Of a stretch of 64,000 nt of DNA, positions 1-64,000 are shown in pieces. The stretch covers positions 1 to 64,000 of the forward strand of contig NIVC01000241.1 in assembly GCA_002269645.1 (NCBI GenBank). The letters run 5' to 3'. The number at the start of each line of letters is the position of its first letter. The stretch's first letter is position 1. The position numbers were made by a program, and so were the translations under genes. Below the pieces are notes generated by a model. The model saw only the letters and a list, made by a program, of their open reading frames with translations, was not told where the DNA came from and searched no databases. The stretch is from Macrostomum lignano. Its lineage: Eukaryota.

Positions 1-82
1 AGCAAAACGAACTATTATAAAAGTATTATAAAAGGCAAAATTGTTATTAAAGGCAACGCAAAAGTTAGTTCACCTCAATAGT

Positions 83-945
83 TCAGATAAACATGCAGGG
101 CTCCGGGAGGTCGCGATAGTAGGGCCAGCCGACTTGAGCGAAAAACCATCGGTACTCTTCGTCGAGGACCGTCAGCGCTGGCGGCGGGTTGGCTCTTATA
201 GCTCGCTGGAGGCGATAGGCGACGTCCTGGAGAACAGCGACAGCTTCCTGGTAACTGAATTGATCCCTCAGAAACTTCAGGTGTGTCCAAATTTGCGAGC
301 ATTGGGGGTAGCGCTGTCGGCTGTCGATCGGTGGTATGCTACTTTCAGTGCGTATTGCTCAATGTGGAAGCGTAGCTTTTCCACCTCTGCTCCGCGAGTC
401 TCCACAAGTTCTCGGACGATGCGATGAAAATCTCTCTGCGAATTCGATTGCTGCTGGCTCGGCTGTAGTGCTGATGGCTGGCTAGACTGCTGCGCTGATT
501 GCAGGCTCGGCTGCAGCGCTGACTGCTGCGCTGATTGCAGGCTCGGCTGCGACGCTGGCTGCTGAGCTGGCGGTGTCGCAGCTGTCGATTTCTTCTGCCG
601 TGGTGCCGGGGTCTTTCTCGATGATGGGGCAGCTGGCGGTGACACCAACTGCTGCGTTCGGCTTGATGTCGACGATCCTGGCGTGGCCTTGACAACATAG
701 GAGCGCACGGGCGCAGCTGCCTGTGCTGCCACCAGGGCGGCGCGCTTCTGCTCGGGGCCTTCTCACGTTTAATTGGCGGCACGGCGATGAAGCTGGCGAT
801 GATGTTTTGTTTGCTTACACCAGGCGCCTTTGGACTGTTGCACATCGAAGCGGTGCCTCATTTCGTCAACATGTTGGCTCGGCTGAGGCTCAATCTCTGA
901 CGACAGGTCACCGATTAACTCTTGCAGAATGTCGACTGAGTTCAT
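83..945 (-). CDS. ORF3 of unit 1 (unknown protein), broken by small indels
   Basis: ATG at 945 gives MNSVDILQELIGDLSSEIEPQPSQHVDEMRHRFDVQQSKGAW. Track ORFs 277..732 and 75..302 cover the remainder in pieces. Homologous to 7994..8683, with the stop at 83-85. Confidence 0.7.
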
Positions 946-1026
946 ATGGTTCTCTTCGAATGACTCTTAGAATAGAAAGGAAGCTAGCAGTGAGCTATGG
1001 GATCTGTGGGGGCTGCGGGGTGCTCG

Positions 1027-1034
1027 TATTTATA
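1027..1034 (-). promoter_or_regulatory. TATA box (TATAAATA) upstream of ORF3, unit 1
   Basis: Plus-strand TATTTATA, about 80 nt upstream of the ATG at 945. A GC box GGGCGGGGC lies at 1085-1093. Both are conserved in unit 2. Confidence 0.6.
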
Positions 1035-1350
1035 GGCTGGCGGGCCGGAAAACTGGACCTCTTCGAAGCACTTCCCTCGCGCGTGGGCGGGGCATGCCAG
1101 ATTTGACAGATTTGACAACTAAATTTTTATGGATTTTCTATTTCTTTTTATAACTTTTTTATTTTTTGATAGATTTTCTTGAGTAAAGTATCAAATTAAA
1201 GATCGCATTTTGTAGATTAATATGGTATTTACAGATTCGCTCTATGTACAGCATGTCAAATTTTATAAGCAGATAAGTAATTCTAATACGGAATTTTAAC
1301 TATTTAACACTGTTTCTTATGGGAAATTGCTTACGTCATGATTTAAGGTG

Positions 1351-4300
1351 CTAAATATTCGCATAGCGCCTTCGGGGCACAAATCCTGTCGCGCCTTCTC
1401 TTTCTCTCTCTTCGCTGAGTCATCTATTGTCTCTAAATTATACCTCCTACTGTGTGACTCGTTCCTCCTCTAACTCTATGCTCCTTCTTCTTCTTCTGAT
1501 GGCTCATCTGAGTCAGTCGCTCTCTCTGTATTCTCACTGTTCAATTCTTCATTTCCTTCGTTTTCACTCTGCGAATTCGGATCTGCGAATACTCTCCATT
1601 GAATTCTGTTTTCTTCGTCTGAGCTTTCCTCCTCTAAAATTTGAACTTCTGGAATTCTAACTTCTTTTTGTCTATGGCAAATTCTTTTCTTCGGCTTCGG
1701 CGTTCTTCTTCTTAGTTGACACTGGTGCTGGTTTTAAATTATTATTAATTTCCTCTGGTAAATCAATTTCGGATTTCGGCACTGGAGTCAGATTATTTCT
1801 ATGTACTAATAGTTTTTCTCCGCTCCTTTCGCCATTGATTTCTCTTTGCACACGGAACACTGTGTCTGATATCTTCGCAAGTACTCGATAGGCTGCTCTC
1901 TTTCTTTCGATGAAACTTTGTGGCTCTCCTCTTGGTGAAGTTGAGGATTGTTGATGAGAGCGAGACAGCCAACTGGCACATTTTTAGGCTGACGATTCTC
2001 AACTTCGTCCTCTTGCCTTTTCTCTCGCACCTTTTCGAGTTGTCTTCGCACAATTGCTTTTGTCTCCTCGATTCTCTTCGCATGATCCAGCACATAACTA
2101 GGATAGTCTCGGTATAGTCTTGGCCTTTTCACAATGCTATCTATTGGCAAATCTGCTTCTCTCCCGAATAGTAAGTAGTGTGGTGTGAACCCAGTAGTTT
2201 GATTAACACTGGTTCGCACAGCTACCAAAGCGGCGGGTATGAGCAGATCCCAATCTGAATGATCCTTTTCAATCAAACAGGTTACAATCGATTTAATTTG
2301 CTTGTTAAATCTTTCGACAAGCCCGTTACTCTGAGCATGGTAAGGCGTAGTGCAAGTATGCTTAATGCCGTATAGGGTACAGAATGCCTGAAATTGGTGA
2401 CTTACAAAAGTCTTGCCATTATCAGTGTGTATCCATTGGCACTGGCCATACTCGCTGAAAATTCTCTCTTGTATCGTTTTGATAACAGTAGCGGATTTCT
2501 GATTCCGAACCGGAAAAGCGAATGGGAACTTTGTTGTACTATCTACACAGTAAGTACATATCGGTGTCCTCTTCTGCTTTCCTTTGATATCGGACCGATC
2601 AAATCTATGTGCAGCCGATGGAATGGCTCACATATCGGAAAGGTCTGCACCGGTGCTCGTACTTTATTTCCGCTTTTACTTTCCAGACACGGGATGCATT
2701 CTGCGATGTACTTTTCAACTGCAGTCACTAACCCCGGCCTCCAGAATCGGTCTCGGACTCGCTGTAGCGTCTTGTCCCGACCTAGGTGGCCTGCTAGCGG
2801 ACTGTCGTGCAGCTCTTTGAATACATCTTTCTCAATCTTCTCTGGCAATACTACTTTTCGTTTACCGTCTTCACTGACTGTCAGCATTTCATCTTCGATT
2901 TTCATCTGCTCGTAGAACTTAACCATCTTCTTCAATCTCCGGATGCATTTTCTGGTAACTTCGGCTCACGCACTTTCTTCTGCTTCCAGTCCATCAAGGT
3001 TCTTATAGAAGGATCAGCATGCTGCGCTGAAGTCAGCTGCTCTTTCTTCAATGGAACCGAGAGGTAATCTGTCAGAAGCTTTCTGCACACTGTCTCTTCC
3101 TCTTCGAAATAGTCTCTTGCATCTTCATAGATGTCATCATCATCTTCGAACTGATCACTGGCATCTTCGTATTCATCATCTGCGAATTCGTCTTCGGAAT
3201 CTGATTCATACTCTTCTGTGAAGTCGGTCTGGCAACTCTGATCTTTCACGCTGCTAGTCACGACTTGTTTCACAGCGCTGGTTTCTATTGTCATCTTAGG
3301 AATTTCGGCCTCATTCTCTTTGATCTTAGCATCTTTCTGTTCAACTGGTGGTTCCGAGGGTCGCCGTGACAATCCATCTGCGTTGGAATGTTTGGCTCCA
3401 CTGCGGTGCTCAATATCGTATTGAAACTCACTCAGTCTTTCAATCCATCTTCCGAGAATTCCTTGGGCTTCGGTCTGGCGCAATAGCCATAGAATTGCCT
3501 TGTGGTCTGTGCGGGCCAGAAACCTTTTGCCAATTAGGTAAAATCGGAAGTGTTTCATGCCATCTACTAGCGCTAATAGCTCTTTTCTGGTAATCGGATA
3601 TCTTTTCTCAGACTCTTTCATTGCTCTGAAGTAAGCAATGGTCTTTCAACCCCGTCCGATTGTATTTGACCCAGGCAAGCACCAATTCGGTCTTCGCTTG
3701 CGTCGGTGTCTAATACCATTCGAACATTTTCGTTCTCTGAGAATTCTGGGTACGCGAGTACTTCGGTCGATGTCATTCTCTGCTTCAACTGCTGGAAAGC
3801 CTCGTCATGCTTCTTGGTCCACTTTTCCCTAAAGTTTTGAATACCTTTCTTAGTTAATTGAAATAGCGGATGCGCTGCCTCTGCGTAATTCTTTACAAAT
3901 CTGCAGTAGTAGTTACACAACCCCAAGAAGCTTCGCAGTTCTTTGACCTCTTTCGGCGTAGGCCATGACTGTATCGCTTCGATCTTAGCTGGGTCTGTTC
4001 TAATCCCTTCTCTTCCTACGATATGCCCTAAGTACTTTAGCTCTTTCTGAAACAAGTTGCACTTTTTTGGTCTTAATTTTAGTCCTGCTGAGATTAGTCT
4101 TTGAAATACTTCTTGCAGATGACCGAGATGATCTTCGAATTTCTCTGAGTATGTCACAATATCATCTATGTACGACATCGCGAATTTGTGCTGTATTCCC
4201 ATCAGCACCAAATTCATGAGTCTCTGGAATGTACCAGGAGCGTTAGACAAGCCCTGTGCCATGACCTGATATTCGAACTGGCCTCTGGTAAGGGTGGAAA

Positions 4301-5851
4301 AGGCTGTCATAAATTTGTGCTCTTCTTTGATAGGTACCTGCCAGTATCCAGAGTTTAAATCTAGACTACTGAAGTACTTGCTTCCAGATAACTGAGCGAA
4401 AGTCTCTTGTATGTTCGGCAATGGATATGGGTAATAGTTCACTCTCGAGTTCAGGACCCTGAAGTCACTGACGATTCTTATGGATCCATCCTTCTTAGGA
4501 ACTATCACTAGCGGCGTTGAATAAGTACTATAGCATGGTCGGATCAGGTTCTTAGCAAGCATGTCGTCAAGTTGCTCATCTACTTGCTTTTGCAGATGTG
4601 GTGGAATTCTGCGTGTTGGAATCCTGACCGGTGTGGTATCTTTTAGAGATATTTCATGAGTCACAAGATGGGTGAGACCCATGTCTTGGTTGGTCTGCGA
4701 AAATGCTTCCTTGTTCTTCTTTAGCAAATCGATCACTAGTCCTTTCTGTTCTGATGTTAGCTCTTCTCCTAAATCGATCTCGTTTATCCAGCTGTACTCA
4801 CTCTCTTCACTCTTCACTGTCCTAATTGCATCATCTGAACTGGCTTGACCTTTGCTGTTAATAGAGTAGGCCAGGCCTCCTGGCTTCAAGGGTTTGGCCA
4901 CTCCAATCAGCGTAGATCTTGTCAGTCTGATATCGTCATTCTGTCGATTGATTATTTCCACTACTCCTGTTCCATCGTTCATGGTCACTAGAGTAGGAAT
5001 CATCTCTAAGGAATTTCTCTTCGTAGTCACTTGGCCTCCAATGGTGTCAATGACCATTGGCGTTCCATAGTTAGCTTCTGATCCTTTAGTCATTCTAATT
5101 GGAATTCGAAGAGCGCTATTCGCTGGTATAGTCACGCTGTTATGGCTGTAATTCGGCAAACCCGTACGGGTAATTTTGTAAACTGAATTGGGATGCAGGT
5201 CCTTCTTTTAATACAAGCATTCCTCTGGAAAGGCTGATGCTGTCGCAGAAGTTCATGAAGAACTCCATCCCGAGTATGTCGTCACACTCGTGATTGCACA
5301 GCAGGAACTCTGTCTCAATCTCTATCTCTCCGAATCGTATTTTCGTTCTGACTTCTCCTTCAATTCGCACACTTGATCCGTCAAACGTAGTCACTCTTCT
5401 AGTAGTCAACTCAATTTCATCACTTCTGAACATCTTTTTCCAAGTACTCTTGCTTAGGAAATTATGTCCAGCTCCTGTGTCTAGCAAAGAAGTAGACCTT
5501 TCGGTTTCTTAGCATTCCATTGACGACTGCTTCTCGTCCTTTTCTCTCCGTATCTTCTTCGAATTCTTCTTCGAATGCTCATTCGGAATTACTGTACTTT
5601 GTACTTTATTATTCGGCCTACTGTGGCTAGGCAGACGCATGACTAGGTGCAAGCGGCATATGTACACGAGGTGCAAAATTTTTATTTGGTTTTCTGTGAA
5701 ATTTATTGAATTCGGCATGCGTTCTGCTGTTACTATACTGTCTGGCATTACTTCGATACGCATTATTTACAAATTCAGAGGCCTGAAATTCGCGATAATT
5801 GTTGCTAGAGGGACGTGGCCTCGCAAAGCGGCCCTCGCTACTCAGTTTCCC
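1351..5851 (-). CDS. pol: pol of unit 1 (PR-RT-RNase H-integrase), split by several 1-nt indels
   Basis: Track ORFs 5140..5487 (LDTG protease), 3618..5159 (YIDD RT), 2932..3621 (RNase H), 2543..2935 (HHCC), 1806..2276 (IN core) and 1672..1860 are pieces of the 1237-aa ORF of unit 2. Confidence 0.93.
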
Positions 5852-6843
5852 TGCTGCTTCTGGTAGTCATCACTCGCTGACCGTTTGGCCTAGCGCTCTG
5901 GCAATTCCTCGCCATGTGGCCAAGCTTCCCGCAATTGTAGCAGGCTCGAGGCTGCTGCTGTTGCTGTGGCTGCCTGTTGAACTGAGGCTGACCGCGCCAT
6001 ACTGGCTGCTGCTGCTGCTGCTGCTGCGGCCGATATCTCGCTGCTGCGGCGGTCCAGCGACCTGAGCGTACGTTTGATATTGATTCTGCGGATGATACTG
6101 CTGACGGCTAGCTCTCTTCTCTTCCATCAGCTCCTCAATCGCCTTCTTCTGTTGCTCTAACTCTGCTCTCTGCTTCTTGATGATGTCCTCAAGCTTTCCT
6201 GATCTGCCTTCTGCTCACTCTCGCCTTCGCCTTTGGCCATTCTCATGTTGACATTCTTGTGAGACATGTTCCACGCAGCCTCCATCCTTCTTAGCATTCT
6301 TCTAGCCTCTTGTAAATTGCCTGGCTGCGCAAAGATTAGCTTCTCACGGGTCTCTGACGGAATTCTGATTCCCTTGATGAATTGCTCAACAATTTCTTCT
6401 TCCCTTTGCTCAACCGTCATATTCGGAAATGCACGCGATGCCAGCTCGATCAAACAGTCTGCGAAAGTCTCTACAGGCTCATTTCTGCCTTGCATTCTTC
6501 CACGAAACTCCTCTCTGAATTCTGCGGAACTACCGATTCTTCCGAATCGCTCAATCAGTCGCTCTTTGAACTCTTCGTATTCAAGATCCTCGGGCAGATT
6601 TAGGCGCTGTACCGCTGCGAATGCAGTGGACAGGTCCAGATTAGCTAGCAATTCCTGCTTCCTATGTTCCTCATCTATCCCTTCTACTTCACAGCGCTGA
6701 TCGAAGGCTGTTAGCCAGATCCGAATGTCTTGCGTAGGTGTGAATTTCTGAATCTTAACGTGTCTCATCGGCCCTATCTCTAGTCGGTTTCGCAATTCTT
6801 CTGCCAGCATGGCGATGGCGTCATTAGCCTGATTCTGATTCAT
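5842..6843 (-). CDS. gag: gag of unit 1, frameshifted near its 3' end
   Basis: ORF 6157..6843 matches unit 2 Gag for about 215 aa. The remainder (CCHC region) is interrupted by indels. Confidence 0.92.
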
Positions 6844-6920
6844 CTTTCTCTACGAAAAACTTTTCAAATTAATCTTCGGAATTCTTCTGAATCTAGTTTA
6901 AGAGTTCGCGCCGTTTCTCT

Positions 6921-6937
6921 AATCCACGCTGCCACCA
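6921..6937 (-). other. Primer-binding site of unit 1 (tRNA-Leu), with 2 small deletions relative to unit 2
   Basis: Plus-strand AATCCACGCTGCCACCA versus AATCCCACCGCTGCCACCA in unit 2. Confidence 0.85.
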
Positions 6938-6939
6938 GC

Positions 6940-7707
6940 TGTGACAGGCCTTTTGGCTCTGTCTTTCTAAACTTCTAACTATTAGTGTTTATTAAATATC
7001 CTACGAGCTGCCACCAAAGTTGTTACAGGCCTTTCACCTCTTACTTTATCAATTTTAATCCCACCGATTTGCCAACTACAGTTATCCTGATTATACTTGC
7101 TTTTACTCCCTAACTATTTCTTAGAATTTCATTTAAATATTTCTGGGTAGCGTTCTTAGTAGCGTTTCTGGTAGCGTTCTTAGTAGCGTTTCTGGTAGCT
7201 TATGGCTTGCTTTCTGGTAGCGTTCTAGTAGCTTATGGCCTGAGCGGTCTAGTACTGGTATATGTATTAGTGTATAGTCCTAATCGGGCGTTCACCGAGA
7301 CTAGAGGGTCACGGCGCCTCTCTTGGTATATCTCCAAGAATTAGTCCCAATTCCCTTCTCTTAGCAAATTTCTTAGAATCGTTTCACAGGTTTTGCAAAT
7401 AAATAAGTCGCTATTTAGCTCAAAGACTTTGAAATGGTTTAGATTGAACTGCTTATTCTGTTCGCAATTATTTGCTCACGAGTAAAAGACAGTTAGAGTA
7501 TATTTGTCGCAAAACCGCTCCTATATATAGTGATTTTCCCCACATACGATTAAAACAAAAAAATAATTCTCCAATTTATTTCGCGCATTAAAACAAACTA
7601 TTATTTGGCGTTCGCGTAGATTCAGTTTCTAAGAAAGATTCGAATATACAGTTATTACATTGAAAGAACATTCGAGTATACTATGATAAAGGCATAGCAC
7701 TAGTACA
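6940..7707 (-). repeat. Central shared LTR (3' LTR of unit 2 and 5' LTR of unit 1); 768 bp, or 687 bp if the U5 end is at 7021
   Basis: TG...CA termini, preceded on the minus strand by the PPT and followed by the PBS. Near-identical to 14850-15617; I saw two substitutions. Confidence 0.93.
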
Positions 7708-7721
7708 ACTTTCCTCCTCTA
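7708..7721 (-). other. 3' polypurine tract of unit 2
   Basis: Minus-strand TAGAGGAGGAAAGT abuts the LTR start TGTACTAG. Confidence 0.9.
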
Positions 7722-7993
7722 TATATCAAATTTTGAACGAAATACTATATTATATGTATACAGTGAAAAATTGATATCGTAGGAAAATGCAGGTGAAAAG
7801 GTGCAAAGCAAGGTGCAGAAAACACAATTCAGTGCTAAAACAATTGGTGCATAAAATGGTTGTGATAGAACTATTATGTAGGTAAACCATTAAAGTGAGA
7901 ACTATTATGGAAGCAAAACGAACTATTATAAAAGTATTATAAAAGGCAAAATTGTTATTAAAGGCAACGCAAAAGTTAGTTCACCTCAATAGT

Positions 7994-8852
7994 TCAGATA
8001 AACATGCAGGGCTCCGGGAGGTCGCGATAGTAGGGCCAGCCGACTTGAGCGAAAAACCATCGGTACTCTTCGTCGAGGACCGTCAGCGCTGGCGGCGGGT
8101 TGGCTCTTATAGCTCGCTGGAGGCGATAGGCGACGTCCTGGAGAACAGCGACAGCTTCCTGGTAACTGAATTGATCCCTCAGAAACTTCAGGTGTGTCCA
8201 AATTTGCGAGCATTGGGGGTAGCGCTGTCGGCTGTCGGATCGGTGGTACGCTACTTTCAGTGCGTATTGCTCAATGTGGAAGCGTAGCTTTTCCACCTCT
8301 GCTCCGCGAGTCTCCACAAGTTCTCGGACGATGCGATGAAAATCTCTCTGCGAATTCGATTGCTGCTGGCTCGGCTGTAGTGCTGATGGCTGGCTAGACT
8401 GCTGCGCTGATTGCAGGCTCGGCTGCAGCGCTGACTGCTGCGCTGATTGCAGGCTCGGCTGCGACGCTGGCTGCTGAGCTGGCGGTGTCGCAGCTGTCGA
8501 TTTCTTCTGCCGTGGTGCCGGGGTCTTTCTCGATGATGGGGCAGCTGGCGGTGACACCAACTGCTGCGTTCGGCTTGATGTCGACGATCCTGGCGTGGCC
8601 TTGACAACATAGGAGCGCACGGGCGCAGCTGCCTGTGCTGCCACCAGGGCGGCGCGCTTCTGCTCGGGGCCTTCGACCCTCATTTGGCGGCAAGGCGATG
8701 AAGCTGGCGATGCTGGCCTTTTGCTGCTTACACCAGGCGCCTTTGGACGTGTTGCACATCGAAGCGGCGCCTCGTTTCGTCATTGGCTGGCTGGGCTCCA
8801 TATCTCTGACAGGTCACCGATTAACTCTTGCAGATGTCGACTGAGTTATCAT
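7994..8852 (-). CDS. ORF3 of unit 2: unknown protein of about 285-290 aa (229-aa open part 7994..8683), with a Q/S/P-rich middle and a helical C-terminal domain
   Basis: Same strand as gag/pol, between the pol stop and the PPT. An upstream ATG at 8852 matches the ATG at 945 in unit 1, and the 5' part is noisy. It contains a 36-bp internal duplication (QPSLQSAQQSAL). No signal peptide or transmembrane stretch is visible. Confidence 0.75.
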
Positions 8853-8932
8853 ATGGTTCTCTTCGAATGACTCTTAGAATAGAAAGGAAGCTAGCAGTGA
8901 GCTATGGGATCTGTGGGGCCTGCGGGTGCTCG

Positions 8933-8999
8933 TATTTATAGGCTGGCGGGCCGAAAAACTGGACCTCTTCGAAGCACTCCCTCGCGCGTGGGGCGGGGC
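8933..8999 (-). promoter_or_regulatory. Internal promoter candidate for ORF3: GC box (8991-8999) and TATA box (8933-8940)
   Basis: Minus-strand order is A-tract (9060-9073), GC box, TATAAATA, then ATG about 80 nt later. The same layout occurs in unit 1. Confidence 0.6.
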
Positions 9000-9256
9000 A
9001 TGCCAGATTTGACAGATTTGACAACTAAATTTTTATGGATTTTCTATTTCTTTTTATAACTTTTTTTTTTTTTGATAGATTTTCTTGAGTAAAGTATCAA
9101 ATTAAAGATCGCATTTTGTAGATTAATATGGTATTTACAGATTCGCTCTATGTACAGCATGTCAAATTTTATAAGCAGATAAGTAATTCTAATACGGAAT
9201 TTTAACTATTTAACACTGTTTCTTATGGGAAATTGCTTACGTCATGATTTAAGGTG

Positions 9257-12200
9257 CTAAATATTCGCGTAGCGCCTTCGGGGCACAAATCCTGTCGCGC
9301 CTTCTCTTTCTCTCTTGCTGAGTCAGTCTCCTAAATTATACCTCTCTGTGTTAGCACGTTCCTCCTCTAACTCTAATGCTCCTTCTTCTTCTTCTGATGG
9401 CTCATCTGAGTCAGTCGCTCTCTCTGTATTCTCACTGTTCAATTCTTCATTTCCTTCGTTTTCACTCTGCGAATTCGGATCTGCGAATACTCTCCATTGA
9501 ATTCTGTTTTCTTCGTCTGAGCTTTCCTCCTCTAAAATTTGAACTTCTGGAATTCTAACTTCTTTTTGTCTATGGCAAATTCTTTTCTTCGGCTTCGGCT
9601 GTTCTTCTTCTTAGTTGACACTGGTGCTGGTTTTAAATTATTATTAATTTCCTCTGGTAAATCAATTTCGGATTTCGGCACTGGAGTCAGATTATTTCTA
9701 TGTACTAATAGTTTTTCTCCGCTCCTTTCGCCATTGATTTCTCTTTGCACACGGAAACTGTGTCTGATATCTTCGCAAGTACTCGATAGGCTGCTCTCTT
9801 CTTTCGATGAAACTTGTGGCTCTCCTCTTGGTGAAGTTGAGGGTTGTTGATGAGAGCGAGACAGCCAACTGGCACATTTTTAGGCTGACGATTCTCAACT
9901 TCGTCCTCTTGCCTTTTCTCTCGCACCTTTTCGAGTTGTCTTCGCACAATTGCTTTTGTCTCCTCGATTCTCTTCGCATGATCCAGCACATAACTAGGAT
10001 AGTCTCGGTATAGTCTTGGCCTTTTCACAATGCTATCTATTGGCAAATCTGCTTCTCTCCCGAATAGTAAGTAGTGTGGTGTGAACCCAGTAGTTTGATT
10101 AACACTGGTTCGCACAGCTACCAAAGCGGCGGGTATGAGCAGATCCCAATCTGAATGATCCTTTTCAATCAAACAGGTTACAATCGATTTAATTTGCTTG
10201 TTAAATCTTTCGACAAGCCCGTTACTCTGAGCATGGTAAGGCGTAGTGCAAGTATGCTTAATGCCGTATAGGGTACAGAATGCCTGAAATTGGTGACTTA
10301 CAAAAGTCTTGCCATTATCAGTGTGTATCCATTGGCACTGGCCATACTCGCTGAAAATTCTCTCTTGTATCGTTTTGATAACAGTAGCGGATTTCTGATT
10401 CCGAACCGGAAAAGCGAATGGGAACTTCGTTGTACTATCTACAACAGTAAGTACATATCGGTGTCCTCTTCTGCTTTCCTTTGATATCGGACCGATCAAA
10501 TCTATGTGCAGCCGATGGAATGGCTCACATATCGGAAAGGTCTGCACCGGTGCTCGTACTTTATTTCCGCTTTTACTTTCCAGACACGGGATGCATTCTG
10601 CGATGTACTTTTCAACTGCAGTCACTAACCCCGGCCTCCAGAATCGGTCTCGGACTCGCTGTAGCGTCTTGTCCCGACCTAGGTGGCCTGCTAGCGGACT
10701 GTCGTGCAGCTCTTTGAATACATCTTTCTCAATCTTCTCTGGCAATACTACTTTTCGTTTACCGTCTTCACTGACTGTCAGCATTTCATCTTCGATTTTC
10801 ATCTGCTCGTAGAACTTAACCATCTTCTTCAATTCTCCGGATGCATTTTCTGGTAACTTCGGCTCACGCACTTTCTTCTGCTTCCAGTCCATCAAGGTTC
10901 TTATAGAAGGATCAGCATGCTGCGCTGAAGTCAGCTGCTCTTTCTTCAATGGAACCGAGAGGTAATCTGTCAGAAGCTTTCTGCACACTGTCTCTTCCTC
11001 TTCGAAATAGTCTCTTGCATCTTCATAGATGTCATCATCATCTTCGAACTGATCACTGGCATCTTCGTATTCATCATCTGCGAATTCGTCTTCGGAATCT
11101 GATTCATACTCTTCTGTGAAGTCGGTCTGGCAACTCTGATCTTTCACGCTGCTAGTCACGACTTGTTTCACAGCGCTGGTTTCTATTGTCATCTTAGGAA
11201 TTTCGGCCTCATTCTCTTTGATCTTAGCATCTTTCTGTTCAACTGGTGGTTCCGAGGGTCGCCGTGACAATCCATCTGCGTTGGAATGTTTGGCTCCACT
11301 GCGGTGCTCAATATCGTATTGAAACTCACTCAGTCTTTCAATCCATCTTCCGAGAATTCCTTGGGCTTCGGTCTGGCGCAATAGCCATAGAATTGCCTTG
11401 TGGTCTGTGCGGGCCAGAAACCTTTTGCCAATTAGGTAAAATCGGAAGTGTTTCATGCCATCTACTAGCGCTAATAGCTCTTTTCTGGTAATCGGATATC
11501 TTTTCTCAGACTCTTTCATTGCTCTGCTGAAGTAAGCAATGGGTCTTTCAACCCCGTCCGATTGTATTTGACCCAGGCAAGCACCAATTCGGTCTTCGCT
11601 TGCGTCGGTGTCTAATACCATTCGAACATTTTCGTTCTCTGAGAATTCTGGGTACGCGAGTACTTCGGTCGATGTCATTCTCTGCTTCAACTGCTGGAAA
11701 GCCTCGTCATGCTTCTTGGTCCACTTTTCCCTAAAGTTTTGAATACCTTTCTTAGTTAATTGAAATAGCGGATGCGCTGCCTCTGCGTAATTCTTTACAA
11801 ATCTGCAGTAGTAGTTACACAACCCCAAGAAGCTTCGCAGTTCTTTGACCTCTTTCGGCGTAGGCCATGACTGTATCGCTTCGATCTTAGCTGGGTCTGT
11901 TCTAATCCCTTCTCTTCCTACGATATGCCCTAAGTACTTTAGCTCTTTCTGAAACAAGTTGCACTTTTTTGGTCTTAATTTTAGTCCTGCTGAGATTAGT
12001 CTTTGAAATACTTCTTGCAGATGACCGAGATGATCTTCGAATTTCTCTGAGTATGTCACAATATCATCTATGTACGACATCGCGAATTTGTGCTGTATTC
12101 CCATCAGCACCAAATTCATGAGTCTCTGGAATGTACCAGGAGCGTTAGACAAGCCCTGTGCCATGACCTGATATTCGAACTGGCCTCTGGTAAGGGTGGA

Positions 12201-13754
12201 AAAGGCTGTCATAAATTTGTGCTCTTCTTTGATAGGTACCTGCCAGTATCCAGAGTTTAAATCTAGACTACTGAAGTACTTGCTTCCAGATAACTGAGCG
12301 AAAGTCTCTTGTATGTTCGGCAATGGATATGGGTAATAGTTCACTCTCGAGTTCAGGACCCTGAAGTCACTGACGATTCTTATGGATCCATCCTTCTTAG
12401 GAACTATCACTAGCGGCGTTGAATAAGTACTATAGCATGGTCGGATCAGGTTCTTAGCAAGCATGTCGTCAAGTTGCTCATCTACTTGCTTTTGCAGATG
12501 TGGTGGAATTCTGCGTGTTGGAATCCTGACCGGTGTGGTATCTTTTAGAGATATTTCATGAGTCACAAGATGGGTGAGACCCATGTCTTGGTTGGTCTGC
12601 GAAAATGCTTCCTTGTTCTTCTTTAGCAAATCGATCACTAGTCCTTTCTGTTCTGATGTTAGCTCTTCTCCTAAATCGATCTCGTTTATCCAGCTGTACT
12701 CACTCTCTTCACTCTTCACTGTCCTAATTGCATCATCTGAACTGGCTTGACCTTTGCTGTTAATAGAGTAGGCCAGGCCTCCTGGCTTCAAGGGTTTGGC
12801 CACTCCAATCAGCGTAGATCTTGTCAGTCTGATATCGTCATTCTGTCGATTGATTATTTCCACTACTCCTGTTCCATCGTTCATGGTCACTAGAGTAGGA
12901 ATCATCTCTAAGGAATTTCTCTTCGTAGTCACTTGGCCTCCAATGGTGTCAATGACCATTGGCGTTCCATAGTTAGCTTCTGATCCTTTAGTCATTCTAA
13001 TTGGAATTCGAAGAGCGCTATTCGCTGGTATAGTCACGCTGTTATGGCTGTAAATTCGGCAAACCCGTACGGGTAATTTTGTAAACTGAATTGGGATGCA
13101 GGTCCCTTCTTTTAATACAAGCATTCCTCTGGAAAGGCTGATGCTGTCGCAGAAGTTCATGAAGAACTCCATCCCGAGTATGTCGTCACACTCGTGATTG
13201 CACAGCAGGAACTCTGTCTCAATCTCTATCTCTCCGAATCGTATTTTCGTTCTGACTTCTCCTTCAATTCGCACACTTGATCCGTCAAACGTAGTCACTC
13301 TTCTAGTAGTCAACTCAATTTCATCACTTCTGAACATCTTTTTCCAAGTACTCTTGCTTAGGAAATTATGTCCAGCTCCTGTGTCTAGCAGGAAGTAGAC
13401 CTTTCGGTTTCTTAGCATTCCATTGACGACTGCTTCTCGTCCTTTTCTCTCCGTATCTTCTTCGAATTCTTTCTTCGAATGCTCATTCGGAATTACTGTA
13501 CTTTGTACTTTATTATTCGGCCTACTGTGGCTGGCAGACGCATGACTAGGTGCAAGCGGCGTATGTACACGAGGTGCAAAATTTTTATTTGGTTTTCTGT
13601 GAAATTTATTGAATTCGGCATGCGTTCTGCTGTTACTATACTGTCTGGCATTACTTCGATACGCATTATTTACAAATTCAGAGGCCTGAAATTCGCGATA
13701 ATTGTTGCTAGAGGGACGTGGCCTCGCAAAGCGGCCCTCGCTACTCAGTTTCCC
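9257..13754 (-). CDS. pol: pol of unit 2, expressed as Gag-Pol by -1 frameshift; 1237-aa open ORF 9705..13418 plus a frameshifted C-terminal tail
   Basis: Motifs: LLDTGA protease, YIDD RT, DAS RNase H, H-X6-H/C-X2-C zinc finger and a D,D(35)E-type integrase core. The -1 frame is open from 13754 to the ATG at 13418. After correcting indels near 9760 and 9600 (unit 1 keeps the frame at 9760), the tail reads FRVQREING...VHRNNL...RYNL...RRRYANI and stops at 9257-9259. Confidence 0.95.
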
Positions 13755-14749
13755 TGCTGCTTCTGGTAGTTCACCACTCGCTGACCGTTTGGCCTAGCGC
13801 TCTGGCAATTCCTCGCCATGTGGCCAAGCTTCCCGCAATTGTAGCAGGCTCGAGGCTGCTGCTGTTGCTGTGGCTGCCTGTTGAACTGAGGCTGACCGCG
13901 CCATACTGGCTGCTGCTGCTGCTGCTGCTGCGGCCGATATCTCGGCTGCTGCGGCGGTCCAGCGACCTGAGCGTACGTTTGATATTGATTCTGCGGATGA
14001 TACTGCTGACGGCTAGCTCTCTTCTCTTCCATCAGCTCCTCAATCGCCTTCTTCTGTTGCTCTAACTCTGCTCTCTGCTTCTTGATGATGTCCTCAAGCT
14101 TCTCCTGATCTGCCTTCTGCTCACTCTCGCCTTCGCCTTTGGCCATTCTCATGTTGACATTCTTGTGAGACATGTTCCACGCAGCCTCCATCCTTCTTAG
14201 CATTCTTCTAGCCTCTTGTAAATTGCCTGGCTGCGCAAAGATTAGCTTCTCACGGGTCTCTGACGGAATTCTGATTCCCTTGATGAATTGCTCAACAATT
14301 TCTTCTTCCCTTTGCTCAACCGTCATATTCGGAAATGCACGCGATGCCAGCTCGATCAAACAGTCTGCGAAAGTCTCTACAGGCTCATTTCTGCCTTGCA
14401 TTCTTCCACGAAACTCCTCTCTGAATTCTGCGGAACTACCGATTCTTCCGAATCGCTCAATCAGTCGCTCTTTGAACTCTTCGTATTCAAGATCCTCGGG
14501 CAGATTTAGGCGCTGTACCGCTGCGAATGCAGTGGACAGGTCCAGATTAGCTAGCAATTCCTGCTTCCTATGTTCCTCATCTATCCCTTCTACTTCACAG
14601 CGCTGATCGAAGGCTGTTAGCCAGATCCGAATGTCTTGCGTAGGTGTGAATTTCTGAATCTTAACGTGTCTCATCGGCCCTATCTCTAGTCGGTTTCGCA
14701 ATTCTTCTGCCAGCATGGCGATGGCGTCATTAGCCTGATTCTGATTCAT
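13745..14749 (-). CDS. gag: gag of unit 2, 334 aa, with a single CCHC zinc knuckle
   Basis: CYNCGKLGHMARNC knuckle near the C-terminus and a capsid-like helical N-terminal region. Starts about 80 nt after the PBS. Confidence 0.95.
   Translation of the reverse strand: MNQNQANDAIAMLAEELRNRLEIGPMRHVKIQKFTPTQDIRIWLTAFDQRCEVEGIDEEHRKQELLANLDLSTAFAAVQRLNLPEDLEYEEFKERLIERFGRIGSSAEFREEFRGRMQGRNEPVETFADCLIELASRAFPNMTVEQREEEIVEQFIKGIRIPSETREKLIFAQPGNLQEARRMLRRMEAAWNMSHKNVNMRMAKGEGESEQKADQEKLEDIIKKQRAELEQQKKAIEELMEEKRASRQQYHPQNQYQTYAQVAGPPQQPRYRPQQQQQQQPVWRGQPQFNRQPQQQQQPRACYNCGKLGHMARNCQSARPNGQRVVNYQKQQGN
13748..13754 (-). promoter_or_regulatory. -1 ribosomal frameshift heptamer G GGA AAC directly before the gag stop (also 5845-5851 in unit 1)
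   Basis: X XXY YYZ heptamer in the gag frame. The pol frame is -1 relative to gag (13747-13418 = 329 nt). A GC-rich self-complementary segment follows after about 6 nt. Confidence 0.85.
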
Positions 14750-14828
14750 CTTTTCTCTACGAAAAACTTTTCAAATTAATCTTCGGAATTCTTCTGAATC
14801 TAGCTTTAAGAGTTCGCGCCGTTTCTCT

Positions 14829-14847
14829 AATCCCACCGCTGCCACCA
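14829..14847 (-). other. Primer-binding site, 19-nt complement of the tRNA-Leu(AAG-type) 3' end including CCA
   Basis: Minus-strand TGGTGGCAGCGGTGGGATT. Metazoan tRNA-Leu(AAG) ends ...AATCCCACCGCTGCCA+CCA (recalled, not searched). Confidence 0.9.
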
Positions 14848-14849
14848 GC

Positions 14850-15617
14850 TGTGACAGGCCTTTTGGCTCTGTCTTTCTAAACTTCTAACTATTAGTGTTT
14901 ATTAAATATCCTACGAGCTGCCACCAAAGTTGTTACAGGCCTTTCACCTCTTACTTTATCAATTTTAATCCCACCGATTTGCCAACTACAGTTATCCTGA
15001 TTATACTTGCTTTTACTCCCTAACTATTTCTTAGAATTTCATTTAAATATTTCTGGGTAGCGTTCTTAGTAGCGTTTCTGGTAGCGTTCTTAGTAGCGTT
15101 TCTGGTAGCTTATGGCTTGCTTTCTGGTAGCGTTCTAGTAGCTTATGGCCTGAGCGGTCTAGTACTGGTATATGTATTAGTGTATAGTCCTAATCGGGCG
15201 TTCACCGAGACTAGAGGGTCACGGCGCCTCTCTTGGTATATCTCCAAGAATTAGTCCCAATTCCCTTCTCTTAGCAAATTTCTTAGAATCGTTTCACAGG
15301 TTTTGCAAATAAATAAGTCGCTATTTAGCTCAAAGACTTTGAAATGGTTTAGATTGAACTGCTTATTCTGTTCGCAATTATTTGCTCACGGGTAAAAGAC
15401 AGTTAGAGTATATTTGTCGCAAAACCGCTCCTATATATAGTGATTTTCCCCACATACGATTAAAACAAAAAAATAATTCTCCAATTTAATTCGCGCATTA
15501 AAACAAACTATTATTTGGCGTTCGCGTAGATTCAGTTTCTAAGAAAGATTCGAATATACAGTTATTACATTGAAAGAACATTCGAGTATACTATGATAAA
15601 GGCATAGCACTAGTACA
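14850..15617 (-). repeat. 5' LTR of unit 2 (outer LTR of the array)
   Basis: Copy of 6940-7707. The junction with unique DNA is at ...TAGTACA|TTTTA. It has a TATATATA box near 15432 and short GTAGCGTT(T)CT repeats at about 15057-15140. Confidence 0.93.
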
Positions 15618-15872
15618 TTTTAATAGAATTTTTGTAAATCAACTTTTTTAGTGTACTTAAATTGGTTGCTATTAGTTTCTTAGTACATGAATATTCTTGA
15701 ACTTTTATCTATTATAAGCTTAAAATCCATTGGTTTTAAGGCTATAAATTTTATATAAATTCTACATTCTTCAATGTTAAATAATATCTTGACAAAGATG
15801 TCCTAATAGTGCATAGCAGAATCTAAAGCAATCCAAAATTCATGTTGCAGGACTCGCCAGTAACTTGTAACT

Positions 15873-16297
15873 ATGGGCTGCTTTCTGTCTAGGCCTGTCA
15901 CTGGCGAGAAGCCTCCACTGCTTGACTATTACCAGCAGCAGCAGCAACAACTATTGCAATATCACCAGCAGCAGCAGCAGCAGCAGCAGATGCAGTATGA
16001 ACAGCAGCACTACAAATACCAGCAGTTCCAACAGCATCAACAGCAGCAGCATCATCAGGCAACTGCCTGGCAGGTGGGTGCCGCCACCCCGGTGACCAGA
16101 ATCCGATGCCGCCTGCCGCAGCCGCACTCGGTGGAGCAGCTGCCGCCGCCGCCGCCTCCAGCCAGACGTCAGAGCCAGCTGGTAGCGAGGGCCCTGTTCG
16201 CCTACAAGGCGCAACATCAGGACGACCTGGCGTTTTGCGTCGGCGACAAACTGGAGATCCTTAGTGGCGGCACCCGGCAGCCCTGGTGGTTCGCTAG
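15873..16297 (+). CDS. Src-family tyrosine kinase exon 1: MGC lipidation motif, poly-Q unique domain, first part of SH3
   Basis: MGCFLS start and ALFAY...DDLAFCVGDKLEIL...WWFAR. Donor AG|GTAGAA (phase 2). Confidence 0.9.
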
Positions 16298-16718
16298 GTA
16301 GAACTGATTCAGTATATGCGCTCGTAGGTGTCACTGAAGAGGGGCAATCTTAGGTATCCTATTCCAATGGGAATCTCATGTTTGCTTTGCCCAAAAGGAG
16401 CAACCCAGGAACACAACAGTTTTACAATCATGTAATGCCCACAGCCCTCCTGCAGTTACTATTACCAATATTATTGCGGGTTTGAATCATATAACAACGC
16501 TGACTTCCTGAGCAAGAAGGTACTACTAGCTCTTCTCCTCCTATACTCCAGGCTACTACCTGAGTTTCGTCCACTTCTGCCCCGTTTTTGAGTGGATGTC
16601 ACTTTCTTATCTACAGTGTTCCCTGCTTAGACCTTGTCTCCTTAAAGCCTTCACTTTCCAGCATCTCTTCTATCTTGTTGAGGGTTTTTAATCGAACGCT
16701 CGAATTCTCTGTTGCCAG

Positions 16719-16893
16719 GCACTCGGCTACCGGTCTCACAGGCTACGTGCCCGGCAGTCACCTGCAATTGGAGTCGGACGATCGGGCCAGTTCCTTGGCC
16801 GCCTGGTTCGAGGTCAGCCGTCGGGACGCTGATCGGCACCTCCTGCTGCCCGGAAATCCAAGCGGCACCTACATATTGCGGCCCAGCTCGCAG
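16719..16893 (+). CDS. Src-family kinase exon 2: end of SH3, start of SH2
   Basis: Acceptor TTGCCAG|, GYVP (SH3), WF...YILRPS (SH2), donor CAG|GTGAGG. Confidence 0.9.
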
Positions 16894-17063
16894 GTGAGGG
16901 ATGAAAAGGCTCAGCTGTCGGCGGCGTCTCGGAGTGGCACTGGGGAGGTCCGCGTACTCATGTAGCGGAAACAGTCGTGAAAAAAGACTTCTGATTGATT
17001 GGAGCAGCAATTTAGAAGGCATTTCATAGCCTTAGAAGTATATTAGTTCTTTCATAGAGTTTC

Positions 17064-17340
17064 GACTTGTAGCCTAGTGGTTGAGCGTTGGACTCACGAG
17101 TGAAAGGTCTGGGTTTCGATTCTCTACCCGCTGGGAACAATTTGGGTAAGACACTCAACTCTGCATTAAAATGGGTGCCAGCATTAGCTAGAGTAGTTGA
17201 GGATGCGTGTGGCGACCCCCCAGTCCTTCGATTGAACAGCCGTACGCAGCCATCAGACGCGCCCCGCAATAATGTATACGTCTAAGCTGTCGGTTGCGCA
17301 TCTGCCCATTAGGGCAGGTGTAGTTAATTATTAATTATTG
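17064..17340 (+). mobile_element. tRNA-derived SINE with a CORE-like central segment, in Src intron 2
   Basis: A box TAGCCTAGTGG and B box GGTTTCGATTC. These are followed by TTGGGTAAGACACTCAAC...TAAAATGGG, resembling the MIR/CORE consensus TTGGGCAAGTCACTTAAC...TAAAATGGG. The 3' end is approximate. Confidence 0.55.
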
Positions 17341-17432
17341 TCATTAGGTTTGAAAAAAACCCTGAACGGGCTAAAACTCCTAGTCCGTGCCATAATTATA
17401 ATGCTATGCATTGCTTTACGTAGTTTGGGAAC

Positions 17433-17595
17433 GGACCAGCTCAGCGGTAAACGTGTCCGACTCTCGCGCCACGACTCCTGGTTTGATTCCCTATGTGGTC
17501 AAAATTCATTATTGGCTTGTACGCAATAACTGGCCAGGAGTTGTCCTGCGATTCACACCCATGAGAGAATAAAGTCAAGGTCGCTGCATAACCCT
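17433..17595 (+). mobile_element. Second tRNA-headed SINE-like element
   Basis: A-box-like AGCTCAGCGG and B-box-like GGTTTGATTCC. The tail motif GAATAAAGTCAAGGTCGCTG is shared with the element at 22591. Confidence 0.45.
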
Positions 17596-17864
17596 ATAGT
17601 ACTCGTACGCTATAGAAGCGTACAATATTGGCGCGTTTGCATGTTCTCAGGAGTCAGAGAAATGGCCTTGGTTGTTGGACGATGTCGCCGAAGGCGTTGC
17701 TCTTGTGAATAACTTTACGTTTTATTTAAGTAAAACAGACAAGAACTTCTTTGATATGGGACGGTGGTATTTTTCGAAGGAGTTATTTATTGAAAGTTCA
17801 CCAGGACTTTTGTGGTTCGCTTCCAGTTCATTTTTAGAAGACCTTGTTTTACCTTTTTCTACAG

Positions 17865-18181
17865 GGCCAATACGCTCTCAGTGTCCGCGTCAAGGACCCC
17901 AATCTGGACCGGAACTTCCTGGTGCGCCACTTTCGCATCCGGTGCACAGACGCTGGCGGTTATTACATAGCGCCTCGAGTCACCTTCCCAACACTGCGCG
18001 ACCTGCTCGCCCACTACTCGGAGGTTGAAGACATCGGCGGCATCGGCTGTCGGCTAACCGCGCCCTGTCCGCGCGCCTATAAGCCGCCGGTGCAATTCCG
18101 CGACGTTGAGGTCAACAGGGCCTGCGTCCGGCTTGGAGGCCGGCTGGGCGGAGGCTCCTTTGGCGAGGTGTATCTGGCCAG
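17865..18181 (+). CDS. Src-family kinase exon 3: rest of SH2, linker, Gly-rich loop
   Basis: Acceptor TTCTACAG|, GQYALSV...VRHFRI...LGGGSFGEVY, donor AG|GTAGGC. Confidence 0.92.
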
Positions 18182-18234
18182 GTAGGCGCTTTTGAGTCAA
18201 CTCCATGAGCCGTTGGGTTCTTCTGTCATGGGTA

Positions 18235-18510
18235 TTCTTCTGCTGACCCATCATGGAGCTCTTCTGCTCACCCATCATGGAATTCTTCTGCTCACCAATC
18301 ATGGAATTCTTCTGCTCACCAATCACTGAATTCTTCTGCTCACCAATCATGAAGTTCTTCTGCTCACCAATCATGGATTTATGCTCACCAATTATGTACT
18401 TATGCTCACCAATCATGGAGTTCTGCTCACCAATCATGGAGTTCTGCTCACCAATCATGGGGTTCTGCTCACGAATAATGAAATTCTTATGCTCACCAAT
18501 CATCGAATTA
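18235..18510. repeat. 21-24-bp minisatellite (TTCTTCTGCTCACCAATCATGGAA) in Src intron 3
   Basis: About 12 tandem copies seen directly. Confidence 0.9.
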
Positions 18511-18596
18511 TTCTTCTCCTTAATCATGAGATTGACTTGAGTTCCAAAGACACGTAGGAGAGTTGAATTTTTAGTTGATCTTTCCCCCGCCACCAG

Positions 18597-19359
18597 ATGG
18601 AACGACTGTCTTGACGTAGCCGTCAAAACGATGAAGCCGAACGCCACAGACGCCGAGCGCTTCATCTCGGAGGCGCGGATTCTGCACCGGCTGAACCATC
18701 CCCGGGTTGTGCAATTGCTGGGAGTCTGCACGGACGGCGAGCCGCTCTACATCATCACCGAGCTCATGCCGGAGGGCGCTCTGCTTGATTTTCTTCGCCG
18801 AGAGGCCGGTTCGAGCCTGTGCTTTGACCAGCTAATAGACATGATGGCCCAGGTGGCCGACGGCATGGCCTACCTGGAGACCATGAACTTTGTGCACCGG
18901 GACCTGCGCGCGGCCAACATTCTGGTGGGGCAGAACCGCTGGCTCAAAGTGGCCGACTTCGGCCTCGCTCGCATCATGGACGCGGCCGGGTCAGCCACGG
19001 CTGGCGCCAAATTTCCAATCCGATGGACGGCGCCGGAGGCGGCCGGCTGGCAGCGGGCGTTCAGCGTCAAATCGGACGTGTGGTCGTTCGGCGTCCTGAT
19101 GTGGGAGATTGTCACCTACGGCCGGGTGCCGTACCCGGGCATGGCCAACCGGCAGGTGCTGCAGGCGGTGGCCGGCGGCTACCGGATGCCGAACCCGCAC
19201 GACGGTAGCCGGATTCGCTGCGACCCGGGCGTCTACCTGATCATGAGCGACTGCTGGGCGGAGTGCCCGGCAAGCAGGCCGACATTTTCCTACCTGAAGG
19301 ACGCTCTGGAGAACTACAGCGTGACAGCTGAGGCGCAGTACGTGCAGGAGAAGCTCTGA
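18597..19359 (+). CDS. Src-family kinase exon 4: kinase domain and C-terminal tail (whole protein 559 aa)
   Basis: VAVK, HRDLRAAN (Src-type), DFG, WTAPE, SDVWSFG and the tail EAQY. The four exon lengths sum to 1680 nt with matching phases. Confidence 0.95.
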
Positions 19360-19977
19360 GTTCGGTTTCTACAGCTGTCAGAGGTCTGTTGAAAATCAAA
19401 TGGGCAAGCTTCACAGGTGACAATCCCCGTTCTCACGATTGGCATAACTATCAAATGAAGTAAACACGGTTGCCTTTTACCAGGGCAGTCCTTGTAGGGC
19501 CCTTAAATTGTTCCTCTGTATAGAGGTTGTCTGTTAATTGTCACGGACAGTTGTGAGTTCTTTTGTTAGCACCTGAACAAATTTCTGCACTCTGAGCAGT
19601 TCAGCTCGGCGAGTTGTTGTTCTCTAGTCTATCGTTTATTTAATACCTCGGATGCTCATCCCATGCAGACTGTGGTACAAACTGATCCCAAATCCCAAAA
19701 CTGTGTTACGCGATATCCCCATTTTTTACTAACGCTTTTTTCCTAGAATTTCTTCCCAGTTTACTTTGACAGCTTATTTATTATCAAAATACGGAATAAT
19801 ACGCTTCATTGCTTTCATATCTGTTTGTGCTTTTTTCATTTTTTGCTTTTATTGGCGTATTGTGATGCCATTATGCTGCTTTAAGTATACAATTCATTTT
19901 TCCAGAGCCCAGATCCAACCAAGGCCCTTATGTAGTTTGCATAGTTAGCTTAGCCTCAAACTGAGATTGGGGACTCG

Positions 19978-20432
19978 CCACCCCTCCCCAAGCTAAACAC
20001 CCCTCCCCAAGCTAAACACCCCTCCCCAAGCTAAACACCCCTCCCCAAGCTAAACGCCTTTCCCCAAGCTAAACACCCCTCCCCAAGCTAAACACCTTTC
20101 CCCAAGCTAAACACCCCTCCCCAAGCTAAACACCCCTCCCCAAGCTAAACACCTTCCCCAAGCTAAACATCCCTCTCCAAGCTAAACACCCTTCCCAAGC
20201 TAAACACCCTTCCCCAAGCTAAACACCCCTCCCCAAGCTAAACACCTTTCCCCAAGCTAAACACCCCTCCCCAAGCTAAACACCTTCCCCAAGCTAAACA
20301 TCCCTCTCCAAGCTAAACACCCTTCCCAAGCTAAACACCCCTCCCCAAGCTAAACACCCCTCCCCAAGCTAAACATCCCTCTCCAAGCTAAACACCCTTC
20401 CCAAGCTAAACACCCCTCCCCAAGCTAAACAC
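19978..20432. repeat. 19-bp minisatellite (CCCTCCCCAAGCTAAACAC)
   Basis: About 24 tandem copies. Confidence 0.92.
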
Positions 20433-21750
20433 CGTGGAATGTAAACACAGTGATTTTTTACTTGTTTTATCAATTAATACTTTGGCAAACTCTTCTAGTC
20501 ATCATTTTTCACAGCAAATATATTCAGAATTTGCATTTACTAAGCTGTTTTACTGTACAGGATAAAACAGAAAACTGTGTTTGGTTATGCGTTTAATTTT
20601 CGAGTTACCACCGTTTCAACTTCGACGCTAGCTGCTCTCTTCGAAGGCTCTCTTTCGCTGCGTTTAATTTTGTTTCGGAGTGGGCTGTGTTTAGCACAGA
20701 GTCAAAGGCGTTGCTTACTCTTAGACTGGATTCATTAATGCTTTCTACTTGTATCGTTGCAAACTCCCTCCCCATTGCTGATGAAGTTTAGTTTGTTATA
20801 TAAACAACTGCTCATATCTGCAGGCTATGACAGCTGCTTGTTATTGATTTTGTATCACCTAAATGCATATTAAATCACTTTGATTTATGAATGGCAAATA
20901 CAAATTACACCAGGTCCACATAATTCAACTTTTTCTTTGACTTTATAACATAAATCTATTGCTCCTACCATTTGTATTTGGTCTGTGGTCAATCTTGGCT
21001 TCGTCTTCTTTCAAAATCTGCCACAATTGAGCCATAATAGCCAGCGAGAATAGGCAATCAAGGACGACCTAAGTAGGACCGGGGAACTTCGTTTCTTAGA
21101 AAATACCGTATTTGAAGGCTGGTTTTGCGCAAAAATTCCACTACAAAGATAAGAGCTTTTCATTTTTCGGCAAAAAATAGCGCTTAAATTTAAATTGTGA
21201 ATGGCTGATTTATTGCTTTATGTAATTCTGTAAAGCTTTACTTATAAAAACAAATTATTCAAGCCAAAATCTTCCTTACATAGGAACTCACGTTCAGTCG
21301 ACACACTGTGTGTATGGCATTCCCTTTGTCGTGCTAACTTAAAAAAAGCTCAAGCTCGAAATTTCACAAGCTCGAAACTTCACATCGTCGAAAATCCTGT
21401 CGGTCACACTTATAAGCTCAAAAAAACATGATATGTGAATCAATTATCCATAGGCTTACCAAACCTGATTTTAATTTGATTTTTCGGAGCGATAATTCCA
21501 GCCGAAATAACTTGCACTCAGAAAGGGCTGTTAGAAAAGCAACTAATAGAAACCAGAAACTTTCTTACTACTTCCAGAGATTGTGAAGTTTTTAGCTATT
21601 GTTTAGTAAAAGTAATCGACATTTTACTTTTCAACGATGTTAAGTTTCGAGTTTCTGAAGTTTCGAGTTTGTGAATGTTTGTGAGTTCGAGCTTGCAAAA
21701 TATTCTCTGTTTTGACGATTTGAAATTTCGTACTTGTGACACGCCCCGAT

Positions 21751-22088
21751 AGAATGTCAACTTTGCAGCTGCAGTTGCAGTAAAGAATGCAGCTTCTGTC
21801 TATGGTCAAAACACAAATGCTCGGGAAGCTGCATTTTTAGTTGCAACCACAGAGTCTATAATTACCTTGATGTGTCACTCCAGCATTCGCCAATGTTTTA
21901 GCGGCCGTCCCCGAGGCCCCAAAAACCCAGGGGTTAGGGCCACACACTAGCTGCTGCTAATGTCTTGAGAGCAGCAGAAGCAACTGTCTATGGTCAAAAC
22001 CCCGAGGTTTTCGCGCTGCAGCCAGGCCAGTGGCCCATCTAGGTAATATAATCTGTTGTTGCAACTGCAGCTGAAAATTTGGCATTCT
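21751..22088. mobile_element. MITE-like element with about 29-bp imperfect terminal inverted repeats
   Basis: AGAATGTCAACTTTGCAGCTGCAGTTGCA (21751-21779) versus TGCAACTGCAGCTGAAAATTTGGCATTCT (22060-22088). No clear TSD. Confidence 0.55.
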
Positions 22089-22590
22089 GTCTTATGCTGG
22101 GTGTATTCTTTGTAGAAAACAGACATCCAGCGTTGAAAGCCTACAGAACAAATACAGTTTGGGCCATAGACAAAAGCAAATTTCTGACTGAGAAACTCGA
22201 GTGAGAGAAGCCATGGGCATGGATGAAGGAATAGAATTCATTAAGTATACAATTAAGGCCATGGCCATGGATTCCTTCATCCATGGCCATGGGGCATCTG
22301 AGCTTGAAATGTTAAACATGAAATGATTTGATTAGCATCAGTAGTGCTACAAATCTCAAATGTGATAACTTAACATCGAATTGAGAGACCAATTTTATAG
22401 CTCGTAAAGCATATATAACCGTCATTTTATTAGCCAACCGCTATGCGAGTCCGATATGGATTTCTTACAAGTCTATTCAAACAACTCTTAAGTGTTAAAA
22501 AGTAAAAACCTCATCTCACTTTATGCATTTGAAAACAAATTGAGTCTTAAATAAATTTTGTATCAAGGTGTAGCTTCAAGGTGTTGCATG

Positions 22591-22915
22591 GGATCTGTAT
22601 AGCCCAGTGGTTTAGCGCAGCGCTCTGATGCGCCAGCGGCCCAGGCTCGATTCCAAGTGCAGTCACATTAATCTGGGGCTGAATTGGAATCTCGGCTTGG
22701 CTCTGCTCGTGCATGAATAAAGTCAGGGCCGCTGTGAGTGTGTGCCTGTGCGTGTGCCTGTGCGTGTGCCTGTGCGTGTGCCTGTGCGTATAGCGGCCCA
22801 GGCTCGATTCCAAGTGCAGTCACAATAATCTGGGGCTGAATTGGAATCTCGGCTTGGCTCTGCTCGTGCATGAATAAAGTCAGGGCCGCTGTGAGTGTGT
22901 GCCTGTGCGTGTGAC
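22591..22915 (+). mobile_element. tRNA-derived SINE-like element with an internally duplicated body
   Basis: A box TAGCCCAGTGG and B box GGCTCGATTCC. A block of about 125 bp is repeated at 22790-22915, and the tail is (GTGTGCCTGTGC)n. Confidence 0.55.
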
Positions 22916-23887
22916 TGCGTACGTATCCGCGCGCTTGTGTGCCTGCTCAGGGGAGTCTGCGGAATGGGCAGTAATGCCTCTCGCCGGTTGTGAGACAATG
23001 TCGCCTAAAGTGCTCCAGGTTGCGCACAGTCCCCCCGACTCTGATAACAGTAATAAAGTAATAACGGCGTGCTGCATCCTATTACCGCCTGTGGTCCCTG
23101 AATCGAATCCCGAAACTTTGATTCAATAATGCAACGCCACTGTCGCCCTTGAATGATGAGCAAGCTTATATTCTCATCGACTTGCTAAAGTGTTGCCCCC
23201 TATTAGAATATCGTTGCACCCAGCTATAAGCCATATATAAGCTGCTATTAACTTGGGGAAAACATGGTGGCTGTAAAGCCGAGAATCTGAGAGGCTTGGT
23301 CAGAGGGGACACAGTGGCCTGGCCTGGACTGAGAGGACCCTCATGGCCTGCATGATTTTGTTCTAGTTAGATCGATTGATTGGGTTAACTGGGCCAGAGA
23401 CGGGCTGTCCCGCGATGGGGGTGCACGGGTATCTCAAGGCGGTGGTGAGGATGAGATGATGCAGCTGAGACGCTTCGATAGAGAGAGAGAGACGCAGCAT
23501 CCCTGCTAGCTTGATGCTGTCCACCAACCTCCCCCCTCTTCGCGTCTCCTCCGAGTTCATTTCGGCTTGCCTGCAGGATTCCGGAAGAAAATTTATGAGG
23601 TCGCTCTGAGATCCTGGTTTTTTGGGTGGGGGTGAAGGATTTCTCAGCTGCATGTTCTGGCCCTCCTGTCTGTCTGGCCGATCGCTATGTCCTGCAATAT
23701 GCATCAGCGGCGGTCTGAATAGCCACCAAAACCCTAGTATAAAAATGCGCTTATAGTCTACTTGAAGTAATGTATTTCACGAGCTTGTGCCTGCATAGCG
23801 AGACAGAAAGTTTTATTGATACACGTATTGCTTCTGGTAAGCCAGTGATTTTGATGAGCTCAAGAATGCAATAACAGTGTTGAAAAC

Positions 23888-24497
<610 letters not shown>

Positions 24498-25613
24498 GGT
24501 CACGGCGTGTTTAAAAAAATCAAAAGACTTAATTAATTTAATATGGGCTACCGGTTTCGAGCCTCTGGGCTCTTCGTCAGGCCAAAAAATCTGTGTGTCA
24601 TGCAATTCAAGTTGGTCTTTTAAGTATTATTTTTCTTAGTCTGATAGAATTGATGAGTAGTTGTACATATGAAGGATGTACATTTAAAACCCTGTTTTAC
24701 CTAGCTCTAACTTGTCCCAGAGGCTTTCCACCATTCATTTTAAACGACAGTATATTTGTTATAAAAAATTGTTATTTCGAAGTACTATACGATATGCGAT
24801 ACTATACGATTAGATGAAATGCCGGTATTGGGGTAGGAGCATAAAAATCAATATTGAGCGTACAATTAAGCAGTTTGAATGAAATAAAATAAAATAAATG
24901 ACACGTGAATAAATATTGTACTTTAATAGGGTGAAAATAGCGCATTGGTTAAAATGATTAAATGTTTCCTGGCTGAGACTTGAACTTATTGGGAGCCAGG
25001 AGGCTCTGTAAGTTACGTTGCCGTGTAAAAGCGGGCAGTATGCGGGAGCCTGGTTTATTTTGTAGCTTATCAAAGTTTTTAGCAATCTCGTTGGCAAGCC
25101 AGACCGTAGATGGGTGAAAAGGAAGGACCATTGGGATGGGTCGGAGAAGATGATTGTCGACCCTGATGTTCGTACCTGGCGGTTTGTCAGTCCCTAGTTT
25201 TTTAATCCAGATTTCTTCCCTTAGTTCGATTTTGTTGTTATTAAGAACTTGTTCGATAGCAATGGAGACAAAGTTTGCAATTGAGTGATTGGGGGTGAGA
25301 AAGTGCTCTGACCCCGAAGTTACGACTCTCCTGTTAATATTTGACCTGTGCTGGTTCATTCTATCTCTCATTGTTCTTCTAGTCATCCCTACATAGAAGA
25401 TTTTCCCAGGGTGGCACTGGTTGCAGGAGATGCCATAGATGATGTTCTTGGAGCCACAGGACAGGCTCTGAGAGATTAAAAAACCAGAAGCCGGTTGCAG
25501 TCCCTGGGCGGAGAGAGCAGGCGGTGAGTGGGTGCAGCATTTGCAACGGGATGACCCACAGGGATGGAACCCTTTGGGAAGCAGACCCAGATTGGTCGTT
25601 GGTCCTGCAGTCC
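24498..25613 (-). mobile_element. Penelope-like element fragment or derivative (GIY-YIG ORF plus hammerhead), no RT, between two (AG)n arrays
   Basis: PLE-type GIY-YIG ORF with a PLE-type hammerhead about 375 nt downstream. Boundaries coincide with the microsatellite edges. Confidence 0.8.
24546..24583 (-). ncRNA. Minimal type I hammerhead ribozyme
   Basis: Minus strand reads GGC-CTGACGA-A-GAGC-CCAGAG-GCTC-GAAA-CCGG-TA-GCC. It has the conserved core, a 4-bp stem II, a palindromic ACCGGT stem III, a GUA cleavage triplet and a 3-bp stem I (GGC/GCC). Confidence 0.85.

Positions 25614-25614
<1 letters not shown>
24958..25614 (-). CDS. GIY-YIG endonuclease ORF (218 non-repetitive aa) of Penelope-like type
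   Basis: GFHPC..RCKCC Cys cluster, NIIYGISC..C...YVGMT, R..QH, REEIWIKKL..GTN; the catalytic Y/G/R/E/N positions are present. The track ORF to 26070 reads through a microsatellite, so the true start is unknown. Confidence 0.88.
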
Positions 25615-26021
<407 letters not shown>

Positions 26022-26831
26022 TGCTGCTGGAATCCTTCTTTGTGCTGATGTCTATGGCCAAACTAGACATGTATCAACTAGATGTCAACTAGAGCTTGCC
26101 CTTTTCCGTTTACTCGTATGCCCTATGTCATGTAATGTATGCTCCCTATGTCTATGGCCGAAACCTACTCTACACTGCTGCCAAATGGGAATCCTCCACT
26201 TGCTTGGCTGAAACTATCAACTTAGCTGACTGTACAATTGTACTCAAGTCTCCTTTTCCGGCCAGAATCTGGGCGCGCAGTTCTCTTCTGGCATGAAATC
26301 TGAGGCTCGGAGGTGAGTGACTGCATGCGTTACTATTGCGCTTTAAATCATACTGCATTGTGACACTTCTACAGGCCCGAGTTTTCCTAACAAGCAGACC
26401 AATGAAAAAAACGGAAACTTCATATCAGAAATCCGATATTCACAAATATTCACTGAATATTTCTTCTGTTAATGCATCGTAAAGTGCAAGATTCTGCAGT
26501 GGAAAGCACGGATAAATGGTGTTTCAGATATTTATTTGCATTGTTCGCATAGACGGTTAGACAGTTGCTTGCAAAGCTCTCTTAATCAATGTGTCTAGTG
26601 CTGGGCTGTTTGGATGGCAAGCTTTTAAACTTCCTAAAATAGGAAAGGAAAATAGAAGCAGACTTGAGCTGATAGCAAAGGTGAGGCGAGGTAAACAGCT
26701 AAAACTCAGCACCAGATATTGAGACAACCGAACGAAGCTTGGGTTAATGGGCTTTTAACTTTTACTTTTGTCGATCCTGTGACAGCGAATACCTAAACCG
26801 TTATGATTTTGGACTTTTCGAAACCAATGTT

Positions 26832-27410
26832 GACTACAGCCGTTACAGCTGAGGCAGTGGACACTCAATGAGTTACAGCTGAGACAGTGGACACTCAATG
26901 AGTTACAGCTGAGACAGTGGACACTCAATGAGTTACAGCTGAGGCAGTGGACACTCAATGAGTTACAGCTGAGACAGTGGACACTCAATGAGTTGCAGCT
27001 GAGGCAGTGGACACTCAATGAGTTGCAGCTGAGGCAGTGGACACTCAATGAGTTGCAGCTGAGGCAGTGGACACTCAATGAGTTGCAGCTGAGGCAGTGG
27101 ACACTCAATGAGTTGTAGCTGAGACAGTGGACACTCAATGAGTTGCAGCTGAGACAGTGGACACTCAATGAGTTGCAGCTGAGGCAGTGGACACTCAATG
27201 AGTTACAGCTGAGACAGTGGACACTCAATGAGTTACAGCTGAGACAGTGGACACTCAATGAGTTACAGCTGAGACAGTGGACACTCAATGAGTTACAGCT
27301 GAGACAGTGGACACTCAATGAGTTACAGCTGAGACAGTGGACACTCAATGAGTTACAGCTGAGACAGTGGACACTCAATGAGTTACAGCTGAGACAGTGG
27401 ACACTCAATG
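26832..27410. repeat. 30-bp minisatellite (GTTACAGCTGAGACAGTGGACACTCAATGA)
   Basis: About 19 tandem copies. Confidence 0.95.
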
Positions 27411-28927
27411 CTTTAGTGCTTTGTCATCAACCGGGGGTCACAAATATTGTCTCGAGATTCGTGAGTGCAGCCCGGGAGCACTGCTGGCGGCTGAAGAGAA
27501 AAGTGCCTCAATCAATTAAACTCCTGAGACCGGACGGAATCCGCGGCCGCTTGCCAGTAGATGCAAGCGGAAAAGGCAAGCAGTTCAATAGGGAACAATG
27601 GGCCTTTTCCTAGCCTTCCGTAGTTTCGCTCCAGCAGCAGGCAGAACAATGAAGATGGAGTAGCCTTCGAAAGCTTGGCAATTCAAGCCAACTGCCATCC
27701 ACAGAAAGCTCTTCACACACAGCTTTAACTGATTAGCTTAGCAAAATTGTTAAAGTGCGAAAGCAAAAGAGCTAATAAATAGGTAGTTACGTGGCTATGC
27801 AGGCCTTTAATCAATCAAACTCCCAGTAGACGGAGTGAACATGTCATGCCAGACAACTCGCAAAGCCTTCTGAACAAACAAGTCAACGCTGGATAGATAG
27901 ACATAAAAATTCCTTGAATATTTTGCAATATCTTCACAAGCCAAAATTCACGGTTAATCTAAATACGGTGAAAAGCTCAACCGGTAATTACTTTCATCCC
28001 TCTGATTTCATCACGGATGTGACGTCACTCACAATCAGGGGATTTCTGACGCGATGTTTTAGCTGTAATCGCGAGTGTTGGGGTCCTGATAATATCGTAG
28101 CTTCTTCGAATAGTGGCCATTGTGAAGTTGAGCTCTGGCAGTCGTATAAGGGTCAGTTACCGTTAGTCTACGACCTTGAATATTCGTTGATAATTAGAAT
28201 TTTATAAACTATAGGAAACAAATGTTTACGGAATAAAATGACACGCACTGCTGCTTGCATGAATGCTCTGATTGATACCTCATTAGAAGCTATTCGTAAG
28301 AAGACTTAAAGGAAGTCAACAAAAGATTTAGCCGCCGCATAAAGCAGGAAACGATTCAAATTTCTCGACTCGCCATGGCAAAATCGCCAGTCGGGAGGAG
28401 GCTTTGTGGCGCCTGAGGAAAGCGGAAGCAAGCAAAAGCTAGGGACGCAGCCCTACCAGAGCGGAAACGGAAGGACCAGCCATTCAGCATTTGAGCTCGG
28501 GCGCTGCTCACTGCAGCTACCGGCCTATTGGACCTGCCGCGGAGCACCCCCGCCAGATTGCAGCTCAAATCTTGGCAGTAAAATAAGCACGAGCTCGTAG
28601 CCAGAGTATTTGAGACGCAATTTTTCCGGATCCTGTCAGAACATTAGCTTGAAATCAACGATGCTGCCGTCTCGGTCCGACCAGCCGCTTGTGGTTGCGG
28701 CTGCCAGCTCAAATCACGTGAGTCTGTCCGCCCCCGGCCTTTGTTCCATTGTTGCACTAACAGACCTGTCAGTCTGGAAAGGGAAACGGGCATCACGAAT
28801 TCTTCCACGTAGAATTTTTGAGGTCCTGTTTGCCTGGCCATGGCGAACTGAAAACAGGCCAAGAATTGAGATATTGTGCTTCCTGCTGGCTTTGAAGTAG
28901 TCACGAACTGCTGGCAGTGCTGCAGTG

Positions 28928-29272
<345 letters not shown>

Positions 29273-29525
29273 ATGTTTTATAAGTGTAATTATTGAAAAA
29301 GTTTTTCTATAAATCCATTTCATCCCTCTATATGCTACTAAATCGCCTCAAAAAGTAGTATGGTGTAATCATGGTGGTCTAAGTTTACTTTAAAAGTTAA
29401 AGCACTGACGCCCAAGGCAAACTCTCAATCAATGCTTTTGAAAGCCAATTCAAACGGAGTCGAATTTCGGCTCGGGATACACAAGACTCCAGCTTTTTTG
29501 ACAAGACTCCAGATTGTGTTTCACC

Positions 29526-29746
29526 ATGCGGTCCCAGCTTTATACACACACGCGCACAGACCAGAACCCGCTCCGACATCTCAAGCAGGACCTTCTGGCG
29601 CCACCCGAAACGCCCCAGCAGCACGAGAGGCGGCACTCTGACCACGTCCTCTACCGCAGCGGGCCGGCGGGAGGGCAGCCGGTCAGGTGCAACCAGGCGC
29701 CCAGCATGCCCAGGATAAGGATCACGTACAGCCGTAGCAGAGAGCG
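29526..29746 (+). CDS. PDE4: PDE4 candidate alternative first exon A (MRSQLYTH...RRHSD...SRER)
   Basis: ACCATG start and donor CG|GTGAGC. Phase 2, compatible with the acceptor at 51182. Confidence 0.6.
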
Positions 29747-29769
29747 GTGAGCTGCAGCTGGGGACCACT

Positions 29770-30310
29770 TGGGGAACTGAGGGGACTGGGGAACTGAGGG
29801 AGTGGGGAACTGAGGGGAGTAGGGAACTGAGGCGAGTGGGGAACTGAGGGGAGTGGGGAACTGAGGGAGTGGGGAATTGAGGGAGTGGGGAACTGAGGGA
29901 GTGGGGAACTGAGTGGAGTGGGGAACTGAGGGGAGTAGGGAACTGAGGGAAGGGGGGAACTGAGGGAAGGGGGGAACTGAGGGAAGTGGGGAACTGAGGG
30001 AAGGGGGAACTGAGGGAAGGGGGGAACTGAGGGAGTGGGGAACTGAGGGAGTGGGGAACTGAGGGAGTGGGGAACTGAGGGAGTGGGGAACTGAGGAGAG
30101 GGCGGAACTGAGGGAGTGGGGAACTGAGGGAAGTGGGGAACTGAGGGAAGGGGGAACTGAGGGAAGGGGGGAACTGAGGGAGTGGGGAACTGAGGCGAGT
30201 GGGGAACTGAGGGAGTGGGGAACTGAGGGAGTGGGGAACTGAGGAGAGGGCGGAACTGAGGGAGTGGGGAACTGAGGAGAGGGCGGAACTGAGGGAGTGG
30301 GGAACTGAGG
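29770..30310. repeat. About 16-bp G-rich minisatellite (GGGGAACTGAGGGAGT)
   Basis: More than 30 copies, with G-runs on the plus strand. Confidence 0.92.
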
Positions 30311-31479
30311 ATTTTTTAAGGGAACTGGGAGCTGAAGAACTGAGAGAGACCGTGTAAAGAAATGCAGACAAATTTTGGCAAAATTTCCGGACCCAAAGCC
30401 ACCCCGCCGATCTGAATTATTGATGTGGGCAGTTCTATGTAGCATAAATAAGCGGTTCTGTAGCTGGCGATAAGATCGGCCAGAGATTGCTGTGTTTGTC
30501 CCAGCCGATTCATAATTCACTAGCATCACCAGGTGCAAAAATTAACACTTAGTTGCAGAGAACAGGTACAATCGGAGCAGTTGCTTCCATTGCTTTTTTC
30601 TTGCCAAATTTCTATCATTTCTTCCTCTCAAATGGCAAGTTTTGATGCTTTTTCCTTTCCTGACTCCAGTACTGCCTTCAGTACACCGTCTCCAGTACTG
30701 CCTTCAGTGCATGTACACGAAGTCCAGTACTGTCAGAACTTTAATCCCTAATCTTAAGCCTCCCACGCATACAGTATCAACGTACTCGTAATTATCAGAA
30801 ACCATTCGAGAAAATAGTTTTTGTTTTTCCTTAGTTACTTCGTAAACAAACTGTAACTCTGCGTCAAAAGAAACTGTGCTTTTTAAACTGTTCTACTCAA
30901 CCGTCAACTCAGATTAGTCATCAAGAAAAGTAAAAGTGCAGCAGAGCCGGAGAATAGTCGAACCGGCTGAGTCTAGCGAGAGTTGGCCGCTGGCTCGCTG
31001 CTGGCTACAACGAAATTTTATGCTGCTGATAAGGCGCAGCGCAGCGGGGGGCCGCTTCATGCGTCACGGGAGGAAGACTATAGCGGGGTTGGACTCCTCA
31101 TTTTCCTTGCCGAGTTCCCCCCGGCCCCCTTCGCGGTGCTCAGTGCTCGCGGCCTACTCTCCAAGCAAAACTGGGGCAGAGCAGGGCTCGGATTCATCGA
31201 GTGTCCGGACCGCCTTCCTCTGCTCCCTTTTATTCCTGTTCCTCTTTAGTTTCTCTCCTTTGAGAGCGCCCTGCTGATACGGCGGGTGGAGCTGGGTGGA
31301 TGGGCGGGCCTCCTTGTACAGAAGCCAAATTCTAGCTAAGGCCGACCTGAAATCCAGGAAGCGAGTGATTTCCTTTCCGAACAATCATTGGCTGCCAGCT
31401 TATTAATAAATGTCTGAAAAAAACCATAAAGAAACTTAGGAACGGCTAAAGAACAAACCAAAGATTCCGAATTGCAAAA

Positions 31480-31838
31480 ATGCCAGTCGATCACAAGCTG
31501 GAGCAGCAGCACTTGTGGAGCAGGCAGGATGATGAAGCGGCAGATGCTGACAAGCCGCAGTCTCACCGAACTTCGCTTCCGCCGCTGCCGGTGCCTCCCA
31601 TTGTGCTGGACAGCGAGGCAGCCAGTGACAGCTGTGGCCTGTGCGAAAAGTGCGCCCTGTGCGGCGGCGGCGGTGGCGGCGGCTACGCCAGTCGGCACTT
31701 TTCCCACGGCGACGCCGAGGTGTGGCGCAGGCGGCGGCGCAACCTGCTGCGCATCTCCAAGTCGGACTGCTCATCGGCGGCGCCGGCCGGCAGAAGCAGC
31801 CATCGACGGCCTTGCCCGGCCAAGAGCTTCAGCTCAGC
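31480..31838 (+). CDS. PDE4: PDE4 candidate alternative first exon B (MPVDHKLE...KSFSSA)
   Basis: The open frame ends at donor GC|GTGAGT, phase 2. Confidence 0.6.
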
Positions 31839-33044
31839 GTGAGTCCGCTTGGCCCAGGCCGCCCGTCCGGTGTCCAGCTGCACTTCAGAATAGAATTTTC
31901 CGCACCGTACTACTAAAAGTAGCATTCTGGGTAGCGAACATGTTTGGAATTAAATTATAAATGGAGTATTTCTCCGCTTTCTTCTACAAGCTCAATTGCT
32001 TTTTCTTTATTCGTCTCAGTTACACCGCAAACTGGCTACCTTAGACTGCTCAGAGAGACGGTACTGGCAGAAATTGAAATCCCAGCTCAGTTAACCCCAA
32101 AAATCGATCGCACCTGCTTCCTAGAAAGCGAGCAGCATCCCTAATTGCCTCTAAAGCAGCGCCATTCTTCTATTTCTGTTTTTTTCTTAATTTTCTGAGA
32201 AACCAGGAGAAAAACAGGTGCTTAGAGAACTTCCAGATCTTTGTGAAGCTAAGAGTTCAAATGGGAAATATTAGCCTGAAGGGTATTAGCAGAAGAGTAC
32301 AGCTAAACTACTCACTCCAGCTACAAGCTTAGCAGTGCCAATAGAAAAAGGAAAGGAATGAAAAAGTTACTTTGGGAGTGCAAAAAGAGAGGCAGAGAGC
32401 AATTTACTTTCAGAAAAGTTCGTTTCCAAGAAAACATTCGAGATGAGCCGAGGATTCCAAGAAACAGGGGATCGGAAACTACAATTCTCAGGTGTTTTAA
32501 GCTCGGGAAGTACTTCTCACTTTTCCTAATGAGTTATTTTGGCAAGCAGCTAAACATGATTATTGAGCTCGCTCTGGTCAAACTAGGATCTGGACAAAAA
32601 GTGCAGCCGGACAAAGTGAGCAGTTTGAGCAGGTTGCCTCCAGACTGACTCTCGCCTCCATCTGGTCCGGGGAAGGACAACTTAACAAATCCCATTTATG
32701 CTCACTCCTAGCGCCTCCCGCATGCAGTCTCATTAGCCCCGCCTGCCTCATCCAATTTCAATCTCTTCCTCCATCAAGCCGCTGCCTGCCCGGCCCGGCA
32801 CTGAAGCCGCGGTCAGTGGAATTCAATCTCCAATCGATCGGCTCCACCGGAGACCCGCTGCTCCGAATGCGCCTGGTTTTTTAGCTGTTAATTCTCAAGC
32901 TAGTGAGTAGCTCGGGCAATTAGACTATTAGGGACTGTGGGGTGCAGAGTTAATTTGACAAAGAGGTCAGGTGATTTGAAGCCTCTGTCTCACAATAGAC
33001 CATGAAGATATAAACTGTAGAAATATGCCAAGCTTTGACCTGCC

Positions 33045-33088
33045 TCAGCCACGTACTAACCGCGGCCAAGGCTGCTTAACTTTCAGAT
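33045..33088 (-). pseudogene. Degenerate 5S rRNA internal-control-region fragment (possible SINE3-type head)
   Basis: Minus-strand ATCTGAAAGTTAAGCAG...GGTTAGTACGTGGCTGAG aligns by eye to 5S ATCTCGGAAGCTAAGCAG...GGTTAGTACTTGGATGGG. Confidence 0.45.
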
Positions 33089-33224
33089 ACTGACAGCGAA
33101 GGCGCTGACCCAATTAGAGATGTCGAATTTCAGACAAGGGCATGACAGAACGACTTTCCACATTGCGGGAGAGCTGCTCACGAAACTGATCCCCTCTTAG
33201 GTTGAATGCAGCTTTAGTCGGTTA

Positions 33225-33820
33225 GTTCCTCATTTCATTCCAGATCCTCATTTCATTCCAGATCCTCATTTCATTCCAGATCCTCATTTCATTCCAGATC
33301 CTCATTTCATTCCAGATCCTCATTTCATTCCAGATCCTCATTTCATTCCAGATCCTCATTTCATTCCAGATCCTCATTTCATTCCAGATCCCCATTTCAT
33401 TCCAGATCCTCATTTCATTCCAGATCCTCATTTCATTCCAGATCCTCATTTCATTCCAGATCCTCATTTCATTCCAGATCCTCATTTCATTCCAGATCCT
33501 CATTTCATTCCAGATCCTCATTTCATTCCAGATCCTCATTTCATTCCAGATCCCCATTTCATTCCAGATCCTCATTTCATTCCAGATCCTCATTTCATTC
33601 CAGATCCTCATTTCATTCCAGATCCTCATTTCATTCCAGATCCTCATTTCATTCCAGATCCTCATTTCATTCCAGATCCTCATTTCATTCCAGATCCTCA
33701 TTTCATTCCAGATCCTCATTTCATTCCAGATCCTCATTTCATTCCAGATCCTCATTTCATTCCAGATCCCCATTTCATTCCAGATCCTCATTTCATTCCA
33801 GATCCTCATTTCATTCCAGA
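33225..33820. repeat. 18-bp minisatellite (CTCATTTCATTCCAGATC)
   Basis: About 33 near-perfect copies. Confidence 0.95.
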
Positions 33821-34679
33821 TTTCAGATGGGTCCTCATTCCAGATGGGTCCTCATTCCAGATAGTTCTTCATTCTGCAGATTCTCATTCTGCAGTGACCT
33901 CTGCAGAAAAACCAAGGTGACAGCATGCAGGCATTTCTGAGCCCTTGATACAACAGTCCTCTGGCGAATTTTAGTGCTGGAGCTCTAAATAAATGTAGCC
34001 GCTCACGGAATCGGACTCGAGTACTTGAGCACGAGTGTTGAGCACGCTGAGCACAAACTGCAGCACACACACCGAAGTTCGCTATGGGGTTTGTTTAACT
34101 CTTAATTGTTAGACTATTCTTCCTCTCTCTGGTTTAATATCATTTCGGGGAAAATTACAGAGTTACCGCGCAGAAGGTAGGGAGGCAGGCCGACACCTGA
34201 TCACGCACAGCAAACACAGGTGGCGACTCCGTTTGCTTCAAATCTGCGAGTTCCGGAGTAGGCTAGTACAGTGGGGAATCCGCCTACTGCTCACAGGGAT
34301 TGCCGGTGCGCCAGGGGAATCGAGCTGCGTCAGTTTCCATATTTTCTGTGCTCCCAGTAGGTCTCCGCAACTTTCCTGCTCGAGCTTCACGGAAAGACCA
34401 GCTGCAGTGATAATTGATGAGGCACCACCTTGGGGATTCCTTTCCTCGCCTCCGGAACCAGGGAGTCTCTCCTGCTGCTCATATATTTCCCTTACATTGC
34501 ACCTCTGAGAGACTGAGTGAGAGCGCTGGATGGAGAGATGAAGGGCCGGCAGAATTGCCAGACCCTCGATCTGCCTGCTTTTACTCACTGAATAAGTACT
34601 TGTCGTTGTGCACTTTTATTTGGCTTAATCGTCCGCCTTGCTCAACTTCTAGCGTCATGCTCCTTGAGTCCTCATTCTA

Positions 34680-35942
34680 GTTGGGTCCTCATTACAGATG
34701 GATCCTCATTCCACATGGGTCCTCATTCCAGATGGGTCCTCATTCCAGATGGGTCCTCATTCCAGATGGGTCCTCATTCCAGATAGGTCCTCATTCCAGA
34801 TGGGTCCTCATACCAGACGGGTCCTCATTCCAGATGAGTCCTCATTCCAGATGGGTCCTCATTCCATATGGGTCCTCATTCCAGACGGGTCCTCATTCCA
34901 GATGGGTCCTCATTCCAGATGGGTCCTCATTCCAGATGGGTCCTTATTCCAGATGGGTCCTCATTCCAGACGGGTCCTCATTCCAGATGGGTCCTCATTC
35001 CAGATGGGTCCTCATTCCAGATGAGTCCTCATTCCAGATGGGTCCTCATTCCAGATGGGTCCTCATTACAGATGGGTCCTCATTCCAGATGGGTCCTCAT
35101 TCCAGATGGGTCCTCATTCCAGATGGGTCCTCATTCCAGATGGGTCCTCATTCCAGATGGGTCCTCATTCCAGATAGGTCCTCATTCCAGATGGGTCCTC
35201 ATACCAGACGGGTCCTCATTCCAGATGGGTCCTCATTCCAGATGGGTCCTCATTCCATATGGGTCCTCATTCCAGACGGGTCCTCATTCCAGATGGGTCC
35301 TCATTCCAGATGGGTCCTCATTCCAGATGGGTCCTCATTCCAGATGGGTCCTCATTCCAGACGGGTCCTCATTCCAGATGGGTCCTCATTCCAGATGGGT
35401 CCTCATTCCAGATGAGTCCTCATTCCAGATGGGTCCTCATTCCAGATGGGTCCTCATTCCAGATGGGTCCTCATTCCAGATGGGTCCTCATTCCAGATGG
35501 GTCCTCATTCTAGATGGGTCCTCATTCCAGATGGGTCCTCATTCTAGATGGGTCCTCATTCCAGATGGGTCCTCATTCCAGATGGGTCCTCATTCTAGAT
35601 GGGTCCTCATTCCAGATAGGTCCTCATTCCAGATGGGTCCTCATTCCAGATGGGTCCTCATTCCAGATGGGTCCTCATTCCAGATGGGTCCTCATTCTAG
35701 ATGGGTCCTCATTCTAGATGGATCCTCATTCTAGATGGGTCCTCATTCCAGATGGGTCCTCATTCTAGATGGGTCCTCATTCCAGATGGGTCCTCATTCT
35801 AGATGGATCCTCATTCTAGATGGATCCTCATTCCAGATGGGTCCTCATTCCAGATGGGTCCTCATTCCAGATGGGTCCTCATTCCAGATGGGTCCTCATT
35901 CTAGATGGGTCCTCATTCTAGATGGATCCTCATTCTAGATGG
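34680..35942. repeat. 17-bp minisatellite (CATTCCAGATGGGTCCT)
   Basis: About 74 copies. Confidence 0.95.
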
Positions 35943-36817
35943 GTTTATACTAATTTAAACCCCAGATTTCTAAGCAAAACTTCAAAACTTCTTCCAAGAT
36001 TTGATTAAACTCGCCCCAGAATGACCATTAAGGGAGCTCCACATTGCATAAATTTAATAGTTTCATTTTACAACCCCAGGACCAAAGCTCGGCCCTCTGT
36101 TCCACAGTCGTGAATTTTTATTTCCTTCTGCATCCCCTAGAAGAAGCTCGCTGCCCCATCGCCAGTTTTTCCACGCATGCTTGAATTCGCGCGTGTTCGG
36201 CCATCGATAGCGCAGCTATTGCAGAATTTGTGCTGCTATGATGGGGAGCAGGAGGATGGGAATTTTTTCCACCGCCTTCTTCTTCTTCCCGTTTTTGCCG
36301 GAATCCCCTAAGCGCCGGTGCGGCACCGGCTTTCAGAAGCGGGTGAGTTGGGGGGGGCAGAGTCGAAAGGCGGCTCCCAGCCCATGCTGTGAGCTCAGTC
36401 AGGCAAAACAAAACACAAAAATCGGCAGCGGCCTCGCGGTCGCAGGATATCTTTCCCGCCCCGGCTCTCTCCTCTCTTCCCTGCCCCCGCTGCTCTTGGC
36501 TGGCCACTCATTCGCCCGTCCAGTGCTCAGCCAGGCTGCCCGCACGCTCCAATGCCGTTAAGCACTTGTGCAGCGGGCCAAAGAGTGACGAAGGCTTGAA
36601 AATGGGGCAAGCGGCTGAGTTTAAAAAAAAACTAACTTTCAGCCACCCTTATGCCAGACTCTTTCGCCGGAGGATGGGTTCCGTCGAGGCTTAAGTCTAT
36701 AATCTCCGCTCCCGGGTCGCCGCCAGTCAACTCCAGTTGTTTTCTCTTTCCTGTTTTGCCCGGCCCCAAACCAGCTGGTTGATCTTTATTGAGAGAGAAA
36801 GTCGCCGCAACGCAACC

Positions 36818-36939
36818 ATGGCCCGTTTGCAAGTGCCTACTGTGCTAGTCAGCCAGCAGGACGAAGAGAGCTTCGGCGATCTGGGCGAACTGCGCAACTT
36901 TTCAGCCAGGCACCGGTGCCGCAGGCACACCCTGGCGAT
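36818..36939 (+). CDS. PDE4: PDE4 candidate alternative first exon C (MARLQVP...RRHTLA)
   Basis: ACCATGG start and donor AT|GTGAGT, phase 2. The junction RRHTLAI-FDEN resembles mammalian PDE4 long-form junctions. Confidence 0.7.
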
Positions 36940-37009
36940 GTGAGTGCGAGCCGCTTCGTTTAAAATGCTACGCATCAACATTTTTGGGAACGAGAGAAAT
37001 CAGCGACAG

Positions 37010-37679
37010 TCGGGCCATAGACAAAACAATAGGAGGACAGAGCTGTGGAGGGTAGTAGCTCCAGTGAGAGACGGGCCATAGACACAGCGATGGTAAGGGT
37101 AGTAGCGTCAGTGAGAGTCGGGCCATAGACACAGCGATGGTAAGGGTAGTAGCGTCAGTGAGAGACGGGCCATAGACACAGCGATGGTAAGGGTAGTAGC
37201 GTCAGTGAGAGACGGGCCATAGACACAGCGATGGTAAGGGTAGTAGCGTCAGTGAGAGACGGGCCATAGACACAGCGATGGTAAGGGTAGTAGCGTCAGT
37301 GAGAGACGGGCCATAGACACAGCGATGGTAAGGGTAGTAGCGTCAGTGAGAGACGGGCCATAGACACAGCGATGGTAAGGGTAGTAGCGTCAGTGAGAGA
37401 CGGGCCATAGACACAGCGATGGTAAGGGTAGTAGCGTCAGTGAGAGACGGGCCATAGACACAGCGATGGTAAGGGTAGTAGCGTCAGTGAGAGACGGGCC
37501 ATAGATACAGCGATGGTAAGGGTAGTAGCGTCAGTGAGAGACGGGCCATAGACGCAGCATGGTAAGGGTAGTAGCGTCAGTGAGAGACGGGCCATAGACA
37601 CAGCGATGGTAAGGGTAGTAGCGTCAGTGAGAGACGGGTCATAGACACAGCGATGGTAAGGGTAGTAGCGTCAGTGAGA
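37010..37679. repeat. 47-bp minisatellite (GTGAGAGACGGGCCATAGACACAGCGATGGTAAGGGTAGTAGCGTCA)
   Basis: About 13 copies plus a degenerate leading unit. Confidence 0.95.
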
Positions 37680-38282
37680 TAGTCTATATGTAGCATTAGG
37701 TCAGAGAATGGGGCAGTAAAATTTATTGCTTTGTCACCCTACCTTTTGATTGCACTGGCTTTTCAGTTAAAAAAAGGTGAATCTCGCTGCTAGTTGTTAG
37801 CTCGTACATTACATCGCTGGATTAATTAAACTGTACGCAGTTTCCCAGCCATATCACCGAGCTAATTTCGCTAATTGTGTCATAAAACTGTGGGTCCATC
37901 AGATGGAGGCAGTCATGTTATTTTCTGTCGCTAGTAATAGTACATATTTGGTGCTTCTTTTCAAGTGCTCACGGATCGCGTGCTAGGCTTCTTTCGCTAC
38001 TCAAATTTTCTCCCCTCCGGGCGTCGCCGTCTCTGTGTTGCGGGCTTGACTGGATCAACACTTTCAAGCAGAAAATCTGATCGGAAAGGGAATCATGGAA
38101 GAGCTAAAAAATAAACTTCAGATTTCAATCGCGTGCCGGACTTGTTCTAGTTGGCTTCTCTGAGCCTTAAATAGGGGTGCCGTTTGTAAGCGGAACAACG
38201 CGTGCCGCAGGGCCTGTTTTGTACCTAAAATCTATTTTCTGCGACGCTAGCGCACAAACACTTCCCCCACAGTTCTTGGGTT

Positions 38283-39150
38283 GGACAACCCAGCGCATCA
38301 AACATTTCACTGACAGTCCTTGGATTGGACAACCCAGCGCATCAAACATTTCACTGACAGTCCTTGGATTGGACAACCCAGCGCATCAAACATTTCACTG
38401 ACAGTCCTTGGATTGGACAACCCAGCGCATCAAACATTTCACTGACAGTCCTTGGATTGGACAACCCAGCGCATCAAACATTTCACTCACAGTCCTTGGA
38501 TTGGACAACCCAGCGCATCAAACATTTCACTGACAGTCCTTGGATTGGACAACCCAGCGCATCAAACATTTCACTGACAGTCCTTGGATTGGACAACCCA
38601 GCGCATCAAACATTTCACTGACAGTCCTTGGATTGGACAACCCAGCGCATCAAACATTTCACTGACAGTCCTTGGATTGGACAACCCAGCGCATCAAACA
38701 TTTCACTGACAGTCCTTGGATTGGACAACCCAGCGCATCAAACATTTCACTCACAGTCCTTGGATTGGACAACCCAGCGCATCAAACACTTCACCTACGG
38801 TCCTTGGGTTGGATAACCCCAGCGCATCAAAAACAGTCCTTGGATTTGACAACACCAGCGCATCAAACACTTCACGCTCGGTCCTTTTGCTGGACAACAC
38901 CAGCGCATCAAACACTTCACGCTCGGTCCTTTTGCTGGACAACACCAGCGCATCAAACACTTCTCCCACAGTCCTTGGATTGAACAAAACCAGCGCATCA
39001 AACACTTCTCCCACAGTCCTTGGATTTAACAACCCCAGCGCATCAAAAATTTCACTCACAGTCCTTGGATTTGACAACCCCAGCACATCAAACACTTCAC
39101 GCACGGTCCTTTTGCTGGACAAAACCAGCGCATCAAACACTTCACCCACA
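38283..39150. repeat. 44-bp minisatellite (CCAGCGCATCAAACATTTCACTGACAGTCCTTGGATTGGACAAC), degenerating to the right
   Basis: About 20 copies. Confidence 0.93.
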
Positions 39151-40258
39151 GTCCAAGGGCTTTAGCGTTGGATGCGTTAACGCTCAGCTACCTATCCCTA
39201 GTAACTAGCACTAAGGCTCTAGTAACGTCTTAACAAGAACACCAAGCTCAAATTCAATAGCTTGAACAAAATAATTTTGACATCAGTTCTACAGTTACAG
39301 CTTCTATGCTACATGGACTTCAGAGAAAGTAAATCAAAGTTCAGGGTCTTCGAGTATCACCCTGGGGTTGCCAGTCAATTGCTGTGAGTGAGCACTCATA
39401 GAATCTCTGAAGATAGATTCTAGTGCCGGTAGATGTGGCTGAAGCGGCAATGAGATTGAATACAGTGCCACGCACGCAAAGTGCAATCAAGTCGCGCCAG
39501 AAAGGCGAATTCGATTTAGTCGGATGTTGATCTCTTCCCCGGCCAGGTCCCCTCCACGCTGGCACTGCAGAACGAGTGGGAACTGCGCCCAATCAACGGT
39601 AGTCTTGTTCGGTGCCGAGAGCACTTTAGATCCTCTTAGCGTGGAGAAAGAAGGTAGCTTTACTTCTTCCCAAGTTTCCCAGCTCCCTTTGAGAAACTGG
39701 TCAGTAAAGTGATATTTGCGACGTTTTTGCGTATTTGTAATCGAATCCGAATTCTTTCCTCAATTAAAAATGTCTTCTGGTTTTGACCTCTCGCTGGTCT
39801 GTTTTTACAAAATCGTCGAATGTTAGCCGATAAATCAAACGTATTCAGGAATTGAATTTACAGGTCCGAGACTCGCAATCATTCTTTTACACGCCCTACT
39901 GCGCTCGCCGAATTACCATTGCGGCCCCTTCATCGGCGGTTTACTTATTGCCGCGTAGGCTCACCGTCCCCTCCAAATCAATCAATGATTTCGCAGTGAA
40001 CGATGCAGGTGGCCCCTGGACCTCGAGATGCGGCTACTGCAGTCTGAGAAGGTCGAGAAGAGAGAGGATGAGAGAGAATAGGAAGGTAGAAATAACGCTT
40101 TTGCCGAAACGATTTGCTGCTCCATTGTGACGTCGAATTTGGTCCAGGCAGCGAAGCGAGAGGGCGAATACGCGCCCGGATGAGGATAAATTGGTCGGAC
40201 AGACTCGGATTCTCCCACCGAGCAGAGGTGAGCAGAGTCTCAGCCGGATCAGGTGGTA

Positions 40259-40386
40259 ATGCAAGCCAGGAACAAGCGAGTTTCCGTGGACTGGTCGCAG
40301 GTGCCGCCGCACCGGGAGGCCCGAGGCAGCGGTGGCGGCAGCCGGCAGACGATGCTGGCCATGGTTGGTCGGAGGTCCCTGCCGCA
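40259..40386 (+). CDS. PDE4: PDE4 candidate alternative first exon D (MQARNKRVS...GRRSLP)
   Basis: Donor CA|GTGAGT, phase 2, in my translation (too short for the ORF track). Confidence 0.55.
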
Positions 40387-40580
40387 GTGAGTTGCCTGGC
40401 AGGAGCTTCAGCTGAAGCAGTTTTCTTTGCTTTATTTAATATTTGCGCGGCTTTTTTTGTCCTTTGAGCCGTTCCTTTGACGTGTCACGCACCTGCGCAG
40501 CGATTCGATTTTGTATCAGGACAGCTGACTTCCGTTTCCAGGAGCAGGAAGGCTGGCTCTGCGCTGGTAGTTTGGCCTAG

Positions 40581-41240
40581 TATTGGTTTTTGCATGCTAA
40601 GTGAGACATTTTTCAAGCAATCTGAGACTGAATAGCAAAAACACTATTGTCTATGGCCACCGCTCGCTGCAGCCCAGCTTTTTGGGCGCGCCTTGCAAGC
40701 AAAGTGAGACATTTTTTCAAGCTAAGTGAGAACCATATTGAAAACAAAGGGGTGGTTTTACGAAATTACAAAATGATGTATTGTCGGAAACTATATATTT
40801 AGAAAAGGATACGCAGGATACACAACAAAACAAGCGGTACAAAAATTGTTGATAATGTTATAAGCGTTCAAATAAAGGGTTGCATGTTGATACACTGAGC
40901 AAACTTTCGAGTGCAGTGGAGCTCCCAGCCTGCGATCTTGTGCGGAGTAATGACATGCAGCGATTCTCTTCCAAGCCGATCCATCAGCATGTATCGCCAA
41001 TCATCTCGTGTCATGCCTATCCTCTCTATCCTCGTTGCTTGTTAGACGCAGTTGATTTGCCATAGCCCAGCCTTTGTTTTCAATATGGTTCTCACTTAGC
41101 TTCAAAAAATTTCTCACTTTGCTTGCAAGGCGATCCCAAAAAGCTGGGCTGCAGCGAGGGGTGGCCATAGACAATAGTGTTTTTGCTATTCAGCCTCAGA
41201 TTGCTTGAAAAATGTCTCACTTAGCATGCAAAAACCAATA
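40581..41240. mobile_element. 660-bp foldback/MITE with about 170-bp terminal inverted repeats
   Basis: 40581-40750 is the near-perfect reverse complement of 41071-41240. TA at both outer ends is a possible TSD. Confidence 0.85.
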
Positions 41241-42648
41241 TTACTGCTTGTAAAAAACAAAAATCTTCTAGGCTTGGGCCTTAAGCAGACTCGTTTCTTT
41301 TTGCATTTTGCCACCCTAGTACTCATATACACCTACTTTGGAACTTTTTGATTCTTACTCTTCTCTCTAAGAGTACTACTCTCTAAAAGGCCTTTCCTAC
41401 TAAGGCCTTTCTCAATGTCCCCTGAACACACATACGCAGGTGTACGTACACTTACACAGGTCCTGAATTTCTCTCAACGCAACTTTGTAGGTTAGTGAAT
41501 TACAGGTGGGGAGAGTGGAAAGACTTCTGTTCGAACAAAAGTAAAGAGCGGAATATTCTTTACCTTTAAAATGCGCTCTAAACTACTATCAGTACAAAGG
41601 CATGCTTCATGAGCCTCTTAACGCCTCAAACGTTAAGCTCATCGATTTTAGTGATTTAAAAAAATTAATTATCGCTTCCCAATTGGAATAATCACAATTA
41701 ATATAATATTAATAACTTAAATAGATTTTGGTTCCGCGCCAATTCGGTACAGTTTTAGGGCACTGTTTATGGCCGCTTGAGAAACTTGGGGGGGGGGGCA
41801 GGTTTACAGGCGGTGGGGTCACGGGGCCGCTGAGTATCAAATGGGGGGGGGGCAGGAATACCGGCCGCAGCCAAAGGCCACTTCAGAACCTTTTTGAGCC
41901 TGGACGGGCCTCTGCTAACTGGGGCGCCGCCACCACACCTGCGCTGTCTCTCTATCACGCCCTGCCCCCCCACCCAAATATTTATTGTGCCGCATCGCGG
42001 GGTCCGCGGAGGTAAAATAAAGCAAATACACGTCCACTCACAATAGAGTAGCATAGCAGCACTTGACTCGCCTTGGTATTCGAGTTCGCCCACCCCCACC
42101 GCCTGAGCTGGCAACTCTGCTCCATTGTCGGGCGCGGGTCGTTTGAGTCCCGAGCGGGACGAGAAGCCGACAATAAATTCGAACGATGGGGTGAGAAACA
42201 CGGTGCAGCAGTCTGTTACAGTCGCCGCAGCAATGCCTGATGCCTTTCTCGCAGCTGGCCCGTGCTCGGAAATTCGCTGAGAAGAGGCGAGGGTACAAAA
42301 GACAGGGGAAGGAGAGAGGCAGCGGTGCGCTCAGTTGGACGGCTGAAAAAGCGACTGAGCGCAATGCCGAAGAGAAAGTAGACGAACCAGAAACCAGAAC
42401 TCATACTTGGTTTTCAGTGATATCGCAGCACCAGGCAGAAAATTTTTCATACTTTCCGCTTGTCCACTAGAAGCAGAAAGGCGTTGGACAAGAAAAAAAC
42501 TTCCGAACTCCAGCTTGGACGTAGCAGAGGCTCGAAAGGCTCGCTCGGCTAAAAAGTGAATTTCAGCAACGGCCGAGGCGAGTCCCGTCGACAAGCGACG
42601 GAACGACGGGCGCAGAAGCAGCAGCAGCAGCAGGTGTCGCAGATTCCC

Positions 42649-42797
42649 ATGCTGCAACTGCCTGTTCTGCAGGAGCCGGTGGCGGATGTGAACTGCCAGC
42701 GAGTCAGGTTTGACACGATGCCGTCCGGTGCCTACAGGCACAGCAGGCTTGGCGTGGGCCTGCAGCTGCTGTACAGGCGGCACTCTTGCAACACTTG
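42649..42797 (+). CDS. PDE4: PDE4 candidate alternative first exon E (MLQLPVL...RRHSCNT)
   Basis: Donor TG|GTGAGT, phase 2. The spliced junction RRHSCNTC-FDEN parallels PDE4D3 RRHSWIC-FDVDN. Confidence 0.72.
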
Positions 42798-43466
42798 GTG
42801 AGTCCGGATCGAAGGCCATTCAGGTTGGTGGTTGAGTTATAAGACTGTGAATATCCGCATAGCAGCTACACAGATCAGATCATTCTAAAGCACTTCACGA
42901 GCCTCCTATTTAAAATGTTTATTTAGTTCTTAGCTTAATTTGGCCATAGACAGAAAGCGAAAACGAATGACAAGTGAGAGTTAACTTTGTTAATCAATAA
43001 ATTATTAGCCAAGCGCAAAGTTATACGAAAAACTCTAAACAGACGCCCAAATGGAAGTAGTAATTCCCCGTGAAATTTCAAAATACGGCTTACAATAAAA
43101 CGCCCAAGTTGTGGAAGGAAGAAAGTTTTGGAAAAAAAGTTCAATATAATATTTTTCAAGGATTTAGCCCACTCCATCAATAGGATTAAGAAATTAACTA
43201 CTTAAAGTAGTTGGCTCTACTTTAAAACATTTTTAATGACTTGTTGGCGCTGTGGATGGCTTAATTTGTCCCGAAAATCCTGGTTGCCTGATCTCGAATT
43301 TTGAGTTCCAATGATAGAAAAAGCGTCATGTAAAAATAAAAGAAGCGTCATGTCGAAATTAAGAGATTCATTTGGGAATCCCTACGTTGTTGTGGCTTGC
43401 AGGGAATCGCTATAATGGTGTAGTGCTATAATGACTCTTGGGGAGAATTACTGAAATGTTAATACT

Positions 43467-43510
43467 TTAGGGTTAGGGTTAGGGCTAGGGTTAGGCTAGG
43501 GTTAGGGTTA
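43467..43510 (+). repeat. Short interstitial (TTAGGG)n tract
   Basis: About 7 perfect or variant units. Confidence 0.85.
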
Positions 43511-44539
43511 GAAGGTTGACAGATTTTTTAAGATTTCAAGGCTTATGTGGGACATCGCTGAAATGTCAAGAGGGGAATTGTTGATATGTTAAGGCTTGTG
43601 GGGGGAATTGCTGACATGTCAAGGCTTACAAGGGACTGCTTACAAAGTATATTTCAAAGAGACGCTACATGTAGTTTATTAGAAAACTTGTACTGCATTT
43701 TGGCTCCCCAACGGGGGGGGGCGCTGATTGCTAGTATGAGTTATAATTTTTAAATGAATTTTTTCATGAATAATTTGGTAAGAGCGAACACATAAGGCTG
43801 AACATACAAAATGGAACAAAAATTTTTGCAGAAAAGCATCGAAATTACTTTTATAAGAGACCCCAATCCAAATTTAAAAGCTTTAGTTAAGTAACATAGA
43901 ACGTGAACAGTAAACTTGATCAACTATTTTTCCCTACAAAACTTTGCATAGGGAAATTCCATAGGGAAACTCCACTTTCTCAGTGCACCTTCTCTTAGCC
44001 AAAACAATAAAATCAATGTGACTTACGGCCCTCTTGTTCGACTATGCAACGTTTTCTTAGCGATGTTCTCAACACCCATTGTGTGCATTCATGATCCCCC
44101 AGCCCCTAAAAACTTCCCACTCCACTAGTGGACAACTCACACTTTCCGTTTCGTCTCTCTCTTTCACCTCACCCAGCTCCTTCGTTCTCCCCGTTTTCCT
44201 CCTTCGCCCACTTCGCTGTCAGGCTGCAGGTCGGGATTTGGACTCGCCGCGTCATCCACCGCGTCATCTGGCTGGGCCGAAGCCCCCTCGATCGGAAGCA
44301 ACGCACAAGTCAACCTTGCTGCCTCTAGACTTGCTCGCGTTTCTCCTTGCGCCCTACTAAGCTGCCCGGGGACAAGCCCGCGCTTGCCATGGAGGGAAGA
44401 GAACGGGAGAAGGGGGGCAGCAGTGGAGCTCAAGGAGGGGTGGGGAGAGTCGCATGCCTATATAGTTTGACAGCGGAGACGGAGATTGTGTGAGAAGTAT
44501 AGGATTTGCTCAATACAAACTGATTCCACCTAAGCAGTT

Positions 44540-44715
44540 ATGCAAGCAGCGACTGGCAATCCGCAGCAGCAGCAGCAGCAGCAGCTCCCAGTGCGGCTCC
44601 GCCAGCCCGCAGCTGCGATGTACTTGCACTCGCGGAGCGTGTCTGCGCCGAATGCCGCTCCAGGCGCAGGCGGCTGCCGCAGCGTTCGATTCTCTGCGCT
44701 GAGCACCCTGGCCAG
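44540..44715 (+). CDS. PDE4: PDE4 candidate alternative first exon F (MQAATGNPQQQ...STLA)
   Basis: Weaker donor AG|GTCTGT, phase 2. Confidence 0.45.
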
Positions 44716-44767
44716 GTCTGTCCGCTGGGTCAGCTGTCCTCTGGGGGGAAGGGGGGGGTCACAGTGC

Positions 44768-45106
44768 CGAAACTACACAAACCTTAAACTACGCAAACTT
44801 TAAATTTCACAAACCCTACATTTCACAGACCTTAAACTTCACAAACCCTAAACTTCACAGACTCTAAACTTCACAAACCCTAAACTTCACAGACTCTAAA
44901 CTTTACAGACTCTAAACTTCACAGACTCTAAACTTCACAGACTCTAAACTTCACAGACTCTAAACTTTACAGACTCTAAACTACACAAACCCTAAACTTT
45001 ACAAACCCAAAACTTGACGGACCCTAAACTTCACGGACCCTAAACTTCACGAACCCTAAACTTCAGACTCTACACTAAACAAACCCTAAACTTCACAAAC
45101 TCTAAA
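44768..45106. repeat. 16-bp minisatellite (TAAACTTCACAGACTC / AAACCCTAAACTTCAC)
   Basis: About 20 degenerate copies. Confidence 0.88.
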
Positions 45107-45907
45107 ATCCGATTAGAATTTACTTTCGGATTGCACAAATACTTCAAATCTTTCAACAAAACTGTTTGATAGTCAAAATTTCGAGTGATAACTGAAAGAA
45201 ATCATTTTCAATCAACTCGAGCAGGTATAAATTGCCTACATATCCTTATCAACCCACCGAACAAAATACTAATTTTTATTAAGTCGAGTTTAATTCAGTT
45301 TAATCAAGACAATCTATCAAACAGGATGGGCTGCTATTCAAAGTGAGATTGAACTCGTGTTGATTCCGCAGGAGCCTCCTCAATAATTTCCGTTTATTTC
45401 GCGAAGGCTATTTTTTCTGCTTCTGGCTGAGCTTCCGTGAATAAAAGTGAGCCGAGACCCCGGAGAGGCAGTTAGTGGGATCTGGGAGCGCTGGGCGCAG
45501 GGGAAAGGGAGAATTGGAGAGAGCGAGTGACGCACTTCGGCGGCAGATGTCACGGCAGCGATGTCAATCCAATTGCAAAAGCAGACCGAGCCCAGACCCA
45601 GCTGCCTCCCCACTTTCGCCGCCGAGAAGGAGCACCGTCTTCCTGTCGCTCTCAGTCAGTCTATTTCCTTCTCCAGCCTCTCCCTGGCGTAACTCAATCC
45701 TCAGCCGGCCCAATTAAGTATCCACAGGGGTGGAAAGAGAGGCCCGTGGGAGACGGCAGAGAACTCATCCGATGCCCCGACGCTGCTTATAAAAAAAGCA
45801 ACGTGAGAAAAAAGAAGAGGCAATTCAAGCGGCAGGTTGAAGGCGCAACAGAAATTTGGCCTATAGGCTTTAGCTAATAATAACTATATTAGTGATAAGA
45901 GAGCCGA

Positions 45908-46113
45908 ATGGAATTCGGACGTCGTCGAGAATTAAGGCGTCTGGCAACAGCCGGCTCAGCAGCTGCCGCAACCGCCGCCGCCGCCTCAGGTGGCTCGGGT
46001 AGGTGGACCCAGCGGCGGCACTCGCTGATGTGGACCAACAGTACAGCGCACGCCGCTAGAAGGCACTTCATTCACGCCCGGCTGGTGCAGAGAGTCTGGG
46101 AGCGAACTACCAG
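45908..46113 (+). CDS. PDE4: PDE4 candidate alternative first exon G (MEFGRRR...RRHSL...ERTT)
   Basis: Donor AG|GTAGCT, phase 2. Confidence 0.58.
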
Positions 46114-46705
46114 GTAGCTGCAAGCTAAGCTGAGGAAGCTGACCAAGCCCAGCCCGAGTGCAGCCAGTGAAATGCTGGAAATTCAGATTTGCATCTCGCT
46201 ACGCACTGTTGTCACTTCGAGCCTTGGGGCTTTTGGGCGAATAGATGCTCGGACTGATAGATAGAGGAGCTGTAGAGATGCGGGCGAGAGACTGGGGGTG
46301 AGACGGAATGAGCCGCGCCAGTCCACTAAATTGGCTCGGGGCTCCGGGTCTCGCGTCAGTCCATTCTCTGGACTCCCCTCCGCTCTCGTTAGCAACCCAG
46401 CTTGGGGGAACCAGTGCCGAATGGGGCCTCGGGCTTCTGTCGGGTGCGTGCGCAGCAGGGGGGAAGCTAATGCCTAGAGACTGGCGCGAAGATTTTAGAT
46501 ATAGCGGCTCTGACAGACCCACTATGCGCACTACTTGCTCCAGTCCAGTGCGGTGTTTTCAGCTCCCGCGAAATAGCTTTACTATGGATTGGGAAATAAG
46601 CTCTGGACATCCCACCAGCAGAAAAATTTCCCCATTCGTCAAAGAGGATCCTCTAGTAGACGTTTGGAAACCGTCATTTTATATGATATGAAGCTTCAGA
46701 GCAAA

Positions 46706-47117
46706 CCAACTCACAATGCATGAGCAATCCAACTCACAATGCCTGAGCAATCCAACTCACAATGCATGAGCAATCCAACTCACAATGCATGAGCAATCCA
46801 ACTCACAATGCCTGAGCACTCCAACTCACAATGCCTGAGCAATCCAACTCACAATGCCTGAGCACTCCAACTCACAATGCCTGAGCAATCCAACTCACAA
46901 TGCCTGAGCACTCCAACTCACAATGCATGAGCAATCCAACTCACAATGCCTGAGCACTCCAACTCACAATGCCTGAGCAATCCAACTCACAATGCCTGAG
47001 CACTCCAACTCACAATGCCTGAGCAATCCAACTCACAATGCCTGAGCACTCCAACTCACAATGCCTGAGCAATCCAACTCACAATGCCTGAGCAATCCAA
47101 CTCACAATGCATGAGCA
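46706..47117. repeat. 23-bp minisatellite (CCAACTCACAATGCCTGAGCAAT)
   Basis: About 18 copies. Confidence 0.93.
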
Positions 47118-48195
47118 AGTTAAGAAATTATTTTCTAAGAAAATAACTTAATAAGCTTCAGCAGTAGCTAATTCATCGAACAACGCGACTTCATTAATAA
47201 TTAGTTAAATTTCTACATTTCCCCAGTTTATTGGCAGCAGTCAAAGGGACAGTATTTGACCCAAGTCTCAGGTAATCAATTATCGTTTCAACACCGATCC
47301 AAGTTGTTCCCAAAGTCCCTGTCCAACTCCCTGGTGAATTTTGCTCACACTCCGATGACCGAATTCCCTTCGTCATGATCTGCGGATCTACGACATTTTC
47401 ATCCTGTATTCTAGGAATTCATGCGACCTAATTTCTTCGCTTCAATGATGCACGCGCGACCGGACTGGGTCGAGGGTAGGGGGGGGGGGGAGACACAGGG
47501 TTCCCACCTCTTCTGCTACCGGCTGGCAGGGCGGCAGTTCCGCATTAATTCTCTTTGGGTCTCTGCCTGCCCACCGCCCACCGCCCAGACCCAGCGGCTC
47601 ATCTTCCCTCGGGGAGGGGGCAACAAAACTGAGGCAAGCTTTAACTAAGGACGACATCCAGAGATGTTGAAGCCGGATCGCAGCTTCCTGTTTATAAACC
47701 AGTGCCGATCCCGCCTGAGCCAATGAGCCCCCCGGGAGTCTCAACTTTGCGCAAAGCAAATTTTAAATCGAATCTCTGTGAACTCCCGCAGCAGCCGGCT
47801 GTTTCTCCATCTCCACTTTCATTTTCTTTCCCCCCATCTCTCTCGTCGCATCCGCCCTCTCCTCTTCCCTCCCCGCCTCCCGAATCCCCGATCCCGGCCT
47901 CTCTTTCACGCGGGCCAGCAGTAGAGGGATGAGATTCCGGAGGACCCGCGGGGCGCCGGCCCACTGGGCTTCGCGTCAGCGAGCGTGTCCGGGATGTGCC
48001 AACGGCTCGGCCGGCTGTTGGCGGGGAACTATACAAGGCCTTATCCATAATGGCTCTAGCTAAACAGAGGGCCGCCACTGCCAGCTTAGCCTCGCCTGTC
48101 CCGCCATCTCTGCTTTCTGTCTCAATTCTGCGTGTCTTAAAGAGACAAAAACAGCTGCTTTGCAAGCAAGAAAGCAAAGCAAACCGCAGCCGACC

Positions 48196-48494
48196 ATGCA
48201 GAGCCTCTTGGCCAGCCTTCCGGAGCACCCGGACGAGTCGCAGCAGCCAGCACTGGAGGAGTGGACGGAGACTGAGGAGCTGCCGCCGCAGGAGGAGATC
48301 CAGTACGAGACTTCGGTGATCCCAACGCCGAATGGGGACATCACCGTCACTAAGAAGATCTTGAAGCGGCGCCGGGTCCGCATAATCAAGAACATGCAGC
48401 AGGGCTTCGTGCCCGCCTCAGCTGCGCCGTCACCTGTTGGCTCCGTGCTCACAAGCAGCACCGTGAAAGTCACTCGGACCCGCCAGATGCTCGG
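48196..48494 (+). CDS. PDE4: PDE4 candidate alternative first exon H (MQSLLASLP...RQML)
   Basis: ACCATG start and donor GG|GTGCGC, phase 2. The track ORF runs on into a minisatellite. Confidence 0.58.
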
Positions 48495-48510
48495 GTGCGC
48501 GACTGGGACT

Positions 48511-49120
48511 CAGGACCTTAGATCTGGGACCTTGGATCTGGGACCTTGGATCTGGGACCTTGGATCTGGAACCTTGGATCTGGGACCTTGGATCTGGGAC
48601 CTTGGATCTGGGACCTTGGATCTGGGACCTTGGATCTGGGACCTTGGATCTGGGACCTTGGATCTGGGACCTTGGATCTGGGACCTTGGATCTGGGACCT
48701 TGGATCTGGGACCTTGGATCTGGGACCTTGGATCTGGGACCTTGGATCTGGGACCTTGGATCTGGGACCTTGGATCTGGGACCTTGGATCTGGGACCTTG
48801 GATCTGGGACCTTGGATCTGGGACCTTGGATCTGGGACCTTGGATCTGGGACCTTGGATCTGGGACCTTGGATCTGGGACCTTGGATCTGGGACCTTGGA
48901 TCTGGGACCTTGGATCTGGGACCTTGGATCTGGGACCTTGGATCTGGGACCTTGGATCTGGGACCTTGGATCTGGGACCTTGGATCTGGGACCTTGGATC
49001 TGGGACCTTGGATCTGGGACCTTGGATCTGGGACCTCTGATTTGGGACATTGAGTCTGGAACCTTGGTTTCTGGACCTTCGATTTGGGACCTTGGTTGTG
49101 CGACCTTGGATCCTGGACCT
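48511..49120. repeat. 14-bp minisatellite (GGACCTTGGATCTG)
   Basis: About 37 perfect copies, then degenerate units. Confidence 0.95.
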
Positions 49121-50394
49121 TCAACTTATTCTGTTTGACTGCTCCATAATTGAATCTTTTACCCGAATATTTTGCTTTGCATCCGGGATATCGAATATAG
49201 GAGCCTGGATCTAGGGATTTTCGAACTAGAACTTTAGATTTCAGGGGCTCGGAACAAAAATTCGGATTCGGTATTGTAGATATTAGTGGCTAACTGGATG
49301 TAGGATAATATCAGTCTGTCTAAATCGCTTCTAGTTTCAAGACTTCTTCAGCTGCTCGCCCAGTTGCACTAATATTGCATAAAAACACAATGCGGTAAAG
49401 AAGAGAGTTTCATCCCTTTCCAACTCCATCCCCTTCTTTCTCTTCCACTTTCCTACTCTATCTATCTTTTCGCTGCCCAGTTCCTCCCGGCAGAGTGACA
49501 TTCGTTGTGTTACGGGGAAACCAGTGAACAGCTTCGCGCACTCTCCATCACTTTTCCTTCGGCTCGGGCTTCGTGACCGCCTGCTGTGCCGCCACCTGTT
49601 GGTTTTGCAATGGTTTGCCTATGCGCAGGCATCCAGTCGGTCGAATAAGCGAATTCCGACCGTACTTTAAGGCCGAACACGTGCAGCCAGGCCGGCCGGC
49701 GAAGGGCCCCCTTCCCAGACACGCAACACCGGAAAGACAATGCCCAATGCCTCTTCTTGCTTATTTCTCCTGCCATTGTATGATGCGGCGCCTTTTCAAG
49801 GTCGCTAGTAGAAGTTCCTCGGGAATGAAGGAGCGAGAGTTCGTTAGCAAAGCGCTTCTTAGTGTGTAGTGATTCCTATCTGTCCAGGATTCGAGCACTG
49901 GGTACCGAATCGAAAGCCCTTGAAAGTAGGCAAAAATAAGCTTTTGCGTACAAAAAGATGAAGGCAATAGACAATAACATAGGATTGCGCTAGGGACAAG
50001 TGCTGTCGCTCTTTTAAAGCCATTTCTGCCTATTTTCAATACGCTCATATTCAATTATCAAATTAATATACAATTTACCTGCCTCGCCCCCCCGTCCTTC
50101 GCTCTGTACTGTAACCGCTATCGATCGCCCCAACCCCCTTCTTGACTCACCAATGCTAGAAACCCCTTTCCTTTCTACCCCCATTCGCCATCTCTAAATA
50201 TGAGTATATATGCGACAAGCTGTTAAAACCCATGGACTTCAAATCCGGTGAATTCCAATCCCCGGGACTATTTTTTTCATACACTCTTAAATCAGAAGTC
50301 ATTCTCAAACAAAGACTTGATAAATAGTTGGAATATAGGTAAACAAAATTGGAGTATATGTGTGTTAAAGTAAGATTTGATGCCTTTAAAAACT

Positions 50395-50665
50395 TTTCTC
50401 CTCTCTTCTCTTTCCTCTCTCCTTTCTTTTCTCTCCTCTCTACTCTCTTCTCTCGCATCTCTACTCTCTTATCTCTCCTCTCCCCTCTCTTCTCTCTCAT
50501 CTCTACTCTCTTTCTCTACTCTCTTATCTCTCTTCTCAACTCTCTCGTCTCTTCTCTCTACTCTCTTATCTCTCCTCTACTCTCTTATCTCTCCTCTCTA
50601 CTCTCTTATCACTCCTCTCTGCTCTCTCCTCTCTGCTCTCTCCTCTCTCCTCTCTACTCTCTACG
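50395..50665. repeat. CT-rich low-complexity tract
   Basis: Seen directly. Confidence 0.85.
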
Positions 50666-51181
50666 TATCTACCCTCTACATGTAAGACTGCCAAACTGGA
50701 GTCAATTAAATTCATAAGCTGCTTGGCACACCTGTCACACTTTAATCTCTTATATTGAATCGGCTCCCAATGATCGAGGAGGTTTGTTTTGCAGTTCATC
50801 CCGGCTGATGAACAGTCCTCAGCTGCTGATAGACTGTTGACAAGCCCGAATCCCGCTGCTGATTGCGGCAATGCAGTCAGTTCCTTCATTTCGATTCAGC
50901 ACTTGCCTGCCGGCCTATTTGCATAATCGAATAAACCTCATTTCCTGGCCGAATTCTGAATAATAATATTCAACACGGCATTCTAATTGGGCTAAGGAAG
51001 CACAATAATAGTCAGAGATAATTCCGGTGCACTTTCCGTTGCTGGGTTAATGAAAGCTACTTTGAATTCAAAGAAAACTTCCGATCAAGATTGACCGGAT
51101 TGGGTCAACTCAGGTCGGGTCAAATGAGGTCAAGCACCGGTACTCACTCCCACTCGCCATCTCTAACGATTCCTACTTCAG

Positions 51182-51346
51182 CTTCGATGAGAACGCTGGC
51201 CATCGGCCCGATGGGCAGCCGGGCACCAGCGGCCTGGTGCTGCAGCACCTGCCACACCAGCGGCGCGAGTCCTTCCTGTACAGGTCTGACTCTGACTTCG
51301 ATGTGTCACCGAAGGCGTCGAGGAACTCCTCTATGACAAGCGATTT
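51182..51346 (+). CDS. PDE4: PDE4 common exon, UCR1 N-terminal half with PKA site
   Basis: Acceptor TACTTCAG|, FDEN...QRRESFLYRSDSDFDVSPKASRNSS (PDE4 UCR1 signature), donor TT|GTAAGT. Confidence 0.93.
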
Positions 51347-51476
51347 GTAAGTGGACTGGATACTGTCGTGTTTGCGTAATTATCTCATACCATGCTTGGT
51401 GTTTTTAGATTTACCAATCTCCTCTCTATCCCTGGTCCTACGAGTAATACCTTTCTCTAAATTAATGACTGGGTGA

Positions 51477-52177
51477 TAGAATCCACACAGTCAGTGTCTA
51501 TGGTGTGGTAGAATCCACACAGTCAGTGTCTATGGGGTGGTAGATTCCACACAGTCAGTGTCTATGGGGTGGTAGAATCCACACAGTCAGTGTCTATGGT
51601 GTGGTAGAATCCACACAGTCAGTGTCTATGGGGTGGTAGATTCCACACAGTCAGTGTCTATGGGGTGGTAGAATCCACACAGTCAGTGCCTATGGTGTGG
51701 TAGAATCCACACAGTCAGTGTCTATGGTTTGGTAGAATCTACACAGTCAGTGTCTATGGTATGGTAGGATCCACACAGTCAGTGTCTATGGTGTGGTAGA
51801 ATCCACACAGTCAGTGTCTATGGTGTGGTAGAATCCACACAGTCAGTGTCTATGGGGTGGTAGAATCCACACAGTCAGTGTCTATGGGGTGGTAGAATCC
51901 ACACAGTCAGTGTCTATGGTGTGGTAGAATCCACACAGTCAGTGTCTATGGTGTGGTAGAATCCACACAGTCAGTGTCTATGGTGTGGTAGAATCCACAC
52001 AGTCAGTGTCTATGGTGTGGTAGAATCCACACAGTCAGTGTCTATGGGGTGGTAGAATCCACACAGTCAGTGTCTATGGGGTGGTAGAATCCACACAGTC
52101 AGTGTCTATGGGGTGGTAGAATCCACACAGTCAGTGTCTATGGTGTGGTAGAATCCACACAGTCAGTGTCTATGGTG
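51477..52177. repeat. 32-bp minisatellite (TAGAATCCACACAGTCAGTGTCTATGGTGTGG)
   Basis: About 22 copies. Confidence 0.95.
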
Positions 52178-55031
52178 TGTTTCTCTTAGAATCAATCCAT
52201 TTTGGAATGTGTAGATTTTCGTGGTAGGATGACTATACGAGGTTTTTTGTTTCTCCTTAATTAGGACTCATGATAACAGTCCAGTTTCGATTCCAGTTGC
52301 TATGGAAAATGTTGTCATCAGCTGTCATCGGTTACATCATTATAGGATCGTATCATCTTGCTGACAGTTGGGTTCTGTTTTTGTTAGTGAATTTTTTAAC
52401 AAGCTGTTAGTATTTGGAAAAAGTGAAGCTAGAAATTTCGTGATTCGCTTAATGCTCTACTCACAAGTAGTGCTTAGTGCGCCTAAAGTGTCTAAAAAAG
52501 ATAGTTCAAGTGCCTATACGGACTTCCCGGGGCCAAAATAAAGGCCAGTTTGAACTCAGAGAGATGATATCATTCCCGAGCAGAAGATTGAAAACATCCT
52601 CAGCTTCATCTTAAAGCAGAAGTGAGCTCGGACTGAAAGCCACTCGCTTTCGTCATTAAAAAGCTGAGCTATGCCTATGCCGCACTAAAAGCAGATGTTC
52701 TGCATGGAATAGCAGCAGCAGGAGACAAGGTGGGCAAGCAGTAAATCAGAGATCGACACGGGGCGCAGGGCAGCAGAGGGGTCGAATCCGCCAACCAGCA
52801 GCTGGCTGCTGGCTCAGAAGGCAATAAAATATATAGTGCACGCTGCGGAATTCTGGGTGGGGGCACCCACCGGACCTCCACCCCTCCCGGCTTCGGCCTT
52901 TTGCGGAATTTATCCGCTAAGCTTCTCGAACAGCTTTCGCTCCTCGACCCCCGTAGTCCGGTGCATGCTTCATCTATCCTTGGCGCCTCTCTCTCCCAGA
53001 AGGACGCAGAACCAGAGATAGAGAGGGAAGGAGAAACGGCGGAGGAAAGAAAGGGCGAAGCTCTCGTTAATTTCGCCAACCTTCCATAGCTTCCGCCAGA
53101 CTGCCTCGATTGCCTCGATTTTCACCGCACCTTGCGGCCTGCCTTTGCCGGCTTGCACTTTGAACTCTTCAACAAGTCCTCGAGAACATATTGAAGGAAA
53201 GCGCCAGGCCTCTACAATGCTGTCCCGCATCCGGTACGTAATTCCTTGGTCGCTCCAAGTAGACATTTTCGCCTTGGAACGGAGGGGACTAGCAGGTCAA
53301 AAGTTTGGCGACAGAATCGAGTCACGAGCGGTTTATCGCCGCGGCTCCCGCATCCTCGGCAATCGTGACGCTTTCGACGTCATCGCCCGGCAGTAATTTG
53401 GGCGACCCAGCCAGGTTCCGCTACGTACCTAGCGAACTGGAAGGGAGCGAAATGACTGAGGGGCACCGAACCCTGGCTGGGAGGAAGCTGAAGAACCCCC
53501 TGTCTCTATAGCACTAATTAGCTCTCCCCCAGCCTCCGCAGCAGCTGCGCCGGGGCGAAAGATTTACGACGGAGGGAGCGAGTTGGCCGGCCTCATCCCT
53601 CTTCGATGGCATTTGGTTCTCCCCTTATTCGCCCTCCCCACCAGTTCCCTCGATTCCCTTCATCGGGACGCCGGCCACTGCCTGATAGGGGTGGGCAGAT
53701 CGCCCCCCCCTGTTGCAGGCCCGCGAGTCAATGTCGGAGGGAACAAAAAATTTCAAGCGACTCCGACAGCGCTGGCTACGGGACCAGGACCTTCCTCCGT
53801 TGCTGCTGTCTGCCTCTTCGAGTCTCTGTCAACTCTGAGAACTCTGAGAATCGATAAAAAAGATAGAGAAAGAAAAAAGCAGGCGGGCATGAGGCCACGG
53901 AATGCCGAAAATGAAGTGCAATTATCGATGAAGCACGGAGGCTGGGGTGCCCCCAGCTAGTCCTCCATGACCCCAAAGACATCCCCCGCCTCCGGACTTG
54001 CTCTGACACATACAGAGAGCAATTCTCTCTTCAAACTGAGCTAAGTTAGACTCCAGGCAGTCTGGGCAAAAAATTCCTGCAGGCTGCAGCCTCTCAATTC
54101 TGGCTGGATTTCGATTTCAGATCCTATTATCATTACTGATTGATTGGCCGAGTCGGGGGGGGGTGTCCGAGCTTTCCTACGCATGCCAATAAAGCTCGCA
54201 TCGCTATCTAGGTTGCTAGTAGCATTCAAACTCGGTCCCTTCTCAGGTGAGAAAGTGCCGGCTAGAAGCAAGTTAGCCAGCAGAATCGCAGCACCTTGCT
54301 CCCCTTTCTGGACCCCATCGGGCTCCTCCCCCTTGCCCCCGCTCACTGGCCTGCCCGCCTTGTCTGTGCTGCCCCCGCCCCCTACAACTAAGCCTCCCAC
54401 AGATGGGTCGCTCCCCACTCCCAGCGGAGCAATCTGTACAACAGACCCTCCTACAGTTTGCATAAGCGCCGACCGCTGCAAAGCCGTACCCCGCGCCCGG
54501 CCCTGTCCCAGTCCCCCGCACCTCAACCTATCAGGCCTGGCCCAATTGATTTCTGCAACGTCACTGGCCGGCCGCGGCCCTGCCCAGGCCGGCACGCCCC
54601 GCCACCACCACGCGCTGCCGCCCCCTTCACACACTCGCCCAAAAATCCTCAGTCGTCCTCTCGCCCACCCCCGCTTTGGGAGGGTAGAACGAGAAGGAGA
54701 CGAAGGGGTAAGAGAGGAGGAAAGGAAGGAAGGGAAGTCCAGAAGCGGGGAGAGGGAAAAGAGAACGGAGGAAAGGGGATACGGCGCAACGGAGAGGTCC
54801 CGGCTTATAGCAAAAAACTATTTATCATTAAGTAGGCTGGAATAAAGACTAGTTGAACAGAGCGAGACAGCTCGGGCGCGGAGGGCAGTCTCAAGCCCTG
54901 CCGGGTCATCCAGAATTAGTTTTGCCCCCTCCCAGCCCACCTGTGGTCGGTGCCCCGGCCACACCTATCCCGGTCTCCCTCCGCCGGCGCCTCCGCTATC
55001 TCGGATTCTGTGGCGCCAGGCGCGCAGCCTC

Positions 55032-55319
55032 ATGCCCGGACGCTGCCTCCTGCCTCTGTGCTGCTGCTGCGGCCTCTGCAGCTGCCGGGCCGGTCGGTCG
55101 CGTCGCAAAGACGGCAGTCTGGGCAGCGGCGGCGGCAATGGTAGAAAAGGCTCAGCCGCGTCAGGCGCCTCCGCCAACAAGAAGGCCGAGGAAGCCGCCG
55201 CTAACACTGGACTGCCGGTCCTGCCACTGCTGCCGCCGCAGTCGTCCTCGGACGAATCGGGATCCGACGAGGAGGGTCAGGACGTCCTGCCGGACCTGCC
55301 GAATGCGGGCAGCTTTCAG

Positions 55320-55353
<34 letters not shown>

Positions 55354-55546
55354 GGTGTCAGCACGAGCAGCCGCCGCAGCCGCGCACAACCTTGGCAGCA
55401 TCACGGAGAGGCTCGCTTTACATTTTCAGACACTCGGACGAGATCATCGTGACGCCGTTCGCCCAGGTGCTTCACACGCTACGCTCTGTCCACGACAACG
55501 TGAAGACTCTGACCGGGGCTGACCACCTGCCCAATCACACGGACAG
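55032..55546 (+). CDS. PDE4: PDE4 exon with UCR1 C-terminal half (internal acceptor at 55430), plus an in-frame 5' extension encoding a Cys-rich alternative N-terminus
   Basis: [20 protein letters not shown] matches PDE4 [20 protein letters not shown]. Acceptor TTTTCAG| at 55429 and donor AG|GTAAGC. The frame is open back to the ATG at 55032. Confidence 0.85.
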
Positions 55547-57644
55547 GTAAGCTAAATAAATCATTTTTAACTAAATAACGATACGAGTACAATATTTTGG
55601 CAGTGTAAAGTCTACTTTAAATATTTCAAACACATTCCTCTGCGTCACCAGAAGTACAAATGATTTTTTATGCTGAAGGAACATGAACTAATGTACTCCA
55701 AGCCTTGGTCAAACATATTAGACAGCCTGCGGGGGGCTTGAAAATTCAATCGCCTGTGCCTCGGCATGCGCGGCCAAGGTGCGCAGTTGGGAACCCGGGA
55801 GGCCCGTTTCCCACTCTCACCGAGCCCAACGCATGACACCGGCAGTGGGATAAATTCCTCCTACAGTCCGCTATAGACATCGGAATGAATCGGAATGAAT
55901 CGAAAAGGTTCAGGAGCTCAACCCCCAGCTGAGATTGAGAATAGGGGAGGTGGGGGGGGGGACACAGAGACGCTCCGAGGGAGAAAAAGAGGTAGGCAGG
56001 CAGTGACAGAACACCTTGCATTGAATTCCGAATTTGGCTGTGCAAAGAGAGAGCGCGTGGGGTGTGGAACAATTTCCTAGGACGGACAGTATTAGACGGG
56101 GGGGGGTGGTGATCCCTGCTGCTTCTGCTGCCGCCGCTGCCAGTTCTGCAGTCCACTATACCGGCCCTCCACTCCGGAGTTGCTGACACCTCTCTCCCTC
56201 CGTCCCCCTTGACTGTAGTAGCCGCTGTTGGGCAGAGCTTGGGCGGCTTTCCTACCCGAAACTGTCTAGCAAACTGCGCCACTTACTCGTATATGCCCAA
56301 CGAGTTTGACGTCATTGCAGAGCTCCAAATGTGCCGCTTCTCTCCCTCTCGCTCTCTTTCTCTCCCTTTCTCCGGCTATAGTTCTTGAATTAAGCGATTT
56401 CGCCTATTACCTAGGTGCAACCTCCGACCAGTGACACTCTAATCCAAAGTGACTGAGAACCATGGCTTCTCAATACAGTACAGTTCAGTTTGCAGTTGAA
56501 TCGCTTCAGCAATACCAAAATTGTCAACCGGAAACCAATCAAAGAGAATTCCTGACTCTTACATAGGAGCCGGAGGGGACGGCGAGGCCGTTTCAAAGCC
56601 TTTAATTTGCTCGCAACTCACTCAACTGTTTCTGAGTTTCTGAGTTGGGCCCGCCCGCCTCTCAATGCAGGAGGGGCCCCTGTTAATTATTAACAGTGCG
56701 AACTTCCTGCCGCCATCTCCCGCGCTCCAATGGCCTACACTGCCATAGTTCTCCTATTTCCATCGCTGTCACGAGTTTAGTGCAAATCATTCTCCTCCCC
56801 TTCTTCCCGCGGCTGAGAGTAGGCAGTCAGAGAGAGAGAGAGACTTTGGTCGTCAAGCGAATGAAATCGAGTGAAAGAGCATAGCAAAAGAAAGTGGGTC
56901 CAGATGCGCGCAGATTCGCATGAAGAAATGATTTATTCCCTACAAGGCCCGGCCCGAGTCGCTCTCTCTCTCTCGATCTCTCTCCGCTAGAAGTCCGCTG
57001 CACCCCTCATTTCCATCTTCGCCTTCTCTCTGTCTGTCTCCCTGTTCCCTTCAACCGATGCAAATTGACTGACTCTGGGCCTGAGGGGAGAATCTCAGGC
57101 CATTGCGGCTGGCTACCCCACCCCGCCTCCTCGAGTCCTTCGCTTCTGTATCCTCTTCCTTTCCACATTACCATCTTCTTCCATCCGTAGAGAGGGGCAG
57201 CTGGGTAAAAGGGGAGAAAACTGCCGGGACAGGACGGGAAGGACTCTGGTGGGTCCCTCACTAATTGAGACGAAATTCGACTTTGCTTGGTAAGCAGGAG
57301 ACTGCAGCTAGTCTCAGCCCGCCTCTTCCCTGCCCCGAGGCCTATCCTGCTCAGGGACCGAGCACGGAGCACCTTGGTCCGCTCCTCCCACCGGCAGCGG
57401 ATGGGGATTGGGAGGCCCGACTCGCTCCTCCCACGTCATATTTCTCTCCTCCGGCTGCCAGCTCCGGCGCTGGAGCCATGGCCAAGTACTTCTTGCCGCC
57501 GGGCCTGCTAGGAAGGAAGCTGAGGGGATGAAGGGATGCCTCATCTGCACCTTCATCTTCCCTTGGCTCCTTGATGCTGTTTTTTTTTCTGCAGAGATTT
57601 GGCACAGAGAGGCGCTGGGAATGCTAGAGACGCGCCGGGGAGAG

Positions 57645-58387
57645 CTGAGAGAGAGAGAGAGAGAGTGCCCGAGAGAGAGAGAGGGGGAGAGAGAGAGAGA
57701 GTGCCCGAGAGAGAGAGAGGGAGAGAGAGAGAGAGTGCCCGAGAGAGAGAGAGAGGGAGAGAGAGAGAGAGAGAGTGCCCGAGAGAGAGAGAGAGGGAGA
57801 GAGAGAGAGAGAGAGGGAGAGAGAGAGAGAGAGAGGGAGAGAGAGAGAGAGAGAGTGCCCGAGAGAGAGAGAGAGGGAGAGAGAGAGAGAGAGAGTGCCC
57901 GAGAGAGAGAGAGGGAGAGAGAGAGAGAGAGTGCCCGAGAGAGAGAGAGAGAGGGAGAGTGCCCGAGAGAGAGAGAGAGGGAGAGAGAGAGAGAGAGTGC
58001 CCGAGAGAGAGAGAGAGGGAGAGAGAGAGAGGAGAGTGCCCGAGAGAGAGAGAGAGGGAGAGAGAGAGAGAGGGGGAGAGAGAGAGAGAGCCCGAGAGAG
58101 AGAGAGGGAGAGAGAGAGAGAGAGAGAGAGTGCCCGAGAGAGAGAGAGAGGGAGAGAGAGAGAGAGAGAGAGAGTGCCCGAGAGAGAGAGAGAGGGAGAG
58201 AGAGAGAGAGTGCCCGAGAGAGAGAGAGAGGGAGAGAGAGAGAGAGAGAGAGAGTGCCCGAGAGAGAGAGAGAGGGAGAGAGAGAGAGAGTGCCCGAGAG
58301 AGAGAGAGAGGGAGAGGGAGAGAGAGAGTGCCCGAGAGAGAGAGAGAGGGAGAGGGAGAGAGAGAGTGCCCGAGAGAGAGAGAGAGG
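57645..58387. repeat. Compound (GA)n microsatellite with GTGCCC interruptions
   Basis: Seen directly. Confidence 0.93.
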
Positions 58388-59037
58388 AAAAAGCGTGTTG
58401 CCTGTCCCCTTCGCCTTCCCTCTTTTTCCTGCCTCCATCTTTTCATGCCTCCCGCGTTCTCCCCTCATCCGATTCCCCATCCGCTATGCACTTAGCGCAA
58501 ATTGGTTGGCTCCCTGACAAAAAGCGCTCTTCCTGCAGGAGCGAGCGGCTCCCCAGCGCTGAGTGAGATGCAGCAGGCTACTGCATGCTACTGACTGACT
58601 CACTACTCCGATCCCCATTTCACCTGCCCAGAGTAGGTATTATTCAGTCCCATATTTTGCGATGCGACCTGATCTGCTCATCCAACAATTGGCAGTGAAG
58701 AAGTGCACACCTGAGCTTGAGGACTTTGATAATATGATGATGGTATAGAGTACCTGCACTGTCATCTCTTGTTGATGGGTAGCTTGTGCAGAATCTCATC
58801 TGTTGATTTCATCTCATCTATCATCTAGCTCATCGGTTTCAATTAATGCTTGCGGAAGTACATGTTCCAAACAACATAGCTTCCAAAATAATGAAAATCA
58901 TCTTCAGGCTCTAAATTTTTCATCTGAATACCTAAAACCACCTAAAAATTAGGAGCGTAAAATTAGACAAATCCCGTATCTAGAAGGTAAAGTAGAAAGA
59001 GTAGTCAATAAGCTGCGATAACTTCAATTCATTCCAG

Positions 59038-59075
59038 TGCCGCGGCTCCGTCTCTGGCAACACCGAGCTCAGATG
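59038..59075 (+). CDS. PDE4: PDE4 38-nt LR1 micro-exon (AAAPSLATPSSD)
   Basis: Acceptor ATTCCAG| and donor G|GTTAGT. It supplies the phase 2 to phase 1 bridge needed between 55546 and 59897. Confidence 0.65.
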
Positions 59076-59106
59076 GTTAGTGAAAAAGCTGTTAGAAAAT
59101 AGTTCA

Positions 59107-59838
59107 GTTGTCTATGAACGAGAGTTGTTAGATCAGCATGCAGACTGTCTGGTTGTGTATGACCGAGAGTTGGTAGATCAGTATACAGAAAGTGTAGTTG
59201 TCTATGACCGAGAGTTGGTAGATCAGTATACAGAAAGTGTAGTTGTCTATGACCGAGAGTAGTTAGATCAGTATACAGAAAGTGTAGTTGTCTATGACCG
59301 AAAGTTGTTAGATCAGTATACAGAAAGTGTAGTTGTCTATGACCGAGAGTAGTTAGATCAGTATACAGAAAGTGTAGTTGTCTATGACCGAGAGTTGGTA
59401 GATCAGTATACAGAAAGTGTAGTTGTCTATGACCGAGAGTTGTTAGATCAACATCCATAAAGTGTAGTTGTCTATGACCGAGAGTAGTTAGATCAGTATA
59501 CAGAAAGTGTAGTTGTCTATGACCGAGAGTAGTTAGATCAGTATACAGAAAGTGTAGTTGTCTATGACCGAGAGTTGTTAGATCAGTATACAGAAAGTGT
59601 AGTTGTCTATAACCGAGAGTTGTTAGATCAGTATACAGAAAGTGTAGTTGTCTATGACCGAGAGTAGTTAGATCAGTATACAGAAAGTGTAGTTGTCTAT
59701 GACCGAGAGTTGTTAGATCAACATCCATAAAGTCTAGTTGTCTATGACCGAGAGTAGTTAGATCAGTATACAGAAAGTCTAGTTGTCTATGACCGAGAGT
59801 AGTTAGATCAGTATACAGAAAGTCTAGTTGTCTAGACC
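59107..59838. repeat. 45-bp minisatellite (GTTGTCTATGACCGAGAGTTGTTAGATCAGTATACAGAAAGTGTA)
   Basis: About 16 copies. Confidence 0.95.
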
Positions 59839-59896
59839 ATATCCGTCTCGCCGAATGAAATAAGTAAATCAATGATTTCGCTTCCTCCTTAAGCAG

Positions 59897-60009
59897 ATGA
59901 GGATTTCTCCCAGATGGCCGACAAGACGCTCAAGGACTTGGAGTGGTGCTTGGAGCAGCTAGAGACAATACAAACGCACCGGTCCGTGGCCGATATGGCC
60001 TCTAGCAAG
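59897..60009 (+). CDS. PDE4: PDE4 UCR2 exon 1
   Basis: TLKDLEWCLEQLETIQTHRSVADMASSK. NAGNAG acceptor (59894 or 59897) and donor AAG|GTGAGC. Confidence 0.92.
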
Positions 60010-60111
60010 GTGAGCAGGAAGCTGTTAAGTGAAGGATTTTATAGTATTTTTCACTGATTGATTGAATAAAAAGATAGGATTGTAATCGAAAATTTCCTAA
60101 CCTTGTTTTAG

Positions 60112-60220
60112 TTCAAAAAGCTGCTCAACATGGAGCTCGAACGTATGAGCGGTAGTGGACAAGGCGGCGCTGCCTCCTCTGCCAATCAAATTGAGAGCTA
60201 CATCAAGTCCACTTTCCTGG
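60112..60220 (+). CDS. PDE4: PDE4 UCR2 exon 2
   Basis: FKKLLNMEL...[12 protein letters not shown], with canonical splice sites. Confidence 0.92.
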
Positions 60221-60224
60221 GTGA

Positions 60225-60488
<264 letters not shown>

Positions 60489-60572
60489 ACAAGTGTCTTA
60501 CAGCAGTTTTAGGTAGGGCATGAAGAGTCATCGAAGTACTTCAAACTACATTCTATAATTTCTATCATCCAG

Positions 60573-60943
60573 AAACTGACGATGACTCTGCTGTAACGCC
60601 CGTGGGCAAGGGCGGCAGCAGCGCTGCCGGTGGCTCAGGCAGTGGAGGTGGTAGCGGTGGCGACATTGAAACAGGCGAGGGTCGCTCGCCCCGCGACGCC
60701 AACGGAGCGCAGGCCACCATGACGAAGGTGCAGGTGAAGTCGACGAGAACGCCTGCTCAACTGTCGGCGATTGAGGCTGGCGAAGCCCAGCTGCCACCGC
60801 GCCTGGGCGTGGAGACGCCTCACTCGGAGGCGCTGATTCAGCTGTTCGAGACCGGGTTGGACAAGTGGGGCATCGACATCTTCAAGGTGGACGAGCTCTC
60901 CGCGAACAAGCCGCTCACCTCTGTCGTATACGCAATCTTTGAG
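60573..60943 (+). CDS. PDE4: PDE4 LR2 linker and start of catalytic domain
   Basis: G/S-rich linker, then LDKWGIDIFKVDELSANKPLT. Phases 1 to 0 are consistent. Confidence 0.9.
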
Positions 60944-61454
60944 GTGAGATTTAGAGTTCTCATCTACGTGTCTGTCTGATCTCTTTGCCGAGAGAGCCGC
61001 CCGAATCGGGAGTTTATTTTCGTCTTCTCATGATTCCCTTTTCTTTTCCAAGTTGCCTACTACTGCAAAGAGAACTCCACAATAATCTAATAAGGAAGAG
61101 ACGCTGCACAAGTTGCAAGGAGTCTGCCTAACTCGCTCTCTCCTGCACTCACCAGCTTCTCAATCTCTCCGTGGAGCTTCGACCTTGATAGAGAAGAAAA
61201 TTCTCAGCAGCCTTCAGAAGAAGCAGCGTTGCTCGCTTCGGGCCTGAGGTCTGAGGGAACCAAAGTCCGAGGTTGGCTGGCTGTCCTGCTCTCGATGGAT
61301 TCCTGCAGCTGGGGCTTGCATTTGATGTTGTCGGCCAGCCAGTCCGCCTGTGATTTTGTATCTGTTTGTCTGTACGATAGATAATTTTTGTTCGAAATGG
61401 CAATAAACAATCTTGTACACTCATCTTGCATCCCAATCTTCCCCACTTCCACAG

Positions 61455-61719
61455 AAGCGGGACTTCTTCAGCAAGTTCTGCATCCACCCCAGCACTCTAG
61501 TCAGCTACTTCTCCCAGGTCGAGCAGCACTACAAGCCTGATAATCCCTACCATAACGCGGTGCACGCGGCCGACGTCACCCAGAGCACCCACGTGCTGCT
61601 GAATGCTCCTTCTATTGGCAACGTGTTCTCGGATCTGGAGATTCTGGCCAGCGTGTTCGCCTGTGCGATTCACGACGTGAACCATCCCGGCGTGACCAAC
61701 CAGTTCCTGATCAACACTG
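61455..61719 (+). CDS. PDE4: PDE4 catalytic-domain exon; the gene continues beyond the window
   Basis: YHN..HAADV and IHDVNHPGVTNQFLIN class I PDE metal-binding motifs. Confidence 0.95.
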
Positions 61720-61963
61720 GTGAGTTCATAAGTTTTTAAAAAATACTCTGCAAAGATAGGAAAAAATCGTTTTTTTCATCACAAGATCAATTATTGCTTT
61801 TGATCTGGGGCAGTGAAGATTACCATTCTTTTAATTTAGCATGCACAGCGTGTTACTCTGTTGTATTTTATATAGCTGTGCGGTGAAAGTTTCATATTCA
61901 TATTATTTTCTTTTTATTTCATAAGCCCAAACTAGAATGCACAGACTGTGCATGTATTTATGT

Positions 61964-62432
61964 GGAGTGGACTGGGCAGAGTGGAGTGGACTGGGCAGAG
62001 TGGAGTGGACTGGGCAGGGTGGAGTGGACTATCAGAGTGGAGTGGACTGGGCAGAGTGGAGTGGACTGGGCAGAGTGGAGTGGACTGGGCAGAGTGGAGT
62101 GGACTGGGCAGAGTGGAGTGGACTGGGCAGAGTGGAGTGGACTGGGCAGAGTGGAGTGGACTGGGCAGAGTGGAGTGGACTGGGCAGAGTGGAGTGGACT
62201 GGGCAGAGTTGAGTGGACTGGGCAGAGTGGAGTGGACTGGGCAGAGTGGAGTGGACTGGGCAGAGTGGAGTGGACTGGGCAGAGTGGAGTGGACTGGGCA
62301 GAGTGGAGTGGACTGGGCAGAGTGGAGTGGACTGGGCAGAGTGGAGTGGACTGGGCAGAGTGGAGTTAGTAGACTGGGCAGTGAGGAGTGGACTGGGTGG
62401 AGTGGAGTGGACTGGGCAGAGTGGAGTGGACT
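61964..62432. repeat. 19-bp minisatellite (GGAGTGGACTGGGCAGAGT)
   Basis: About 24 copies. Confidence 0.95.
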
Positions 62433-63351
62433 GATTCTTGCATTAAAGCAAAATGGCTGTGATTGAAAGTGTCTCAACTGTGACAGCCCGCCAGATGAGG
62501 AAATTAGTTCCAGATTAAGCAGGTTTCCTTAATTCTCAGCCAAACTTCTTCCCAATCTAAGGGCGCCCGCATATTAGTTTTTCTGGAGCATTTTATTTTT
62601 TGCTTTTGCGTGTAAATTTCTATTATAATCGCATAGTTGGAAATATCAGGCTCTCGGCGCCAAAATGGATTGGCGTATACGGGCATAGCGACCAACAGTC
62701 CCAATGATTTTTGCATAGAACCAGCCAAGCTGGAAAACTCCTGCCCGACTCCCCGGGCCAGAATAATTAATCTGCCTTCTCCGCCTCATTCTCCCGGTTT
62801 TCAGGCAATATTTCTTGTGGAAAATCCCTCTTGACTTACGGATGGATATTAAAGGGACAGTCAGTGGCTTTGAATGAGGATTTTTTGATCACAAAGATTT
62901 TCCCCTACCCATTCAGCCCTCTCTGTCGGCTGACGCTGCTTGGCTCAGAAAATTTAATTTTTATCTTTATAACGAGAGTCTGCAATGGAAATCCTGTCTT
63001 TAAACTGAAGACATGTGTCTAAAGTACTCAAAAAAATCTGCACGGTAACTAGAATTTAGAGGGATCTGAGCTAAAAAATATTGCCATAATCTGAATAAAT
63101 AGATAATGTTATTGCAATGCTTAGCCATATAGTAGTTTGCGAGTACCTTTACTGTAGTTTTTAGTCTTAAAAGATACCTAAAATATACCGACAACTCATT
63201 CTAGTAAATTGGATTAGCATACTCCTAATTATAACCCTCGGACCATCAAAACCATTTAAGATATGCTTTTATTCATAAAAAGAAAAAAAATATTTGTATG
63301 CTGAATTTTGTTGAAGAACAGAATTTAACGATTAATTAAAAAATCATATTA

Positions 63352-64000
63352 GGGACGAGATTGAATGTAGACAACCAAGTGGACAAGATTGAGTGTACGA
63401 AACTCACGGCACGAGTTTTGGATGTACGCAACCCAGGGGACGAGATTGGATATAGGCAACCCAAGGGACGAGATTGAATTTAGGCAACCCAAGGGACGAG
63501 TTTTGGATGTACGCAACCCAGGGGACGAGATTGAATATAGGCAACCCAAGGGACGAGATTGAATTTAGGCAACCCAAGGGACAAGATTGGATGTAGGCAA
63601 CCCAATTGACGAGACTGAGTGTACGCAACCAAAGGGACGAGATTGAATTTAGGCAATCCAAGATACGAGATTTAATGTACGCAACCCAAGGACGAGTTTT
63701 GAATGTACGCAACCCAGGGGACGAGATTGAATGTAGACAACCCAAGGGACGAGATTGAATTTAGGCAACCCAAGGGACGAGATTGGATGTAGGCAACCCA
63801 AGGGACGAGATTGAATTTAGGCAACCCAACGGACGAGATTGGATGTAGGCAACCCAAGGGACGAGATTGGATGTAGGCAACCCAATGGACGAGACTGAGT
63901 GTACGCAACCAAAGGGACGAGATTGAATTTAGACAATCCAAGGGACGAGATTGGATGTAGGCAACCCAAGGGACGAGATTGAATTTAGGCAACCCAAGGG
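63352..64000. repeat. 28-bp minisatellite (GGGACGAGATTGAATTTAGGCAACCCAA), runs off the window end
   Basis: About 23 degenerate copies. Confidence 0.92.

Follow-up and report, generated by a model that had tools for sequence, protein, structure and literature searches.

What is the third gene that a Gypsy retrotransposon of the flatworm Macrostomum lignano carries between pol and its 3' LTR? The question arises from positions 1 to 64,000 of contig NIVC01000241.1, a 64,000-nucleotide stretch hereinafter called the window, in which a sequence-only reading had noticed an apparent non-envelope accessory gene with a promoter of its own. We compared this gene (ORF3) with its copies and homologues in the genome (a redundant assembly of 764 Mb), with the elements that carry it, and with protein, structure, and literature collections. 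We find ORF3 to be an ancient accessory gene that a single Gypsy clade has conserved and that does not encode an envelope protein.

ORF3 and the element that carries it

Two tandem Gypsy units with one common LTR occupy positions 1-15617 on the minus strand. Unit 1 (1-7707) and unit 2 (7912-15617) are 98.9% identical and differ mostly by indels of 1 to 6 nt, a pattern that is, on the face of the sequence, that of long-read assembly error. Ty3/Gypsy features are present in the form of 768-bp LTRs with TG...CA ends, a primer-binding site (PBS), and a polypurine tract, and 4-bp target-site duplications were found in at least 6 of 10 copies examined. The pol domains follow the order PR-RT-RH-IN, and gag encodes one CCHC knuckle. 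The features of the two units are as follows.

83-945, minus strand: ORF3 of unit 1 (L024), broken by indels, with a further break near 327
1027-1034, minus strand: TATA box of unit 1
1049-1069, minus strand: H1-type motif of unit 1
6940-7707, minus strand: LTR common to both tandem units
7708-7720, minus strand: polypurine tract
7994-8852, minus strand: ORF3 of unit 2 (ATG at 8852, stop at 7994-7996), its frame broken by small N-terminal indels; 291 aa in unbroken copies elsewhere
7997-8359, minus strand: C-terminal five-helix domain of ORF3, about 118 aa (AlphaFold2 prediction, alignments, and selection)
8933-8940, minus strand: TATA box TATAAATA of the putative internal promoter of unit 2, 81 nt from the ATG
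8955-8975, minus strand: 21-bp motif of unit 2, identical to the promoter of host histone H1 group L179-L181
8990-8999, minus strand: GC box of unit 2, not conserved in other families
9061-9073, minus strand: A-tract in the AT-rich spacer after pol
9249-13793, minus strand: pol of unit 2, encoding PR-RT-RH-IN, with a frameshift close to the 3' end; about 1,513 codons in unbroken copies
13745-14749, minus strand: gag of unit 2, with its single CCHC knuckle
14830-14847, minus strand: PBS, which we take to be tRNA-Leu-like, with older degenerate copies inside the LTR end
14850-15617, minus strand: 5' LTR of unit 2 (TG...CA, 768 bp)

The LTR end (window 14830-14990 and 6920-7080; also L073 and L084) contains several of these older degenerate copies of the LTR end plus PBS in tandem, and the U5 region therefore seems to grow by PBS duplication. 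Tandem elements that share an LTR occur at more than one locus of the clade (window 1-15617, G000:C2404, and C1098). A TAR-like hairpin in the LTR was considered and rejected (z, -0.9 to +1.2).

The frame at 7994-8779 is open for 261 codons, and the 229 codons given by the sequence-only reading are those counted from an internal Met; its estimate of about 285 to 290 aa for the complete protein has to be replaced by 291 aa, the full length in unbroken copies. ATG 8852 lies in a different frame from 7994-8779 because of small indels in the N-terminal part. The pol stop had been placed at 9257, which is a stop in a neighbouring frame; the unbroken pol of L039 ends at the window equivalent of 9249-9251. 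A DNA search of the genome, in which the best 40 of 65 candidates were scored, yielded 30 close loci. Half of these (15/30) have an open frame of 290 to 291 aa, and the other 15, both window units among them, differ by small indels. Assembled contigs from 8 public runs, three of which are identified as RNA by skipped GT..AG introns of the neighbouring host gene, span the ORF3 frame with no indels except a repeat unit. None of the joints listed for these contigs is a splice joint into ORF3.

Protein searches of the genome (best 150 of 227 and best 150 of 281 candidates) recovered homologues from 100% down to 26% identity, and 72 ORF3 loci were examined with 10 kb of context. The 27 full-length representatives, which encode 279 to 535 aa in the same sense as pol, all lie in an element context, after pol or a short gag and before the 3' LTR. 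About a dozen of the 72 loci have no gag or pol match within 10 kb and mostly have broken frames. Three loci (L077, L078, and L079; G000:C2369, C420, and C1201) hold ORF3-like frames with a 6-residue insertion. Neither gag nor pol nor a pair of LTRs lies within 10 kb of these frames, which are either old remnants or a relocated copy.

ORF3 is under purifying selection across the Gypsy clade. In the C-terminal domain, pN/pS was 0.11 to 0.28, not about 1, in all 11 non-overlapping pairs, seven of which were at synonymous saturation; the comparison of L038 with L031 gave a dN of 0.115 with saturated synonymous sites. Of the 253 pairs in an all-against-all comparison, 173 were at saturation; dN/dS in the 78 that could be used had a median of 0.37 and reached at most 0.91. 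Because its homologues remain open and conserved in position down to 26% identity and are under purifying selection, ORF3 is not a chance reading frame, and the third gene seen in the window is real.

The ORF3 protein and its sister counterparts

The predicted anatomy of the ORF3 protein is that of a regulatory adaptor: a disordered chain that bears short motifs is joined to a single folded domain. The first 30 residues are acidic in all 27 full-length representatives (net charge, -7 to -11), and this stretch holds an amphipathic helix. A phi-x-x-phi-phi helix was found in 18 of the 27 (shuffle mean, 7.6; maximum, 14). In 17 proteins the first 26 residues contain a class-1 export-signal pattern, for which the shuffles averaged 4.1 and never exceeded 10. 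These counts are not independent, as the members are kin; the window's own protein has neither the class-1 pattern nor RLG. A PxRxxTxP motif, present in 24/27, is followed by an invariant KR and then by a short helix. The remaining middle part is low in complexity and predicted to be disordered. The 12-aa repeat noticed in the window is genuine and varies in number among copies, giving proteins of 275, 279, and 291 aa. The last 118 residues are predicted to form five helices (AlphaFold2 pLDDT, 87; pTM, 0.83), and D, P, E, W, W, and P are invariant in this domain in 33 of 33 aligned sequences. Neither catalytic nor membrane features were detected in ORF3.

Could the gene nevertheless be a degenerate or unusual env or fusogen? 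Its position between pol and the 3' LTR would allow this, and precedent exists in Tor3b/4b of Oikopleura, Gypsy-type elements of an animal with a third gene after pol, in which env is driven from an internal promoter demonstrated by 5' RACE (PMC4402516). The Tor gene encodes a transmembrane glycoprotein, whereas the ORF3 product is predicted to be soluble. Across the 27 representatives, the maximum 19-residue hydropathy is 1.11, the first 35 residues do not exceed 0.75, and no signal peptide was found; the N terminus is acidic, each protein has only 1 to 4 cysteines, and no viral structure was matched. ORF3 is not env because no hydrophobic segment exceeds 1.11 in any of the 27, as the lack of a signal peptide or membrane anchor in the window had indicated, and, barring a membrane-anchored isoform, we regard the env reading as hardly credible.

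The C-terminal domain, which the sequence-only reading did not recognise, matched no described family in the libraries searched, Foldseek included. Pfam gave no family match (the best was a histone-tail-like low-complexity segment with an E value of 0.11, not conserved in the homologues), PDB sequences gave none (best E value, 0.15), Foldseek searches against the PDB and viral structures gave none at an E value of 0.001, and the ESM Atlas gave none. The best result of a wide fold search with VIA was the AppA SCHIC cap (Z, 8.1; rmsd, 2.3; 81 aligned), which was not taken as kinship because the score is below the level meaningful for helical bundles. Outside homologues were absent from protein collections in word-based searches, which are weak for distant relatives, and from metagenome and viral contigs. 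A Gag-derived restriction factor was also considered as a candidate and rejected (profile comparison of ORF3 with the element's Gag: probability, 0.2%; P, 0.25).

Positional counterparts of ORF3 were found in sister lineages, which were delineated by an integrase search (at least 73% for the ORF3 clade and 56 to 63% for the sisters). In group g1 (L244, L245, L246, and L255; 4 of the 14 sister loci), a soluble ORF begins 2 to 5 nt after the pol stop. The C-terminal domain of the g1 ORF can be aligned, weakly, to that of ORF3 across 99 columns (P by hhalign, 6.4e-4; probability, 28%). The score was 26.9, and none of 30 column shuffles, a lenient control, scored above 13.8. Groups g2 and g3 have a low-complexity stretch and a helical tail in frame with pol, which reaches 1,798 codons in L250; this extension comprises about 250 to 400 residues with a helical domain at its end (L250:1647-7043, L253, and L257). 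No significant match to ORF3 was obtained with either the g2 or the g3 tail (P, 0.35 and 0.47), and the g2 tail has an acidic L-S-L-S start and RLG/RSRSP motifs in common with deep-clade ORF3s. Fused, abutting, and independent states of the module relative to integrase all exist, and an RT tree of this genome's copies with outgroups gives no order of fusion versus fission.

The sequence-only reading had suggested, among other possibilities, a captured host or viral gene, and this was not borne out. Trees of this genome's copies agree in their deep branches between ORF3 and RT; the gene was therefore inherited with the clade and shuffled among close relatives. The searches turned up no homologue in hosts or viruses, the deep branches of the ORF3 tree follow those of RT, and the sister counterparts lie right after integrase or are fused to it; the comparison points to an old element-native module.

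The region upstream of ORF3 and the histone H1 motif

ORF3 is likely transcribed from an internal promoter of its own; the upstream motifs are strong, if indirect, evidence for a polymerase II promoter assembled from elements of the host's histone genes. The A-tract, the GC box, and TATAAATA described in the sequence-only reading are all in place in the window, and, as far as motifs can tell, the promoter-like region appears to be conserved at a fixed distance from the ATG. The upstream sequences of diverged families have one common motif just before the TATA position. Protein identity falls to about 33% within the window's subclade; the H1-type core of this motif lies at -104 to -135 in all 14 of the subclade's members and was found in 0/13 deeper members, 0/5 LTRs, and 0/14 sister-lineage loci. 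A canonical TATA box stands at -81 to -111 in 8 of the 14 subclade members; its absence from the other 6 and from most of the deepest families counts against the internal-promoter reading. Four deeper families have CCAAT and TATA instead of the H1 motif. A TAGCAAC pair with CCAAT occurs in 7/14 subclade members, and four H2A promoters have the same arrangement in reversed orientation.

A genome search with a 16-mer of the motif returned 176 matches, versus 0 for the reversed control. Ten loci outside elements were examined and comprise two histone H1 genes, five minisatellites or short repeats, and three other loci; the motif is therefore not exclusive to H1. The motif combined with TATA gave 54 matches (reversed control, 0), of which 3 are at H1 genes and the others, by coordinates, are upstream of ORF3 matches. 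The motif was detected upstream of 12 of 15 linker-histone loci, representing four of five gene groups in this redundant assembly, and upstream of none of 53 core-histone loci (0/30 H3, 0/9 H2A/H2B, and 0/14 H4). Two variants exist among the H1 promoters, and both recur in elements. The longest word in common with an H1 promoter is 21 bp for the window (group L179) and 30 bp for L073 (group L182), and the longest in common with H3 promoters is only 7 to 11 bp.

Several observations concern the host sequences themselves. The histone genes have an H1-specific promoter motif (L173-L184), absent from H4, H3, H2A, and H2B, and an H2A-specific tandem GTTGCTA motif (L222, L224, L225, and L229). The H1-type motif is also the unit of several minisatellites of 24 to 44 bp (L113-L116 and L121; G000:C181, C512, C111, C1, and C302), at least one of which lies inside an intron.

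The H1-type motif is comparable to the H4 box, or Site II, as an H1-promoter element with the core GGTCC. A link to this vertebrate element was rejected, GGTCC being present within 250 nt in 0/14 H4 promoters. The ORF3 motif differs from the H4 box in standing in none of the 14 H4 promoters and in its length of 21 to 30 bp. By analogy, HINFP may serve as a lead, and as a lead only, for the factor on the H1-type motif. Judging by its title, Nirala 2021 is said to link Hinfp to transposon repression. HINFP control of a histone H1 promoter element has been described for the H4 box/Site II (PMC6027317), and loss of Hinfp in Drosophila depletes H1 by 95% (PMC11113634, citing Nirala 2021).

Cassette exchange and the possible role of ORF3

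ORF3 and the LTR have evidently been exchanged together, as one cassette, among gag-pol backbones that are nearly identical and with a satellite lineage that lacks pol. The RT is identical in five elements whose ORF3 domains are about 99 to 100, 81, 64, and 53% identical to the window's. In sliding comparisons of L041, L074, and L111, identity is 94 to 100% in gag-pol and about 30 to 75% in ORF3 and the LTR, with the switch point in the last 500 nt of pol. The 30 close copies are divided between the autonomous backbone (16 copies) and a pol-less backbone (14 copies), which combines near-identical LTRs, the pol 3' tail, and ORF3 with a distinct Gag-like protein of 191 to 197 aa. This satellite protein (L040:4722-5300 in G000:C2688; also in L032, L075, L084, and L091) is open in 12 of 15 copies and is under purifying selection, with saturated synonymous sites; it is about 41% identical to the helper Gag, has a variant C-x2-C knuckle, and has no Pfam match. 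The pairing of ORF3 with the LTR was judged on six copies with verified ends, and a 25-copy correlation was excluded, several of its LTR starts being incomplete. L031 and L038 have the same LTR with domains 81% identical, and L032 has the L031 domain with an LTR start at 80%. The pairing is thus loose, and strict cognate recognition is therefore unlikely.

We tentatively propose, giving it somewhat less than an even chance, that the ORF3 product acts in the nucleus of dividing cells to increase expression of the element itself. The motif would be bound by a host factor that also drives the H1 genes, and a short ORF3 RNA would appear together with H1 in stem or germ cells that are dividing. The protein would enter the nucleus through its basic KR motif, its five-helix domain might dock onto the chromatin of the element or a chromatin protein of the host, and its acidic N-terminal helix would recruit co-activators or displace silencing, turning up the LTR. 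That ORF3 travels with the LTR and is kept by pol-less satellites is as expected of a gene acting on LTR output. Several features count against a nuclear activator: a classic K-K/R-x-K/R signal is present in only 9/27 proteins, the C-terminal domain, with a charge of +1 to +8, is no more than mildly basic and is unlike any DNA-binding fold known, and the N-terminal helix fits a nuclear export pattern about equally well. Foamy viruses have an internal promoter and, just before the 3' LTR, the accessory gene Tas/Bel1, whose product has an acidic activation region and a basic signal. The mechanism proposed for ORF3 would resemble this logic. Pfam, PDB sequence, and fold searches gave no match to Tas/Bel1; the acidic part of ORF3 is N-terminal, and its element lacks env.

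The presence of the module fused to or abutting integrase in sister lineages favours a role tied to integration. ORF3 might accordingly be a detached integrase tail, acting as a chromatin or import adaptor for the pre-integration complex from a chromodomain-like position, as in chromoviruses. We hold this to be unlikely: the g1 ORF, immediately after the pol stop and with an alignable domain, would fit it, as would the in-frame g2 and g3 tails and the g2 motifs that resemble those of deep-clade ORF3s, but neither tail is significant, column shuffling is lenient, and the RT tree is silent on order. An integrase partner, moreover, needs no separate histone-type promoter, yet the gene has a putative one and is kept by pol-less satellites. 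Less probable still is a shuttling adaptor for export or processing of unspliced genomic RNA, comparable to Rev, Rex, or Rec. The export pattern in 17 of 27 proteins, the basic, Arg/Pro-rich middle, the RLG and RSP motifs of deeper families, and a possible polyadenylation-like AT-rich stretch between pol and ORF3 are consistent with such an adaptor; set against them are the window protein with neither the pattern nor RLG, the relatedness of the members counted, a conserved LTR stretch with no stable hairpin, and no Pfam match to export adaptors at E values up to 10.

Lower again we would place a negative or specificity factor for copy-number control or interference among families and satellites, in which conflict would keep diverged alleles. 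Divergent domains stand beside identical RT, the domain evolves about ten times faster than RT, and the same cassettes are found in satellites that have a conserved short Gag of their own. No positive selection was seen, though, ORF3 has no likeness to Gag (P, 0.25), and recombination at the common pol 3' tail also explains the exchange. A broader scenario we consider possible but doubtful: an integrase tail would have become a separate, exchangeable regulatory gene under a copied host H1-promoter element, the signal for the host's silencing linker histone would also make the element's counter-factor, and helpers and old short-Gag satellites would trade ORF3-LTR cassettes.

Third genes with an internal promoter, soluble accessory ORFs, and non-env ORF3s are known kinds. 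The additional ORFs of Grande and Retand, with TRP28, are reportedly treated by Gomez-Orte 2013. Maize Grande and Retand have accessory ORFs between pol and the 3' LTR (including TRP28), the Grande ORF has its own promoter and encodes a nuclear protein, and ORFs of this type are kept in non-autonomous elements (PMC11963269, PMC7264820). These plant ORFs are antisense and have an unrelated domain, whereas ORF3 is sense and has no PF04195 match; the relevant parts of the same two papers report no histone-type promoter, whereas the ORF3 region has the H1-type motif. The ORF3s of bdelloid rotifers, which encode GDSL, DEDDy, coiled-coil, or transmembrane proteins typically from spliced messages (PMC5408684), are likewise non-env third ORFs of animal LTR elements with modular exchange. 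They are recognisable captured enzymes or membrane proteins, whereas the ORF3 described here has no known domain and follows the RT tree.

The literature searched describes neither this family of ORF3 proteins nor its H1-type motif, nor an exchange of cassettes with a satellite that encodes Gag, nor the series of integrase tails, and the accessible portion of the main paper on the LTR elements of this species (PMC12801592) contains neither "ORF" nor "envelope." ORF3 represents an apparently undescribed family of proteins; it has many natural alleles, its folded domain is compact, and its putative promoter points to histone H1 expression. To our knowledge, animals offer few examples of regulators or anti-silencing factors encoded by transposons. 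M. lignano is a flatworm model with transgenic reporters and RNAi, in which two questions opened here are directly testable, namely, how retrotransposons that lack env match the timing of their activity to stem or germ cells and whether fission of integrase can give rise to accessory genes. The H1-type motif may also be of use when a compact promoter element is wanted for dividing cells.

Next to the tandem units, at 15900-19200 on the plus strand, the window contains a host gene with a Q-rich start and SH3/SH2-like exons, presumably a member of the Src-like family. It is spliced in the RNA contigs and begins about 300 bp from the 5' LTR.
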